Shown: in pieces, positions 1 to 64,000 of the stretch
Layout: every line of letters begins with the position of its first letter
How positions within the stretch are numbered: position 1 is the stretch's first letter
Assembly: GCA_026129095.1 (NCBI GenBank)
Contig: JAHCIT010000003.1
Coordinates: 186,001 to 250,000 of the forward strand
Direction: 5' to 3'
Source of the DNA: Deltaproteobacteria bacterium
GTDB taxonomy: Bacteria; JAGRBM01; JAHCIT01
DNA length: 64,000 nucleotides
Notes under the pieces: generated by a model
The model's database searches: none
Seen by the model: the letters and a program-made list of their open reading frames with translations, nothing else
Told to the model about the DNA's origin: nothing
Program-made: the position numbers and the translations under genes

Positions 1-253
1 CCGACGGGTACATGTAGTAGACCATCATGATGAGTAGGATGCCGGTCACCCAGGTGAAGGCCGCTCCCCACCGGAAGAAATAGAGGGCACGCGGCAGGAG
101 TTCGGGGTTGACCTTCTTCTTGGTCTCTCCGTCCAGAACCTTTTGCAACGGGCCGTTGACCCAATTAAAGAAATAAAGGTGTCCGATCCACAGCACGCCT
201 GCGACGACGTGGATCCACCGGAAAAATGCTTCTGCCCAGGTATGTGCTCCCAT
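1..253 (-). CDS. Urate_ox_N / PuuD-like membrane protein, 5' part (runs off window)
   Basis: Not in ORF track. Manual translation from ATG 253: MGAHTWAEAFFRWIHVVAGVLWIGHLYFFNWVN...ELLPRALYFFRWGAAFTWVTGILL; RWxH..WIG..YF and FRW.AAFTW.TG motifs of Urate_ox_N; GGAG RBS upstream. Confidence 0.75.
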   Translation of the reverse strand, partial: MGAHTWAEAFFRWIHVVAGVLWIGHLYFFNWVNGPLQKVLDGETKKKVNPELLPRALYFFRWGAAFTWVTGILLIMMVYYMYPS

Positions 254-288
254 AATCTCCTCTTTCTCTCCTGTAGTTGAAACCTGAA

Positions 289-308
289 CCGGTCCCGCAA
301 GGGACCGG
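289..308 (-). other. Perfect 8-bp hairpin in 5' UTR of the PuuD-like gene
   Basis: CCGGTCCC-GCAA-GGGACCGG on + strand. Confidence 0.5.
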
Positions 309-332
309 GATTAGCTGAATGGATGCTGGAGT

Positions 333-362
333 TTTTTACCCCTGTTTGCCGCGGGGTGTCAA
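333..362 (-). promoter_or_regulatory. Putative sigma70 promoter for PuuD-like gene
   Basis: Minus strand TTGACA-N18-TAAAAA. Confidence 0.45.
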
Positions 363-377
363 GAAACAGAATGAATC

Positions 378-396
378 TGCCCCGTTACGCGGGGCA
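378..396 (-). terminator. Putative intrinsic terminator of MFS gene
   Basis: TGCCCCG-N5-CGGGGCA stem about 15 nt after the MFS stop, followed by T-rich GATTCATTCTGTTTCTT on minus strand. Confidence 0.4.
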
Positions 397-411
397 TGGA
401 AAGATCTGCCG

Positions 412-1803
412 TCAGACCGGCTCGGCCCTTTCGAGCGGAGTTTCAAATGTCCGTCTCGGGTTTCGCGGACGTTTCACCCGGATGAGCAGGATCAGGATCG
501 CACCGATCGAGACGGCATAGGCGGCCAGCATGAGCCAGCCCTGAGGGAGGTAAGAAAGGTACCGGTCGTACATGGCCCCTGTCACCAGGTACATGACGCT
601 GATGATCGCCACGTTGAATGGCGTCGCAAGGCCCGAAACCCGTGGGAAGGAGAGACGCCCGAACTGGTCGGCATGGAGCGCGCTGAACAGGGGCAGGGTT
701 CCCCCGACTCCAAGGCCGTAAAGAAGGACGCCGGAGACCAGCAAGAGATCGACCGGCACCCCCAGGAAGCTGAACGGCACCAGCGTCGCCCAGCGGGTAA
801 CGGTAATCAGGACAAAACCGGCCACCTGCATCGAGACGGCAAAGATGATCGCACGCCGGCGCTCCATCCGGTCGCCGAGCGCGCCGAAGATGGGCTTTCC
901 TATGGCGCAGAGCACGGCCATGCAGGTGTATAGCGTGGCCGCATCACCCTGGGTCCACCGGTAGCCGGTGTCGCGGGTGCTCAGGTCGCTGACGAAGGAC
1001 TGGAGGATCACGGACCAGCAGGCCGAGGCGAGACTCAGCGACAGAACCGACAGGATAAACCGCTTGTCGAATGCGATTTCACGGAACTCCATCAGGCGGT
1101 CAGGTTCGGCATCCGGGTCGGCGGGAGGGGGTGTTTCTTCGGGAACGCCCAGGTCCGAAGGCCGGTCGTAGAACGTCAGCAGCACCAGCGGCAGCACGGT
1201 TATCACCAGAAGGGCGGCATTGATCCGGTAAGCTTCACGCCAGCCGTAATGGTTGAGAAGGTACTGGGTAAAGGGAACGAGCGTCATGCCAGCGCTGGAA
1301 ATCCCGGCAGACGCCCACGAGAACGACTGGGCCTTGTTCGCGGTGAACCACTGGTTCAGGGCCGCATAGTTCGGGATCATTCCCAGGAATGCCGTGCCAA
1401 GGGATGCCAGAACGGAAAAGGCGATGAAGAACTGGAACTCGGTCCGGGCAAACGAGATTCCCACCATCGCCACCGGAAGAATAAACGTGCCGGCAAGAAC
1501 GATCTGGCGGGAACCGTACCGCTCGGTCAGTCTCGCCGCCGCCGGCCCCCAGATGGCCATGAGAATGGTGTACCCGGCATAAGCCGCGGTCAGGGTGGAG
1601 ACGTTCCATCCGAGATCGTGACGGATCGGTTCCCGGAAAATGCCATACGTGTAAAAGATAAACCCGATCGACCACAGCCCGCAGACGAAGGCGACCAGTG
1701 TCATCGTCCAGCCGTAGTAGATACCGGTCCGGACGAGCCAGCGGCTGAAGGGATTGCCTCGAAGCTGGGCACTGGAGCCGGTCTGGGCAGGGGGGGAGTC
1801 CAT
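412..1803 (-). CDS. MFS transporter (OFA/monocarboxylate-like)
   Basis: About 12 hydrophobic segments; motif A variants ARLTERYGSR and GALGDRMERR; YYGW N-terminal motif. Confidence 0.9.
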   Translation of the reverse strand: MDSPPAQTGSSAQLRGNPFSRWLVRTGIYYGWTMTLVAFVCGLWSIGFIFYTYGIFREPIRHDLGWNVSTLTAAYAGYTILMAIWGPAAARLTERYGSRQIVLAGTFILPVAMVGISFARTEFQFFIAFSVLASLGTAFLGMIPNYAALNQWFTANKAQSFSWASAGISSAGMTLVPFTQYLLNHYGWREAYRINAALLVITVLPLVLLTFYDRPSDLGVPEETPPPADPDAEPDRLMEFREIAFDKRFILSVLSLSLASACWSVILQSFVSDLSTRDTGYRWTQGDAATLYTCMAVLCAIGKPIFGALGDRMERRRAIIFAVSMQVAGFVLITVTRWATLVPFSFLGVPVDLLLVSGVLLYGLGVGGTLPLFSALHADQFGRLSFPRVSGLATPFNVAIISVMYLVTGAMYDRYLSYLPQGWLMLAAYAVSIGAILILLIRVKRPRNPRRTFETPLERAEPV

Positions 1804-1933
1804 CGGACCGTCCGCTTGTTAGGGTATCGGGCGAATGAAATCAAAACCATGCAATCTGGCCATTTTTTCGCCTGTTGCGGCCGGTGGAATACCGGATAAT
1901 CGGCTATAGTGCAGGGCAAGGAGCCCTCCATTC

Positions 1934-4315
1934 TTGATTCATGAGCGTCCACCTGATCCCACGTCCAAGAAGCTGGCGCTGCTGGACAAGATCGCCAACC
2001 TGATTGCCCGCTCCCACGGTGTTCAGGACATCCTGGCAAGCATTGTCGTTTCGGTGGCCGAGACGATGGAGATGGACGTCTGCTCGGTGTACCTGCTCGA
2101 CGAATCGGGACAGTACCTGACGCTGGCCGCGACCAGGGGGCTGGATACCGAATCGGTCGGCAAGGTCCGCCTTTCGACACAGGAAGGTCTTACCGGCCTC
2201 GCCATCGAGAAGATGCAGACGGTGACGGTCCGGAACGCACCGCTGCATCCCCGCTACAAGTATTTCCCCGAGACGCAGGAGGAAAAGTACTCCTCGTTTC
2301 TCGCCACGCCGATCATTCTCCGTGAAAAAGCGATCGGCGTCCTGACGATCCAGACGAAAGAGGTCTATGACTTTACTGTCGATGACACGCGGATCGTCAC
2401 GACTATCGCGAGTCTTCTGGGTACGATTATCCAGAACAGCCGGCTTCTGGATTCGATTGATAACTACAAGGCCGCGGCTGACGGCTCCACGTCACGGTCC
2501 CGCAAGGCTGACCGCGAAGGAAAGAAGCCGGAGTCGCAGGCGGCGGCATCTCTCGAAGGCGCGCTGCTTCGCGGGCTTCCTGCATCACCTGGCGTGGCCA
2601 TGGGGCGTGCAGTTGTCACGACGGCCGAGCAGGACGCCCTGTTCCTGGATGATGTTTATCTGGGTGAGAAGCAGGAACTGGAACGCCTCCGTACATCGAT
2701 CAAGGCTGCCGAGAACGACATCAAGGATGCCGAAGCACGGGTTGCGGAAAAGCTGTCTGACGAGGAAGCCAAGATATTCTCCACGCACCTCATGTTCCTG
2801 GAAGACCCTGGCTTTATCGGAAAGATCGAGCAGCGGATCGCCGAGGGCAAGAGCGCGCCGCTCGCTATCCGCGATGTGGTCGGCTCATATGTGAAAATCC
2901 TGAGCGATGCGAAGGATCCGTACGCGCGCGAGAAGGTCATAGACATAGAAGACGTGGGGCGGCGGCTCATCACGAAAATCGTCAACAAGCCCCGGCTCGA
3001 AGTTCCATTCAATGACCGGTACATCCTGGTCTCCCATCTCATCACGCCATCGGATGCGGTGGAAATGGACCCGCAAAAGGTGGTCGGCATGATCTCCGGT
3101 CAGGGCGGCCCGACTTCCCATGCGGCCATTCTTGCGCGGAGCATGGAGATACCCGCCGTTGTCGGCATCGAGGACCAGTACCGCTCGATCCGTACGGGTG
3201 ACTACGTGATCCTCGACGGCAATACCGGCAATATCCACGTCAATCCGCGGCCGGCGATCTTGAAGGAGTTCCGCCGGGTAAAGCGCGAACTGGACCTGAG
3301 CCGCCGGGAACTGGACGATGCCGGCACGGGCAAGGCCAAGACCACCGATGGAGAACGGATCCAGCTCCTTGGCAATCTCAACCTCGTTGCCGACCTGAAA
3401 CTGATCAAGCACTACGGAGCCGAAGGTGTGGGGCTTTACCGGACCGAGTTCCTTTTTCTCATGCACAAGACCTTCCCGGCAGAGGAGGAACAGTTCCGTT
3501 CATACAGCCGTGTGGCGAAGGAACTGAAAACCCAGGGAGCGGTTATCCGCATCCTCGATGTTGGCGGCGACAAGTTCCTGGAAGGCCTCAATGAACGTCG
3601 CGAGGACAACCCCTATCTGGGCTGGAGGTCCATTCGCGTGCTCCTGGACCTGGTTCATGTGTTCAAGGTCCAGCTCCGTGCGATTTTCCGCGCATCTTCC
3701 TTGGGAAAAGTGTCCATTCTCCTCCCGATGGTCACGACGGTGGAGGAAATCCGGAAGGCCAAGGCCATTATCGAGGAGGTCAAGCAGGAACTCCGGCAGG
3801 AAGGCGTTGCGTTCGACAAGCATGTCCCCGTCGGCGCGATGATTGAGGTTCCGACGGCCGTACTCATCGCCGATGCGCTTGCCGCCGAGGCCGACTTCCT
3901 CAGCATCGGCAGCAACGACCTGACCCAGTACGCGCTGGCCGTGGACCGCAACAACCAGCGGGTAGCGAAGATGTACGACAGCCTTCACCCGTCTGTCCTG
4001 AAGCTGATCAAGTGGACGGTGGAAGCCGGAGGCCGGGCCGGCAAGCCCGTGTCGATCTGCGGGGAAATGGGTGCGGACCTGACGGCCCTGCCGGTCCTGA
4101 TCGGGCTCGGGCTCACCAGCTTTTCCATTGCGCCGCCCCTTATACCTGTGGTTCGTTATCTGGTGAAATCGCTTTCGGCCAAGGATTGCCGTGAACTGGC
4201 GGCGGAGGCGCTGACCTGCTCCACGGCGGCCGAGGTGAGGAAGCTCGTTGGAACGGAAATATCGAGGTTGCCGGCCTACCGGCTGACCCAGATACGAAAT
4301 GCGATGAAGGGATAG
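1934..4315 (+). CDS. ptsP: GAF-containing PEP-protein phosphotransferase (EI-Ntr)
   Basis: N-terminal GAF; GGPTSHAAILARS phospho-His motif; GVGLYRTEF, EDNPYLGWR, SIGSNDLTQY, SICGEM. Confidence 0.95.
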   Translation: MIHERPPDPTSKKLALLDKIANLIARSHGVQDILASIVVSVAETMEMDVCSVYLLDESGQYLTLAATRGLDTESVGKVRLSTQEGLTGLAIEKMQTVTVRNAPLHPRYKYFPETQEEKYSSFLATPIILREKAIGVLTIQTKEVYDFTVDDTRIVTTIASLLGTIIQNSRLLDSIDNYKAAADGSTSRSRKADREGKKPESQAAASLEGALLRGLPASPGVAMGRAVVTTAEQDALFLDDVYLGEKQELERLRTSIKAAENDIKDAEARVAEKLSDEEAKIFSTHLMFLEDPGFIGKIEQRIAEGKSAPLAIRDVVGSYVKILSDAKDPYAREKVIDIEDVGRRLITKIVNKPRLEVPFNDRYILVSHLITPSDAVEMDPQKVVGMISGQGGPTSHAAILARSMEIPAVVGIEDQYRSIRTGDYVILDGNTGNIHVNPRPAILKEFRRVKRELDLSRRELDDAGTGKAKTTDGERIQLLGNLNLVADLKLIKHYGAEGVGLYRTEFLFLMHKTFPAEEEQFRSYSRVAKELKTQGAVIRILDVGGDKFLEGLNERREDNPYLGWRSIRVLLDLVHVFKVQLRAIFRASSLGKVSILLPMVTTVEEIRKAKAIIEEVKQELRQEGVAFDKHVPVGAMIEVPTAVLIADALAAEADFLSIGSNDLTQYALAVDRNNQRVAKMYDSLHPSVLKLIKWTVEAGGRAGKPVSICGEMGADLTALPVLIGLGLTSFSIAPPLIPVVRYLVKSLSAKDCRELAAEALTCSTAAEVRKLVGTEISRLPAYRLTQIRNAMKG

Positions 4316-4318
4316 GAC

Positions 4319-5089
4319 GTGGATACGGCGGGAAATGCATGGGATCTCACGGGCAGAAAGGCCCTCGTAACGGGTGCCTCGCGTGGGATCGGGGAGGCGG
4401 CGGCCATCCGGCTGGCGAGAGCCGGAGCCGACCTGGTGATTGCTTCACGCAAGCCGGAGCAGCTTGAGACGGTGGCAAAGAAATGCCGCGACCTCGGCCG
4501 CCAGTGCTGGGTGCAGCCGGCCAACGTGTCGTCCGCCGAGGATATCGACCGGCTGGCGAAGGCGGCGGTGGACAGGCTGGGCGGCCTCGATATCCTCGTC
4601 AACAACGCCGGGACCAATCCGGTCATGGGGCCGGTGCTGATGGCCGACGAACGGGGCTGGGACAAGACGATGGGCGTGAACGTCAAGGGGCCATTACTCC
4701 TGTGCAAGGCATTGCATCCAGCACTGGCGAAAAGCGGGCGGGCGTCGGTGGTGAATGTCGCCTCGATTGCGGGCCTGAGGCCAGCCACGATGCTCGGCAT
4801 ATACAGCGTCACCAAGGCCGCCCTCATCATGCTGACCAAGGTACTGGCGACCGAATGGGGCGGCGCCAGCATCCGCGTGAATGCCATCGCCCCCGGCATC
4901 ATCAAGACCGAAATGTCCAGGGCGATCTGGCAGAACGAGGCGCTGCTCAAGCAGGCAATGGCGGGGCAGGCGATCCGGCGGATCGGCCTGCCGGAGGAAA
5001 TCGCCGAAATGGTGCTTTTCCTGGCCTCCGATGCGTCGGCGTTTACAACGGGCACGGTGATGGTGGCTGATGGCGGCGAAACGGCCTGA
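4319..5089 (+). CDS. Short-chain dehydrogenase/reductase (DHRS4-like)
   Basis: TGASRGIG, NNAG, YSVTK (YxxxK). Confidence 0.92.
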   Translation: MDTAGNAWDLTGRKALVTGASRGIGEAAAIRLARAGADLVIASRKPEQLETVAKKCRDLGRQCWVQPANVSSAEDIDRLAKAAVDRLGGLDILVNNAGTNPVMGPVLMADERGWDKTMGVNVKGPLLLCKALHPALAKSGRASVVNVASIAGLRPATMLGIYSVTKAALIMLTKVLATEWGGASIRVNAIAPGIIKTEMSRAIWQNEALLKQAMAGQAIRRIGLPEEIAEMVLFLASDASAFTTGTVMVADGGETA

Positions 5090-5120
5090 GCGGGCGGCAC
5101 GGGCCGCGAGGGACGCTGAT

Positions 5121-6020
5121 GTGGCAATCGGGCGCACCATACTGGTGGCCGAGGACACCGCTTCAGAGCGCAATCTGCTCCGCAAGATACTGACAGGCGC
5201 CGGCTACAAGGTAATCACGGCCAGCGACGGATACGAAGCTATCGGAAAGGCCATTCGCCAGAAGGTCGATCTGGCGCTTCTCGACATCGTCATGCCGCGG
5301 CTGAACGGGCTGGAAGCGACGCGCATGATCAAGGCAGAAGTGGGCGACCGCTTTGTCCCGGTTCTCCTGTGCACCCACCGGACCGATCTCCAGATGCTGG
5401 AGGACGGCTATACGAGCGGGGCGGATGATTACATCACGAAACCCATCGAGCCGATGGAACTCCTGACCCGCGTGCGTTCTCTCCTGAGGATCAAGGCGCA
5501 AAATGACCGGATGGCTCAATTGGCCATTACCGATCACCTGACCGGCCTGTTCAATCACCGGTTTTTCCACGAACGTCTGTCGGCCGAGTTCCAGCGGTCC
5601 CGGCGCCACCGGCGGGAACTGAGCCTCATGATGCTGGATTTCGACCACTTCAAGCAGCTCAATGACACCTATGGACATCCCGTCGGGGACCGGGTGCTTT
5701 CACGGGTGGGAGAGTTCCTGAAAGAGACGTTGAGGGAGAGCGACATGGCCTTCCGGTACGGAGGCGAGGAGTTTTCGGTGCTCCTGCCGGAAACTGGCGG
5801 GAAACACGCCTTCCAGCTTGCCGAACGGATTCGCAAGGGGATTTCGGCGATCACATTCCCGGAAAAACCAGGATTGCGGGTGACCGTGAGTATTGGCGTC
5901 GCCACCTATCCAGGGCATGGCGACCTTACCCGCGAGAGGCTCATCAGCGATGCAGATGAGGCCCTTTACGGTGCCAAGCGGGACGGCAGAAACCGGGTCC
6001 GGATGGCCGGGTCCAGGTAG
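5121..6020 (+). CDS. Response regulator diguanylate cyclase (REC-GGDEF)
   Basis: REC with AED, LLDIVMP, KP; GGEEF active site with RESD I-site; start placed at GTG 5121 (track gives 5070). Confidence 0.92.
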   Translation: MAIGRTILVAEDTASERNLLRKILTGAGYKVITASDGYEAIGKAIRQKVDLALLDIVMPRLNGLEATRMIKAEVGDRFVPVLLCTHRTDLQMLEDGYTSGADDYITKPIEPMELLTRVRSLLRIKAQNDRMAQLAITDHLTGLFNHRFFHERLSAEFQRSRRHRRELSLMMLDFDHFKQLNDTYGHPVGDRVLSRVGEFLKETLRESDMAFRYGGEEFSVLLPETGGKHAFQLAERIRKGISAITFPEKPGLRVTVSIGVATYPGHGDLTRERLISDADEALYGAKRDGRNRVRMAGSR

Positions 6021-6022
6021 CT

Positions 6023-6985
6023 TTATTGTCCCAATATATAGGCGAAGATCAGCGGAGCGACGATGGTCGCATCCGAGTTGATCTCGAACTTGGGTGTATC
6101 GACGGCCAGTTTTTCCCAGGTAATCTTCTCGTTTCCTCCGGCGCCGGAATAGCCGCCGTAGCTCGTCGTGGCGTCGGTGATCTGGCAGAAATAGCCCCAC
6201 AGAGGGCAGTCCATTTCGAGATCCTGGCGGATCATCGGCACCACACAGATCGGGAAGTCTCCGGCGATGCCGCCGCCGATCTGGAAGAATCCGATGGAAT
6301 TCTTTTTCGTGGTGGCCAGGTACCAGTCGTGCAGGGCGACCATCTGTTCCGGTCCCGTGCGAATGGCACAGGGCTTGGTGATGCCATCGATCAGTGTCGA
6401 TGAAAAGATGTTGCCGAGCGTGGAGTCCTCCCAACCGGGGGTGAAAATGGGCAGCTTTTTCTGCCAGGCGGCGTAGAGCCAGGAATTCTCCCACGGAACG
6501 TGGTTCTTGTCCTTCCAGACCCCTTCCTCGAAGCCGCGGTAGAAGTATTCATAGGGAAAGAAGCCCTTGCCCGTGGCGGAAGCCTCCTTCCAGTAGCCTT
6601 CCATCACTCCCTGTATGTCACGGATGACAGTTTCCGGAAACGCGCAGTCGGTCACGCGGTTGAAGCCGTCCATGAGGAGCTTTTCCTCATCCTTGGCCGA
6701 CAGGTTGCGCCAGTCCGGCACCTGCCGGTAGTCGTCGTGGGCGACGAGGTTGAACACATCTTCCTCAAGGTTCGCTCCGGTGCAGGTGATAGCATGCACC
6801 TTGTCCTGCCGGATCATCTCCGCGAGCGTGATGCCCAGTTCGGCCGTACTCATGGCACCGCCCAGTGTGATCATCATTTTCCCGCCCTGTTCCAGGTGCC
6901 GGATATAGCCCTGTGCGGCGCGGACGGTTTCGCCGGCATTGAAGTGGCGGTAGTTGCGGTCCATGAAATTCCGGATCGGTCCCAT
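6023..6985 (-). CDS. Deoxyhypusine synthase-like protein (bacterial DHS/homospermidine synthase-like)
   Basis: GGAMSTAELG, TGANLEED, EDSTLGN, IGGG, GGYSGA..EKITW.K, SDATIVAPL; start MGPIRNF at 6985. Confidence 0.9.
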   Translation of the reverse strand: MGPIRNFMDRNYRHFNAGETVRAAQGYIRHLEQGGKMMITLGGAMSTAELGITLAEMIRQDKVHAITCTGANLEEDVFNLVAHDDYRQVPDWRNLSAKDEEKLLMDGFNRVTDCAFPETVIRDIQGVMEGYWKEASATGKGFFPYEYFYRGFEEGVWKDKNHVPWENSWLYAAWQKKLPIFTPGWEDSTLGNIFSSTLIDGITKPCAIRTGPEQMVALHDWYLATTKKNSIGFFQIGGGIAGDFPICVVPMIRQDLEMDCPLWGYFCQITDATTSYGGYSGAGGNEKITWEKLAVDTPKFEINSDATIVAPLIFAYILGQ

Positions 6986-7070
6986 GTGCTTGATTCCCCG
7001 TTTGAAAAAATCGTCCGGCCTCAGCCGGAGGGAAATCCTGTAGCAGAGGGGAGGGGGAAAGTGAAAGGTT

Positions 7071-7991
7071 TCAGGCGGCCCGGAATTCGGTAAATCCGGT
7101 CCCGGCAAAAGTCCGGCCGGGAGCATCGCGCCAGCGCCCCTCGAAGCCGAAACCCATGAAACCACCCTGTGGCAATACCGGAGCGGGTGGCGTGGAGCGG
7201 CGTGCCTCATAGTCAAAACGGCGCGGCCCCAGCATCATCGTTCCCTTCCAGATAGAAGGTGTTCGCCGCCCGTCGAGAATCTCCCATTCAGACACCCGAA
7301 CTTTCATTCCCCGGCCATACTGGAAAGCGGTTCCGGGGGCGGTGCCGCCGCTCCGCAGCCCCAGATTCCTGCCAAAGAGACTGGTGGCAAGCCCCGCGCA
7401 GGCAGTTCCGTCCTCGAAGGCGAGCACGTCCCACTGCCAACGGCCGGGAGACAGCCGCCCGGGATCGAACGGAACCTCGCCGCCCCATGCATGCTCGACG
7501 ATGCCAAGACCGGTATGGCGCGAGCCGTTTTTTTCGAACTCCAGGGACCCGAACACTCCCCAGTACGAGAGCACGGGCTGCATATGGATCCACCACAGCA
7601 CGTCACGGCTCCGGGTTCTTGCAACAAATCCCGGTTCCCGCGAGGTCAGCGTCAGCGAGGGCCAGGTGCCCTGCCAGTCGAGTCCGGTTTCGGTCCGCAG
7701 CCCCCATCCATCCCGGCTCCGGTCGAAGGTTTCCCTCGGCAGCTTGCGGCGGACTTCCTCGACACCGTTTTCATGGCCGAACAGGATCAACTCCTCGCCA
7801 ATGGTGCCGTCCATCGCCTCCAGTGCGGAAACGCAGTGGCGCCCCGGCGTCCGGCCGCCGGAAAAAAGCTGCACCTTGGTCCACTTGAGGCTGGAACCGG
7901 CCGGAAAAATCCCGATGAGGAAAAATGCTTCCCAGGCTGCCGGCGGCGAGCAGCGTCGCAGAACCGCAGGCTTTAGGGATGCTGCATCCAC
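7071..7991 (-). CDS. Hypothetical protein, Trp-rich beta-strand fold (AttH/tocopherol-cyclase-like)
   Basis: GLGIVEHAWG and WQWD motifs resemble the AttH/lipocalin-like family. Confidence 0.55.
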   Translation of the reverse strand: MDAASLKPAVLRRCSPPAAWEAFFLIGIFPAGSSLKWTKVQLFSGGRTPGRHCVSALEAMDGTIGEELILFGHENGVEEVRRKLPRETFDRSRDGWGLRTETGLDWQGTWPSLTLTSREPGFVARTRSRDVLWWIHMQPVLSYWGVFGSLEFEKNGSRHTGLGIVEHAWGGEVPFDPGRLSPGRWQWDVLAFEDGTACAGLATSLFGRNLGLRSGGTAPGTAFQYGRGMKVRVSEWEILDGRRTPSIWKGTMMLGPRRFDYEARRSTPPAPVLPQGGFMGFGFEGRWRDAPGRTFAGTGFTEFRAA

Positions 7992-8055
7992 CCGCTCATT
8001 GTATCCGGTGGCACCGGAATCGTAATGGGGAAAAGCTGCGGGCCCTGAAGCCGGT

Positions 8056-8592
8056 TCAGAACAGGTATTTCACCTGAAGCACATGCCAGCGGTAGATGAA
8101 GTGGTCCCGGACGCCGAACGGAATAGTGAACTCCATGCTGGAAGAGAGGGCTATATTCGCATGAATGTAGTAGTTCGCCCCGCCGGTCATCTGGATCTGT
8201 ATACCGGCATCGGCACCACGCCGCCCATCCGGGTCAGCGATGATAATTCCGCCGCCCACGCCTACCCACGGCTTGAGGTTTTTCACCACCGCGTCGTTCC
8301 CGGTCAGGTCGAGCGTGTACCGGCCTTCGGCGCTGATGGTATAAATCTCGGCCCCGTCCGGAATCGAAATACTGAACTTGGGCGCGACGCTGAGATTCTT
8401 GGTGGCGTAATACTCGGCTTCCAGTCCCATGTTGAACCCGGTCGGGCTCAGGATGAATCCCGGGCCGATGCCGATCTGGAACCGCTTGTCACGCTTTTCT
8501 CCCAAGGCGCTGGCAGATTGTGGAAGCGCCAGGAGAGCGGCGAACAGCAGTACCAGAGATGTCACAAAGCAGCGGTTTGCATGGAGCTTCAT
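8056..8592 (-). CDS. Small outer-membrane beta-barrel protein
   Basis: Signal peptide ending ASA; amphipathic strands; PWVGVGGG; C-terminal KYLF. Confidence 0.75.
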   Translation of the reverse strand: MKLHANRCFVTSLVLLFAALLALPQSASALGEKRDKRFQIGIGPGFILSPTGFNMGLEAEYYATKNLSVAPKFSISIPDGAEIYTISAEGRYTLDLTGNDAVVKNLKPWVGVGGGIIIADPDGRRGADAGIQIQMTGGANYYIHANIALSSSMEFTIPFGVRDHFIYRWHVLQVKYLF

Positions 8593-8719
8593 AAAGACCT
8601 CCCGATATGCGGGTGTATCGAAACAATACTAGGCGGGTTATTTTGGGCAGGAAAGTATGCCAGCGGCAATAATTCAATTAACTGGGCAGGGGATTCCGGA
8701 TGAATCCGGTAATACCCGG

Positions 8720-9154
8720 TCACTCGGTAGCGGCGTCATCACCGGACGGGACATCGGCGGCCGCTTCGAGTTCATCCAGTTCCTGTTCGGACAGGACCAT
8801 ATCCAGCTTTTCGAGCATCGATTCCCGGGTCATCGGCTTCACGACGTAGGCATCGCACCCGGCCTGGAAACAGCGCTTGAGACTCTTGTCCTCGGCATCG
8901 CCAGTTACGATGATGACAGCCGTGCGTTCGAGCCCCGGCAGGGTCTTGATCGTCTTGCAGACAGCATCGCCATTCAGGCCGGGCAGGTTGAGATCCAGGA
9001 ACACCACGTTGGGCTTTTCCGTTTTGACCAGTTTCAGGGCATCGAGCCCGTTGAGTGCCTCGGAGATTTCAAGGTCGCGGCCATCGAGGAAGGCGCGTTC
9101 CTGGTCGATAATCCCCTGAACATCGTCAACGAGTAGGATTTTGGCTTTCGGCAT
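8720..9154 (-). CDS. Single-domain response regulator with acidic tail
   Basis: LLVDD, FLDLNLP, VTG, VKP intact; start MPKAK at 9154. Confidence 0.85.
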   Translation of the reverse strand: MPKAKILLVDDVQGIIDQERAFLDGRDLEISEALNGLDALKLVKTEKPNVVFLDLNLPGLNGDAVCKTIKTLPGLERTAVIIVTGDAEDKSLKRCFQAGCDAYVVKPMTRESMLEKLDMVLSEQELDELEAAADVPSGDDAATE

Positions 9155-9365
9155 CGACTCTCCAGGGATCGGCTTCAGCAGGCGCACGGTCTGCCATCTG
9201 TATTATCCGGAAATCCAATCCGCCGGTGCCTGTGCTTATAGCCAGTCTGGCGCGGAGAGGCTACAGGGAAATACCCAGTCTAAACCGGGACTTGACTTGG
9301 CGGGCCGCTCCTGACCACATATGGTCCCGCTGGTGGCCGCTTTGATGGCTGCCGGACCCGTACAA

Positions 9366-9441
9366 GGGGCTGTAGCTCAGTTGGGAGAGCGCCTCGTTCG
9401 CAATGAGGAGGTCGTCGGTTCGATCCCGATCAGCTCCACCA
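9366..9441 (+). tRNA. tRNA-Ala (anticodon CGC)
   Basis: GGGGCTG/CAGCTCC acceptor stem with G3:U70, anticodon arm CCTCG-TTCGCAA-TGAGG, GGTTCGA T-loop, encoded CCA; 76 nt. Confidence 0.97.
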
Positions 9442-9478
9442 TCCATCCCTGCCAGAATGACAAAGAGGTCTTTGCGCC

Positions 9479-10195
9479 ATGGAAGCCGTCACGCTTTACC
9501 AGTTCGAACTGTGCCCGTTCTGCCACAAGGTGAAGGCCGGCCTTGAGCTGAAGGGCGTCCCCTACCGGAAGGTGGAGGTGAACCCACTCAACAAGAAGGA
9601 ACTTCCGCCGCTGCCGCAGGGGTCGCCGAAGAAAGTGCCCGTCGTCACCCTGAACGGAAAACTGGTGGAGGATTCCACGGCGATTCTGAAAGCTCTGGAC
9701 GAGCAGGTGAAGGGACCGGTCACTTTCCTGCCGGCCGATCCGGAAGCCCGGGCCAAATCGGAGATGATCGAACAGTGGGTCGATGACGACCTGACGTATG
9801 CGCTTCCCACCGTGATCTATGGAACCCGCGAGGAGGCATTCAAGGCGGCGCAGGTGACGGCCCGCACCTCCAACTTCGGGTTCTTCCAGAACCTCATGGT
9901 TCGGGCCGGCGGCTCGCTCATCATGTACCAGGTGTCCAAGCGGATTCTGAAGAAGCGGAACCAGACCGATGGCCACGCCTGGGTGCGCAAGGAACTGGAC
10001 CGTTTTGAGGGCTGGCTGGGTGACCAGCCGTTCGCCTGCGGCAGCGAGCCCACGCTCGCCGACGTGGCGGTCCACGGCGCGCTCAAGTGCATCGAGGAGT
10101 TCCCCGCCTTTGGCGAGGCGATGTCACGCCCGAAACTGAAGGCGTGGTTCGACCGGGTGCAGAAGCTCCGCGACCAGAACCGGGCGAAGGCTTAG
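9479..10195 (+). CDS. Glutathione S-transferase, mPGES-2-like
   Basis: [30 protein letters not shown]. Confidence 0.88.
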
Positions 10196-10310
10196 TTTTT
10201 TCACTTTCCTTCACGGCTTTTCATCCCCGCTTAAGCGTTCTTTTCCCTTCCCTTGGTAGGATCGGTTTTGCCAGACGAGAGGGCCAGGCCGTCATCCAGA
10301 CCAAGGGGGA

Positions 10311-10697
10311 ATGGACGCCGTGAAAGCGCTCAAGTTTCTGATTGCCCACGAAAACCCTGTATTCCGCCGGATCCTGAAGCGTTATCTCGAATACCGCGGG
10401 TTCACGGCCATTCTGGCGGGAAGCGCCGTGGAGGCAGAGACGATCTCCCGGCTTGAACAGCCGGATATCGTTGTTGCGCCGGAAAAAATGGCAATCCATG
10501 GAAAGCTCAGGCTCGATGGACTGGTCCCGCCGGGGGCGGGCAGTCCGCTGACCATACTGCTGTCCGAAGCCGGACCGGAAACTGCCGACACGCCGGCCGC
10601 CGGAAGGGTCCTGCGGCTCAGCCGCCCGGAATTCATGGAACTGCTGCGGATCGGCCCGGCCCTCTTCGCGATCCTGGCAGGAATTGTCCAGCAGTAG
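10311..10697 (+). CDS. Degenerate receiver-domain protein
   Basis: REC-like secondary pattern (FLIAHEN..RRILKRYLEYRGF..QPDIVV) without the phospho-Asp. Confidence 0.55.
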   Translation: MDAVKALKFLIAHENPVFRRILKRYLEYRGFTAILAGSAVEAETISRLEQPDIVVAPEKMAIHGKLRLDGLVPPGAGSPLTILLSEAGPETADTPAAGRVLRLSRPEFMELLRIGPALFAILAGIVQQ

Positions 10698-10700
10698 GGA

Positions 10701-12185
10701 TCAGGCCGCCTGGTCACGGGCCAGGACGCGCCGGGCAGGCATCTTCCGGGCCGACATGAACTTTTCGTCGAGCCTGATGCCGAACCGGGCCACCGAGGGC
10801 GGCCGGTTTTCTTCCTCAAGGATATAGCGGAGATAGCACTCGTGGAAATTGCCTGAAGCGCCGAGCTTCTGGAAGATGGCGTTCAGGCCGAACGTAATCC
10901 GGTTGAAGAAGATAAGTTCCGGCGGCAGGTTCATCTGCCGGAGCTTCACCGGGTCCATGATGTCGCGTGCGCGGGAGACCCATTCGGCAGTGAAGGTGAA
11001 CACCTCGTTCTTGATAAACGGGGCGGCGTGATAGCTGAAAAACTCCCACATCCAGTCCTTGTCATAATTCCGGCCGGGCAGGACGATTTTTATTTTCTGG
11101 ATGTAGTCGTGGAACGTCGCATGGTCACCTTCGACAAGGGCCCGGTTGAGCCGGAGCAGGTCCGTGATGAAAGCGGGTTCGAAATACTTGATGCAGCCGA
11201 AATCGAGGAAGGTGATCCCGCCGTCCTCATGGAACAGGTAGTTGCCGGGGTGCGGATCGCCGTTGAAGACGAAAAACCGGTTCATGGAATCGAATACAAA
11301 ATCGTTCAGCACGTAGATGGCCGTCTCGCGTTCCCTGCTGTTCGACTGCTTGAGGAAATCGTAGAAACTGAGCCCCCGCTTGAACTCCTGGCAGAGGACC
11401 TTCTTGGCCGAGAATTCCGGGTAAACCCGCGGGATATGAATCAGGGGGTGCCCGTTCCAGAGTTCATGAAAAACCTGCTGGTTGCGAAGTTCCTGCCGGT
11501 AGTCCAGTTCATCCAGCAGCCGCTCCTTCAGTTCGGCCACGACGGCGTTGGCGTCGATATTCTTGTTGACGCTGCTGATCATGAACGCGAGCCCCTGCGA
11601 TGCCTTCAGGTCGTTCTCGATCGCCGTGTCGACTCCCGGGTACTGCACCTTTACCGCCACGTGCGAACCGTCGTGGAGCTGGGCCTTGTGGACCTGTCCG
11701 ATGGATGCCGCGGCGAGCGGCTCCTCGTCGAAATGCCTGAAAAACTTTCCGATGTCGCCCTTCAGCTCCGATTCGATCACGCCGCGGACCAGGCTGAATG
11801 CCATCGGCGGGGAATCCTTCTGGAGACTCTGCAGCATCTCGCGGGCCTGCGGCGGAAGGTCGTCGTTGGTGAACGAGACAATCTGGCCGAGCTTCATGAA
11901 CACGCCCTTCATGCTGCCCATGACCTTGACGGCTTCTTCCGCCGACTGGATGTGATACTGCTCCTCAAGACGCTTTTTCTGTTCATGGCTGGCAATCATC
12001 TGGCGGAACCGGAGCCAGAGCTTGCGGAAGACGGAGCGGGTGACCAGCGACCCCACCAGCGTCGAACGGGTCGCCATCGAGGTGGAAATGCCGGCCTCGT
12101 TCCGGTGCATGGCCACCCGGCCAAGCCAGAACAGGATACCAGCGGCGGTAATCAAGGCGGCAGCGATAAGAAGATATGCGCCCAT
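10701..12185 (-). CDS. ABC1/UbiB (ADCK) atypical kinase
   Basis: MKLGQ, AAASIGQVH, VAVKVQYPG, DPHPGN, LDFG. Confidence 0.93.
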   Translation of the reverse strand: MGAYLLIAAALITAAGILFWLGRVAMHRNEAGISTSMATRSTLVGSLVTRSVFRKLWLRFRQMIASHEQKKRLEEQYHIQSAEEAVKVMGSMKGVFMKLGQIVSFTNDDLPPQAREMLQSLQKDSPPMAFSLVRGVIESELKGDIGKFFRHFDEEPLAAASIGQVHKAQLHDGSHVAVKVQYPGVDTAIENDLKASQGLAFMISSVNKNIDANAVVAELKERLLDELDYRQELRNQQVFHELWNGHPLIHIPRVYPEFSAKKVLCQEFKRGLSFYDFLKQSNSRERETAIYVLNDFVFDSMNRFFVFNGDPHPGNYLFHEDGGITFLDFGCIKYFEPAFITDLLRLNRALVEGDHATFHDYIQKIKIVLPGRNYDKDWMWEFFSYHAAPFIKNEVFTFTAEWVSRARDIMDPVKLRQMNLPPELIFFNRITFGLNAIFQKLGASGNFHECYLRYILEEENRPPSVARFGIRLDEKFMSARKMPARRVLARDQAA

Positions 12186-12252
12186 TCCGGGCCTCCCGGC
12201 CTGCGATTGTTGCCGATTTTCCCTTAAAGGGAAGGGGGCGTACCGCTACCGG

Positions 12253-13536
12253 TCAGTCATGGTGTCCGTGACGGCCGTGATGCCCTTCATGGGTTCTGCC
12301 ATGCTGGCCGATGGTGAACTGAAGCTGCCCGAACAGTTCATGCACCCCGCCAGCCAGGGCCAGCTTGTCGTAATTGTACTGCATGCGAAGCCGGACGAAC
12401 TCGGAGAAGTGGTACGACACCGACGAGCCGATACGCCACTGTTCCAGTCCGGTGTGGAACCCGGTCAGTTCCGGGTTGGCGATCAGGGGCGGATTGGGTC
12501 CGCGAAGGGTTGACGGAAGTCCCACGTAGTCGAAACGGGCAGCCAGCTGCCAGTGTTCATCCGGGCAAACCTCGACAGCCGTGTAGATTCCCCCTTCAGC
12601 AAGACGTCCACCGGGCAGTTCCGCTTCCCGGTGGATGTATTCAGCCTGGAATGCCGCATACCGGTGGTGATCCCGGTCGTGCCACCGGAGCTGGATATCA
12701 CCTCCCCACAGATAGGTGCGGTTCCGGCTCCAGAATGCCGGTCCGGCAGAATCGTTCGGTCCCTGGGCAAACGATCCGCCGAGCCGCAGGTACAGGGATT
12801 CGGAGATATCCCAGTCCTGCCTGAGATGCAGGTTCGTGAGGAAGTGCCGCAGGCTTTCCGTGCTTTCGGCCGGAACGCCGAAACTCACGTCGTTGTCGGC
12901 CGTCTGGATAGAACCCGTCAGTTCCACATGCCAGGGCAGGGGAAGTTCCCAGGACAGTTCCGCGCCAAGCCCCCGGAGCTGTTCTCCGCCGAAGAACCTG
13001 CGGTTGACGAGCGGCATGTCCACAAATGGCGAGGCTTCAAGAAAGTGCACGGTATTGAACTGCCCGAAAGCGGTATAAAACTGCCCGGCACGGGCACTGA
13101 ATCCGCCCGGAATCTCGCGTGCAGTCAGAAAGCCTTCCTCGATTTCAACACCGTCACGGTCAAAGGCAAGGAACAGGTCGGCACGGAAGTGGTGATCCAG
13201 CTCTGCCTGGAAGGCGATTTCGAGGGCCTGGAGCTGCATGCCGAACCCCCTGGTCAGGGAGAACGGTTCATGTTCATCGAGGCGCGGCGTCGGCGCGTCT
13301 GAGTAGTAGTGGAAGTTCTGTACCCAGTTGGCGGAGATATCGACAACGGAATCTCCGGCGCGAAGCTGTGGCCGTTTCAGGGTTTCCCGCCAGCCGGGTT
13401 TATCTTGCGGCTGTTCCTGTTCGGTGGGCTGCTCCGAACCGGGCGTGGCCGGCGGAGTATCACCGGCTATGGCTTGAGCGGGGGAACCCGCCAGAAGGGA
13501 AACCACAAGGGTTGCCTGTACAAATCTTTTCAGCAT
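12253..13536 (-). CDS. Outer-membrane beta-barrel with His-rich C-terminus (putative metal uptake porin)
   Basis: Signal peptide; EIEEGF, RAGQF..FG..N..H; SEFVRLRMQY; tail GQHGRTHEGHHGRHGHHD. Confidence 0.75.
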   Translation of the reverse strand: MLKRFVQATLVVSLLAGSPAQAIAGDTPPATPGSEQPTEQEQPQDKPGWRETLKRPQLRAGDSVVDISANWVQNFHYYSDAPTPRLDEHEPFSLTRGFGMQLQALEIAFQAELDHHFRADLFLAFDRDGVEIEEGFLTAREIPGGFSARAGQFYTAFGQFNTVHFLEASPFVDMPLVNRRFFGGEQLRGLGAELSWELPLPWHVELTGSIQTADNDVSFGVPAESTESLRHFLTNLHLRQDWDISESLYLRLGGSFAQGPNDSAGPAFWSRNRTYLWGGDIQLRWHDRDHHRYAAFQAEYIHREAELPGGRLAEGGIYTAVEVCPDEHWQLAARFDYVGLPSTLRGPNPPLIANPELTGFHTGLEQWRIGSSVSYHFSEFVRLRMQYNYDKLALAGGVHELFGQLQFTIGQHGRTHEGHHGRHGHHD

Positions 13537-13588
13537 GGCAGACTGTCGGAATCCTTATTGCAAAACTATGCGTTTAATCGCCAGCAAA

Positions 13589-13617
13589 CCAATACTGGCA
13601 GGCCGGGGGACTGTCAA
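13589..13617 (-). promoter_or_regulatory. Putative sigma70 promoter for His-tailed porin
   Basis: Minus strand TTGACA-N17-TATTGG. Confidence 0.4.
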
Positions 13618-13651
13618 CCCCGGATTGTTCTGGTAGTGCTGGATTGAAAGC

Positions 13652-14974
13652 TCAGGAGCCTTCGGAGTTGTCGCTGTCTCGCTTGGCCATCACTGGGTTG
13701 GCAGTATCTTCGATGGTCAGGCCAAAAATCTGCTGGACGACACTGGCGGCGAGTCCGTCGGTGAAGCCTGCCTCTTCCTTCTTCAGCACAGTAATCGGCT
13801 CGTGTAGGAACTTCTTGAGAAGGGATTGCGTCAGGTAGTCGATCTTTTCGGCCAGTTCCGGCGGCAGATTGGGCTGACGGCCCATGACCCGTTCGATTTC
13901 GGCCCGCCTGATCGCATCATACTTGTTCTGGAGCTGGCGGATTGTCGGCACGACGCGAAGGCTCTTGAGATAAAGCGGAAATTTTTCCACCTCTTCGGCG
14001 ACAATCTGTTCGGCCTTCTGGGCTTCCAGATGCCTGTTCTGGAGGTTGCGGGCGACAACCCGGTCCAGATCGTCAATGTCGTAGACGTAGCATCCCTCCA
14101 CGCGGCTCACATCGGCGTCGATGTTCCGGGGGAGGGCGATGTCGATAAGAAAGACCGGCCGGTATCGCCGGGCCCTGGCCACTTCCTCCATGAGTGCATG
14201 GTCAATGAGGATATCCGGTGAGGCCGCCGAGGCAATCACCACGTCGGCAGTAACCAGGTGCTGGCGGATATCGGTCAGTTCGGCCGCCTGACCCCGGAAC
14301 TCCTCGGCCAGCTTGACCGCATTGGAGAGCGAGCGGTTGGCCACGGTGATATTCCTGAGTCCGGTGGACAGGAGATGCCGGGCGGTTAGCTCGGCCATTT
14401 CACCCGCGCCGATCAGCAGGGCTGTGCGCTCGCTGAGGTCGTTGAAGATTTCCCGTGCCAGTTCAACCGCGGCGTAGCCGATAGATACGGCATTCTCGGC
14501 AATGGCCGTTTCTGTCCGGACCCGTTTCCCGACACTGAAGGCCCGGTGAAAAAGCTTGTTCAGCACGGGGCCCGTTGCCTCGCCATCGGCGGCATTCTGA
14601 TAGGCGTCCTTCATCTGGCGGAGGATCTGTGGTTCTCCCACCACCATCGAATCGAGTGAACTGGACACCCGGAAAATGTGCCGGACCGCATCCAGTGACC
14701 GGTACGCATAGCTGTGATGCCGAAGCATGGTTGCCGGAAGCTCCCGCTGCCGGGAAATTGCCTCATAGACCTCTTCGGCACCGGCATCGGAATTGGCCGC
14801 CACCCCGACGAACTCCGTCCGGTTGCAGGTGGACAGGATGACCGCTTCCCGGAAACTGCCCTTGTGGATCAGTTCCAGGGCGGTTGCCCGGGCCTGCTCC
14901 GGCGTGAAGGCGAGCTGTTCCCGGATCTCGATATCCGCCGTGCGGTGGTTGACGCCTACCAGCAGGATATCCAT
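13652..14974 (-). CDS. hemA: Glutamyl-tRNA reductase
   Basis: LSTCNRTE, SLDSMVVGEPQI, IGAGEM, DIALPRNID. Confidence 0.97.
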   Translation of the reverse strand: MDILLVGVNHRTADIEIREQLAFTPEQARATALELIHKGSFREAVILSTCNRTEFVGVAANSDAGAEEVYEAISRQRELPATMLRHHSYAYRSLDAVRHIFRVSSSLDSMVVGEPQILRQMKDAYQNAADGEATGPVLNKLFHRAFSVGKRVRTETAIAENAVSIGYAAVELAREIFNDLSERTALLIGAGEMAELTARHLLSTGLRNITVANRSLSNAVKLAEEFRGQAAELTDIRQHLVTADVVIASAASPDILIDHALMEEVARARRYRPVFLIDIALPRNIDADVSRVEGCYVYDIDDLDRVVARNLQNRHLEAQKAEQIVAEEVEKFPLYLKSLRVVPTIRQLQNKYDAIRRAEIERVMGRQPNLPPELAEKIDYLTQSLLKKFLHEPITVLKKEEAGFTDGLAASVVQQIFGLTIEDTANPVMAKRDSDNSEGS

Positions 14975-14975
14975 G

Positions 14976-15854
14976 TCAGTCGGGCGCTCCCGGTTGTTTG
15001 GGTTCTTGGGACGGGGAGGTGCCGTGGAACAGCATGTCTCCCGAAACCCCGCGCACGAGTTTTGCGCTCATGAACCCCGAAAAGGCGACCGCGAAGCAGA
15101 CGATGGATCCCAAGGCCGCCCGGCGCGCGCCGATGCTGCCGGTGCTCCGCGCCACCAGAAGTCCGGTATACAGCAGCCAGCACAGGACGAATACAACAGT
15201 GAACGGATCGGAGAATGTTTCGATCCGGCGGATCACGAACACCTTGATGATCCCCAACGCCAGGCCGCCGGAAAACAGGACATACCCCCAGTTGATTCCC
15301 AGCCGGTTGATCCGGTCCAGCGTGTCCAGCGGGGGAATGATGTGGCTGGGCGCGGAGTGCCGGTTACGGAGCCTCCTGTCCTGGAATGCATACAGTCCCG
15401 ATGCGATGGCCGCGATGCTGAACAGTCCCGCGCCGATGGCCGCGGCCGCCACATGGACCGTCGTCCAGACGACCAGCACCGTGGCCCGTTCGGCGACCTC
15501 GATCTGGCGTTCCTGGGTGATGAGTCCCAGCGTAAGGTGCAGGGCCGCGAGGGGAACGGCGATGGCACCGATCGTTCGCGTATGGAACCGGTTGTAAAAA
15601 ATAAGATACAGGCCGACTGTCGAAAGGGAAAGAAAGACGAACAGGTCGGCACTGGTCGAGAAGAGCCGTGCGTCGCGCATCAGGTGAACGAGCAGGAGCG
15701 CGATTGTCAGTGTCGCGCAGGCGCCGACCGTGCTCCACCGGGCGGTTTGTTCCCAGAATGGACGCCTCTTCTTTGCTGTCAGCAGGAGCCAAACGTGAGC
15801 CACGCCGGAGACGAACAGGAGGTGCAGGGCGATGATCAGGAGGATTTTATACAC
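14976..15854 (-). CDS. CcsA/HemX-like cytochrome c assembly family membrane protein
   Basis: Multiple TM segments, conserved His (TVHV), PPLDTLDRIN; directly upstream of hemA. Confidence 0.8.
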   Translation of the reverse strand: MYKILLIIALHLLFVSGVAHVWLLLTAKKRRPFWEQTARWSTVGACATLTIALLLVHLMRDARLFSTSADLFVFLSLSTVGLYLIFYNRFHTRTIGAIAVPLAALHLTLGLITQERQIEVAERATVLVVWTTVHVAAAAIGAGLFSIAAIASGLYAFQDRRLRNRHSAPSHIIPPLDTLDRINRLGINWGYVLFSGGLALGIIKVFVIRRIETFSDPFTVVFVLCWLLYTGLLVARSTGSIGARRAALGSIVCFAVAFSGFMSAKLVRGVSGDMLFHGTSPSQEPKQPGAPD

Positions 15855-15939
15855 GGCGTCAGCTTTACCAAGTATCCATTAGCCGTTCACTGAATCAACT
15901 GGCATTTGTCATCCTGTGCATTTCATTAAGTGGTGAGGG

Positions 15940-15975
15940 TTGCCCTTTCACGAAGAAGTTGCATACAATGTACAA
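15940..15975 (+). promoter_or_regulatory. Sigma70 promoter of GntR gene with overlapping candidate operator
   Basis: TTGCCC-N18-TACAAT; TTGCATACAATGTACAA overlaps the -10, resembling FadR-subfamily operators. Confidence 0.5.
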
Positions 15976-15998
15976 AGGGGCTGCTCTGGAGTCGTAAA

Positions 15999-16721
15999 TT
16001 GGCGAAACCACTTCTGAAATTTGACAGCCATCTGACGCTCCGTGAGCGTATTGTCGAGACTGTCCGCGATGCGATCATCCGGGGCAACCTGAAACCTGGT
16101 GAACGGGTAGCTGAGAGCGAAGTAGCCCGGTCCCTTGGTATCAGTCGGACCCCGATCCGGGAGGCGTTTCGCCAGCTGGAAAGCGAGGGTTTCCTGACCG
16201 TAGTGCCCCGCAAGGGGGCCGTGGTCAGTTCCTTCAGCGAAAAGGATATCGAGGAGTTCTACGATCTGAAGGCGCTGCTGGAGGGCGAGGCCGCCCGGCT
16301 GGCCCAGCCCCGCATGGGGGCCCGCGAGATCGGCCGCCTCAAGGAACTGAACGAAACCATGCGGGCGGCTGCCGTCCGGGGAGACGCCCGTGCGGTATTC
16401 CGGGCCCATAACGACTTTCACCTGACCTTCGTGGACCTGTGCGGAAACGACAAGCTGCGCGACCTCATTCACCAGCTTATGTCCCAGTTTGCGCGTTTCC
16501 GTTATCTGCTGTCGGTCAAGGGGGAGATCGCCGACTCCCTGCGCCAGCATGAGGAGATTATTGCCGCTTTCGAGGCAGGAGATGCGCTCAAGGTGTCTGG
16601 TCTGGTGCGGGAAAATGCCCGGACCGGCGCTCAGAACATCCGCGATAAGATCCTTCGTGCCCCGGCGGCAGACGCCCCGGAAACCCCGGAACGCCGGGCT
16701 GCCACGGCGTCAACTCCTTGA
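15999..16721 (+). CDS. GntR family regulator (FCD domain)
   Basis: LKPGERV.E...GISRTPIREA HTH; HNDFH and QHEEI FCD His residues; TTG start with GGAG RBS. Confidence 0.92.
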   Translation: MAKPLLKFDSHLTLRERIVETVRDAIIRGNLKPGERVAESEVARSLGISRTPIREAFRQLESEGFLTVVPRKGAVVSSFSEKDIEEFYDLKALLEGEAARLAQPRMGAREIGRLKELNETMRAAAVRGDARAVFRAHNDFHLTFVDLCGNDKLRDLIHQLMSQFARFRYLLSVKGEIADSLRQHEEIIAAFEAGDALKVSGLVRENARTGAQNIRDKILRAPAADAPETPERRAATASTP

Positions 16722-16758
16722 AAACCGGCTGTTTTTCGGCCATTGATGTGGCCCGCGT

Positions 16759-17364
16759 ATGTCGACGACTATCTTGGATTCGAGAGTTCTGGTACTGAAC
16801 CGGCTGTTCCAGCCGATCAATGTCATTACGCTGCGCCGTGCGATCGTGATGTTCTACCAGGGGCTCGCGCGCGCCGTGACGCCGGAATACGAGACGTTCG
16901 ATTTTGATTCATGGACTGCTCTCTCGGTGGCCGTGCATGAGGAACAGATCGGCCTCGTCAACGGCGGTATCCGGGTTCCGCGCGTGATCCTGGTCCGCCA
17001 GTGCGACTGGGTTCCCCGGCGTCATGTGAAGTTCAACCGGGCGTCTATCTTCGCCCGTGACCGGAACCGCTGCCAGTACTGCGGGAAGAACTTTCCGCGT
17101 TCCGAACTGAATCTGGACCATGTGGTTCCCCGCTCTCAGGGAGGCCGGACGACGTGGGAAAACATCGTCTGCTCCTGCATCCAGTGCAACCGCGTGAAGG
17201 GTGGCAATACCCCCGACCAGGCTGGCATGAGGCTGGTCCGGGAGCCGTTCAAGCCCGCCTGGTCGCCCATCGCCAACCTGCCGGTTTCGGTCGGAATACA
17301 CCGGGACTGGACTCCATTTCTTGTCTCCACGGCCTACTGGAACGTGGAACTCCAGCAGGACTGA
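16759..17364 (+). CDS. HNH endonuclease (HNH_5/McrA-like)
   Basis: VLVLN N-terminus; [34 protein letters not shown]. Confidence 0.9.
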
Positions 17365-17394
17365 TACCGGGCGGCCGGTACATGAGGCGGAGCA

Positions 17395-18369
17395 TTGCAG
17401 TCAGCATCACAAAAGGTTCCGCACACCTTTGCCATTGCCGGCGGCAAGGGAGGTATCGGCAAGAGTTTTACTTCCGTCCACCTGTCGATTGCACTCGCCC
17501 GGCGGGGCTACCGCACGCTTCTGGTTGACTGCGACCTGGGCGGATCGAACCTCCATACCTGCCTCGGCATCCAGCCCCCGGCAGTCTCCTTTCTGGATCT
17601 CCTTGATGCCGAAACCCCCGCCCAGGCGGCCGGTGTCGTCGTCCTGACGAACGAACCCAACTTGCGGTTCGTCAGCGGGGCCAACGACCCCCTGCATGTC
17701 CCCCTGATCAAACCGGCCCAGCGGAAGCGGGCCATCGAGCAGCTCAGATCCTTGGCTGGGGACGTTCTGGTGCTGGACATTGGGGCTGGAACGAGCGGGG
17801 ACCGGGTCGATTTCTTCCTGCACGCCGATACGGGGATTGCCCTGACCACGCCGGAGCCGACGGCCATCGAAAATGCCTACCGGTTCCTGAAAGCCGTGTT
17901 TTATCGCAAACTTGCACAAACTCCCCTGAATGAAAAAGCAAAGCAGTATCTCTCGGATCTCCTCTACCGGACAGGGGCGGGCAAGCTCCCCACGCCCGTG
18001 CAGATGGTAGCGGGGTTGCGGGAACTGGACCCGGCCGGGGCGTCGGCGCTCATGGCCGCTCTGGACCGGCTGGACCTTGGACTAATCATTAATCAGTTAA
18101 GGATTGACGCAGACCGGTCCCTGGGAACAGCGATGGCAACCGCCAGCCGCCGGTATTTCGGTTTAACGGTTCACAACTTTGGTGAAATCCGGTATGATGA
18201 CCTTGTTTGGCAGAGTCTCCGGAAACGGATGCCGCTCTACAGCTTCCGGCCCGATGCAGCGGCCGTTGCGGATATAGAGCGCGTCGCGGACCGGCTTGCA
18301 GGGCGATTGACAGTTACGTCAATGGTGGACCAGGTGGAACGTGAGCAACGGGCTTCCCAACCTGTATGA
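17395..18369 (+). CDS. MinD/FlhG-like ATPase
   Basis: GGKGGIGKS deviant Walker A, VDCDLGGSNL, LDIGAG, TPEPTAIENAY. Confidence 0.88.
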   Translation: MQSASQKVPHTFAIAGGKGGIGKSFTSVHLSIALARRGYRTLLVDCDLGGSNLHTCLGIQPPAVSFLDLLDAETPAQAAGVVVLTNEPNLRFVSGANDPLHVPLIKPAQRKRAIEQLRSLAGDVLVLDIGAGTSGDRVDFFLHADTGIALTTPEPTAIENAYRFLKAVFYRKLAQTPLNEKAKQYLSDLLYRTGAGKLPTPVQMVAGLRELDPAGASALMAALDRLDLGLIINQLRIDADRSLGTAMATASRRYFGLTVHNFGEIRYDDLVWQSLRKRMPLYSFRPDAAAVADIERVADRLAGRLTVTSMVDQVEREQRASQPV

Positions 18370-19210
18370 ATTGCTTGAGCTGACCCCCGTCGCGGGGCGC
18401 AGCGAGATCATCGACGCCCTCCGCCGCCTGCGGTACCTGTATTCCCCCGAATCCGAAGCGACCTACACGCTTTTTTCCGACGACGAACGGCAGCGCACGC
18501 TGATGGAACTGGATCAGGCCGAGTTTCACCTGCTCGACACGGAACGGCGCACTCGGTACGACCGCGAGGTCCTGGGTATCGGCGGCACCCGTCACGAGCT
18601 TCCTGTGCCAGCCCATCTCCAGGCGGCTCCGGCCGCGCTGGAGACATCCCGCCAGCCGATCGGTTTCCGGCCGCCCGCGGCTGAAGCGGCTGCCACGCCT
18701 TTGCCGCGTCCGGCTGTACCTGTGCAGACTGTGGCCAGCATTTCGTCGCTGCCGCCCCCGCCGCGGCCACAGCCGGTGGTTGCGGCTCCAGCACCGGCTG
18801 CGCCTGCAAACCAGCCTGATCCGGTGGCCCGTCCGGTCGCCATGCGTCCGGCTCCGGTAAAGCCGGCTTCCGTCATTCCGCACAACACCGCTCCGGTCCC
18901 GGCAAATGCCCCCGCCAAGAACCGTCCCGATCCGGCAAGCTTTTTCAACGAAGCCAACGACTATACCGGCAAGAACCTGCGCCGGTACCGGGAGGCGACC
19001 GGCTTCAGCATCCGCGAACTGGCTGCCATTACCCGGATATCGCCCCAGCACCTGGAGAACATCGAGGGCGACGAGTTCGGGATGCTCCCGGCGCCGGTTT
19101 ATTTGAAAGGATTTTTGAAGAGCTACTGCCGTGTAGTGGGCCTGAACCCGCAGCCGGTGATTGACGGTTACCTGAACCACGTTCGGATATTTATGGAGTT
19201 ACATAGGTAA
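18341..19210 (+). CDS. J-domain-like + Pro/Ala linker + RodZ-like HTH protein
   Basis: NLYELLEL...LLDTERRTRYD J-like (YSPE instead of HPD); G..LR..RE..ITRIS...LENIE...LPAPVYLKGFLKSY RodZ HTH. Confidence 0.85.
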   Translation: MSNGLPNLYELLELTPVAGRSEIIDALRRLRYLYSPESEATYTLFSDDERQRTLMELDQAEFHLLDTERRTRYDREVLGIGGTRHELPVPAHLQAAPAALETSRQPIGFRPPAAEAAATPLPRPAVPVQTVASISSLPPPPRPQPVVAAPAPAAPANQPDPVARPVAMRPAPVKPASVIPHNTAPVPANAPAKNRPDPASFFNEANDYTGKNLRRYREATGFSIRELAAITRISPQHLENIEGDEFGMLPAPVYLKGFLKSYCRVVGLNPQPVIDGYLNHVRIFMELHR

Positions 19211-19333
19211 AAGTGCATCTGCTTCGCTAGATAGATCTTCGCCGCAACCAGATCATTGACCTTTCCCGAACTTTCGTAATACTATCACCACGTTAGAAAC
19301 TTCCGTCCCCGGAAAGTTCAGGTACCTAAAACC

Positions 19334-19594
19334 GTGGCCCTCATAACGGATCCCCAGGCAGCGCGTCGACTGGCACGAGCGATCGTCTCGGACGTCGAGC
19401 TGTACAACGGCGAAAAGATCAAGACGGCCATCGAGCAGGACAACCTGTTCGATGCCCTCAAGGATGAAATAGAGGAGGGCCGGGCGCTGTTCCACGAGCG
19501 AGTGGACCAGTCGCAGCGCGGCAACCTGTTTGATCTGGCGATTGTGGACGTGCTCCTCAAGCACAGTGCCAAATACAAGTCGAAAATCTGGTGA
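19334..19594 (+). CDS. romX: RomX-like protein (partner of RomR in MglA GEF complex)
   Basis: 86 aa; RLARAIxSD..LYN..KI...IEQDNLF..LKDEIEEGR..RV...KSKIW matches my recollection of Myxococcus RomX. Confidence 0.75.
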   Translation: MALITDPQAARRLARAIVSDVELYNGEKIKTAIEQDNLFDALKDEIEEGRALFHERVDQSQRGNLFDLAIVDVLLKHSAKYKSKIW

Positions 19595-19702
19595 TTGGCG
19601 GACCTGATGTTCGCAATGGCAAACCCAGCGGCGATGGACGCCGCGACGGCGGTTATCCCGTTCCGCCGCTTCCTGTGCCCTGATCCGGGCGGGGCTGTTG
19701 CC

Positions 19703-20665
19703 ATGTCGTCATCCAGTTATGTCCGGCATTTTGAGGTTCCCGGCGGTTCTGACGGCCTCAGGCTCGACCGCTTCCTGGCGGATTGCGGTGCGGCTGGTTC
19801 CCGCGAGCGCGTCCGCAGTCTCATCAAGAACGGTTCGGTGACGGTGAACGGCGGACTTGTCTACAAGCCCTCTCACCTGCTCCAGCCGGGGGACGTGACG
19901 TCCATCCAGATCATCGAAGACACTCCCGCCGGTTCCGCGCTGAAACCCGTCGAGGCACCGCTCGATATCAGGTTCGAGGATTCCGAACTGCTCGTCGTGA
20001 ACAAACCGCGGGGGCTTGCCGTGCATCCCGGCGCAGGCACAAAATCTCCGACCCTGGTCCAGATGGTGCTTGCCCATACGGAGCTGTCGCCGGTCGGTGC
20101 GCCCTCGCGCCCGGGTGTGGTTCACCGCATCGACAAGGACACTTCCGGCCTGCTGGTGTTCGCAAAAACCGAACGGGCGCATCATTTTTTCGCATCCCGG
20201 TTTGCCGAACATGCTATTGACCGTATTTACGACGGCGTCGTCTGGGGAGCCGTCGGGCAGGCGAGGGGGACAATCGAAAGCTCTCTGGGACGGCACCCTG
20301 CACACCGGACGCGGTTTGCGTCGGTCAGGCAGGGGGGGCGCCGGGCTGTTACCCACTGGAAGCGGGTGGCTGTCCGGGGGCCGGTGAGCCATCTGCGGTT
20401 CAAGCTGGAAACCGGCCGCACGCACCAGATACGGGTTCATGCGGCCGAATTGGGACATCCGCTCGTTGGAGACCCGGTATATGGCTGGAAACGGCTTCCG
20501 GAAGGGCTTTCCGGACAGTTCCAGCGGGCTGTCCAGGCACTCCGGGGCCAGGCTCTCCACGCCGGTGTGCTAGGATTTACCCACCCCGTGACGGGCGAGG
20601 GACTGAGGTTCGAGACGCCGATGCCGGAAGACATGTTGGAGGTTCTGCAAAGTGCCGGAATCTGA
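19703..20665 (+). CDS. rluD: 23S rRNA pseudouridine synthase RluA/RluD family
   Basis: S4 RLDRFL; NKPRGL.VHP; HRIDKDTSG; ETGRTHQIRVH; GDPVYG; QALHA. Confidence 0.93.
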   Translation: MSSSSYVRHFEVPGGSDGLRLDRFLADCGAAGSRERVRSLIKNGSVTVNGGLVYKPSHLLQPGDVTSIQIIEDTPAGSALKPVEAPLDIRFEDSELLVVNKPRGLAVHPGAGTKSPTLVQMVLAHTELSPVGAPSRPGVVHRIDKDTSGLLVFAKTERAHHFFASRFAEHAIDRIYDGVVWGAVGQARGTIESSLGRHPAHRTRFASVRQGGRRAVTHWKRVAVRGPVSHLRFKLETGRTHQIRVHAAELGHPLVGDPVYGWKRLPEGLSGQFQRAVQALRGQALHAGVLGFTHPVTGEGLRFETPMPEDMLEVLQSAGI

Positions 20666-21476
20666 TCTCACGCGGATCGGTTCATACCGGGTGATCACGG
20701 CTCCCGTTATGGGCCAGGTCAAGGGGCTTGTTCATGGCTTCGGAACCAGGAAACAGGCCGGGACGAAAAGCCGGTCCGTGGCGAACTTTGCCGCTCCGTT
20801 CACGGCGAGCGGCGCCTTCGACACCAAGTCCGCCGTCGCCGATCTGGGCAAGGAACTCGGGTTCGCGGCGAAGAACATCCTTTTCCCAAAACAGGTTCAC
20901 GGGAACCGGGTACTGGTGTTCGATTCGGCGCCACCGGACCCGGAAGAGGTCCGGCAGACAGAGGCCGACGCGATCATCACCAACGTGCCGGGACTGCTCA
21001 TCGGTGTGATGACTGCCGACTGCCTGCCGATACTCATCCATGACCCGAACCGGAAAGTCGTCGCGGCCATTCATGCCGGCTGGCGGGGCACCCTGAATCA
21101 GGTGGCCCGCCGTACGCTTGAGATACTGGTCAAGGATTTCCGCTGCGAGCCGGGCGATCTGGCGGTTGCCCTGGGACCGTCCATCTCCGGGCAGTCGTTC
21201 GAGGTGGACGAGTCGCTGCTGAACCAGTTCCGGCAGACGTTTGAATACTGGAGCCGCTACGCCCGGCCGCAACGGCAGGCCAAGTGGCTGATCGATTTCC
21301 GCATGATTAACGCCCATATGCTTGCGCTGATGGGGCTGGAAGAACGGAACTTCTGGATTTCCACCCACTGTACCTACCTGGAAAAGGACCTGTTCCACAG
21401 CTACCGGCGGGACGGAGAGCAGGCGGGGCGGATGTTCAATTTTATCGGTTTGAAGGCCCAGAAAGGGCGCTCTTGA
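20652..21476 (+). CDS. pgeF: PgeF/YfiH purine nucleoside phosphorylase
   Basis: QVHG, TADCLP, HAGWRG, HSYRR; follows rluD. Confidence 0.92.
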   Translation: MPESDLTRIGSYRVITAPVMGQVKGLVHGFGTRKQAGTKSRSVANFAAPFTASGAFDTKSAVADLGKELGFAAKNILFPKQVHGNRVLVFDSAPPDPEEVRQTEADAIITNVPGLLIGVMTADCLPILIHDPNRKVVAAIHAGWRGTLNQVARRTLEILVKDFRCEPGDLAVALGPSISGQSFEVDESLLNQFRQTFEYWSRYARPQRQAKWLIDFRMINAHMLALMGLEERNFWISTHCTYLEKDLFHSYRRDGEQAGRMFNFIGLKAQKGRS

Positions 21477-21501
21477 CACGGGGCGCCGTAATTTGTAGAT
21501 A
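21473..21501 (+). promoter_or_regulatory. Putative sigma70 promoter of rho
   Basis: TTGACA-N17-TAGATA overlapping the pgeF stop. Confidence 0.5.
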
Positions 21502-21620
21502 TTAGCCCAATAGAGGGCGGACCCCATCCGGGACTTCATGGGGTGTTTGCCGCCACGGCCCATTAACCAATTCCATCACAATCCGGACTTTATCACGAGT
21601 AAGCGTCCGGCCCCGCCTCT

Positions 21621-21700
21621 CAATTAAATACCAAACCAACTCCACAGCCATATCCATCGACCAAGATCAACCAGAACACCAAGCACAACCATTTACCGCC
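21621..21700 (+). promoter_or_regulatory. C-rich/G-poor tract in rho leader (candidate rut site)
   Basis: 30 C versus 6 G in 80 nt (hand count) within an approximately 300-nt leader. Confidence 0.5.
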
Positions 21701-21808
21701 GGACCCGGTCCGGAGTGCGGACAGGAAGCTGGAAAGCCAGCCTGCCCAGCGCCAGCCGGACGGCACGGACTCACCACCAAAAATGACGACTGAAGGACAG
21801 AGAAGGAA

Positions 21809-23257
21809 ATGAACGACGATCGCAGGCCATCCAGGGGAAACCAGCGCGGAGGACACAGCCGGGGACGCAGGCCATCGGGGGATATGCCCGATAACCTTGG
21901 CAACAAGGGGGGCGAAGGAGTCCTGAGCTCACGCCGGCGGGATGCCCCGATTGCTCCACCGGCACCGGATGATCCGGAGATTGCCAGCCCCGAGGAGCGC
22001 AAGAATGTCCTCGATCTGCGCGAGATCAAGTCCAAGAAGCCGCTCGAACTGAACGAGGTTGCCAAGAAACTCGGGGTCGAGGGGTATGCCGGCCTCCGCA
22101 AGCAGGAACTGATCTTCCAGATCCTGCAGAAGCAGGTCGAGCAGGACGGGGTGATCTATTCGGAGGGCGTGCTGGAATGCCTGCCCGACGGCTTCGGGTT
22201 CCTCCGGTCGCCTGATTACAACTACCTGCCGGGGCCCGACGACAACTACGTCTCGCCGTCCCAGATACGCAAGTTCAACCTGCGGACTGGCGACACGATC
22301 ACCGGGCAGATCCGGCCTCCCAAGGATAACGAGCGGTATTTCGCGCTCCTCAAGATCGAAACCGTCAATTTCGATCCGCCCGACAAGGCCTTCGACAAGG
22401 TCCTGTTCGACAACCTGACGCCGCTCTATGCGACGCAGCAGCTCAAGATGGAAACCGGCCCGACCGACATGTCGGGGCGGCTCCTCGACCTCCTGGTTCC
22501 GGTCGGGAAGGGCCAGCGCGGCCTGATCGTCGCGCCGCCCCGGACCGGCAAGACAATGCTGCTCCAGGCCATCGCCAATGCCATTACCAAGAACCACCCG
22601 GAGTGTGTCCTGATCGTGCTGCTGATTGACGAGCGGCCCGAGGAAGTGACCGACATGCAGCGTTCGGTGGCCGGCGAGGTCGTCAGTTCGACCTTCGACG
22701 AACCCGCCCAGCGGCACGTCCAGGTGGCCGAAATGGTCATCGAGAAGGCCAAGCGGCTGGTGGAGCACGGCCGGGACGTGGTGATCCTGCTCGACTCGAT
22801 CACCCGGCTGGCGCGGGCCTACAACACCGTGGTTCCGCCGTCAGGGAAGATCCTCTCCGGCGGTGTCGATTCCAACGCGCTTCACAAGCCCAAACGGTTC
22901 TTCGGAGCGGCCCGGAACATCGAGGAAGGCGGCTCGCTGACCATTATCGCAACGGCGCTGATCGATACCGGCTCCCGGATGGATGAAGTGATCTTCGAGG
23001 AGTTCAAGGGAACGGGCAACATGGAAGTGGTACTCGACCGCAAGCTGGCCGAAAAGCGCATCTTCCCGGCCATCGACCTGAACAAGTCGGGAACCCGGAA
23101 GGAGGAACTGATCCTCCGGCCGGACCTCATCCAGAAGATCTGGATGCTTCGCAAGGTGCTCGCGCCGCTCAATCCGGTCGACGCCATGGAGTTCCTCGTC
23201 GAAAAGCTGGATGGGACCAAGGATAACGACCATTTCATCCAGTCGATGAACCGGTAA
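21809..23257 (+). CDS. rho: Transcription termination factor Rho
   Basis: [58 protein letters not shown]-rich N-terminal extension. Confidence 0.98.
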
Positions 23258-23261
23258 TATT

Positions 23262-23289
23262 ATTTGACATAATATAAATAGGTCGTAAT
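23262..23289 (-). other. dif-like XerC/XerD recombination site
   Basis: Minus strand ATTACGACCTA-TTTATA-TTATGTCAAAT: 11-6-11, XerD arm 10/11 identical to TTATGTTAAAT; isolated AT-rich island between convergent genes. Confidence 0.55.
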
Positions 23290-23315
23290 TTATATGCCAG
23301 CTAGAATGCAGGCCC

Positions 23316-24662
23316 TTACGGCCGTTTTGAGCTGATTTCGTCCAGTATCCCGGCAAACCGCCGGGTCAGATCAACCCGCGAAAACCGGGCGTGAATATCC
23401 ATCACCACCGAGGCCGGCTGGCGGGTTCCTCCCGTCCGGAAGGCGGCATGGAGTTCGTCCAGCGCCTCATCCACCGCCCGGTCCACGTCCGCGTTCCCCG
23501 GCTCGCCGATAACGAACTTGGTCATCCCGAGTTCGCGCAGAAGATCCGTCGTTGCTCCGTCCCGGCCTACGTAAAATACAGGCCGTCCGGCCGCCAGGTA
23601 TTCAAACAGCTTCCCCGGATAGACGGACCGGGAAACATCCCGGCTCATCATGGGGAGCAGCAAGGCCGCCGATGTCCGCATCTTGCGCACAGTCTCCGCA
23701 TGCGGGAGGTAGCCAAGATCGCGGAACATCGCTTCGACCCCGGCTGCCTTTGCGGCCGCCGCCAGTGCCGGTCCTTCGCTCCCGGCGTATTCAATCCGGA
23801 CCTTCTCGTCCGGGTGGCGCTTATGGAAGCGGTCGAGGGCGGGAAACAGCCGTTCCAGCCGCTGTCCGCCCAGCGTCGTGCCTCCATAAAACAGCACGAA
23901 ATCCTTCTCCACTTCGACGGTGCCCGTGAATCCCTCCGGATCGAAACCATTGGTGACCGTATGGGTCTTGCGGGCATCCACTTTTCGACGCGAAACGTAG
24001 TCCTGCTGCGTCTGCGGATTGGTAAAGACAAGGGCATCCGCCCGGTCCAGGACTCCACGTTCCAGGCGTTCCTCGATCCTGTATTGCCAGCCATTCCCAT
24101 GCGGATTGCACGGCATCAGCGTCCAGCCGTCCCTGAAATCGGCCAGCCAGGGCAGCCCGGTTTCCAGTGCGAGCCGCCGGGCGATGAGGTGCGCCGTCCA
24201 GGGCGGACCGCTGGAAACGATCGCGTTGAACCGGCTGCGGGCGAGCATCCCCCGGCCCCGCTTCACGGCGAACGGATACCATCCGATGAATTCGTCCGGC
24301 GTCTGCCAGAGCGCCCTGACGCGCGATACGATCCGGTCCCGGAGGGTCTGCGGAGCGGCCCCGTAGCCATCTGAAGGCAGCGTGGCCACGGTTCCCGGCA
24401 GTCTCCTGCGCCCGAACAGTTTTTCCTTGATTCCGGCGGCCGTGATGTACCGGGTCCGTTCGACCGTCACATCCGGCGGGATCCGCGACAGTCCGCTGTC
24501 ATCGGCACTGGTCCACCGGCCTCCGTCCACGGTCAGAACGGCGGGTTTCCATCCGAAGCGCGGCAACAGACGCGTCGTCTGGAGCACCCTCTGGACGCCG
24601 CCACCGCCCAGCGGCGGGTAGAAATAGGAAATGAAAAGGAGGTTTTTCGCTGCTGCGCTCAA
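23316..24662 (-). CDS. Glycosyltransferase family 4
   Basis: YFYPPLGGGGVQR, SGPP, ADFRDGW, TNGFD, PGKLFEYLAAGRP; TTG start overlapping upstream stop. Confidence 0.9.
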   Translation of the reverse strand: MSAAAKNLLFISYFYPPLGGGGVQRVLQTTRLLPRFGWKPAVLTVDGGRWTSADDSGLSRIPPDVTVERTRYITAAGIKEKLFGRRRLPGTVATLPSDGYGAAPQTLRDRIVSRVRALWQTPDEFIGWYPFAVKRGRGMLARSRFNAIVSSGPPWTAHLIARRLALETGLPWLADFRDGWTLMPCNPHGNGWQYRIEERLERGVLDRADALVFTNPQTQQDYVSRRKVDARKTHTVTNGFDPEGFTGTVEVEKDFVLFYGGTTLGGQRLERLFPALDRFHKRHPDEKVRIEYAGSEGPALAAAAKAAGVEAMFRDLGYLPHAETVRKMRTSAALLLPMMSRDVSRSVYPGKLFEYLAAGRPVFYVGRDGATTDLLRELGMTKFVIGEPGNADVDRAVDEALDELHAAFRTGGTRQPASVVMDIHARFSRVDLTRRFAGILDEISSKRP

Positions 24663-25132
24663 CTTTTCTTGGTGTTCGCGGCAATCTCTTTCAGATGCTT
24701 GATCGTCAGCATCCAGGCTTCCAGGAACTCGACGGCGATCCCGCCGAGCCACACGTTCACAAACGCCGTCACGGCCCCCAGTAGCACCATGCCAACCCGG
24801 AACTCAATCCCGACGCCCTTGGCGGCAATGACAGCCAGCACTATTCCACCGGCGAATGTGATGATTCCCACCAGCGCGACGAGGACAATGCCGATCTCCC
24901 AGATGTAGTTCAGCATGGGCAGTTCGATTTCTTCGTCGCCATCCTGCTTGTGGAAGCCACGCTCCCCGATCCGCTTCAGGATCTGGATTGCCTCCTTGTA
25001 GACATCGAACGGAACGACAAAGAAGTTCATCAGCAAACGGAAGAATCCGACAATCATGGGCTGGCCCCTCCAGGCGGCGTATGACCCTAGGGTAACAGAT
25101 ACCGACAGGGGCACAAACAGGAGATTCGTCAT
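24659..25132 (-). CDS. Hypothetical membrane protein
   Basis: 3-4 hydrophobic segments; coupled to GT4 by TTGA overlap. Confidence 0.65.
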   Translation of the reverse strand: MTNLLFVPLSVSVTLGSYAAWRGQPMIVGFFRLLMNFFVVPFDVYKEAIQILKRIGERGFHKQDGDEEIELPMLNYIWEIGIVLVALVGIITFAGGIVLAVIAAKGVGIEFRVGMVLLGAVTAFVNVWLGGIAVEFLEAWMLTIKHLKEIAANTKKS

Positions 25133-25175
25133 AAAGCGGAAAAGAAGGTGCGCCCCTGCCCGCCGGGGCTACTGG

Positions 25176-26789
25176 CTAGGGGTAGAGGATCGTCGGCCGG
25201 CCAAATGCCTCGTCGTTCCGGTCCGGGTAGTCGAGCGTGGAATGCAGGCCGCGGGACTCCTTGCGGGCCCGTGCGCTCTGGATGATCAGCATGGCCACCC
25301 GGGACAGGTTGCGGAGTTCCAGCAGGTCGGGCGTCACCTTGAAGTCCCAGTAGAAGCCGTTGATCTCCCCGATCAGGTTGTCGGCCCGTCGGCGCGCGCG
25401 TTCCAGACGCCGGTTCGTCCGGACAATACCCACATAGTCCCACATGAACCGCCGGACTTCGTTCCAGTTATGCGTCACGACGACCAGTTCGTCCGGTTCC
25501 GTGGCCCGGCCTGGATCCCAGGGTGGAATCGTTCGCTCCGGAAGCTGAAAGTCCGAACCCGGCCCGTAGGTTAAGGCCGCATGCTCGGATGCCCAGTGTG
25601 CGAAAACCGCGCATTCCAGCAGTGAATTGCTGGCCAGCCGGTTGGCTCCGTGCAGTCCCGTGTAGGCGGCCTCGCCGATTGCATAGAGCCCCGCCACGTC
25701 AGTTTCGCCGGTCATGCCGGTCATGATTCCGCCGCAGGTGTAATGCGCGGCCGGAACGACCGGTACAGGGGCCACGGCCATGTCGATGCCATAGAGCAGG
25801 CACCGCTCGTAGATGTTGGGAAATCGTTCCTTGAGCCACTCCGCGGACTTGTGGGTGATGTCGAGATAAACGCAGTCATCGCCCGTGCGTTTCATCTCCC
25901 GGTCAATCGCCTGGCTCACCACGTCGCGGGGCGCGAGATCTTTCATGGGATGATAACGCTCCATGAACGGCGTCCCGTCCGCAAGCCGCAGGATGGCGCC
26001 CTCGCCGCGCAACGCCTCGCTCACGAGGAAGCTCTTGGCCTTGGGGTGATACAGGCAGGTCGGGTGGAACTGCATGAACTCCATGTTCGCCACGCGGCAC
26101 CCGGCGCGCCAGGCCATGGCGATGCCGTCACCGGTGGCCGTGTCAGGGTTCGACGTATAGACATACACCTTCCCCGCGCCGCCGGTTCCAATCGCCGTCG
26201 TGCGGGAAAGGAACGTATCTACCTCTCCCGTGGCATCGTTCAGGACATAGGAGCCGTAGCAGATGCTCCGGCTTCCCGATCGCCGCCCCTGACGGCGGTC
26301 CAGCCGCTGGCTGGTGATGAGATCGACACCAAAATGGTTCTCGAAAATCCGGATGTTGGGATTTTCCTTCAGCCGGGCCATGAGGGCCATCTGGATGGCA
26401 TGGCCGGTCATGTCGGTCGCGTGGAGCACCCGGCGGCGGGAGTGCCCGCCCTCCCGGCCGAGGTCGAACTCGTCGCGGTCGCTGCGGCTGAACTGGACGC
26501 CCCAATCGATCAGTTCCTGCACCCGTGCCGGCCCGGCACACACTACCCTCTCCACGACTTTCGGATCGGAAAGCCCTGCCCCGGCAGCCAGCGTGTCGGC
26601 AATGTGGCTCTCGAAGGAGTCGGTTTCCGACCACACACTGGCGATGCCCCCCTGGGCCCAGTCGGTTGCGGCCTGGTCCAGGGTGCGTTTGGTAACGAGG
26701 TGAACGGTCCCGGTGCGTGCCGCCTTGAGGGCGAACACCATGCCTGCCAGTCCGCTCCCCAGCACCAGATAGTCGGAACGGTATTCCAA
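25176..26789 (-). CDS. nadB: L-aspartate oxidase
   Basis: GSGLAG, WAQGGIA, REGGHS..R, QFHPT, SEALRGEG, LAPRD, AHYTCGG, GLHGANRLASNSLLE. Confidence 0.96.
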   Translation of the reverse strand: MEYRSDYLVLGSGLAGMVFALKAARTGTVHLVTKRTLDQAATDWAQGGIASVWSETDSFESHIADTLAAGAGLSDPKVVERVVCAGPARVQELIDWGVQFSRSDRDEFDLGREGGHSRRRVLHATDMTGHAIQMALMARLKENPNIRIFENHFGVDLITSQRLDRRQGRRSGSRSICYGSYVLNDATGEVDTFLSRTTAIGTGGAGKVYVYTSNPDTATGDGIAMAWRAGCRVANMEFMQFHPTCLYHPKAKSFLVSEALRGEGAILRLADGTPFMERYHPMKDLAPRDVVSQAIDREMKRTGDDCVYLDITHKSAEWLKERFPNIYERCLLYGIDMAVAPVPVVPAAHYTCGGIMTGMTGETDVAGLYAIGEAAYTGLHGANRLASNSLLECAVFAHWASEHAALTYGPGSDFQLPERTIPPWDPGRATEPDELVVVTHNWNEVRRFMWDYVGIVRTNRRLERARRRADNLIGEINGFYWDFKVTPDLLELRNLSRVAMLIIQSARARKESRGLHSTLDYPDRNDEAFGRPTILYP

Positions 26790-26838
26790 GCTGGGACTCC
26801 TGGGCCGGTGGCGGGGTGTCGTCTCCCGGCGGGAAGCG

Positions 26839-28014
26839 TTATGCCGCGTCCGCCCCCGCCTCGGCAAAGAGCTGTTCCATGACAGCCGGCGAACAGGGCC
26901 GGGGATTGGATACGTGGCAGACGTCCATCATGGCCTGCGAGGCGAGCCGCTTCAGGTCGGTGGCCCTGGCTCCCTTCCCTTCGCGGATAAGGCCCGGCAG
27001 CCCGGTTGCGATCCGGAGCCTTTCGACGAGATCGACACTTTCCTTCGCCAGTTCCGCGTCGGACTTCTTCCGGTCGGCGCCGAGCGCGATGGCGATCTGG
27101 GCGTATTTCGCGGGTGCGGATTCAAGGTTGTATTTCATCACCGGCACCAGCATGAGCGCATTGGCGAAGCCGTGGGCGAAGCCGAACTCGGTCGAGAGCT
27201 GGTGGGCAAGCGCGTGGACCGCGCCGAGGTTGTTCTGCGAGAATGCGATGCCAGCGATCATCGAGGCATACATCATGTCGTGCCGGGCGCGGGCGTTTGT
27301 GGGCTCCTTGACGGCCGTGACGAGACTCTTGCCGATCAGCTGGATGGCTTCGAGCGCCAGCGCACCCCCGAACGGCGAATCCATCTTCGATACGTAGGCC
27401 TCGATCGCATGGGTCAGCGCGTCCATGCCGGTGGAGGCCGTCTGGAAGGGCGGCAGTCCGTGGGTGAGCTTGGGGTCATCGAGTGCCAGTGTTGGCACCA
27501 CGAACGGGCTCACGATGGTCTTTTTTACATGCGTCTTGTCGTCGGTGATGATGGCGCCGACCGAAACTTCCGAGCCGGTACCTGATGTCGTGGCCAGGCA
27601 GATGAGCGGCGGCTGGTCGGCCGTGATCTTGGCGAGTCCGCCCTTCCCCAGTTCATAGTCCATGATGTCGCCGGGGTGCTTGGCCATGATTCGCACGCTC
27701 TTGGCCACGTCCATGACCGATCCGCCGCCAACAGCCACGACGCCATCGCATCCGGCCGACTTGTAGATCTGTTCGGCGGCACGGACCTGGTCGGCCGTCG
27801 GGTTGGGCAGCACGCCCAGGAACTTCTCCACCTTGAGGCCCACTTTTTCCAGCGACTCGCAGATAGGGCCCAGCACGCCCACGCTCTCGACGCCCTTGTC
27901 GGAAACAACAAGGACGCGGGTGATCCCCATCTTCTTTGCTTCGGAGCCGACCGTCGTCGAAACGCCGTCACCAATGATGATCCTGGAGGGAAGTGTGTGA
28001 TTAAAACGAGCCAT
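26839..28014 (-). CDS. Iron-containing alcohol dehydrogenase
   Basis: GGGSVMD, TTSGTGSE, DALTHAIE, HALAH, HGFAN. Confidence 0.93.
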   Translation of the reverse strand: MARFNHTLPSRIIIGDGVSTTVGSEAKKMGITRVLVVSDKGVESVGVLGPICESLEKVGLKVEKFLGVLPNPTADQVRAAEQIYKSAGCDGVVAVGGGSVMDVAKSVRIMAKHPGDIMDYELGKGGLAKITADQPPLICLATTSGTGSEVSVGAIITDDKTHVKKTIVSPFVVPTLALDDPKLTHGLPPFQTASTGMDALTHAIEAYVSKMDSPFGGALALEAIQLIGKSLVTAVKEPTNARARHDMMYASMIAGIAFSQNNLGAVHALAHQLSTEFGFAHGFANALMLVPVMKYNLESAPAKYAQIAIALGADRKKSDAELAKESVDLVERLRIATGLPGLIREGKGARATDLKRLASQAMMDVCHVSNPRPCSPAVMEQLFAEAGADAA

Positions 28015-28153
28015 GTCCCGGTTACCTGTCCCTTGGAAGCCGTCAGTCGCCGGTTTAGTAGCACGTCCGTACGATTTGTCGATGGGGCGGTCAATTTCGC
28101 GGCGGCTCACACCGTCTCGCCACACCCGCCGGTTTCCGGCTAGGATTCCGCCC

Positions 28154-28708
28154 ATGAAAACGCCTCACCCGCTCTCAGCCCTGGTCCTTCTGCCACTGGT
28201 TCTGGTGGCTGCTTTCGTCGCCGGTTGCCACAAGCCCGGTCCGGAAAAATTCCTGACCATCGCCGTATCGGCCGATATTCGCGCCGACTTCGAGCCACTC
28301 CTGAAAACTCCCCATGCCCTTGGTGGATATGGGGCTGTCGTGGTCTCCGGTCCCGCCGCGTCGATACCTCGCCGTATCCGTGATGAGGGGTTCTCGCCCG
28401 ACATGGTCCTGACCTCGGACGCGTCGGGACTTCTCCAGGTCGCAGGTACCCAGCTGGTCGAAAAGGCGGTTCCGGTAGCCCGTCGTGGCGACACGACGAT
28501 TGCCCTGGCCTTCCTCCGCAGGTCGTCCAGGCGCGAGGGATACGCCCGGGTGATGGATTTTCTTCGCGGTGCCGAGGCGGCCGCCCGGATGCAGATGGCC
28601 GGTTACGAACCAGTTGGCCCTGCCGGTGAAACGGTCGTGAGTGACGACGGCCGGGAAATACGGAAGCCCCCGCCCGGCACACAGATCGGCCGCGGGTCCG
28701 GTTATTGA
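28154..28708 (+). CDS. Lipoprotein with truncated ModA-like substrate-binding fold
   Basis: Lipobox VAGC; SGPAASIPRRI..FSPDMVLTSD and FLRG.EA...GY resemble ModA N- and C-terminal segments. Confidence 0.55.
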   Translation: MKTPHPLSALVLLPLVLVAAFVAGCHKPGPEKFLTIAVSADIRADFEPLLKTPHALGGYGAVVVSGPAASIPRRIRDEGFSPDMVLTSDASGLLQVAGTQLVEKAVPVARRGDTTIALAFLRRSSRREGYARVMDFLRGAEAAARMQMAGYEPVGPAGETVVSDDGREIRKPPPGTQIGRGSGY

Positions 28709-29136
28709 ACGGGGCCCTGGACCGCGTTCACCATGGCTGACACAAGCGGATGCCAGATGTCCGGGTTTTCCTTGAGCGTGATCCGGTCCAGAAACAGTCC
28801 CGATATCCGTTCGGCGGCGCGGCCATTCAGCGGGTACGGACTGTCCATCGCCAGAAGGCTCGCCCCGATGACGACGGGCCGGTTCAGCGGTTCCCGTGCG
28901 CTGACAGTCCAGGCGGAAACCGGCTTTCCGAGCGGATCGCCGCCGTCGGTCAGGAACAGTTCGATAGTCCCTCCCGTGAACAGGAAAATCCCGTATGGCT
29001 GATGCCCCTCATAAAAAAGAAACTGCCCCGCCCCGTAATTCACGGGCGTCGCCACCGGCGCAATCCGCTCAACCTCCTGCCCGGTTCCGTAGCGGATCAG
29101 AAGCTCCACGGGTGAATGCTGGGTGCCAAGTCTCAT
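28702..29136 (-). CDS. Stand-alone cNMP-binding (Crp-type) domain protein, no HTH
   Basis: YGAGQFLFYEGHQPYGIFLFTGGTIEL, YPLNGRA; ATG 29136 preferred since track start 29187 lies in the FNR box. Confidence 0.7.
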   Translation of the reverse strand: MRLGTQHSPVELLIRYGTGQEVERIAPVATPVNYGAGQFLFYEGHQPYGIFLFTGGTIELFLTDGGDPLGKPVSAWTVSAREPLNRPVVIGASLLAMDSPYPLNGRAAERISGLFLDRITLKENPDIWHPLVSAMVNAVQGPVQ

Positions 29137-29145
29137 CGCAGGCCC

Positions 29146-29187
29146 AGTTAACCACAGGAACAGGAAACTGACGTTGATCTGGATCAA
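29146..29187 (-). promoter_or_regulatory. Perfect FNR box plus -10 element (class II promoter)
   Basis: TTGAT-CTGG-ATCAA at 29174-29187; TTAACT -10 at 29151-29146 puts the box centre at about -41.5. Confidence 0.75.
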
Positions 29188-29198
29188 TCCGGAGAAAA

Positions 29199-29948
29199 TT
29201 ATCCGGCGGCGGAACTGGTCAGGTCAGACAGGCGTTTCATGTCGGAAATGCCGATCATGCGGCCCTGGCTTGTCACCAGTCCTTCATCCTTGAGCTCGGC
29301 GAGCATCCGGATCAGCGTCTCCACGCTGGTCCCGATCATTTCGGCCATCTCCTGCCGGGTCAGCGGCACATCCAGCCAGAGAATCCCCTCGGACTGGGCA
29401 TCGGTGATGCCAAACCGCATTCCGAGATGACGGAACAGCCTCAATGTCCGGTCACGGACATTCATCGTCGATATAGAGAGAACCGTATCTTCCATCTGCT
29501 GGGTATCGCCCAGCGTTTTGGACAGCAGCCGGCTCACCAGTTCGCGCCGGTCCGAGAACATGGACAGGAAGCTTTCCTTCGGAATGAAGCAGACGACGGC
29601 ATTTTCGAGGGCCTCGGCGGTTTCCGCATGTGCCCCTCCGCGGATGACCGCGCTGAATCCCAGCAGATCCCCCGGGCCGACGATCCGGATAATCTGCCGC
29701 TGCCCGCCCGGTCCCAGCCGGTAGCATTTCACCCGGCCTTCCTTGATGCAGAACACGCCGGTCGGGCGGTTGCCCTCATAGTAGAGAGACTGGGTGCGCC
29801 GGTAGACGTTATGAATCTTCCGTTCCGACAGCCGCTCCAGATCGGGACGCTGGAGATCCTGGAACGGACTCTGCCCCACGGTGCCGCACAGTGCACAGTC
29901 TAGTTTTTCGCTGAGTATCCGGTTCTTGCTGGTTCGGACTGCCGCCAT
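29199..29948 (-). CDS. Crp/Fnr family regulator
   Basis: N-terminal CALC, cNMP domain, VVCFIP, LTRQEMAEMIGTSVETLIRML HTH. Confidence 0.9.
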   Translation of the reverse strand: MAAVRTSKNRILSEKLDCALCGTVGQSPFQDLQRPDLERLSERKIHNVYRRTQSLYYEGNRPTGVFCIKEGRVKCYRLGPGGQRQIIRIVGPGDLLGFSAVIRGGAHAETAEALENAVVCFIPKESFLSMFSDRRELVSRLLSKTLGDTQQMEDTVLSISTMNVRDRTLRLFRHLGMRFGITDAQSEGILWLDVPLTRQEMAEMIGTSVETLIRMLAELKDEGLVTSQGRMIGISDMKRLSDLTSSAAG

Positions 29949-29996
29949 CGGTCTGCCTTGCTCGGCCAATAGTGACCGAAAATTAGCTGCGATGTA

Positions 29997-30010
29997 CTGA
30001 CGCAGGTCAT
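29997..30010. promoter_or_regulatory. Degenerate FNR/Crp-type box between fnr-like gene and cbb3 operon
   Basis: CTGAC-GCAG-GTCAT (TGA-N6-TCA); minus-strand CACTAT at 29974-29969 lies at class II spacing. Confidence 0.5.
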
Positions 30011-30091
30011 AAAACCCTGCCTGAACTTCTCCTAATGATGAGGCCACTGGCTGACTGCGCGAGGGCTGCGCGGAATGTGCTGGCCTCTATT

Positions 30092-30340
30092 ATGACGCTG
30101 CTCTGGAAAATACTGTCGGTGGCTCTCTTTCTGGGGCTCATTCTTGGCGGAGTGATCATCAAGCGCCAGTACGGTCACCCGGAGCTGGTTCCGGCATTCC
30201 ATATCCCGGCAGCCGTTGTACTGGTCTGGGTGGTTTCTCTCAACCGTAACGAGCGCAAGGAGGCCCGGTACCGGGCTGAACTGGAAGCCCTGAGGCTGAG
30301 AGGCCGTCCCGGGGCTGCTCTACAGCGTACGGCCGACTGA
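30092..30340 (+). CDS. Small two-TM membrane protein leading the cbb3 operon
   Basis: Two hydrophobic segments with His residues, basic tail. Confidence 0.55.
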   Translation: MTLLWKILSVALFLGLILGGVIIKRQYGHPELVPAFHIPAAVVLVWVVSLNRNERKEARYRAELEALRLRGRPGAALQRTAD

Positions 30341-30399
30341 CCCCGGACCGATGGCCGGGGATGCACCGATTGCAAGGGCGAAGGAAACGAGGACGCTAC

Positions 30400-31242
30400 G
30401 TGAGCACTGACAGCATGATCCCGCGAAAGTCGGCATTTCTGGTTGCGGGACTAATGGGCGCGCTGATCGCCCTCGCCGCAGGCGGCCGGTTTGCCGTTCA
30501 CGCCCAGGGCGGAGCCACCTCGGAGCGCATGTCGGCTCTGGAACAGGCCGAACTTCTCAAGCAGGGCCGGGAACTGTACGTGCAGAACTGTGCCGGCTGC
30601 CACGGCCTCAAGGGGGACGGGCATGGACCGGCTGCCCGCTGGCTGAACCCCAAGCCCCGGGACTTCCGCGACGGGGTCTACAAGTTCCGCTCCACACCCG
30701 CCGGAGCGTTGCCCACCGATGGCGACCTGATGCGGACACTGACCGCCGGTGTGATCGGAACGAGCATGCCTTCGTGGCACCTGGTCCCCGACCGGCACCG
30801 CTATGCGCTGGTCCAGTACATCAAGACCTTCTCGGCCTCGTTCGAAGACGTTTCGATGAGCGAGCCGCCAATCCACCTCTCCCCGCCGCCAGAAGACCTG
30901 ATGAGCCCGCAGCGGGTCTACGAGGGCCGGCTGGTCTATGAAAAAATGGCCTGTAACCAGTGTCACGGAGATACCGGCCTGGGCGACGGCCCTTCGGCCA
31001 ATGCGCTCGATGACCAGTGGGGCTTCAGGCTGAAACCGGCAAACTTCGTCCACGGCAAGCTCCGCGGCGGCGACACCCCGGTAGATATCTACCGGACCTT
31101 CACGACGGGCCTGAACGGCACGCCGATGCCGGCCTACCGCGACGACCTGACCGAGGACGAGCGGTGGTCGCTGGTCGCCTATATCCGGGCGCTCAGGGAC
31201 GGAGCCGACCCGCATCCCCCTGCCCCCGAAGCGGCAGAATGA
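30400..31242 (+). CDS. Di-heme cytochrome c (functional CcoP substitute?)
   Basis: CAGCH...TSMP and CNQCH...TPMP; N-terminal signal/anchor. Confidence 0.88.
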   Translation: MSTDSMIPRKSAFLVAGLMGALIALAAGGRFAVHAQGGATSERMSALEQAELLKQGRELYVQNCAGCHGLKGDGHGPAARWLNPKPRDFRDGVYKFRSTPAGALPTDGDLMRTLTAGVIGTSMPSWHLVPDRHRYALVQYIKTFSASFEDVSMSEPPIHLSPPPEDLMSPQRVYEGRLVYEKMACNQCHGDTGLGDGPSANALDDQWGFRLKPANFVHGKLRGGDTPVDIYRTFTTGLNGTPMPAYRDDLTEDERWSLVAYIRALRDGADPHPPAPEAAE

Positions 31243-31266
31243 TCCTGAAGTTCCTGCTCAAGGAGT

Positions 31267-32763
31267 ATGCCAGACATGAGTGAAACGACCGGTGCAAAAC
31301 CCGCCAACCGATACTATGCCAGCGAGGAAACGCTCGTTGACTACGCGATGGTCAAGGCGCATCTGGCGGTATCGGTCATCTTCCTTCTGGTGGCGATCCT
31401 GGCCGGGTTCCTCTACTCGCTCCAGTTCACCAACTCCTATCCCTTCAAGGGGATTTCCTGGCTCTCGCCCGGCCGGGTCCGGATGCTCCACACCAACGCC
31501 ATCGCGTACGCCTGGCTCGTGATGGCGTTCTTCGGCCTGCTTCACTATATGCTCCCGAAGCTGACAGGACAGCGGGTTCTGAGCCCGGTCATCAGCCGCT
31601 TTGTCCTGTGGGCATGGGTAGCGATCGTGGCCGGCACCGTCGTCGGCATCCTCGGCGGAACCGCCCAGGCACTGGAATGGGGCGAGACGCCCGCCTGGCT
31701 CGATCCGATCATCGTCGTGGTCTACCTCATCATGGCCGCGAACTTCATCGCCCCGGTCATCAAGTCCAGGCAGAAGCACCTGTATGTAAGTACGTGGTAT
31801 ATCGTCGCGGCCCTGGTCTGGACTGGCCTCAACTACGTCATGGGCAACTTCATGGTGGAGTACGTGGCGCCGGGAACCGGTGGTGCCGCGCTCACCAGCA
31901 TGTTCATCCACAATCTTGTCGGCCTGTTTGTGACGCCGATCGGCATCGCTTCCATGTACTATCTGCTACCGCTGGTCCTGAATAAGCCGATCTACTCGCA
32001 CTCCCTGTCGCTGATCGGCTTCTGGGGCCTTGCGTTCTTCTATCCGCTGAACTCGACACACCATTACATCTTCAGCCCGATTCCCATGTGGGCGCAGTAT
32101 GCCGGCATCGTCGCCTCCGTTGGCGTTCACGTGGTCGTCTATACCGTGGTCTACAACTTCTGGATGACCATGCGTGGTGAAAACGCCCAGCTCGGACGTA
32201 ATATTCCGTACGGATGGATCATGGCCGGGACGTTCTTCTATCTGGTCACCTGCATCCAGTGCGCGTTCCATGTGACCCTCACCTTCCAGGAGATCATCCA
32301 CTTCACCGACTGGGTGGTCGCCCACGCCCACATGGTGCTGTTCGGAACCTTCACGTTCTGGTCGATCGCCTGGGTTTACTACCTGATCCCGAAGGTCTGG
32401 CACCGGCGGCTTTACAGCCGCACGCTGGCCCAGTGGCATTTCTGGCTTAGCTTTCTTGGTCTGCTCCTCATGTTCGTCTCGCTGACGGCGGCAGGACTCG
32501 TCCAGGGATACATGTGGAAGAGCATGGCGCCGTTCATCGATAGCGTGCGCGCATCGGTCCCGTTCTGGCTCACACGCACCCTGACGGGCACGGCCATCGT
32601 CATCGCCCAGCTTCTCTTCCTCTACAACCTGTACCGTACCTTCAAGGGGCCGGAAGTCCTCACCGACGAGGTGCATATCCCGCTCGATTGCAGTGAACCA
32701 GCCAACTGGCAGCCGGTCATCACCGGACCGGCCGCGGCCGCACGGCCGGTCCCGGCGGTCTGA
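31267..32763 (+). CDS. ccoN: cbb3-type (family C) heme-copper oxidase subunit I
   Basis: GRVRMLHTN, EWGE, HNLVGL, PIYSHSLS, FYPLNSTHH (helix VII Tyr), TDWVVAHAH. Confidence 0.9.
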   Translation: MPDMSETTGAKPANRYYASEETLVDYAMVKAHLAVSVIFLLVAILAGFLYSLQFTNSYPFKGISWLSPGRVRMLHTNAIAYAWLVMAFFGLLHYMLPKLTGQRVLSPVISRFVLWAWVAIVAGTVVGILGGTAQALEWGETPAWLDPIIVVVYLIMAANFIAPVIKSRQKHLYVSTWYIVAALVWTGLNYVMGNFMVEYVAPGTGGAALTSMFIHNLVGLFVTPIGIASMYYLLPLVLNKPIYSHSLSLIGFWGLAFFYPLNSTHHYIFSPIPMWAQYAGIVASVGVHVVVYTVVYNFWMTMRGENAQLGRNIPYGWIMAGTFFYLVTCIQCAFHVTLTFQEIIHFTDWVVAHAHMVLFGTFTFWSIAWVYYLIPKVWHRRLYSRTLAQWHFWLSFLGLLLMFVSLTAAGLVQGYMWKSMAPFIDSVRASVPFWLTRTLTGTAIVIAQLLFLYNLYRTFKGPEVLTDEVHIPLDCSEPANWQPVITGPAAAARPVPAV

Positions 32764-32791
32764 GAGGCGAAGGAATTACCAAGGAGTCTCC

Positions 32792-33550
32792 ATGGAAAGA
32801 TTCAACTTCATATTCCTGGTGGGCGGCATCAGCATGTTCGCGTTCGGCTTCCTGACGACGGGGCTTGCGCCCTGGCTGATGGTTTCCCGCAGCACGCCGA
32901 GCACCGTTGGCGAATTCACTTCGGTGCCTTACGAGTTCGAGGATTACTTCAAGGATCCCGCCGAATACGAAAAGGCCGTCTACCGCGGGCGGGATATCTA
33001 TGTCCGCGAGGCATGCTGGCACTGCCACAGCCAGTACATCCGGCCGGTCGCCAATGAGGCACTGTTCTATGGTGCGGTGTCCACGGCGGGGGAATACGAG
33101 AACAAACTGCAGCTGCCCCAGCTCTTCGGAACCCGCCGCGTGGGGCCTGACCTTATACGGATCAGCGGCAAATACAGCAACGACTGGCACTTCGCCCACT
33201 TCTTCCGGCCGAGGGATGTGGTCCCGGACAGCGTGATGCCGGAATACCGCTGGTTCTTCGAGAAGACTGATCGGTTCTGGGTATTCCGTGCGGATGGGAG
33301 CTCCATGTGCCGGACCGCCGAGTGCACCTACTCGGCCGATGAAGCAAAGGACGCGATAGAATTCTTCCAGTCCGATGACGCCCAGCGTGCCCAGGACGAA
33401 GGCCGGGCTGATCCGAAGCACCAGTACCGGACCGAGCCCGCCTGGAAACCCAACAATGACGGAATCGCCATCGTTGCCTATATCCAGTGGCTGGGTTCCT
33501 GGCTTCCGAACGGCGGGCGTCCGGATCCGCTGGCGACGACGGTCCGCTAG
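32792..33550 (+). CDS. ccoO: cbb3-type oxidase subunit II
   Basis: GRDIYVREACWHCHSQYIRP, GTRRVGPDL, SNDWH..H, SVMP. Confidence 0.92.
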   Translation: MERFNFIFLVGGISMFAFGFLTTGLAPWLMVSRSTPSTVGEFTSVPYEFEDYFKDPAEYEKAVYRGRDIYVREACWHCHSQYIRPVANEALFYGAVSTAGEYENKLQLPQLFGTRRVGPDLIRISGKYSNDWHFAHFFRPRDVVPDSVMPEYRWFFEKTDRFWVFRADGSSMCRTAECTYSADEAKDAIEFFQSDDAQRAQDEGRADPKHQYRTEPAWKPNNDGIAIVAYIQWLGSWLPNGGRPDPLATTVR

Positions 33551-33577
33551 AACCGGCGCCAAGGGAGCAGACCGACG

Positions 33578-33847
33578 ATGAACGACTCCACGCAAAAAGC
33601 AGCTTCCGGCACCGGCTTCCGTGTCGTGCTGGCGCTGCTGCAACTGAGCGTCGCCGCGATCATCCTGGTGGTGGGATACCTCGTTTTTGCGCCGAACCTC
33701 GCCTCCTACATGGTCGCTGCCGGACTTGTTTATGTTTTCGCCACGGGAGTATGGCTCGCCGTCGTTTCATGGGCCTACTTCAAAGGCCAGTTCGAGGCCG
33801 TGGAAAACTCCAAGATGGTGCTCTTTGACCGGGAGGAACTCGAATGA
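33578..33847 (+). CDS. CcoS-like small membrane protein 1
   Basis: Two TM segments then WAYFKGQFEAVE (CcoS W...GQF motif). Confidence 0.6.
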   Translation: MNDSTQKAASGTGFRVVLALLQLSVAAIILVVGYLVFAPNLASYMVAAGLVYVFATGVWLAVVSWAYFKGQFEAVENSKMVLFDREELE

Positions 33848-34059
33848 TTCCCCTTTCCAATACGCTCCGGGAACTGGCCGTCACGGGCTGCTTTTTCTGC
33901 GGTGTCGATTCGACTCCCATCCTCATATTTTTCCTGACGCTGGTGGGCTCCGGGCTCGCCGGCGCGGCCCTGCTGCTGCTGTGGTCGGTCAGCAATGGGG
34001 ATTTCCGCCATTCCGAGGCTCCCAAATACGATCTGTTCATCCAGGAAAGGAAGCAGTAG
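33844..34059 (+). CDS. ccoS: CcoS-like small membrane protein 2
   Basis: TM then WSVSNGDF..SE.PKY; N-terminal CFFC; ATGA overlap. Confidence 0.6.
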   Translation: MIPLSNTLRELAVTGCFFCGVDSTPILIFFLTLVGSGLAGAALLLLWSVSNGDFRHSEAPKYDLFIQERKQ

Positions 34060-34061
34060 CC

Positions 34062-34268
34062 ATGGGCGACAACGCACCACTGCCCGACGATGCACGCGAA
34101 CCGGGGCCGGCCGATCCCGGCGAGGGCCAGATCAGCTACGAATACTCCCGCAAGGGCCGGATGCCGCTCGTCCTGGTGTTCGCCTGGGCGGTCTTCTTTT
34201 CCTTCATGCTGTACTACCTCGGCACCTGGATGGTCCCGACCCTGATCGAGGAGATGGGCGTCAGGTAA
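34062..34268 (+). CDS. Small membrane protein resembling CcoP N-terminal helix
   Basis: YEYSRKGRMPLVLVFAWAVFFSFMLYYL resembles FixP_N pattern EY...P.W......F...Y. Confidence 0.5.
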   Translation: MGDNAPLPDDAREPGPADPGEGQISYEYSRKGRMPLVLVFAWAVFFSFMLYYLGTWMVPTLIEEMGVR

Positions 34269-34333
34269 GTAACGTAAATAACGATTGAACTCCCGGCGAT
34301 GGCAGCCCATCCTTGGCCATACACGGCTGCCAG

Positions 34334-36676
34334 ATGCTTCAGCGACTTCCATTCCTGAAATCCCCCGCCTGGATCATCGCGGGATTCGTAACGCTGGTAT
34401 TCATTCCGGCCCTGTTCGCCGGACAGACGCTCTGGCACTGGGACGTCACGCTCAACTTCTTCCCGAACCAGATTCACCACATCCGCCGCCTGCAGCAGGG
34501 GGACTTCCCGCTTTGGACATCCGGCATCTTCGGCGGCTTTCCGTTTGCCGCCGACCCGGTCCAGTCGGTTTTCCATCCCCTGAAGCTCCTGTTTTTTCTC
34601 CCGGCAAACCCGGCCTGGCTCGTCAACGCTTTTGTCGCCCTGCTGTTCGTGCTGTTCGGCACAGGAATGTTCGCCCTCGGCCGGAGCTTGAAGTTCTCGC
34701 CCCCCGCCGCCGTTTTTGCCGGACTGGTGGCCGCGGGTTCCGGGGCGCTGGCCAGCCACACGAGCCTCCAGAACTACCTGCTCGCTATCGCCTCCGTGCC
34801 TTGGGCACTGGCGGCGTTCATCCGTTCCTCTGAAGCAGCGGTACCGGCAGGCAAAGCACGCTGGCTCGCCCTGTCGGCTGTGCTGCACAGCCTTTCCCTC
34901 CTTGCGGGAGAGCCTCAGACCTTCGTCCTCTCCACGGTGCTGATGATCCTGCTGGCAGTTTTTTCGGCCGGGACGGCTGACGATCTGCCCGCTGCACGCC
35001 TCCGGACCGCGCTGGCCTCCGGCGCCGTTGCCTTCGCTGCATTCACCCTGGCCGCGATCCAGTGGATGCCTACCCTCCATTTGCTGAAAGAGGTTGTCCG
35101 TAACGACGGTATTTCATGGGAGCGGGCCCACCAGTGCAGTTCCCACCCTGCACGCTTTGTCGAAATGCTATTTCCCCTTTTTTTTGGATCGGCCACGAAT
35201 CTGGGAACCCTGTGGCCGCAGTCCCTTTTCTGCGATCCGGTGGCGAACCGCTCGTTCTATATCTGGAGCTACTTCCTCGGTTTCATTCCCCTCTTTTTCG
35301 CCGCCCTTTCCCTGAAAGGGATCCGGCGCCGCCGCTCCGCCTGGCCGTTTCTCCTGCTGACGTTGCTCGGCATCATGTTCGCCCTTGGCCCCCTCATCGG
35401 CCTGTTCGGCCTGTTCTGGAAATATGTGCCGCTCTGGAACCAGTTCCGTCTTCCTGAAAGATTCATTCCATGGGCCATCGTGGGCATCTCCATGCTGGCC
35501 GGGTACGGCTTTGATGACGCTCTCGGCCATGACCGGCGATCTCGCACGGGGCTGGTCCTGATGCTGTCGGCCATTGCTCTAGTGGCGCTTTCCTGGTTTA
35601 CGCCATTGTGGGAACAGTTCGGCAGCCTGTTCAGACCAGTCGATGCGGACGTGATGGGCTCGGTCATCTCGGGTTCACTTGCCGAGGGGCGGCTTTACCT
35701 GCTGGTGGCTGCCGCCGCCGGGGCCCTTATGTGGAAGCTCAGGCGCACGGGGTATTATCTCCCGTGGCTGGTGACTACCGCCGCGGCGCTACCGCTCAGC
35801 ATCAATTCGCTGGATGTCATGCGGTTTATCCCCGGCGAGGAAACCGTTTATTCCGAACCGGCGGCTGTGGCCGCCCTTCGGGCCGGAGAAAACCGTACAG
35901 ACCCGCTCCGCATCTGGCCGCTGCCGGTGTTCCACGGGTTCCGGTTCCCGCCCGGATCGCCGGACTACTGGCGGCATACGATCCACTGGCATCTGCTCGA
36001 CATGGACACCGTGCTCGTGACGGATTTCAGTTCCATCCGGGGATATAACGCATTCATTCCGGAGCGGCATGCGCGTGCGACCCGGGATTTGCCGAATGCA
36101 AACCACATCAGGCTCTTTGCCGTTGACGCCATCATCGCGGCGCCGGGCAGTCAGCCGGATACTGATGACATGGGAAACGGACCGCTCTTTCTGGGCAGTT
36201 TCCGGGCGATAACGGTGAGCGATCCCGTGCCGCGGGTGATCTGCCCCCGCAACTGGCGAAGTGCCGATACCGCCGGCATCGACCGGATGGTTCGCTCACC
36301 GGATTTCGACCCCCGTGAGACGTTGTTCGTTGAAGCAGATGATTTTCCGTCTGGTAGCCGGCCGGCGGCAAAAATCCGTCAGTGCGAAATCCGTTCGTAT
36401 GACCATGACCGTGTGCATATTATGGTAGATCAGGAGGCCGGTGGTCCGGTCGTCCTGATGGACGCCTGGTTTCGCGGGTGGACCGCTTCGGTAAACGGGA
36501 CTCCCGCGGATATCTTCCCGGCGTGGGGAGTTCACCGGGCGGTCATGCTGCCAACGGGCCGGTCTGTCGTTGAATTCCGTTACTGGCCGCCGGGACTGAC
36601 GCCCGGTCTGTGGACGAGCGGATTGATGCTTTTGATGCTGCTCGGCTATGCGGTTTGGCGGCCCGGTCGGCTATAG
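34334..36676 (+). CDS. YfhO-like membrane protein (GT-C type glycosyltransferase)
   Basis: PLWT...GGFPFAAD...FHP, GEPQ, FRLPERF, WFRGWTA.VNG, many TM segments. Confidence 0.8.
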   Translation: MLQRLPFLKSPAWIIAGFVTLVFIPALFAGQTLWHWDVTLNFFPNQIHHIRRLQQGDFPLWTSGIFGGFPFAADPVQSVFHPLKLLFFLPANPAWLVNAFVALLFVLFGTGMFALGRSLKFSPPAAVFAGLVAAGSGALASHTSLQNYLLAIASVPWALAAFIRSSEAAVPAGKARWLALSAVLHSLSLLAGEPQTFVLSTVLMILLAVFSAGTADDLPAARLRTALASGAVAFAAFTLAAIQWMPTLHLLKEVVRNDGISWERAHQCSSHPARFVEMLFPLFFGSATNLGTLWPQSLFCDPVANRSFYIWSYFLGFIPLFFAALSLKGIRRRRSAWPFLLLTLLGIMFALGPLIGLFGLFWKYVPLWNQFRLPERFIPWAIVGISMLAGYGFDDALGHDRRSRTGLVLMLSAIALVALSWFTPLWEQFGSLFRPVDADVMGSVISGSLAEGRLYLLVAAAAGALMWKLRRTGYYLPWLVTTAAALPLSINSLDVMRFIPGEETVYSEPAAVAALRAGENRTDPLRIWPLPVFHGFRFPPGSPDYWRHTIHWHLLDMDTVLVTDFSSIRGYNAFIPERHARATRDLPNANHIRLFAVDAIIAAPGSQPDTDDMGNGPLFLGSFRAITVSDPVPRVICPRNWRSADTAGIDRMVRSPDFDPRETLFVEADDFPSGSRPAAKIRQCEIRSYDHDRVHIMVDQEAGGPVVLMDAWFRGWTASVNGTPADIFPAWGVHRAVMLPTGRSVVEFRYWPPGLTPGLWTSGLMLLMLLGYAVWRPGRL

Positions 36677-36704
36677 TGAAACAGCATCAAGGAGGATCCC
36701 TTTC

Positions 36705-38819
36705 GTGCTCGACCTTCGGACCCGGCTCACCCGGCTTTCCTATAATCTGCTGTGGAGCTGGAACGAGGACATCGACGAGGTATTCCGGGCCATTGACCTG
36801 CACCTGTGGCGGCGCAGCAACCACAATCCGGTTGCATTCCTGCTCGATGTGGATCCGGCCGTACTGGCTTCCTTCGAAAACGACGCACACATCCTTGCCC
36901 ACGTCGCCCACGCCGAACGGCTGCTGACCCAGTATCTGGAGACGGAAAACCACTGGACCTCGTGGAATGCCCCCGGACTGTATTCGGCGCCGGTCGCCTA
37001 TTTCAGCCCCGAGTTCTGCATTCACGAATCGATACCGATCTATTCGGGCGGCCTGGGAGTCCTTGCTGGCGATCACCTGAAAAGCTGTTCGGACCTTGGT
37101 GTCCCGGTTTACGGTGTCAGCCTGCTCTACCGGGAAGGCTACTTTACGCAGCATCTGGACGGTGCCGGAAACCAGACCGAGGTATACCACGACCTCGACG
37201 TGAACCGCGTGGCCATTCGCAAGCTGGAACACAACGGCCAGCCGCTTTCGGTCGAGATCCCGATGAACAGCAGCGTTCTCAACGCCGACCTGTGGATGGC
37301 CGATGTGGGCCGGGCGAAACTCGTCTTGCTGGACGTTCGCGGCTTCCAGGGTGGCGGTGGTTCGCCGCCGCTGGCAATGCGTCTCTATGGCGGCGACCGC
37401 GGAAACCGGATCGCGCAGGAAGTGGTGCTCGGCATCGGCGGCTACCGGGCCCTGCGGAAGCTGGGCATCCGGCCGGGTGTCATTCATCTGAACGAAGGCC
37501 ACTCTGCCTTTGCCATTCTCGAAGCCATCACCGAGCGCATGGAGGAAACCGGCCAGCGCTTTGAGCAGGCGGCCTCCGAAATCACCGAAAAGGTTGCGTT
37601 CACCACGCACACACCGGTCGAGGCTGGCCACGACCGGTTTTCCCCCGATATGGTGTTGCACTATCTGGCGGGCCTTCAGCAGCGGCTCGGTATCAGCGAC
37701 CGGGAACTGTTGGGACTTGGCCGCACCGATCCGTTTAACAACCACGAAGAGTTCTGCATGACCGTGCTGGCACTCAAGCTGTCGGGCCGGGCAAATGCCG
37801 TCAGCTCCCTCCACGGACAGGTGTCCCGCCGCATGTGGCGTGTTTTGTGGCCGGAACGGCGCACCCCCGACGTGCCCATCGGCCATATTACCAACGGCGT
37901 CCATATCTCCACCTGGCTCGCCAAGGAGATGGACCGGATATTCCGGGACTATCTGGGGACGGACTGGCAACAGCACCAGTGCGATGCCCGCCGGTGGCGG
38001 CTCATGGACAATATCGACGACGTGGAGCTGTGGCAGACCAAGGTGGCGCTGAAACGGCGGCTGTTCGACTTCGTGGAGCGGCGGGCCCGTCGCCGGTACG
38101 AGCGCATGGGAGTTCCCGGATCGCTCCGGAAGCTGAACCCGGAAGCCCTTACCATCGGTTTTGCCCGCCGCTTCGCCCTGTACAAGCGGGCGATGCTGAT
38201 GTTCAGCGACATGGCCCGGGTCCGCAGGCTGCTGCTCGATCCTGCCCGTCCGGTGCAGATCATCTTCGCCGGAAAGGCCCATCCCCAGGACATGCCCGCC
38301 AAGCAGATTATCCATCAGCTTGTCGAGCTGAGCCGCGACCCTGAGCTGAGAGACCACATCCTGCTGGTTGAGGATTACGACATGAACGTCTCCCGGCACC
38401 TGCTGGAAGGCTGTGATCTCTGGATGAACGCTCCGAGGCGGCCCCTGGAAGCCTGTGGAACGAGCGGCCAGAAGGCGGTATTCAACGCGACGCTCAACTG
38501 CTCGACACTGGATGGCTGGTGGGCGGAGGCGTACGACACGCGGAACGGTTTTGCATTCGGTGAGGGGCTCACCCACACGAGCCCGGACGTTCAGGACCGC
38601 CGGGACGCCGCGGACATGCTGAACGTGCTGGAAAGCCGCATCGTCCCCCTGTTCTATGAGCGCGACGCCCAGAATATCCCCGTGAAATGGCTCGCCATGA
38701 TCAAGGAGGCGATGAAAACCCTCGCCTGGCGGTACAATGCCGACCGGATGGTGATCGACTACGTCAACGAAATGTACCTGCCGGCATCCAAGACCCTGAC
38801 GCGGGAGTTCAAGAAATAG
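36705..38819 (+). CDS. glgP: Alpha-glucan phosphorylase
   Basis: YSGGLGVLAGDHLKS, HLNEGH, ITNGVH, FARRFALYKR, GKAHP, EACGTSGQK; AGGAGG RBS. Confidence 0.95.
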   Translation: MLDLRTRLTRLSYNLLWSWNEDIDEVFRAIDLHLWRRSNHNPVAFLLDVDPAVLASFENDAHILAHVAHAERLLTQYLETENHWTSWNAPGLYSAPVAYFSPEFCIHESIPIYSGGLGVLAGDHLKSCSDLGVPVYGVSLLYREGYFTQHLDGAGNQTEVYHDLDVNRVAIRKLEHNGQPLSVEIPMNSSVLNADLWMADVGRAKLVLLDVRGFQGGGGSPPLAMRLYGGDRGNRIAQEVVLGIGGYRALRKLGIRPGVIHLNEGHSAFAILEAITERMEETGQRFEQAASEITEKVAFTTHTPVEAGHDRFSPDMVLHYLAGLQQRLGISDRELLGLGRTDPFNNHEEFCMTVLALKLSGRANAVSSLHGQVSRRMWRVLWPERRTPDVPIGHITNGVHISTWLAKEMDRIFRDYLGTDWQQHQCDARRWRLMDNIDDVELWQTKVALKRRLFDFVERRARRRYERMGVPGSLRKLNPEALTIGFARRFALYKRAMLMFSDMARVRRLLLDPARPVQIIFAGKAHPQDMPAKQIIHQLVELSRDPELRDHILLVEDYDMNVSRHLLEGCDLWMNAPRRPLEACGTSGQKAVFNATLNCSTLDGWWAEAYDTRNGFAFGEGLTHTSPDVQDRRDAADMLNVLESRIVPLFYERDAQNIPVKWLAMIKEAMKTLAWRYNADRMVIDYVNEMYLPASKTLTREFKK

Positions 38820-38874
38820 TTTCCCGGTCTGGAGCATACCGGCCGGAGCCGCCACTGGAGCCGGCTTGCCCCGC

Positions 38875-39711
38875 ATGATGGACCTCAACCTGATCCCTGC
38901 CGACTATGCGGCCCTGCTGGCGACCGGGATGATCGCCGGGTACATCGGCGGTCTGCTCGGACTTGGCGGCGGCGTCATCATGGTCCCGGTCCTGTTTGAA
39001 CTCCTGCCCCATGTTATCGGCCCGCACCCGCAAACGGCACAAGTCGCCGTGGCGACATCGCTCGGATGCGTGTTTTTCACGTCGGTTTCATCCGCCCACG
39101 CGCACCATGGCAAACGGAATATCGACTGGCGGCTCGCCGCCCTGGCTGCGCCGATGAGCGCCGCAGGCGCATTCATCGTCACGAGGTTTGCACTGAGGAT
39201 CGGCGAGGATTCGCTCAAGATCGCGTTTGGCATATTCCTCGCCGCCATGGCCGTGCGGCTGTGGCTGTTCGACTCGGCAAGAACCGCCTCGGACGACAAG
39301 CCGGTCAGGGGCGTCACGCAGTTTGGCAAGGGGGCTGTAATTGGCATTCTGATCGGTTTGGTGGGCGGCCTGTTTGGGATCGGTGGCGGATCGCTGGCCG
39401 TCCCCGCATTCGTCCTGCTCATGCACAAGCCGGTTCACCGGGCCGTGGGGACTTCCAGCGTCGTAGGCGCAGCCTCCGGGCTGGTTGGCACGGCTGGCTA
39501 CCTGACCGCCGTGCCATCGCAACCGGTTCCGGGCGGCATCGGCATCGTGATCCCCGGCCTTGTGATCCTGCTGGCCGTGGCGTCCATTTTCTTCGCCCAG
39601 CTCGGAGCGCGCCACGCCACCCGGATGGAACCGGCGAAACTCCGCAGGACGTTTGCCTTCGCCCTGTGCCTGATGGGATTTTTCGTGGTTTACCGGACGG
39701 TCACCGGATGA
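38875..39711 (+). CDS. TauE/SafE (TSUP) family transporter
   Basis: GLLGLGGG..VP and GLFGIGGG..VP duplicated motif, ATSL, AVGTS. Confidence 0.9.
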   Translation: MMDLNLIPADYAALLATGMIAGYIGGLLGLGGGVIMVPVLFELLPHVIGPHPQTAQVAVATSLGCVFFTSVSSAHAHHGKRNIDWRLAALAAPMSAAGAFIVTRFALRIGEDSLKIAFGIFLAAMAVRLWLFDSARTASDDKPVRGVTQFGKGAVIGILIGLVGGLFGIGGGSLAVPAFVLLMHKPVHRAVGTSSVVGAASGLVGTAGYLTAVPSQPVPGGIGIVIPGLVILLAVASIFFAQLGARHATRMEPAKLRRTFAFALCLMGFFVVYRTVTG

Positions 39712-39729
39712 GACGGGGAGTTACCGCAG

Positions 39730-40002
39730 TCAGCCTTTCGCCGGTATCCTTGTTGTAATCGCCAGTGCGTGAATCTTGCCGTCGCCCAGCAGGTCTTTCA
39801 GGGCCTCGTTGACGAGCCGGTGCTGCTCCACAAGTCCGAGTCCCCGGAACCGCTCGCTCTCGATCCGCACGGCGAAATGTCCCCCGCCCGACTGGCGTGC
39901 CCCGGCATGACCGGCATGGGCGGCGGAGTCGTCGTCGATTTCAAGCACCGTCGGCTGGAACTTTTCGGCCAGTATCCGGCGGATGGTATCTGCGGTATTC
40001 AC
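39730..40002 (-). CDS. bolA: BolA family protein
   Basis: DDSAAHAGH, HF...S..F.G...QHRLV, IHAL. Confidence 0.93.
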   Translation of the reverse strand: MNTADTIRRILAEKFQPTVLEIDDDSAAHAGHAGARQSGGGHFAVRIESERFRGLGLVEQHRLVNEALKDLLGDGKIHALAITTRIPAKG

Positions 40003-40799
40003 GGTTCTTCCTCCGTCACCGGAAACTGGCCGGTGGAGCCGGTAAACCAGTCAGGGGCGTAGCCTACTTGCTTGAGATAAAGGCCCCAGGCCGGCGCTGT
40101 CAGCCCCGCGAGCCGCCGGTCACGGGCCTTGAGCGTTTCAGCGATCCAGCCGGGCGGCCGCTTGCCCCGCCCCACGTCTACTAGACTTCCCGTGATCGTG
40201 CGGACCATCTGCTTGAGGAAACCGGACCCCTCGACTTCGATGTGCAGCTCCGGTGCCGTCAAACCCGCGTGTTCGATGATGTCAATCCGGGTCAGGGTCT
40301 TGGTCCGGTTCGGCTCGGCATCAGCGGCGCAAAAACTCGTGTAGTCGTGCGTCCCGATAAACGCCTTTGCGGCTTCCCGCATGGCTCCCACGTCCGGCTC
40401 TTTCGGAAGCTTCCACGCCCGGTGATGTTCCAGAGCCGATCCAACACCCCTCAGCAGCAGGCGGTAGAGATAAATCTTGCTCTCCGCGCACCGGATCGGG
40501 TGGAACCCCTCCCTCGCTTCCCGCGCCTCGACAACGCGAATATCCGCCGGAAGAAGCACGTTAAGGCCTTCACGGAAGGCAGTGAGTGGCGCACCTTGTG
40601 CGGTGCCGAACGTGGCCACCTGCCCCAGTGCGTGCACACCGGCATCGGTCCGCCCTGCCCCGGTCAGACTGGCCGGCGCGCCCGTACGCTGCTCCAGGGC
40701 CCGGCACAGCGTCTCCTGGATGGACGGGCCGTTCTGCTGGCTCTGCCAGCCCACATAGGCCGTGCCGTCATACTCGATCACAAGGGCGATGGTTCGCAT
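39999..40799 (-). CDS. truA: tRNA pseudouridine(38-40) synthase
   Basis: YDGT.Y.GWQ, AGRTDAGVHA.GQ, FLKQMVR, TAPAWGLYL. Confidence 0.96.
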   Translation of the reverse strand: MRTIALVIEYDGTAYVGWQSQQNGPSIQETLCRALEQRTGAPASLTGAGRTDAGVHALGQVATFGTAQGAPLTAFREGLNVLLPADIRVVEAREAREGFHPIRCAESKIYLYRLLLRGVGSALEHHRAWKLPKEPDVGAMREAAKAFIGTHDYTSFCAADAEPNRTKTLTRIDIIEHAGLTAPELHIEVEGSGFLKQMVRTITGSLVDVGRGKRPPGWIAETLKARDRRLAGLTAPAWGLYLKQVGYAPDWFTGSTGQFPVTEEEP

Positions 40800-41320
40800 C
40801 AGGGTTTCACGATGGCGAGGAACAGGAGCACCGGGATGAATACCGCCACCAGTGGAGACGCCACCCGGAAGAATTGCCAGTGGAACCTCACCAGGGATTC
40901 ATAGCGATCCGGATTCCCCGCCAGCCGCGTCTTTTCCTTGTTGCCGCCCATGTGGGACAGCCAGATGTCGAGAATCTCCATTGGAATGAAGATCAGCACG
41001 ACAATGGCCAGCTTCCACAGGAGCCACCGCCGGTCCAGCCCCCATCCGGCGGCAAAGAACATCATCAAACCTGTCACGATGGCCACACCGAAGGCGATAT
41101 GCTCAATGGAAGCGCCCCGGTCGAACTGCTCCAGCGTCCAGTCCTTGCGGCGCCTCAGTTCGGCGTCCGACCGGTTGCGCCGCCAGTCCAGATGGGCCTG
41201 GCGGACAAACCAGTAGAAGGCGACCGACGTGCTCCAGGCCCAGAGCGTCACGGCGCACACATGCACGAACTTGATGTACAGGTAGTACGGCGCCACATGT
41301 TCCTGCATGAACGTCTGCAT
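40799..41320 (-). CDS. Four-TM membrane protein (DUF2269/CopD-like)
   Basis: IKFVHV, WLLWKL, C-terminal LAIVKP. Confidence 0.65.
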   Translation of the reverse strand: MQTFMQEHVAPYYLYIKFVHVCAVTLWAWSTSVAFYWFVRQAHLDWRRNRSDAELRRRKDWTLEQFDRGASIEHIAFGVAIVTGLMMFFAAGWGLDRRWLLWKLAIVVLIFIPMEILDIWLSHMGGNKEKTRLAGNPDRYESLVRFHWQFFRVASPLVAVFIPVLLFLAIVKP

Positions 41321-41386
41321 CGGAAGGAAGCTCCCCGGCGCGGATCATTCCCCCGCGGGCGGCAAAAATCCAGCAAGGCCCCGGTC

Positions 41387-42175
41387 TTACCGGAACAGGA
41401 AGGAAATCCCGCCGTCCACCACCCAGCCGGTGAAGCGGATTCCCTCGCCCCGGATCGTCGTACCGGTAACGGGATCGGTAATACGGCCGCCGCCTGGGGC
41501 GGATGCGTTCCGCCAGCGGCCGCGGGCGAAGATAGAGGTGTCGTGCAAGCCGGTCCGCCGCGCCGTGGTGGCGGCATACCGGTCAAACCGGTTCAGCGAG
41601 AGATTGAGCTGCACTTCCGCATGCCAGCCGTATTTCATCCCCTTGGTCGTCCCCGCAAGCGAGGGTTGCGAAGGCAGATCGACCTTGTTGATATAGATAT
41701 CGAAGTCCGGCCCCACGCCGAAGGAGGGCCAGAGCCACTGCCTCTCCGAATAACGGGCATGGTAGGAAACGGTCAGGTCCAGCGGAATGCCGTGAATGCG
41801 GTCCTTGAGGTCCGGCAGCACCGAGACATTCTTGCGCTCCGAGTAGCTGTATCCGGCTCCGAGCGAGAACTGGAGACTGCCCATGTCCTTGTGCCCTTGC
41901 CCGAAGGTCTGCGCAACAAGCCGCGGCGCCAGGATACCGAACCGGACCACCGCGCCGGGATTCACGTTCCCGTATGAGGACTCGAAGATCCGCTGGTAAG
42001 GGAAAAAGTGGGAATACCCCAGCTCCAGCGAATAGAGGTACCGCCTGCCGCGGCCGATCCTGTCCAGGTCGGGATTCCCGGATTGTGCAAGCGCAGGGGA
42101 ACCGGCTGCCAGTACGCCGAAGAGAGCCGACAGCCCTGCCAGCATCACCCGGTACCGGAAAAACCGGTGGCTCAC
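41387..42175 (-). CDS. Outer-membrane beta-barrel (MXAN_2562-like)
   Basis: GTG start overlapping upstream stop; signal peptide SPALA; amphipathic strands; C-terminal GISFLFR. Confidence 0.65.
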   Translation of the reverse strand: MSHRFFRYRVMLAGLSALFGVLAAGSPALAQSGNPDLDRIGRGRRYLYSLELGYSHFFPYQRIFESSYGNVNPGAVVRFGILAPRLVAQTFGQGHKDMGSLQFSLGAGYSYSERKNVSVLPDLKDRIHGIPLDLTVSYHARYSERQWLWPSFGVGPDFDIYINKVDLPSQPSLAGTTKGMKYGWHAEVQLNLSLNRFDRYAATTARRTGLHDTSIFARGRWRNASAPGGGRITDPVTGTTIRGEGIRFTGWVVDGGISFLFR

Positions 42176-44166
42176 GGGCGCATTCCCTTCCGCCGTCTGG
42201 TGGCCCGCATCACTCCGATAACCAGAAAGACCGCCATCGGCAGTGCAAGCCGGGCTCCCGAACGGCCGGTCTGGCAGCCGAACCCGCCGTCCTCCCCAAA
42301 CAGGGCCAGCGCGCCGATGGGAAGCGGGGAGCTGTAGCTCTGGCCCGAGAAGCTGGCGCTGCGGTTGCCCGCACGGTCGCGCACGGCGACGGCAGCGAGC
42401 CAGGTCTCGTCTATCCCGAAGCCGGTCCCCGTGATGCCAATGGTTGTCGAGGTCGCCGGGGCGGGCACTGCGGCGTAACGCACCACCGAGGGATCGGAAG
42501 TGGACTGGATGCGGACGATGTAGGTGCCGGGGCCTGAAATTACCTGTCCGGGGCCTGAACGGAGTCCGGCGCAGACAGTGGCATCTGCGCTCGGGCAGGT
42601 GTCGCTGGCGCTGCTCCACTGGACGGCGACGAATGTCCCGGTGGACTGGGCGACGGGGGCGGACATGTTCGCCGGCCGCTCCAGGTCCAGCCGCAGTATC
42701 CGCATGAGCTGGATGACGCTGTCGCCGCCCGTGGAGGCGGCCTCGAACCGGGCCTCGACCACCTGCGATTCGGTCAGGAGTTCCAGGTCGGATGCGGAAA
42801 TCTGGATGTTCCCGCCGGAGGCCGAGACGGCATTGAGTGTGAGCACGTTGCCCGACGGATAGAGCGTCACTTCCAGCGATACCGGGTCCAGGCTGGAGCC
42901 TGCCGCCGTGGTGAAGGGCAGGGACACGGGGGATAGCGGCCGGTCGCCGTCCACGCCGTCCGGATCGAACAGCGGGTCGGTACCGATCGTGTTGTTGTGG
43001 GTGGCGAACGCCAGTTCCGCAAAGCCGGGAAGGAACTGCGGCGCCGAGCTAACGGCAAACACCCGCCCGCCGTTGGAGGGCAGCACCAGCAGGCTTTCGT
43101 CGAACGCCATCCGCCGCCGGCCCGTGAACATCGGTGTCTCGGAGGGGATGTCCAGCAGGACGTTGTTGACCGCCGGTGGTCCGGGTACCGGACAGGCGCC
43201 GGCCTCCACTGCGTTCACGTTCGTGTAGACCACCGTGTAGACGGCCCCGGTCTCGATCAGGAACGCAAGGTGGTGGTCGGGCGTACTGTCCGTGTCCGTG
43301 AACGCCAGCATCGAGAGCGCACCGGCCCCGACATGCTGGTTGTTCGTGCAGAGCGTGTCGTCCGTTGTGTTGATGACGATGTATCCGGCATTGGTGTTCC
43401 CGCCGTTCGTATAGGCGACATAAAGATAGGTGCCCCCGATTCCCGTGATCTCGTAGGGAATGAACCCGCTCAAGGGGACGCCGCTCAGGCTGGTGAGAAC
43501 ACCGGGAGTGGCGGGGAAACCGCTCAGGACATCTATCGTGCCGTCACCGCACGAGACATACACCTTGCCGTTCGCCGCAACACCGATGCCGTGGGGATCG
43601 GATCCGTTGCAAACCGTGATGTCGGAACCGACCTTGACCGGCGTGGCGACGCTGTTGTCGATCACCGAGACCGACTTGGCGGTGCCGCGATTTCCGGCCA
43701 GCACCCGGTCAATACCGGCGTGATAGGCCAGCGGGCCGGGGTTGTCGCCGGCGGGGACTCCGATGGAGACGAGGCGGGTGATCTCCGGGGCGTCGCCGGT
43801 AACACCGGAAATATCCAGCGCCTCCACCCGGTCGAGGCCCGAACAGGAAACATAGAGGCGGCTTCCGGCGCGAATGAGATCAACCGGCACGCAGGCGGCG
43901 AGCAGGTTGAACGTGGAGCGCACCTCCAGCCGCCACCGGTCAATGATGCTGAGTTGGCTGGCGGCCGAATCGATCACGAACACAAACCGGCCGCTGGCAT
44001 CGAAAACCGATCCCCTGGCGGCCGAACCGGTGGTACCGACCGGAATGGTGGCGCGGATATCCTCTGGAACAGCCCCGGCGAGCCCCGGAAGTCCCAGCAC
44101 AACGGCCAGAACGGCGGCAATCAGCCCGGATGACCGGCGTCCAGAAAATGAAGTGAGTTCCTTCAT
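42172..44166 (-). CDS. Secreted YncE-like beta-propeller/FN3 surface protein with MYXO-CTERM-like tail
   Basis: Signal peptide; YVSC/VSVID propeller blades; AVRDRAGNRS FN3 end; tail GGFGC-hydrophobic-RRRK. Confidence 0.75.
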   Translation of the reverse strand: MKELTSFSGRRSSGLIAAVLAVVLGLPGLAGAVPEDIRATIPVGTTGSAARGSVFDASGRFVFVIDSAASQLSIIDRWRLEVRSTFNLLAACVPVDLIRAGSRLYVSCSGLDRVEALDISGVTGDAPEITRLVSIGVPAGDNPGPLAYHAGIDRVLAGNRGTAKSVSVIDNSVATPVKVGSDITVCNGSDPHGIGVAANGKVYVSCGDGTIDVLSGFPATPGVLTSLSGVPLSGFIPYEITGIGGTYLYVAYTNGGNTNAGYIVINTTDDTLCTNNQHVGAGALSMLAFTDTDSTPDHHLAFLIETGAVYTVVYTNVNAVEAGACPVPGPPAVNNVLLDIPSETPMFTGRRRMAFDESLLVLPSNGGRVFAVSSAPQFLPGFAELAFATHNNTIGTDPLFDPDGVDGDRPLSPVSLPFTTAAGSSLDPVSLEVTLYPSGNVLTLNAVSASGGNIQISASDLELLTESQVVEARFEAASTGGDSVIQLMRILRLDLERPANMSAPVAQSTGTFVAVQWSSASDTCPSADATVCAGLRSGPGQVISGPGTYIVRIQSTSDPSVVRYAAVPAPATSTTIGITGTGFGIDETWLAAVAVRDRAGNRSASFSGQSYSSPLPIGALALFGEDGGFGCQTGRSGARLALPMAVFLVIGVMRATRRRKGMRP

Positions 44167-44216
44167 TCGAGTGAGGAATTTAACCGATGCACTACAGAAA
44201 AAACACTGAAAAAGCC

Positions 44217-45224
44217 TTAATTTTCAGTAGTTTCCAGACCCAGCAACTGTTCCAGCAAGCGGATTCCATTGTCGGCCACCACCCGCACGTTGTCGGCGGC
44301 CACCCAGAACTGGATTCCGGTCCCGGTCGCCCGGATGCGTCCCACCCCGAACTCCTCGCGGCCGACGAACTCGCTGGCCAGCGGCGGAAGCAGCCTGTCA
44401 CCGCCCTCATCGCAGATCTCGACACGCCCGGCTGCCTCCAGAAGATCGCCCAGTTCTGCCGGATCGAGCCGGGGTGTGGTTTCCAGTTCCACGGCATAGG
44501 TGTTCCCGTAGAAAACCGGCACGAAGGAGCTCATCACCGACACCCTCGCCCGCTCGACGCCGATCAGCTCTGCCAGTTCATCGGCCGCCCGTTTCTCCGG
44601 GTCCGCTGCGCCCGGCATCTGCGCGCCCGGCACCACGTTGAAGGCCAGCCGGCCCCGGTACCGCGCATTGGCTTCAGGGGTTTCCATCGCCAGAAGCTGG
44701 CGTGTTTCTCCGGAGAGCGCCTCGATGCCCTCGCGGCCCGCTTCGCTCAGGGAAAGCGAAGCGGCCACGCGGAGCCGCTCGATCCGGAACCCGGCCTGCT
44801 GCAACGGCGCAATGACCAGGGCAAGTATCGCCGCAGTTGCCGAGGGAACCTGCACCGGAGCGCCAGCCGGAACCCGGCCGCCGAGCTGGCTCACCCGTAC
44901 GGTTCCCGGCCGGGGCGGAGTTGAAAAATCCAGCACGGCCAGTCCCGACTCCGCTGCCTGCGCGCCCCACTCTTCAGTCACGCTGGCAGGGCCGGCGAAG
45001 ACGATGATATCGAGTGATTCCAGCGTTTCGTCCGACAGTGTTTCCATCGGGAGGATGGAACTCCCGAACCCCATGTCGCTGCCCAGCCGGTCGTCCGATT
45101 CAAACAGCCGGAGCCGGGCCACCGGAAATTCGCGCGTGACGAGCGTCCGGAGCAGTTCCTCGGCCAGAACACCTGCCGCGCCGGCGATGCCGATCCGGAA
45201 CGGGCCTCTGGAAGTGGCGGCCAT
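44217..45224 (-). CDS. Usg/Asd2-like aspartate-semialdehyde dehydrogenase homolog lacking catalytic Cys/His
   Basis: GAAG.LA, LSEAG..G..AL, LAFNVVP, VPVFYGN, VGRIR, DNVR; PSAT instead of PNCS. Confidence 0.8.
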   Translation of the reverse strand: MAATSRGPFRIGIAGAAGVLAEELLRTLVTREFPVARLRLFESDDRLGSDMGFGSSILPMETLSDETLESLDIIVFAGPASVTEEWGAQAAESGLAVLDFSTPPRPGTVRVSQLGGRVPAGAPVQVPSATAAILALVIAPLQQAGFRIERLRVAASLSLSEAGREGIEALSGETRQLLAMETPEANARYRGRLAFNVVPGAQMPGAADPEKRAADELAELIGVERARVSVMSSFVPVFYGNTYAVELETTPRLDPAELGDLLEAAGRVEICDEGGDRLLPPLASEFVGREEFGVGRIRATGTGIQFWVAADNVRVVADNGIRLLEQLLGLETTEN

Positions 45225-45231
45225 TTCTGCG

Positions 45232-46329
45232 TCAGGCCTTCAGGTGGTCGAGCAGTGCACGTGTCATCTCGCGGGTGGATGCGGCCGCCTGCCCCTTCAC
45301 AGCGATATCCGGCGTGCGGACCCCGGCGGCCAGCGTGTCGCGGACCGACTTTTCGATGGCGCGGGCGGCCTTCTGCTGCCCAAGCGAATAGTCGAGCATC
45401 ATCGCCACCGACAGCACGGTCGCAATGGGATTGGCCTTCCCTTGCCCGGCGATATCCGGCGCCGAACCATGGACCGGCTCGTACAGGCCGTAGCGGATGC
45501 CGCTGTTGCCGGAGGCCTGGCCCAGCGATGCGCTCGGCAGCAGCCCGATGGAGCCGGTCAGCATGGCGGCCTCGTCGGAAAGGATGTCGCCAAAGAGGTT
45601 TTCCGTCACCAGCACGTCGAACTGGCGGGGATTGCGGATCAGCTGCATCGCCGCATTGTCCACGTACATGTGCTCCAGCGCGACGTCGGGAAACTCCTTG
45701 TGCAGCTCGATGGCGATGTTGCGCCACAACTCGGACACTTCCAGCACGTTCGCCTTGTCCACGCTCGTCACCTTCTTGCGGCGCAGGCGGGCGAGTTCGA
45801 AGGCCAGTTTCACGATCCGGCGGATTTCGCTCTCGCTGTAGGCCATCGTGTTGACGCCATAACGCTCGCCCTGCTCGTTCTTCGTGACGCCCTTCGGTCT
45901 GGCGAAGTAGACCCCGCCGGTCAGTTCCCGGAGAACGAGGACATCAACTCCTTCGACGATCTCCCGCTTCAGCGACGACGCATCGGCCAGCTCCGGAAAA
46001 ACCGTCGCCGGGCGGAGGTTGGCGAACAGGCCGAGCTCGGCCCGGAGCCTGAGCAGTGCCCGTTCCGGCCGGACCTCGTACTTGAGCCCCTCCCATTTCG
46101 GGCCGCCCACCGCGCCCAACAGCGCGAGGTCGGCCTTGGCGATGCCAGCCATCGCCTCATCAGTCAGCGGAATGCCATGCTTGTCGATGGAACAGCCGCC
46201 CACAAGGTAAGTCGTGCGTTCGGTCCTGAAGCCGAACAGCGACTCGGCCCTGTCGAGGATTTCGAGTGCTGCGCCGACCACCTCGGGTCCGATACCATCG
46301 CCGGGAAGCACTGCCAGTTTGATTGTCAT
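45232..46329 (-). CDS. leuB: 3-isopropylmalate dehydrogenase
   Basis: PGDGIGPEV, RELTGG.YF, DKANVLE, NLFGDILSDEA, YEPVHGSAPDIAG. Confidence 0.97.
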   Translation of the reverse strand: MTIKLAVLPGDGIGPEVVGAALEILDRAESLFGFRTERTTYLVGGCSIDKHGIPLTDEAMAGIAKADLALLGAVGGPKWEGLKYEVRPERALLRLRAELGLFANLRPATVFPELADASSLKREIVEGVDVLVLRELTGGVYFARPKGVTKNEQGERYGVNTMAYSESEIRRIVKLAFELARLRRKKVTSVDKANVLEVSELWRNIAIELHKEFPDVALEHMYVDNAAMQLIRNPRQFDVLVTENLFGDILSDEAAMLTGSIGLLPSASLGQASGNSGIRYGLYEPVHGSAPDIAGQGKANPIATVLSVAMMLDYSLGQQKAARAIEKSVRDTLAAGVRTPDIAVKGQAAASTREMTRALLDHLKA

Positions 46330-46449
46330 GGGCGGAAATTGTCCCTTCGCATGAAGTCGGCTCCCGCCGGCCGGTCCGGCCGGGGCCAAGGGCGGCGACT
46401 CTAGCCCAGATGCCGTCAGTGTAAAGGGATCGCGGCGGGGGGATTTCCC

Positions 46450-47952
46450 CTAGTTGGATCCGCCGGGCCGCCCCGTCACCTTCAGCGGGTTGTCATCCAC
46501 ATTCAGGAGTTCCTGCACCTGCTCCGGCTCGAAATCGTAGGCCGTGTAGATGGAAAACCCGACGTAGTATTTGCCCTTGGGGAAGTTCTTCACATCGATC
46601 GTGTAGCCGATCACATGCTGCCCTGGCTCATGCTCCGGTTTGTCCTCCAGTTCCCCGTCGTCGAGAAAATGGAAATCCATCTTCGCGCCGTGCCTGACCA
46701 TCTCCGGATCGTAAATCATGCGCGACATGAGTGCCGCCCGGCTGGGCAGGTAGCCGGCGATCCAGTCCTGGTTCGGCTTCACCCGGTCGATCTCGGCGGG
46801 GCTCATCTTGCCGTCGATCACCAGATCCTTGTTGTCCTTGGTGAATACCCTGGCCCCGTAGGTATTTTTACGGAAGTCGAGCCCGGCGGTGAACCGGCTG
46901 CCTTCACAAACGAAATACTTCGGATTGAACGGCACATACAGGTCGGATGACGCCGCCAGCCCGTTCTCGTAGAACTTGAAATACATGACGATCTTGGGCG
47001 CGAACGGCAGGCGCACACCGGCGATCACGATCCAGAAGATATTGCGACGGAGCAGCCGAACCGGCCCATCCTTGTAACCGATGGTGAAAGCCCTCGCGTT
47101 GTTCTCGTCGAAATTGAGCGAGGCGCAGAACAGGCCAATCGGCCTGATGCGGATCCGCATCTTGAACCGGTCGAGCACGTTCGGAATGACCGGGCTTCCG
47201 GGCGGCTTGCCGACGATGCTCTCCACCAGCATCGGGTTCTCGTCGTTGAAGTCGATCTCGGAAAGGCGCGTCACGATGAAATCCCGCTCCGGGTGATAGG
47301 TGATGTAGTCATCCTTGCTGAGTGGCGGCGGACTGGATGCGAAGAAGAACAGGTAGGCCCAGGCCCTGCCACCGTCCAGGGGATCGGTGATTTCCAGTTC
47401 CACGCCATCAGGTGATGGCCAGGTGTCCCAGGACGCCTGATCCCCGGCATCGCGGCCCATGAAGACGACCTCGTCGTTATAGTCGAGCTTTTCGAGATCC
47501 TCCTCGAAGTAGGCGTTCCGTCTCCGGTCGTCGAGTTCGGCCTGCGTCAGCTTTCCCTCTTCGACCTGGCGTTCCAGCTTCTTCCGCTCGCCCTCGAACT
47601 TCTTGATTCGCCGGGCCCGTTTTTTCTCCTCCGGAACATCCTCGAAGCCGGTTTCGTCCCGGATTTCCTGGGGTATCGTGCTGGTGGCGATAAAATAGTC
47701 GCCGTCACCGTCCACCTTGTCGATCTGGAACGGGATCGCGGCCCAGGCGCCATCACGGCGGACCTGGAGACGCAGGCTGGATATCTTCCTGCCCCAGAGC
47801 GGCTTGACCGGATCGCCCGATACCACCACCGGGTCGATCTCCCGGCGGAGGGACTTGGCCGCCGGAGCCTCCTGCGCCTGCGCCGGAGCAGGCCACAAGG
47901 CGGCCGTTGCCGCGCACAGAATCGCCGCCATTCCGTATGGAAAAATCCGCAT
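46450..47952 (-). CDS. Hypothetical secreted protein
   Basis: Start MRIFPYG with signal peptide ending AQA; IPFQID, DE.VFM..DAG, DGPVR motifs. Confidence 0.75.
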   Translation of the reverse strand: MRIFPYGMAAILCAATAALWPAPAQAQEAPAAKSLRREIDPVVVSGDPVKPLWGRKISSLRLQVRRDGAWAAIPFQIDKVDGDGDYFIATSTIPQEIRDETGFEDVPEEKKRARRIKKFEGERKKLERQVEEGKLTQAELDDRRRNAYFEEDLEKLDYNDEVVFMGRDAGDQASWDTWPSPDGVELEITDPLDGGRAWAYLFFFASSPPPLSKDDYITYHPERDFIVTRLSEIDFNDENPMLVESIVGKPPGSPVIPNVLDRFKMRIRIRPIGLFCASLNFDENNARAFTIGYKDGPVRLLRRNIFWIVIAGVRLPFAPKIVMYFKFYENGLAASSDLYVPFNPKYFVCEGSRFTAGLDFRKNTYGARVFTKDNKDLVIDGKMSPAEIDRVKPNQDWIAGYLPSRAALMSRMIYDPEMVRHGAKMDFHFLDDGELEDKPEHEPGQHVIGYTIDVKNFPKGKYYVGFSIYTAYDFEPEQVQELLNVDDNPLKVTGRPGGSN

Positions 47953-48076
47953 GAGTTTGCCTACCCCTCGAAACCAGAAAGCCTGAATAACCGGAAGCGC
48001 AACTGTAGCCGAGCCCTTTGCCGTGGCAAATGCTGCCGGTTGAGGCCGGTTCATCCAGTTGCAAACATGCAAACAG

Positions 48077-48112
48077 AAAGACCCGGAACCCCTTTCGGTG
48101 TTCCGGGTCTTT
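48077..48112 (-). terminator. Intrinsic terminator of RRM gene
   Basis: AAAGACCCGGAAC-N10-GTTCCGGGTCTTT 13-bp stem ending in T-rich sequence on minus strand. Confidence 0.75.
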
Positions 48113-48133
48113 ACTGGTTCGAAGGAACGGAGC

Positions 48134-48526
48134 TTAGTAGCCGCCGCGCCCGCCGCGATCACCACGGTCACGGCCGCCGTAGCCGCCGCGCCCGCCGCGG
48201 TCACCACCACGGTCACCGCCGTAGCCGCCGCGCCCGCCGCGGTCACCACCGCGGAAGCCGCCGCCTCCACCGCCACCCGGAGCCCGCTCGCGGGCCTCGT
48301 TGATGGTAAGGTTGCGGCCGTTCAGGGCCTTGCCGTTCAGACCGTCCACGGTCTCACGGATGTTGTCGCCATCGGCGACCTCGACGAAGCCGAAGCCCCG
48401 CGAGCGGCCGGTTTCGCGGTCCGTCACGAGCTTGACGCCCGTGACTTCGCAGCCAGCCTCCTCGAAAAAGCGCTGTACATCTTCTGACGTTGCGTTGTAG
48501 GGAAGATTCCCGACGAAGACTCTCAT
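48134..48526 (-). CDS. RRM RNA-binding protein with RGG/Gly-rich tail
   Basis: RNP2 VFVGNL, RNP1 RGFGFVEV, NEARER, GGDRGGRGGY repeats. Confidence 0.93.
   Translation of the reverse strand: MRVFVGNLPYNATSEDVQRFFEEAGCEVTGVKLVTDRETGRSRGFGFVEVADGDNIRETVDGLNGKALNGRNLTINEARERAPGGGGGGGFRGGDRGGRGGYGGDRGGDRGGRGGYGGRDRGDRGGRGGY
48137..48262. repeat. 42-bp imperfect tandem repeat x3 encoding the RGG tail
   Basis: GTAGCCGCCGCGCCCGCCGCG recurs at 48137, 48179, 48221. Confidence 0.85.
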
Positions 48527-48935
48527 GTAACTTGGAACTCCAACAGTGGCAGGCCCGACATCCCCCTCCGGTCCCGGCTGCCCGCCGGAAACCTGGGCCG
48601 GAAGATCGCACGTACCGGGCTGGACACTTCGGAACGGTAAATGCGAACTTGCTTCTTTTGGAGGGTCTTCGGGAACCGGGGTCACTTGTACTCTGGAGCT
48701 CGGGATCTCGAACAAGAGAGTCATCAGTTATCGCAGATTCGTCAGGCCCTGCCCAGCCTGAACGGGAGGGTAGACGTTCACCTGGTAAAGGGCGATGGGG
48801 CCTGAAAATAATTATGAAGGCCGTTCGTTTCGTCCCTTTTTGCCCTGCTTGCCCGTCTTCCAGGGAAGGCCCATCTTCACTCTCCGGTGGCTCAATAGGG
48901 CCATACCAGTATGAATACAGGGGATTTTAATCTGC

Positions 48936-49068
48936 CACCACGCCTCACCACGCCTCACCACGCCTCACCACGCCTCACCACGCCTCACCACGCCTCACCA
49001 CGCCTCACCACGCCTCACCACGCCTCACCACGCCTCACCACGCCTCACCACGCCTCACCACGCCTCAC
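48936..49068. repeat. Perfect 10-bp tandem repeat (CACCACGCCT) x13 plus CAC
   Basis: Directly visible; no spacers; intergenic between divergent RRM and TetR genes. Confidence 0.97.
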
Positions 49069-49155
49069 GAACGACTAGTAGAACGCCATTATTTTTATGT
49101 TGACAGGGTGCATCAAATCACAATAAAACAGTTGTGTTCTTGTAGGGAGGCCCAT

Positions 49156-49896
49156 ATGCAAACCCGACCGACCAGCACCAGAAGCCCCGCCGACGCCGCC
49201 GCGCAAACAAGTACTTCCGCAAGTAACTATACCCCTCCACCCGGCAGGATTCCGGGCAATCTCAGGCCAAATGTCGAGCGTGCCCTCCCCCGCGGACGTT
49301 ACCGGCGGGATCTCTCCCCACAGGACCGCTCCGAGCGCCAGCGTCTTCAGCTGCTCACCGCCGCTGCCCAGGTTTTTGCCGCCAAGGGGTTTGCCGACAC
49401 CGCCGTGGAGGATGTGGTGAAGGCGGCCGGCATGAGCCGGGCCACCTTCTATATACATTTTCAGGACAAGGACGAACTGCTTGGCGAGCTGTACGACACG
49501 GGAGCTTCCGCCACGATCCGCTCAATCCGGCAGGCGGCCGCCGCCGTTCCCAAAAACGAGCCGCTCAAGCGCCTCGAAAAGGCATTCGATACCTATCTCT
49601 TCATGCTCACAAACGGGGGCGATGTGGCCCGCGTGATCGTCAACGAGGTCGCCGCCGGGGGGCCGAAGATGCTGGAGCGCCGGGATCGTGTGCATCAGGA
49701 GTTCATCAAGATGTTCCGCGAACTCGCGGCAAAGGTATATCCCGGCCACACGCCGAGCGACATGACCCTGCTCGCCGTCGTTAGCGGCGTCGAAGGCCTA
49801 GTGTTCAACTACCTGTGGCGCGGCGAGGCCCGGAGGCTCGATTCCGAAGGCCGGGCGGTTATCTTCCGGTTCATGCTGAACGCCCTGAGACCCTGA
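49156..49896 (+). CDS. TetR/AcrR family regulator
   Basis: AA.VFAAKGF..T.V..V..AAGMSRATFY.HF.DK; GGAGG RBS. Confidence 0.92.
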   Translation: MQTRPTSTRSPADAAAQTSTSASNYTPPPGRIPGNLRPNVERALPRGRYRRDLSPQDRSERQRLQLLTAAAQVFAAKGFADTAVEDVVKAAGMSRATFYIHFQDKDELLGELYDTGASATIRSIRQAAAAVPKNEPLKRLEKAFDTYLFMLTNGGDVARVIVNEVAAGGPKMLERRDRVHQEFIKMFRELAAKVYPGHTPSDMTLLAVVSGVEGLVFNYLWRGEARRLDSEGRAVIFRFMLNALRP

Positions 49897-49908
49897 CCGG
49901 CAGTTGCG

Positions 49909-50694
49909 GTGCCAGACAAACCTGACGCCTGGAACCCCGACCAGTACGAACGGTTCCGGACCGAGCGGCTCCAGCCGGCATTCGATCTCATGTCGCTGGT
50001 GGCACCCGTCCCGGGTGGCCGGGCCATTGACCTGGGCTGCGGCACCGGAGAGATCACTCGGCTGCTCCACGAGGCGGTTCAGGCTGGCGAGACAACCGGC
50101 ATCGACAGTTCGCAGGCCATGCTGGAGAAGTGCCGCCATCATGAGGCGCCGGGACTCCGGTTTGTTAAAGGCGACATTGCCTCATTTCCCGGAGAGGTCG
50201 AGTATGACCTGATCTTCTCGAATGCCGCCCTGCACTGGCTTCCGGATCACCGCACCCTCTTTGGCCGGTTCTTCAGGGCACTGAAGCCCGGCGGCTCCTT
50301 CGCCGCCCAGATACCGGCGAACCACCTTCACCCGTCGCATCTTGCGGCAACGGAACTGGCGATGAGTGAACCGTACCGGACCGCTCTACAGGGCTGGAAC
50401 CTCAAATACGGTGTCGAACTGCCAGAAACCTACGCGGCTATCCTGCACGAACTGGGTTTCGCAAATCCCCTTGTCATGCTGAAGGTCTATGTGCACCTTC
50501 TGGAAACCCGCGAGGCGGTGGCCGAATGGTACCGCGGATCGCTGCTGACCGCCTACGAGACACGGCTCGACACGGATCTGTTTATCCGGTTCATGAACGA
50601 CTACCGGACCCGCCTGAAAGACAAACTTCCTGACACACGCCCTTACCTCTTTACCTTCAGCCGGATTCTCCTGCGGGGAACCCGGCCAGGCTGA
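49909..50694 (+). CDS. tam: Trans-aconitate 2-methyltransferase-like
   Basis: WNPDQYERF..ER..P..DL, DLGCGTG, FSNAALHWLPDH. Confidence 0.85.
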   Translation: MPDKPDAWNPDQYERFRTERLQPAFDLMSLVAPVPGGRAIDLGCGTGEITRLLHEAVQAGETTGIDSSQAMLEKCRHHEAPGLRFVKGDIASFPGEVEYDLIFSNAALHWLPDHRTLFGRFFRALKPGGSFAAQIPANHLHPSHLAATELAMSEPYRTALQGWNLKYGVELPETYAAILHELGFANPLVMLKVYVHLLETREAVAEWYRGSLLTAYETRLDTDLFIRFMNDYRTRLKDKLPDTRPYLFTFSRILLRGTRPG

Positions 50695-50703
50695 TACCGG
50701 AGA

Positions 50704-50735
50704 TTGTCAACCGGGACCGGATAACCGGTTGACAA
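50704..50735. promoter_or_regulatory. BirA operator (bioO) overlapping bio promoter
   Basis: TTGTCAACC-N14-GGTTGACAA palindrome upstream of bioB; right arm contains TTGACA. Confidence 0.88.
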
Positions 50736-50820
50736 GTTTCGGGCCTCTTTCGTAAGCTCGCCCTCACCCGGAAGCGCAACGCCGCCGGGATGTCCGCCAA
50801 AGCAAGGGGAAAACCGCCAC

Positions 50821-51924
50821 ATGCCATCCGCACTCGCCCTCGGTTTCAAGGACCGGGACTTCCGCTCGAATCCGCTCACCCGCGAAGAAGCCATCGAAGC
50901 CATCGGCTTCGAAAGACCGGAAGACCTGGACCTGCTCTATGCCGCATCCAGCCGGGTCCGGGCCGAGATGTTCGGCAAGGACGTTTCCGTTTGTACCATC
51001 GTCAATGCCAAGTCGGGCAACTGCGCCGAGGACTGTGGCTTCTGCGCCCAGAGTGCCTACTACCAGAAGGACACTGGCGTCACGACCTACCCGCTCATGT
51101 CGGCAGACGACATCGTGAATGTGGCATGGGAACGGAAGGCAATCGGCGGACGGGAGTTTTCCATCGTCACCGCCGGAACCGGTATGTACCGGCCGGAGGA
51201 AGTGGACACGCTCGTCGATGCCGTTCGCCGCGTGAACGACGAGGTGGGCATGGAGAGCTGTGCCTCGCTCGGCCTGATGAAGCGGGAAGACCTGTTGCGC
51301 CTCAAGGAGGCCGGCATGGTCCACTTCCATCACAACCTGGAAACGGCCCGGAGCCACTTTCCGAACATCGTCACGACCCACAGCTTCGACGACGAGGTGA
51401 ACTCGGTGCGGATGGCCAAGGAACTGGGATTTGAAGTCTGCTGCGGCGGCATCTTCGGCATGGGTGAAAACCGCGAACAGCGCGTCGAACTGATGGAGAC
51501 GCTGCGTGACCTCGACGTCGATTCGATCCCCATCAACTTCCTGAACCCCATCAAGGGGACCAGGCTCGGCCACCTGAAGCCGATGGAGGCCGAGGAGGCG
51601 CTCAAGGTGATTGCTGTCATGCGTCTCATGATGCCCGGCACGCCCAGCTTCGTATGCGGCGGCCGCGAAGTGACTCTGGGCAACCGGCAGGACGAGATAT
51701 TCAGGGCAGGCGCTTCCGGGCTCATGATGGGGAACTACCTCACTACTTCTAACCGCAACTATCTCCACGACCGGGAGATGGTCGCCGCGCAAGGACTTCG
51801 CATCAAGGATGACGGCTGCCATGTGAAGACCAAGCAGCCCATGGAAGTGAAAACACCGGCGACGGAAGTCAGGCAGGCAGTCCCGAGCCAGAAGCTTTAC
51901 CAGATCGATCGGCCCGCGAACTGA
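50821..51924 (+). CDS. bioB: Biotin synthase
   Basis: CAEDCGFCAQS, HHNLET, CCGGIFGMGE, PINFL, GNYLTT. Confidence 0.96.
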   Translation: MPSALALGFKDRDFRSNPLTREEAIEAIGFERPEDLDLLYAASSRVRAEMFGKDVSVCTIVNAKSGNCAEDCGFCAQSAYYQKDTGVTTYPLMSADDIVNVAWERKAIGGREFSIVTAGTGMYRPEEVDTLVDAVRRVNDEVGMESCASLGLMKREDLLRLKEAGMVHFHHNLETARSHFPNIVTTHSFDDEVNSVRMAKELGFEVCCGGIFGMGENREQRVELMETLRDLDVDSIPINFLNPIKGTRLGHLKPMEAEEALKVIAVMRLMMPGTPSFVCGGREVTLGNRQDEIFRAGASGLMMGNYLTTSNRNYLHDREMVAAQGLRIKDDGCHVKTKQPMEVKTPATEVRQAVPSQKLYQIDRPAN

Positions 51925-51950
51925 AGGCACAGCCTGAAAACATCCCGCCA

Positions 51951-53168
51951 ATGACACCACCCCGGCCCACGCAGATACCGGCTGAAAAGACCGGCTCGTT
52001 CGAGGACTACCTCGAAACAGAACTGGATCGCGTCCGTGCCGAAAACCGCTGGCGGTTTTTCCGCCCGGTGACGGGATCTCAGGGACCCACTGTCCAGGCT
52101 GCCGGCCGCGAACTGCTGATGCTGGCATCGAATAACTACCTGGGGCTCGCCGGCGATCCACGGATTTCGGAGGCGATCGGCGAAGCCCTGCGCACCGATG
52201 GCACGGGTTCCGGCGCCTCGCGCCACATCAGCGGCTCAATGGACCGGCATCAGGAGCTGGAAGAACGGCTTGCCGCCTTCAAGGGGACCGAAGCCGCCGT
52301 TCTCTACAACACCGGCTACATGGCGAATGTGGGCATCATCTCCTCGCTGCTGGGCCCCGGTGATGCCGTCTTTTCCGACGAGCTCAACCATGCATCCATC
52401 ATCGACGGCTGCCGGCTCTCCGGCGCGGAGAAGGAGATTTACCGCCACTCCGACATGAATGACCTGGAACGGCGGCTGAAAAAAACCGCCGCACGGCACA
52501 AGCTGATCGTGACCGACGCCGTCTTTTCGATGGATGGCGATGTGGCGAAACTGCGGGAAATCGCCGATCTCTCCCGGCGCTACGGCGCGTGGACGATGGT
52601 TGACGAGGCCCATGCGACCGGTGTTTTCGGCCGCTCCGGCCGGGGCCTGGTGGATCATCTGGGGCTGACGGGCAAAATCGACATCGTGATGGGGACACTG
52701 GGCAAGTCTCTGGGCGGATTCGGCGCCTTCGCCGCCGGAAGCCGCAGGCTCATCGATTTCCTCATCAACAAGTCACGGATGCTGATCTTCACGACAGCCC
52801 TGCCGCCAGCGGTCTGCGCGGGGGTGATCCGGGCGCTCGACATCCTCGAATCCGAGCCGGACCGGATCGCCCGGCTTCACCGGCTTTCGGCCCGCTACCG
52901 GGACCGGCTCGTGTCGGCGGGGCTGGACATCTGCGGTTCGGTAACTCCGATCGTGCCGGTCAGGATCGGCCCCGAGGACCGGACGCTCGCCATCGCCCAG
53001 GATCTCTGGAACGAGGGTTTCTTTTCCATCGCCATACGTCCGCCGACCGTCCCGCCCGGAACCTGCCGGATCCGCACGACCGTGATGGCGACCCATACGG
53101 AAGCCGATCTGGACCGCGCCGCCGCTGCGATTGCCACGGCCTGCCAGCGGCATGGAGTGATCCACTGA
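51951..53168 (+). CDS. bioF: 8-amino-7-oxononanoate synthase
   Basis: SNNYLGL, NHASIIDG, FSMDGD, DEAHA, TLGKS, IRPPTVP. Confidence 0.95.
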   Translation: MTPPRPTQIPAEKTGSFEDYLETELDRVRAENRWRFFRPVTGSQGPTVQAAGRELLMLASNNYLGLAGDPRISEAIGEALRTDGTGSGASRHISGSMDRHQELEERLAAFKGTEAAVLYNTGYMANVGIISSLLGPGDAVFSDELNHASIIDGCRLSGAEKEIYRHSDMNDLERRLKKTAARHKLIVTDAVFSMDGDVAKLREIADLSRRYGAWTMVDEAHATGVFGRSGRGLVDHLGLTGKIDIVMGTLGKSLGGFGAFAAGSRRLIDFLINKSRMLIFTTALPPAVCAGVIRALDILESEPDRIARLHRLSARYRDRLVSAGLDICGSVTPIVPVRIGPEDRTLAIAQDLWNEGFFSIAIRPPTVPPGTCRIRTTVMATHTEADLDRAAAAIATACQRHGVIH

Positions 53169-53171
53169 CCC

Positions 53172-54593
53172 ATGCCGGTGAGGAAACCGAAACGCCCCGC
53201 CCGGCGGCGTACCTCCCGGTCACGGGGATCACGGGCCCGCAGCCTCGCCGCCGCCGATCTCAGGAACATATGGCATCCCTTCACCCAGATGCAGGAATGG
53301 GAACTGGAAGAACCCCTGATCATCGAAAAGGGAAAAGGATCCTGGCTCTATGACGTCCGGGGAAACCGGTATCTGGATGGCGTTTCGTCACTCTGGTGCA
53401 CCGTTCATGGCCACAACCATCCAGTCCTGAACCGTGCCCTCAACCGGCAGGCGGCCCGGGTTTCCCACTCGACGATGCTGGGGCTGTCGAACGTCCCGGC
53501 GGTGGAACTGGCTGAAAAGCTGGCCGCTCTGGCACCCGATGGCCTCAGCCGGGTCTTCTACTCTGATTCAGGCTCGACGGCCGTCGAAATCGCCCTCAAG
53601 ATGGCTTTCCAGTATTCCCGCCTCACGCGGGGTGCCGGTACCCGCCGGACGAAGTTCCTCACCCTTACCAATGCCTATCACGGTGACACGATCGGATCGG
53701 TTTCGGCTGGCGGGATCGACCTCTTCCACGAAATATTCCGGCCACTCCTGTTTGAAACCCGGCGTATCCGGGGACCGTACAGGTTCCGGAATCCCTGGCC
53801 CGGAGAGGATCACGACCGCGCCGCCCTGCGCGAGCTGGAACAGGGCGTTGAAAAATACAGGGACGAACTGTGCGCGGTCGTGATCGAACCCCTGGTCCAG
53901 GGAGCCGCCGGCATGCTCCTCCAGCCCAAGGGCTACGTGAAACTGGTCCGCGAACTGTGCGACCGGCACGGGCTCCTTCTCATTCTGGATGAAGTGGCGA
54001 CCGGATTCGGCCGTACCGGAACCATGTTCGCCTGCGAGCAGGAGAACGTCAGTCCCGATTTCCTGTGCCTCGCCAAGGGACTGACCGGCGGATACCTCCC
54101 GGTCGCCGCAACACTTACCACCGAAAAGGTCTACGATGCCTTCAAGGGACGGTTCGAGGAGTTCAAGAGCTTCTTTCACGGCCACACCTATACAGGCAAT
54201 CCGCTCGGCTGCGCGGTGGCCTGCGCCTCCATTGATTTGTTCCGGACGGAAAAGACGCTGGAAAGACTCCAGCCCAAGATCGCCCAGCTCCGTAGACGTT
54301 TGGAATCCATCACATCCCATTCCCACGTGGGCGACATCCGTCAGTGCGGGTTCATGGCCGGTATCGAACTCATCCCGGACCGGAATCGTCCACAATTGGA
54401 GTACCCACCGGAGCTCCGGACCGGACATCGGGTCACCAGATTCGCCCGTAGCTGTGGCGTCATTACCCGGCCGCTCGGCAATACGCTGATTTTCATGCCG
54501 CCACTGTCGATCACGCCGAAAGAACTGGATAGACTCTGCGACGTTGTGTTCGATGGACTTGAGCACGTTACCGGAGAGATTGCCAGGCAGTGA
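53172..54593 (+). CDS. bioA: DAPA aminotransferase
   Basis: WHPFTQM, SGSTAVEIALKMA, YHGDT, DEVATGFGRTG, KGLTGGY, HGHTYTGN. Confidence 0.96.
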   Translation: MPVRKPKRPARRRTSRSRGSRARSLAAADLRNIWHPFTQMQEWELEEPLIIEKGKGSWLYDVRGNRYLDGVSSLWCTVHGHNHPVLNRALNRQAARVSHSTMLGLSNVPAVELAEKLAALAPDGLSRVFYSDSGSTAVEIALKMAFQYSRLTRGAGTRRTKFLTLTNAYHGDTIGSVSAGGIDLFHEIFRPLLFETRRIRGPYRFRNPWPGEDHDRAALRELEQGVEKYRDELCAVVIEPLVQGAAGMLLQPKGYVKLVRELCDRHGLLLILDEVATGFGRTGTMFACEQENVSPDFLCLAKGLTGGYLPVAATLTTEKVYDAFKGRFEEFKSFFHGHTYTGNPLGCAVACASIDLFRTEKTLERLQPKIAQLRRRLESITSHSHVGDIRQCGFMAGIELIPDRNRPQLEYPPELRTGHRVTRFARSCGVITRPLGNTLIFMPPLSITPKELDRLCDVVFDGLEHVTGEIARQ

Positions 54594-55321
54594 GCGTGCA
54601 AACCTACTTCGTCACCGGGACTGATACAGGCGTTGGCAAGACATTCGTCACCTGCGGACTCATCTGGTACCTGCGGGATCAGGGCCTCAGTGTCGGCGCC
54701 CTGAAGCCGGTGGAAACGGGCTGCCAGGAACACCGGGGAGCACTGCTGGCCAACGACGCCTCGCTGCTGTCCGATGCCATCAAGTACAGCGGGCCGATCG
54801 ACGACATCTGTCCCTACCGGTTCCGGCTTCCACTCTCTCCTGAGGCTGCGGCCGGATCAGAGGGAGTCAGGATCGATCTTAACCGCATACTTGATGCCCG
54901 GGCCCGCATGGGCGAGGGGAAAAAGGTAGTGATGGTGGAAGGGGCCGGCGGCCTGCTGGTCCCCCTCACCGACAAGCTGAATACGGCCGATCTTATCAGC
55001 CGGCTCAAGGCAAAAGTAATTCTGGTCGTGGCTTCAAAGATCGGCTGTATCAACCACACGCTGCTGACTCTGGAAGCCCTGGATCGCCGGGGGATCAAGA
55101 CGGCGGGCATCATACTCAACCGGGTCAGTGCGGCCGATCCGGCCGCTGATCCGTCTCTGGAAACGAATCTGGAAGATGTCCGCCGCCGGACCAAGATTCC
55201 GGTACTGGGCGAAATTCCGCACCTCAGTGGTGATCTTGGTGCCTACCGCCGCCAGCACTATCTGGAAACTGTCCGCAAGGCACTGGACGAAAGCGCCCTC
55301 AAGCGTATATTCGGACTCTGA
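54590..55321 (+). CDS. bioD: Dethiobiotin synthetase
   Basis: TGTDTGVGKT, KPVETG, EGAGG, GCINH. Confidence 0.96.
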   Translation: MSVQTYFVTGTDTGVGKTFVTCGLIWYLRDQGLSVGALKPVETGCQEHRGALLANDASLLSDAIKYSGPIDDICPYRFRLPLSPEAAAGSEGVRIDLNRILDARARMGEGKKVVMVEGAGGLLVPLTDKLNTADLISRLKAKVILVVASKIGCINHTLLTLEALDRRGIKTAGIILNRVSAADPAADPSLETNLEDVRRRTKIPVLGEIPHLSGDLGAYRRQHYLETVRKALDESALKRIFGL

Positions 55322-55330
55322 GGTTCCGAA

Positions 55331-56794
55331 GTGCCTTCAGCGGTTCTTCACAACTCCCTGTTCCAGCCACGCCTCATCGAGGAAATGGACCGGCAGGCTT
55401 CCCCGGCCCGGACCGTATATCCCGAAGGCGCGACTGACTGCCTGAGAATGCTCGGCTTTTCCGATCTGGAAACGGTGACAGACGCCGCATCCGCGAGCTC
55501 CCTTCGTTTCCAGGCGATCATCCGGTCCGGTGGCGACATTGTTGCCCTGGCAGCCGAAGCAGCCCCTGATGCCGATGAAGCACGGGTCAGGCAGATGGCG
55601 CTTGGCCGCGGGTTCCACCGGGAGCTGCCGTGGCTTCTCATCTTCTTCAAGAGCCGGCTGGAACTGTACTCGCTGGCCGCTCCGGATCCTGAACTCAACT
55701 ACCTTATGGTGGACCGCCGCCATCTCGCCAGAGTGTCCGGTTTTCTGGGCGGGCATTGTGCTGAAAATGGAGGGCCCTGGGAGCGCGCCCTCCTGCCTGC
55801 GGCAAAATCGTCTGATCCGGCCACCCTTGACCACATCACTGGTGATGCTCCCCTGGAGCGGACACTGATTGCCGGGGAGTTCCTGGCGAGCGAAGTACGC
55901 TCCCTTTATTCCCGGACCCGGAAACTGGCGCTGAAATACGGACATCCCCTGCTGTTCGTGGTCGAGCGGCGCGAATTCCCTGACCGGTTCGAGGAAGCCG
56001 CCCTGCCCAGCAGCCCCATCCGGCCGCGCAGTCTGGCAGGCGAGATCCGGTTCCTCACCGGCGAACCGGGGCTTCATGCATTTGTGACGGAGCTGTCCCG
56101 TGATCCCGGCCTGCCCCGTCCGCGAGCGTTGCCAAATCCGCAGATCAGTTTCCTTGAGATCCACTTTGCCGAGCAGCTTCAGCTTCTCGGCAACGACCTC
56201 ACGCTGCTTTCGATCGGGCCCACGGCGACCAACCGGGGAGCCAGGAACCGGCTGGAACTCGGCCTGAGCCGGTTCCGCGACGTTGCAAACCTATGGCTTT
56301 CCGTCCGGCTTGGTGCCCGGATCCGGCCCGGCGCCATTGCCAACCTGATCGACACGCTCGACGGCGAAACCGAAGACTTCCTCGCACGTGTGAGAGAAGT
56401 GCAGGTCCACATCGACCGGCTGCTGAAAAAATACCCGGTGGCACATATCGAACTGGAAGTGCCGGAGCTATATATCGAACGCGGGCGCCGGAGAGATGAT
56501 CCGGGCTTTCATCTGATTGCGGCCATGCCGCCCTCACGCAAACCGGCACGGCAGGCCCTCGTACGGCTGGCCGGCACACCCGGCAGCCCAGCCCAGCCCA
56601 CTGACGACGACCTAATGCTCGCCCTGCTCGACCGGCATGAGCCCATGCTTTCGGCGCATGGGCGGCTGATGGTCCGCGCCGCACAGCCGTCAGATGGGAC
56701 GATCCGCAAGATCGAAGAGTTGCTGAACCTCAAACTGTACGAGGCGCCAGTGGCGGGCTGGTCTGAATTCAGGCGGCCGCCGGTCAGCCGATAA
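55331..56794 (+). CDS. Hypothetical protein resembling a degenerate Type IIG/Eco57I-like RM enzyme
   Basis: Intact 487-aa ORF; HIELEVPELY...GFHLIAAMPPS resembles FHWELEFPEVF...GFD.VIGNPPY; DLMLALLDR...LSAHGRL resembles DLY..F.ER...LL..GGRL. Confidence 0.55.
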   Translation: MPSAVLHNSLFQPRLIEEMDRQASPARTVYPEGATDCLRMLGFSDLETVTDAASASSLRFQAIIRSGGDIVALAAEAAPDADEARVRQMALGRGFHRELPWLLIFFKSRLELYSLAAPDPELNYLMVDRRHLARVSGFLGGHCAENGGPWERALLPAAKSSDPATLDHITGDAPLERTLIAGEFLASEVRSLYSRTRKLALKYGHPLLFVVERREFPDRFEEAALPSSPIRPRSLAGEIRFLTGEPGLHAFVTELSRDPGLPRPRALPNPQISFLEIHFAEQLQLLGNDLTLLSIGPTATNRGARNRLELGLSRFRDVANLWLSVRLGARIRPGAIANLIDTLDGETEDFLARVREVQVHIDRLLKKYPVAHIELEVPELYIERGRRRDDPGFHLIAAMPPSRKPARQALVRLAGTPGSPAQPTDDDLMLALLDRHEPMLSAHGRLMVRAAQPSDGTIRKIEELLNLKLYEAPVAGWSEFRRPPVSR

Positions 56795-57452
56795 GCTGCA
56801 CCAGGTCGACTGGCCGCTCGATGATGTAGTTGGCCCCGGATTTTTCCAGCTCTTCCCGTCCCCGGAAACCCCAGGCCGCTCCGACACTGACAACCCCTGC
56901 CGCCTGGGCCGTCTTCACGTCCGTGCTGCTGTCGCCCACCATGAACGTCGCCATGGGGGCGATGTTGCGTGGAGCGAGGATTTTCCGGAGCATTTCCGGA
57001 TCAGGCTTGGGCTTTGCGACCGTATCGCCACATTCGATCTGGATGAACTCGCCTTCCACCCTGAGCGCCTTCAGTATCTTGTCCGTAAACCGCTTGGGCT
57101 TGTTCGTCGCCACCGCCTTGGGGATACCCGCACAGGCATGGAGAAGCGTGTCCATTCCGGAATAAAGCCGCGTATGGCGGGTGCAGCTTTCTTCGTAATA
57201 CCCAAGAAATACCCTGACCGCCTCGTCGAGATCGATCGTAACTCCGGCGGGGAGCGCCCGCTCCACGAGCTTCCGGGCGCCGTCGCCCACATACCGGGCG
57301 ATCTCGGGAACCGGCTTCGGGGGAAATCCGAATACCGAAAGAGTGTGGTTGGCGGCATCGGCGAGATCGACACTGGAATCAACCAGCGTCCCGTCCAGGT
57401 CGAAAACAATCAGGTGACAACGGGGCAAGTTTCCCTCCTGGGGCCGGGCCAC
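56784..57452 (-). CDS. gph: HAD hydrolase, phosphoglycolate phosphatase-like
   Basis: FDLDGTLVDS, TNK, KPDP, VGDS..D. Confidence 0.85.
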   Translation of the reverse strand: MARPQEGNLPRCHLIVFDLDGTLVDSSVDLADAANHTLSVFGFPPKPVPEIARYVGDGARKLVERALPAGVTIDLDEAVRVFLGYYEESCTRHTRLYSGMDTLLHACAGIPKAVATNKPKRFTDKILKALRVEGEFIQIECGDTVAKPKPDPEMLRKILAPRNIAPMATFMVGDSSTDVKTAQAAGVVSVGAAWGFRGREELEKSGANYIIERPVDLVQLIG

Positions 57453-57478
57453 CTACAAACCGTGCAGGAGGCGATCCG

Positions 57479-58084
57479 ATGGCGGGCAAGGAATACCGGG
57501 ACCACCCCGACCGAATCAAATGGGATTCGAAATACGGATCGAACCCTGATCTGTTCGGCCGCGGGCCGTCGGACTGGCTGCTCCACTGCTATCCAACGAT
57601 CGAAAGGCTCATTAGCCTTCCAGCCACTGCCCTCGACATCGGCGCCGGACCGGGCCGGAACTCACTGGCCCTCGCCCGCCGCGGTTTCGACGTCACAGCG
57701 CTGGACATCTCCGGTGTCGCACTGGAGCGTCTCGGGAAGCTCGCAGAGGCAGAGCGGCTGGACATCACGACCGTGAGAACGAGTGCCTACGACTGGGACT
57801 GGGCGCCGGCTGTGTTCAGCCTTGTCATCGATTTCTTTTATCTGGAGCGGCCCCTCATTCCGAAGATCGCCGGGACCGTGGTTCCCGGCGGGCTCATCTG
57901 CTTTGAGACCTACACAACCGGCCAGCTTGATGCACCCGTTAGCCCCAAATGTCCGCGGGAGTTCCTGCTGGAACCGGGAGAACTCCCCACACTTTTCGAT
58001 GGCTTCGAAACCCTGGAAAGCCGTGAGGGGCCGCTACCGGACGGTCGCGTCACCGCCGCCTGGCTGGGCCGGAGAGTCCGATAA
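57479..58084 (+). CDS. Class I SAM methyltransferase (TehB-like)
   Basis: KWD..Y, LDIGAGPGRNS, DIS, FLLEPGEL. Confidence 0.85.
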   Translation: MAGKEYRDHPDRIKWDSKYGSNPDLFGRGPSDWLLHCYPTIERLISLPATALDIGAGPGRNSLALARRGFDVTALDISGVALERLGKLAEAERLDITTVRTSAYDWDWAPAVFSLVIDFFYLERPLIPKIAGTVVPGGLICFETYTTGQLDAPVSPKCPREFLLEPGELPTLFDGFETLESREGPLPDGRVTAAWLGRRVR

Positions 58085-59270
58085 TCCGCCGCCCGACTGC
58101 CTTGATGGCCTTTTTCGCTGTTTCAGCGGCCGTCAGGTTTTCATAGTCGTTGCGCCCAGCCACCCAGGCGAACACCTTTTCCAGTATCCGGGGTTCATAA
58201 AAACCCGCGGCAAGTCCAACCGGGTGCAGCGGCGAATACAGCATGTCGGCAAAAAACCGGTTGCGCTTCAGTTCGATTCCAAGCCCGGAGCTGTTCACTG
58301 CCCGTTCATATCCCCGCAGGGTCACGTCCCCGTCCTGTCCCAGCTTCCGGCAAATATGCTCCGCCGCCAGTTGTCCCCACCAGATCGCCTGGCGGATCCC
58401 TTCGGCCACCAGCGGATCAGAACCGGCGGCATCACCCACCAGCAGAACTCCGGGCGCCGAATACCGGGAGTGTCCGGCGGCAAACTCCCGGAAAGACCAG
58501 TGGTGGACCTGTTTTGGCGACACGTCATATCCATACCGGCTGGCCGTCCGAATGCAGTAGTCCCGAAGCGGGACCGGAGAACGCCCATGCCGCGAATACA
58601 CGCCGATCTTGGCCACAGGGTTTCCGGCAGTGTCACGTTCGGGGAACAGCCACGAGTAGCCGTTCACGCCGTCATGGATGGCCGTAAAATCGAACCGAAG
58701 GGTGTCTGGCGGAGCGGCTTTCAGTGGGGCTTCCACCTGCACAAGCTGGGAAAGCCCCCGTGATACCGGCTCAACAAACGTCCGCCGCACGATACTCCCC
58801 ACACCGTCTGCCCCAACGATCACTTTCGCCTGGATTGTGGCACCGGACGTGGTTTCGATACTGAACCCTCCCGGCTTCCCGGATATGGCCCTGACGGGCG
58901 AGTGCTCCCTGATGTCGATGCCATGCCCGCGGGCCGAACGGACAAGCCAGTGGTCCAGGGCGGACCGTTCGAACACGAACACCATCTCCGGCTCGCTGAG
59001 CGTGATCTGCCGTTGCCGGAATCGTATATCGACATGCCCGGCCCGGACGGCCTCGACCGGTGCCTTGTGCAGGTCAAGCCCGAGCGCATTGAAGAGAGGG
59101 ACCGCACGGCCCAAAACACCGCCGCCGCATAGCTTGGGCCGGGGGTGAACCGACTTTTCAAGAACAACGACGGAAAGCTGTGGCGCGAGCCGCTTGAGCG
59201 AGATCGCCGTGGACATGCCGGCAGGACCGCTTCCCACCACGGCGACATCCACGCCCTGGGCGGTGGTCAC
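58050..59270 (-). CDS. Geranylgeranyl reductase family FAD oxidoreductase
   Basis: GSGPAG, KLCGGG, GADG, GYSWLFP, VGDAAG.DP..AEGI. Confidence 0.85.
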   Translation of the reverse strand: MTTAQGVDVAVVGSGPAGMSTAISLKRLAPQLSVVVLEKSVHPRPKLCGGGVLGRAVPLFNALGLDLHKAPVEAVRAGHVDIRFRQRQITLSEPEMVFVFERSALDHWLVRSARGHGIDIREHSPVRAISGKPGGFSIETTSGATIQAKVIVGADGVGSIVRRTFVEPVSRGLSQLVQVEAPLKAAPPDTLRFDFTAIHDGVNGYSWLFPERDTAGNPVAKIGVYSRHGRSPVPLRDYCIRTASRYGYDVSPKQVHHWSFREFAAGHSRYSAPGVLLVGDAAGSDPLVAEGIRQAIWWGQLAAEHICRKLGQDGDVTLRGYERAVNSSGLGIELKRNRFFADMLYSPLHPVGLAAGFYEPRILEKVFAWVAGRNDYENLTAAETAKKAIKAVGRRIIGLSGPARRR

Positions 59271-60436
59271 CCGCTGCTCCGGATCCGCTGCCGGGCATGC
59301 AAAACCAGCAGTTCCGGAATGGACTGGATCGGGAGTATTTCATCCACGACGCCAGCCTCGATAGCCGACTTGGGCATCCCGTAGACGACGCACGTTTCCC
59401 GGTTTTGTGCGACGTTGTAACCGCCGGCTTCCCGGATCCGTTTCATCCCCCATGTTCCATCGCTTCCCATGCCGGTCAGCACGACGCCGATGGCTGCCGG
59501 ACCGAACACTTCGGCCACTGTGGAAAAAAGCACATCCGCCGATGGCTTGAGGAGCGATTCCGCCGGATTTTCGGTCAGACGGATGCAGAACTGGTTCGGC
59601 CGGTCCTGCAAGGGGGCCACAATCGTATGAATACCTCCGGGAGCGACATAGGCGACACCCGGCCTCAGCGGCATGCCGTCTTCCGCTTCACGGACCATGA
59701 GCGGGACCGTCCGGTCCAGATCCGCCGCAAATGACCGGGTGAACTTGGCCGGCATGTGCTGGACAATGACCACCGGAAGTTCAAAATCTTCTGGCAGTCC
59801 GCCCAGGAGATGCTGAAGCGCCTGAACACCGCCCGTCGAAGACCCGACCGCGACGATTTTTACCGGCGGAAATTCTGCCGGTACCGGCCGGATTCCACTC
59901 GCTGGCAGCACCGGCGGCCGCGATGATGCGGGGACCGGTCCCGAAACCGAGATCGTCCCCGGTGTGGCCGGTTTGTACCGCCGGGGCTCGACGGTACGTT
60001 CCAGCAGGGGTCGGGGCTGTGCTCGTGCGGCGATCTTGACCTTCCTGATCAACGCTTCCGAAATGGTGTGGATATCTACGGATACGACCCCAGACGGCTT
60101 TTCGATGAAATCGACGGCCCCAAGCCGAAGGGCCTCAACCGTCACTGCCGCGCCCTGCGACGTATAGGCGCTCACCATCAGGACCGGTACCGGATGGACG
60201 CGCATGATCTGTTCCAGCGTCTCGATGCCGGACATGCCCTCCATTTCGATATCGAGAGTAACGACGTCCGGCTCCAGGTTCCTGACCAGCTCAACCGCCT
60301 CGTAACCGTCGCGGGCCGTGGCGATTACCTGTATTCCTGGATCCCGTGAGATCAGGTTGGATATGGCCCGGCGCATGAAATTGGAATCATCGACGATGAT
60401 GACCTTGATCGGCTCATTCGATGGCGCTGACCCCAT
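59267..60436 (-). CDS. cheB: Chemotaxis methylesterase with receiver domain
   Basis: REC VDD/LDIEM/KP; GSSTGG, VQHMP, LTGMGSDG, VYGMP. Confidence 0.96.
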   Translation of the reverse strand: MGSAPSNEPIKVIIVDDSNFMRRAISNLISRDPGIQVIATARDGYEAVELVRNLEPDVVTLDIEMEGMSGIETLEQIMRVHPVPVLMVSAYTSQGAAVTVEALRLGAVDFIEKPSGVVSVDIHTISEALIRKVKIAARAQPRPLLERTVEPRRYKPATPGTISVSGPVPASSRPPVLPASGIRPVPAEFPPVKIVAVGSSTGGVQALQHLLGGLPEDFELPVVIVQHMPAKFTRSFAADLDRTVPLMVREAEDGMPLRPGVAYVAPGGIHTIVAPLQDRPNQFCIRLTENPAESLLKPSADVLFSTVAEVFGPAAIGVVLTGMGSDGTWGMKRIREAGGYNVAQNRETCVVYGMPKSAIEAGVVDEILPIQSIPELLVLHARQRIRSSG

Positions 60437-60472
60437 GCCGCATTCGCCCCGGTTACAATATCTGCCGCATCA

Positions 60473-61111
60473 TCAGTAGCCGCACCAGTCGAGCAGGTCA
60501 TCGAGTGAGCCCAGTTCCAGGGCATAGCCCGCACTTTCAACGAGCACCCCTTCCACATCGCCACGAACCAGCAGAAGCGCCTCGTCCGATGGAAGGCGGG
60601 AAAAATCGCTTTGGGACCAGCGGACATACCGGTTGCTCAGATCGGCATGGTCGGCGGCATAGACCCTCCCAAAGTCGTTGCGGTGTCCTTCCATCACCAG
60701 GCAGTGGGCATGGCCTTTCACGGCGAAAATGACGCGAAAATCGAGATCCTCACGGTCGGTTTCGCCAGCGATCTGCTTCTTGACGACCCAGGGAAGCAGC
60801 GAGAGATCAATCTTCCGGACTTCCGGTGCCTTGGCCGACGTCGCGGCCGGTTTCTCCTGAACGGGCTCAATCGGCGCCGGTTTTGCCTTTGAAATGGCCG
60901 GCTCATCGCTAAGCCAGCTTGCCGCGGCCGGCACGGCAATATCAGCCGGGTCCGGTTCCCGCGCATGAGATTTCGGTACAGGCGGCGCCACAGGCTTCCC
61001 GTCCTCCTTCGGCGGAGGAGGTGGCGGTGCCACCATCGGGGCCAGTCCGTGCGGTTCCTTCAGGTCGATTGACTCGGCGCCCTTGCCGAGCGTGCCGCGC
61101 TTTTTAGCCAT
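60473..61111 (-). CDS. Putative ParA partner: ParB-like N-peptide, Pro-rich linker, degenerate CheW-like C-domain
   Basis: GGAGG RBS; MAKKRGTLGKGAESI; PPPPPP linker; VIFAVKGHAHCL...LLVRGDVEGVLVES. Confidence 0.6.
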   Translation of the reverse strand: MAKKRGTLGKGAESIDLKEPHGLAPMVAPPPPPPKEDGKPVAPPVPKSHAREPDPADIAVPAAASWLSDEPAISKAKPAPIEPVQEKPAATSAKAPEVRKIDLSLLPWVVKKQIAGETDREDLDFRVIFAVKGHAHCLVMEGHRNDFGRVYAADHADLSNRYVRWSQSDFSRLPSDEALLLVRGDVEGVLVESAGYALELGSLDDLLDWCGY

Positions 61112-61857
61112 GTTTCCACCTCCAGGGCGAGCGCCCGGTAGTCCCGGGAACCATTTCCATTAGGGTCATACTCGAATATCGATAGCTCGTGCGATGGAGC
61201 CTCCTTGAGCCGCACAGTCGGACGGATAACCGACTGGAATACCCTGCCCGGGTAAGACTGTTCCAGCCGTTCGCGGACACTGGAGCTCAATCCGGCACGC
61301 CCATCATACTGGGTGAGAACGAAACCGAGGATCTCCAGCCGCGGGTTCACTTCCCGGACTTCCTCGATACGGGCCAAAAGCTGCGTGATGCCGATCAGCG
61401 AGTAGAACCCGATATCCACCGGCACGATCAGCCGGTCGGCCGCCGCCAGCGCATTCTGGGTGAGAAGCCCGGTGCTCGGGGGACAATCAATAACGATATA
61501 GTCATAGTCACCAGAAGCCCGGCCGAGCAGCGTGGAGAGGCGAAACAGAGACGTGTACCCGGGCGGCCATTCGCGCTCGGCTCGTGCGAGCTGGGGCGAA
61601 CCGCACAAAAGGTGGAGATTGCCCTTCTTGTAGAGGCCGTATTCGATGCCAAGATCGGGCCGCTCGAACAGGCTCCAGAGCGTTACCGGAGCTGCTGCAA
61701 CCGGTAGGCCGAATGAATAGCTGGCATTGGCCTGCGGATCGCAGTCGACGAGCAAGACCCGCGAGCCGTTCATAGCCCAGCAGGCGGCCAGACTTGTGGC
61801 GGTGGTTGTCTTGCCGCAACCGCCCTTCTGATTGGCTATAGCCAGCGTGATGCCCAC
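61060..61857 (-). CDS. ParA/Soj family ATPase within chemotaxis operon
   Basis: NQKGGCGKTTT, VDCDPQAN, IDCPP, YDGR, VRLKEAPS. Confidence 0.92.
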   Translation of the reverse strand: MGITLAIANQKGGCGKTTTATSLAACWAMNGSRVLLVDCDPQANASYSFGLPVAAAPVTLWSLFERPDLGIEYGLYKKGNLHLLCGSPQLARAEREWPPGYTSLFRLSTLLGRASGDYDYIVIDCPPSTGLLTQNALAAADRLIVPVDIGFYSLIGITQLLARIEEVREVNPRLEILGFVLTQYDGRAGLSSSVRERLEQSYPGRVFQSVIRPTVRLKEAPSHELSIFEYDPNGNGSRDYRALALEVETWLKSAARSARAPSQST

Positions 61858-61902
61858 GATATCAAGGCGCTCCGTCGGCCATCAAAGGCGGCAACCGGCC
61901 GC

Positions 61903-63498
61903 CTACAGCCGGAAGTCGCCGACGACCTTTCTCAGGTGTTCAGCCAGATCGAACAGGTTCTGAACCGTATTGGACTGCTCCTCGGCCTGATTGGAGACAT
62001 CCTTCGCCGAGCGGGATATCTGGTCCACAGCATTGGCCACCTCATCGGAAACACTGCTCTGTTGCCGTGCGGCATCTGCCATGGCGTTAATCATTTCTGA
62101 CACGTTCGTATTGGCACCGATGATTTCATGGAGCACCGCTTCCGTGCGCCCGGCCATCTCGGTTCCCTTGGTGACTTCCTTGGTAGCTTCCTGCATCACT
62201 GTCACGGCCCGGTCCGTATCCCGAAGTATCTCCTCGATGATGGCAGTAATCTGTGCCGTCGAATCGGTGGATTTTTCCGCAAGTTTTCGTACTTCGCTGG
62301 CGACCACTTCGAAGCCGCGCCCATGCTCGCCGGCGCGGGCGGCTTCGATGGCGGCATTCAGGGCCAGAAGGTTGGTCTGCGAGGATATTTCCTTGATGAC
62401 ATCGATGATCTGACCGATCTGCTGCGACCGCTCGCCCAGCGCACGGATGCTTTCGGCCGAACTGGTAACAATCTGTTCGACACGGGTGATGCCCTGGCGT
62501 GTTTCCTGAACCGCCTGGCCTCCACGGGAAGCGGAGCTGGAAGCCTTGGCACTGACTTCCTGCGAGCGGCTGGCATTCTCCGAGACAAGCTGGACCGAGG
62601 AGGCCATTTCCTCGATGGCGACGGCCATCTCCTTGGTCTTGAGGAACTGGTTCTCCGATGCCTGGGCCACGGCCCGCATGCCGACCAGGAACTGGTTCGC
62701 GGCCTGCGCCAGTTCATCGGTCTTGCGGTTCAGCCCGGAAAACACGTTCTTCAGGTTGACCGACATCTTGTCGAATGAATCGGTCAGTTCCCGGAGTTCC
62801 TGTATTTCCAGTGCCGAATTGTACTGGACTTTCTGGCGCAGATCACCATTCGATATGTTGTTGGCAGCCTGGGAAAGCTCCCGGATCGGCTGGGCAATCA
62901 GGGCCTGAAGCCCCATGATTACCAGAACAACCAGAACGACTCCTGCGAATGCCATGCCCAGAAACACCTTGTTCATGGCACCGGATACCTGCTCTTCGAC
63001 GATCTCCGCCGGCATGCCAAGCATCACAACACCGGTCGCGCTCTGGAGCACCTGGTCCATGATTGGCGCGGTCACGACGTTGAATACGCCCTGCCCCTGC
63101 ACCGGAATGGTGAACTTCTCCGGTTTTTCGATCCGTTCACCAAGTCTTGCGGTCTGTGCGAAATCATCTGCATGCGTGACAAGCTCGCCACCGCGGTAAA
63201 GCACCTTTCCCTGTATGTCGGCGACCAGCCAGATCTTGACCTCGCTGTGCTCTGCCACGATAGGCGGCAGTATCTGGTCGATCTGCTGGAGATCACCCAG
63301 CGTCAGGAGCCCCAGTTTCAGCAAACCTTCGACATTCAGCTTGGCATTGGTCACGAGAACCTGAATCTTCTCGAAATAACGGTCTTCAAGCGTTTGAGTC
63401 ACCGAATTGCGGACAACGAGAAAGCCCACCAGCGACATGAACATGATGACGATGGGCGGTCCGATCAGTACATATCCGATTCGAAAAGAGCGTTTCAC
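61903..63498 (-). CDS. Methyl-accepting chemotaxis protein
   Basis: Two TM segments, periplasmic domain, [27 protein letters not shown]. Confidence 0.96.
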
Positions 63499-63502
63499 GT
63501 CT

Positions 63503-64000
63503 TCACACCACCCGTTTGAACGATTTCACAAGTTTGCCCTCATCAAGCACCCTGACTTCCCGGTCGGCAAGTTCGAGTTGCAGTTCCCTGCCGGCATAGG
63601 TCTTGCCAACGAAAAAGGAACGATCCTCGGCCGTAATCCTGCCGTTGTCCGTTACCGTGGCTTTCAGGTTCCGGGCCGGACCTGCCGGACGCGGCGCCGG
63701 CGTCCTGGGTGCAACAGCCGGCTTTGCAGGCGAAGTGGCAACTGCAGATGCCCCCGACGGAGATGCAGATGGAGCAGCCTTTGCTGGCACCTCGGCGCTC
63801 GATTCACTCAGAACATCTTTCTCTTGCGGCGAGAATATCCGGTCCAGGTTCAGGATTGTGATCAGGCGACTGGCGATCTCGCAGACGCCTTCAAGAAAAT
63901 CGGCCTCCAGCCCCGCGACAAGCGCCGGAGGCGGCTCAATATGGTCTGCATTGATCTTGATAACCTCGAACACCATATCGACTTCGATGCCAACGAAGAA
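63503..64000 (-). CDS. cheW: CheW (3' part) with Pro/Ala linker and extra C-terminal beta domain
   Basis: Frame open to window edge: [14 protein letters not shown]...IEPPP...FLEGV...[11 protein letters not shown]. Confidence 0.85.

What the first reader, a model, noticed from the sequence alone, without database searches (positions are those of the whole stretch)
60473..61857. Candidate chemosensory-array positioning system: DNA-binding-type ParA plus a hybrid ParB-peptide/CheW-like adaptor
Seen: parA sits between MCP and cheB and overlaps a 212-aa gene with a strong RBS. That protein starts MAKKRGTLGKGAESI, has a Pro/Ala linker and ends in a domain with CheW-like strands (VIFAVKGHAHCL; LLVRGDVEGVLVES). 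ParA keeps YDGR and VR, equivalent to Soj DNA-binding R189/R218. Known: ParB/Spo0J N-peptides (K..LG.G...L) stimulate ParA ATPase; Rhodobacter PpfA/TlpT partitions cytoplasmic arrays over the nucleoid; Vibrio ParC/ParP uses a CheW-like AIF domain for polar anchoring. Inference: a hybrid arrangement in which an adaptor inserts into the CheW/CheA baseplate of a membrane array and drives a nucleoid-binding ParA. I do not know of this being described in deltaproteobacteria.
Basis: partly seen in the sequence, partly recalled or inferred. Interest (0 to 1): 0.72.

Follow-up and report, generated by a model that had tools for sequence, protein, structure and literature searches.

The report
Non-CheW ParA adaptor for chemosensory arrays

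Summary
parA (61060-61857) overlaps a real 212-aa gene, X, by 52 nt, between an MCP and cheB. The ten-gene order is the same in 6 of 6 genomes of the phylum; X was not found in 395 other genomes. ParA keeps its Walker A, catalytic residues and both Soj-type arginines.

The CheW-like claim fails. A confident model of X's C-domain (pLDDT 90) is a three-helix alpha/beta domain, unlike the operon's all-beta CheW, and 0 of 25 aligned relatives hit Pfam CheW.

The N-terminal ~30 aa is the most conserved part of the family, but only half matches ParB's motif, and ParA's ParB pocket is remodelled. Peptide-ParA docking got weak support (ipSAE 0.56, best control 0.01).

Best reading: a ParP-like adaptor (peptide, Pro linker, unassigned acidic domain) likely lets ParA position a membrane array in apparently non-flagellated, piliated cells. 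Its target in the array is unknown.

A surprise: the operon's CheW carries a transposase-type beta-barrel on a long linker. This scan has noted ParB-like peptides on non-ParB partners before, on other DNA.

Verdict: new variant of a known kind, interest 0.5.

The parts
61060..61857 (-). parA, Soj-like ParA/MinD ATPase, 265 aa (GTG start); deviant Walker A, catalytic D38/D40/Q42/N44, Soj-type R187 and R216; remodelled ParB pocket
   Evidence: PF13614 E 1e-44; Soj 1WCV E 1.7e-46, 8RAY E 9e-44; the six operon ParAs form their own clade, FastTree support 0.999, among 26 ParA paralogs of the phylum
60473..61111 (-). gene X, 212 aa, putative ParA partner/adaptor; overlaps parA by 52 nt
61119..61123 (-). 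GGAGG ribosome-binding site of X, inside parA's 3' end
   Evidence: an AGG-type site precedes the start in 6 of 6 genomes
61019..61111 (-). X residues 1-31: conserved basic/Gly-Leu-Gly N-terminal motif, partly ParB-like, predicted ParA-docking segment
60818..61018 (-). X residues 32-98: variable Pro/Ala-rich linker
   Evidence: 34% mean identity in family A, against 59% for the N-terminus and 53% for the C-domain
60476..60817 (-). X residues 99-212: acidic alpha/beta domain with no assigned family, not CheW-like
   Evidence: net charge -5 to -9 in 9 family-A proteins
61903..63498 (-). transmembrane MCP, 531 aa, HAMP plus signalling domain, 20 heptads after the tip (40H-type length; class label recalled)
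63503..64000 (-). 3' part of cheW (full gene runs to window position 64288): CheW domain, Pro/Ala linker and C-terminal barrel
63506..63679 (-). CheW C-terminal ~55-aa beta-barrel resembling the DDE-transposase C-terminal barrel (IstA, TnsB, MuA)
   Evidence: PF22483 in 5 of 6, best E 6.5e-5, below the curated cut-off; 8B4H Z 6.9, rmsd 2.1, 53 aligned
59267..60436 (-). cheB (REC plus methylesterase)
58050..59270 (-). FAD-dependent oxidoreductase, last conserved gene of the operon

Best explanation
X is encoded directly behind a Soj-like ParA in a conserved chemosensory operon and is likely that ParA's dedicated adaptor: its conserved N-terminal segment is predicted to dock on the ParA-ATP dimer and would trigger ParA's release from the nucleoid, while its acidic non-CheW C-domain, on a flexible linker, likely binds a still unidentified component of the operon's membrane receptor array, so that the array would be positioned and inherited. 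Shown: the genes, their order, conservation, the catalytic and arginine residues, and the non-CheW topology of the C-domain. Predicted with weak support: peptide-ParA docking. Inferred and untested: ATPase stimulation, nucleoid use, the array as cargo, and the C-domain's target. Rough odds per step: peptide binds this ParA 0.8; the cargo is the array 0.7; nucleoid ratchet rather than polar tether 0.65.
For: Gene coupling: X overlaps parA by 4-52 nt in 6 of 6 genomes, inside an identical operon. The genome's two other che clusters have no parA nearby. The N-terminal segment is the most conserved part: family B 90% identity against 60% for the C-domain (20 proteins); A versus B 38-42% against 22%. 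It resembles the N-terminus of the genome's own ParB. Complex prediction (ParA2 + 2 peptides + ATP/Mg): weak support, ipSAE 0.56, best of 3 controls 0.01, partner pLDDT at least 48, runs agree in at least 50% of contacts; the mark was reached by 116 of 157 solved and 2 of 215 mismatched pairs, but at 0.60 or under by only 18 of those 157 and by both mismatches. Known rule: A/D ATPase partners use a basic disordered N-terminus for the ATPase and the rest for cargo (10.1101/2022.06.09.495121 passages). ParP has the same three-part layout (PMC5706961). ParA keeps D58/D60/Q62/N64 equivalents and both arginines in 6 of 6. The C-domain is acidic, so it is unlikely to bind DNA cargo. Peptide and pocket both depart from the ParAB consensus, as expected if the pair is insulated from the intact chromosomal ParAB; that reading is inference.
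Against: The docking pass is weak and may come from likeness to ParA-ParB; 15 of the 21 ParA alignment rows were chromosomal ParAs or other paralogs. The basic residue needed for ATPase stimulation in M. xanthus ParB (R13; R13A nearly abolishes it, PMC12462528 passages) is K in 4 of the 6 genomes, Ala in 2, and Glu in 19 of 20 family-B proteins. ParA's Y81/E82/D110 site is also changed (that column is uncertain by one position). No evidence names the C-domain's target. The same domain occurs without any peptide, alone or fused to a REC domain (P0014-19, P0026-29), so it is not specific to ParA systems. The gene context of families B and C could not be seen. Six related genomes are not independent.
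Confidence: 0.45

Rival explanations
1. The same ParA-X pair positions the array, but as a Vibrio-style static tether to a polar landmark: X binds ParA without strongly stimulating it, and the nucleoid plays no part.
For: The activating basic residue is missing in 2 of 6 genomes and in family B. Vibrio ParC has DNA-binding residues but has not been seen on the nucleoid, and it places membrane arrays (PMC11407121). The MCP here is transmembrane.
Against: Both arginines are invariant in 6 of 6 operon ParAs while the partner pocket changed freely. No FliG was found in 5 of 5 genomes of 93-99% completeness, whereas ParC/ParP is described from polarly flagellated gamma-proteobacteria. HubP/FimV was not searched for.
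Confidence: 0.2
2. ParA-X is part of the pathway's output or regulation, for example placing pilus or motility polarity or being controlled by CheY-P, CheB or the HEAT protein, and does not move the array.
For: No flagellar FliG in 0 of 5 and PilT in 5 of 5 genomes, so the output is unknown. The C-domain occurs fused to a REC domain in P0014. Orphan ParAs affect gliding in Bdellovibrio (PMC7186360 title and passages).
Against: ParAs encoded in che operons that have been tested position the cluster: Vibrio, Rhodobacter, Halothiobacillus, P. putida.
Confidence: 0.18
3. X is not ParA's partner. The link from array to ParA or DNA is the transposase-type barrel tethered to CheW, and X's N-terminus binds something else.
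For: The CheW barrel is kept in 6 of 6 genomes and is neutral to basic (0 to +5). The IstA barrel contacts DNA and stimulates its partner ATPase (PMC11208146 passages). X's motif runs ~30 aa, far beyond ParB's 9, and ParA's canonical pocket is largely gone.
Against: X, not cheW, is coupled to parA. The peptide docked above controls (weak). The barrel is poorly conserved between the two families (23-29% identity). IstB is an AAA+ ATPase, not a ParA.
Confidence: 0.12
4. One reading: X's C-domain is a CheW/ParP-AIF-like domain that inserts into the CheW/CheA baseplate.
For: The operon position and ParP-like layout. The domain is rich in beta strands.
Against: The AF2 model (pLDDT 90, pTM 0.85) has three helices and five strands of 3 or more residues in ~115 aa, against the strand-dominated ~135-aa CheW domain modelled from the same operon. 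0 of 25 hit PF01584. X is absent from the 8 PF01584 matches in the genome, which include this operon's CheW and CheA-P5.
Confidence: 0.04

Closest known systems
Vibrio/Pseudomonas ParC-ParP (PMC5706961 passages; 10.1101/2025.10.27.684771 passages)
   Same: A ParA-like ATPase followed by a partner gene in a che operon; the partner has an N-terminal ATPase-binding part, a long Pro-rich linker and a C-terminal domain; transmembrane receptors.
   Different: ParP's C-domain is the CheW/SH3-like AIF; X's is an unrelated alpha/beta domain. The hosts lack detectable FliG. No polar landmark was tested. Whether this ParA belongs to the ParC clade was not tested (no ParC sequence in hand).
Rhodobacter PpfA-TlpT (reviews: PMC11407121 parts 1-2 of 5; PMC9178275 passages; primary paper not held)
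   Same: An orphan ParA in a che locus with Soj-type DNA-binding residues.
   Different: PpfA moves a cytoplasmic array, with the receptor TlpT named as partner; here the receptor spans the membrane and a separate adaptor gene carries the peptide.
Chromosomal ParA-ParB (M. xanthus, PMC12462528 passages; PDB 8RAY)
   Same: Soj-like ATPase (35-41% identity to the phylum's chromosomal ParAs) with an overlapping downstream gene that starts with a basic LG-x-G peptide.
   Different: X has no ParB core. Its peptide lacks the L15 and I19 hydrophobics and often R13. ParA keeps 1-2 of 6 pocket hydrophobics. A normal parAB exists elsewhere.
DDE-transposase C-terminal beta-barrel (IstA 8B4H, TnsB 8AA5/9BW1, MuA 4FCY; PMC11208146 passages)
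   Same: Fold of the ~55-aa domain tethered to this operon's CheW: Z 6.9, 6.1, 5.5 and 5.0; rmsd 2.1-3.4 over 53-57 residues; PF22483 in 5 of 6.
   Different: No DDE core or element nearby; single copy per genome, only on CheW, in 5 of 5 genomes searched. Z under 8 may mean only a common arrangement; function untested.

Membership tests
ParA/Soj (A/D) ATPase | Deviant Walker A KGGxxKT and Motif 2 catalytic residues | tested here: met
   KGGCGKT; D38, D40, Q42, N44 in 6 of 6
ParA/Soj (A/D) ATPase | C-terminal basic residues for non-specific DNA binding, no MinD membrane helix needed | tested here: met
   R187 and R216 align with Soj/8RAY arginines, 6 of 6; the B. subtilis numbering R189/R218 is recalled
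ParA/Soj (A/D) ATPase | ATP-dependent DNA binding and partner-stimulated ATPase | not testable with these tools
   needs biochemistry
ParP (ParC partner) | Gene follows a parA-like gene in a che operon | tested here: met
   6 of 6 genomes
ParP (ParC partner) | N-terminal ATPase-binding segment plus Pro-rich linker | tested here: inconclusive
   Layout present and conserved; docking has weak support only, 0.56 against best control 0.01
ParP (ParC partner) | C-terminal domain matches the CheW-like family PF01584 | tested here: not met
   0 of 25 at E<=1; not among 8 genome matches that include this operon's CheW and CheA-P5
ParP (ParC partner) | Two-subdomain, strand-dominated SH3-like topology of ~135 aa | tested here: not met
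   Direct comparison of two models: X C-domain H-E-E-E-H-E-E-H, pLDDT 90, against the CheW domain's ten strands
ParP (ParC partner) | Structural match to solved CheW/CheA-P5 chains in a library search | tested here: inconclusive
   See Tried and rejected
ParP (ParC partner) | Partner ATPase in the ParC clade; HubP/FimV landmark present | not tested
   No ParC reference sequence was available; HubP/FimV was not searched
ParB ParA-binding motif | Four large hydrophobics at L11, L15, L18, I19 | tested here: not met
   L11 in 30 of 30; L15 is V in 3, otherwise small; L18 is I/L in 10 of 30; I19 is D/E in 30 of 30 (motif)
ParB ParA-binding motif | Central K/R (R13) | tested here: inconclusive
   K in the window protein and in 7 of 30 overall; A in 4; E in 19
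ParB | ParB_N CTPase core (PF02195) | tested here: not met
   No Pfam hit for X; the genome's PF02195 matches lie on other contigs
PpfA-TlpT | Cytoplasmic receptor as cargo and partner | tested here: not met
   The operon MCP has two hydrophobic segments and a HAMP domain; other receptors in the genome were not examined as partners

The most novel reading that the evidence does not exclude
A three-part positioning module built from new parts: a nucleoid-binding ParA with a remodelled pocket; an adaptor X with its own ~30-aa ParA-docking motif and a domain of possibly undescribed fold; and a CheW that has co-opted a transposase beta-barrel on a long tether as the handle that X (or DNA) grips. 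Together they would move a membrane-bound chemosensory array over the nucleoid in non-flagellated, pilus-bearing cells, and the same adaptor family would serve a second, unplaced lineage (family B).
Probability: 0.15. Interest if true: 0.78.

Novelty: new variant of a known kind. Interest (0 to 1): 0.5.

Why it matters
Array positioning by ParA-type ATPases is known from a few flagellated proteobacteria, with CheW-like ParP or the receptor TlpT as partner. This would add a third kind of partner, in a lineage with pili and no detectable flagellar switch. It also gives a natural peptide/pocket pair that diverged together from ParAB, which is useful for the open question of how several A/D ATPases in one cell avoid cross-talk; ParA, X(1-33) and the cell's own ParAB can all be tested in vitro. 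The limits: six uncultured genomes, no known C-domain target, and only weak computational support for docking.

Tried and rejected
Fold searches with the X C-domain model. Foldseek PDB: no match at E<=0.001. BFVD: none. VIA-align over 48,161 chains: best Z 3.9 (rmsd 2.6, 66 aligned), 0 chains at Z>=5, no CheW or CheA chain among the 50 listed. Second look at 994 chains: best Z 4.0, Hsp33. Positive control in the same library: the operon's CheW model retrieved five CheW/CheA chains at Z 12.0-21.7. A missing match shows neither that folds differ nor that the fold is new; the Hsp33 likeness is too weak to use.

hhalign of X against a CheW alignment gave probability 0.3-0.6%, but the CheA-P5 control also failed (0.1%), so I discard that test.

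No family for X: Pfam, NCBIfam, PDB sequences, PHROGs (1 unnamed hit in 25). The ESM Atlas gave no usable feature hit and TM<=0.43 on a poor model; two homologues were not held there.

Gene context for families B and C was not obtained: no plasmid match, the alignment was too diverse for the viral-contig scan, and 0 of 395 non-kin genomes matched (a loose first look with at most 8 candidates scored per genome).

RNA runs: 4 laid, all contigs. One 1,893-nt contig (78 differences) bridges cheB-X-parA at 59767-61656; the others are fragments with small shares. No silent-stretch control was laid, so transcription is not shown.

Promoter and terminator scans were at chance level.

The later half of the N-terminal motif resembles the end of a REC domain where MAFFT aligned it to P0014; the register is poor and I did not pursue it.

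X C-domain against the CheW barrel, MCP tip or CheA was not modelled; the one job went to ParA.

Literature searches that found no description of this system or of a CheW-transposase-barrel fusion: (listings only; Creative Commons PMC and bioRxiv). Roberts 2012, Ringgaard 2018 and Wuichet & Zhulin 2010 were not held, so the F-class of the operon is unassigned. Supplements were not read; ParC/ParP distribution tables there could bear on novelty.

Full report
What is there. The window is G000:C17:186001-250000. On the minus strand lie parA (61060-61857, 265 aa) and gene X (60473-61111, 212 aa), overlapping by 52 nt, with GGAGG 7 nt before X's ATG. Reading past the window's end gives the order HEAT-repeat protein, cheR, cheY, cheA (no P2 domain apparent), cheW, transmembrane MCP, parA, X, cheB, FAD oxidoreductase. 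X is coding: in 15 of 15 pairwise comparisons among six genomes, third-position changes dominate.

Distribution. The GTDB phylum holds six genomes in two families, and 6 of 6 carry one copy of X, each in the same ten-gene order as far as the contig reaches (one contig starts at cheA). X overlaps parA by 4-52 nt in all six. Two metagenome contigs show X-cheB-oxidoreductase and end before parA. None of 395 other genomes matched. These genomes are kin, not independent cases. One record is titled Bdellovibrionota bacterium; nothing else places the lineage. FliG_C was found in 0 of 5 and PilT in 5 of 5 genomes of 93-99% completeness. The genome has two other che clusters without parA and a normal parAB elsewhere.

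The X family. Profile searches gave three groups sharing the C-domain. Family A holds the orthologs above plus P0011-P0013. Family B holds 20 proteins of 161-187 aa from an unplaced lineage. Family C holds peptide-less small proteins and one REC fusion. No context was obtainable for B or C. The N-terminal segment is the most conserved region: 90% mean identity in B against 60% for the C-domain and 41% for the linker; 59/53/34% in ten A proteins; 38-42/22/12% between ten A and six B proteins. NCBI's annotation of one ortholog (P0008) starts after the peptide, but an upstream in-frame ATG restores it.

Is the peptide ParB-like? Partly. It resembles the start of the genome's own ParB, and a loose pattern matched 5 of 10,653 raw ORFs, including ParB and X. 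Against the M. xanthus motif (L11, R13, L15, L18, I19; PMC12462528 passages), 30 proteins give L11 in 30, K at R13 in 7 (A in 4, E in 19), V at L15 in 3, I/L at L18 in 10, and D/E at I19 in 30. I left out P0007, P0008, P0021, P0022, other cluster members and family C. Conservation runs on for about 20 residues beyond ParB's motif. I mapped the ParA pocket through the 8RAY alignment (the numbering offset is inferred from the D60A site). The six operon ParAs keep 1-2 of the 6 pocket hydrophobics; the six chromosomal ParAs keep 6 of 6. Both sides have diverged, which fits an insulated cognate pair but also weakens any argument from ParB likeness.

Docking. ParA(1-252) x2 with X(1-33) x2, ATP and Mg gave weak support: ipSAE 0.56 (0.54-0.61), best of 3 controls 0.01, partner pLDDT at least 48, runs agreeing in at least 50% of contacts. 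The mark was reached by 116 of 157 solved and 2 of 215 mismatched pairs, but at 0.60 or under by only 18 of those 157 and by both mismatches. The counts hold only roughly for this job, and the pass may reflect likeness to ParA-ParB, since 15 of 21 alignment rows were other ParAs. No interface was returned.

The ATPase. Its closest solved relatives are Soj (1WCV, E 1.7e-46) and M. xanthus ParA (8RAY, E 9e-44). Walker A, Motif 2 and both arginines are kept in 6 of 6. The six form one clade (support 0.999) apart from chromosomal ParA among 26 paralogs of the phylum (midpoint root, no outside references). The arginines make nucleoid binding likely but do not prove it: Vibrio ParC has such residues and has not been seen on the nucleoid (PMC11407121, parts 1-2 of 5 read).

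The C-domain is not CheW-like. AlphaFold2 on 25 aligned sequences gave pLDDT 90 and pTM 0.85, with elements H12-24, E31-37, E42-47, E56-60, H84-91, E92-99, E102-106, H109-115. The operon's CheW, modelled the same way, shows the usual strand-dominated domain. None of 25 sequences matched PF01584, and the genome-wide PF01584 search listed this operon's CheW and CheA-P5 but not X. Library fold searches and their control are under Tried and rejected. The domain is acidic (-5 to -9 in nine family-A proteins) and has motifs invariant within family A, which suggests a conserved protein partner; that is inference.

An unexpected part. The real CheW carries, after a ~45-aa low-confidence Pro/Ala linker, a ~55-aa barrel in 6 of 6 genomes. 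It matches PF22483 in 5 of 6, below the curated cut-off, and its best structural matches are transposase C-terminal barrels: IstA Z 6.9 (rmsd 2.1, 53 aligned), TnsB 6.1 and 5.5, MuA 5.0. It is single-copy in 5 of 5 genomes searched. The IstA barrel contacts DNA and stimulates the IstB ATPase (PMC11208146 passages). It could be X's handle, a DNA tether (compare FrzCD's basic tail, PMC5716589 abstract) or a ParA contact; none was tested. Its low conservation between families (23-29%) argues against it being the partner of X's most conserved surface.

How it most likely works. ParA-ATP dimers would coat the nucleoid. X would be held at the membrane array by its C-domain and reach out on its linker, docking its N-terminal segment on ParA and promoting hydrolysis and release, so that the array is spaced and inherited. 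This follows the general rule for A/D ATPase partners (10.1101/2022.06.09.495121 passages) and the ParP layout (PMC5706961 passages).

Known or new. It likely works like ParC-ParP, but X is not a ParP: the defining CheW-like domain was tested and not met. It is not a ParB either. ParAs in che operons are well known (passages read). Searches (listings only) showed no description of this partner; passages of PMC2577667 and PMC3945109 had no whole-word 'ParA'. Three key papers were not held, and supplements were not read. This scan has no note on this sequence or its relatives but has several on ParB-like peptides carried by non-ParB partners in other genomes (unchecked, not counted as support).

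Noticed in passing
window 63506-63679 (-); L001:5507-5680: CheW carries a tethered C-terminal barrel resembling the IstA/TnsB/MuA transposase beta-barrel, conserved in 6 of 6 genomes.
   Followed up: partly
proteins P0020, P0030-P0032, P0034-P0049 (no locus): Family B: 20 proteins from an unplaced lineage with a near-invariant 33-aa N-terminus and the same C-domain; gene context unseen.
   Followed up: partly
proteins P0014-P0019, P0026-P0029 (no locus): The same C-domain occurs alone or behind a REC domain, without the peptide; several carry conserved Cys/His.
   Followed up: no
G000:C20:249238-250377 (+); orthologs in L027, L028, L030, L031, L033: An orphan ParA with an N-terminal region of repeated Cys-x-x-Cys motifs, conserved across the phylum.
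   Followed up: no
G000:C17:109184-110188 (-); orthologs in L037-L041: Another orphan ParA that lacks the second Soj-type arginine, upstream of a gene that looks like a lytic transglycosylase by eye.
   Followed up: no
L044 (G000:C18:15000-31500): A second che cluster, apparently with its own HEAT-like gene and an AAA-type ATPase between cheA and cheW, and no parA.
   Followed up: no
window 58050-59270 (-): An FAD-dependent oxidoreductase closes the operon in 6 of 6 genomes and both metagenome contigs; a possible output enzyme.
   Followed up: no
G000:C12:43194-61253 (-): A 6,019-aa ORF lies directly upstream of chromosomal parAB.
   Followed up: no
L016:8409-9050 (+): The NCBI protein P0008 starts downstream of the conserved peptide; the gene likely starts at an earlier ATG.
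   Followed up: yes
window 50821-55321 (+): Four genes that read like an ordinary bioB-bioF-bioA-bioD biotin cluster by eye (not scanned).
   Followed up: no
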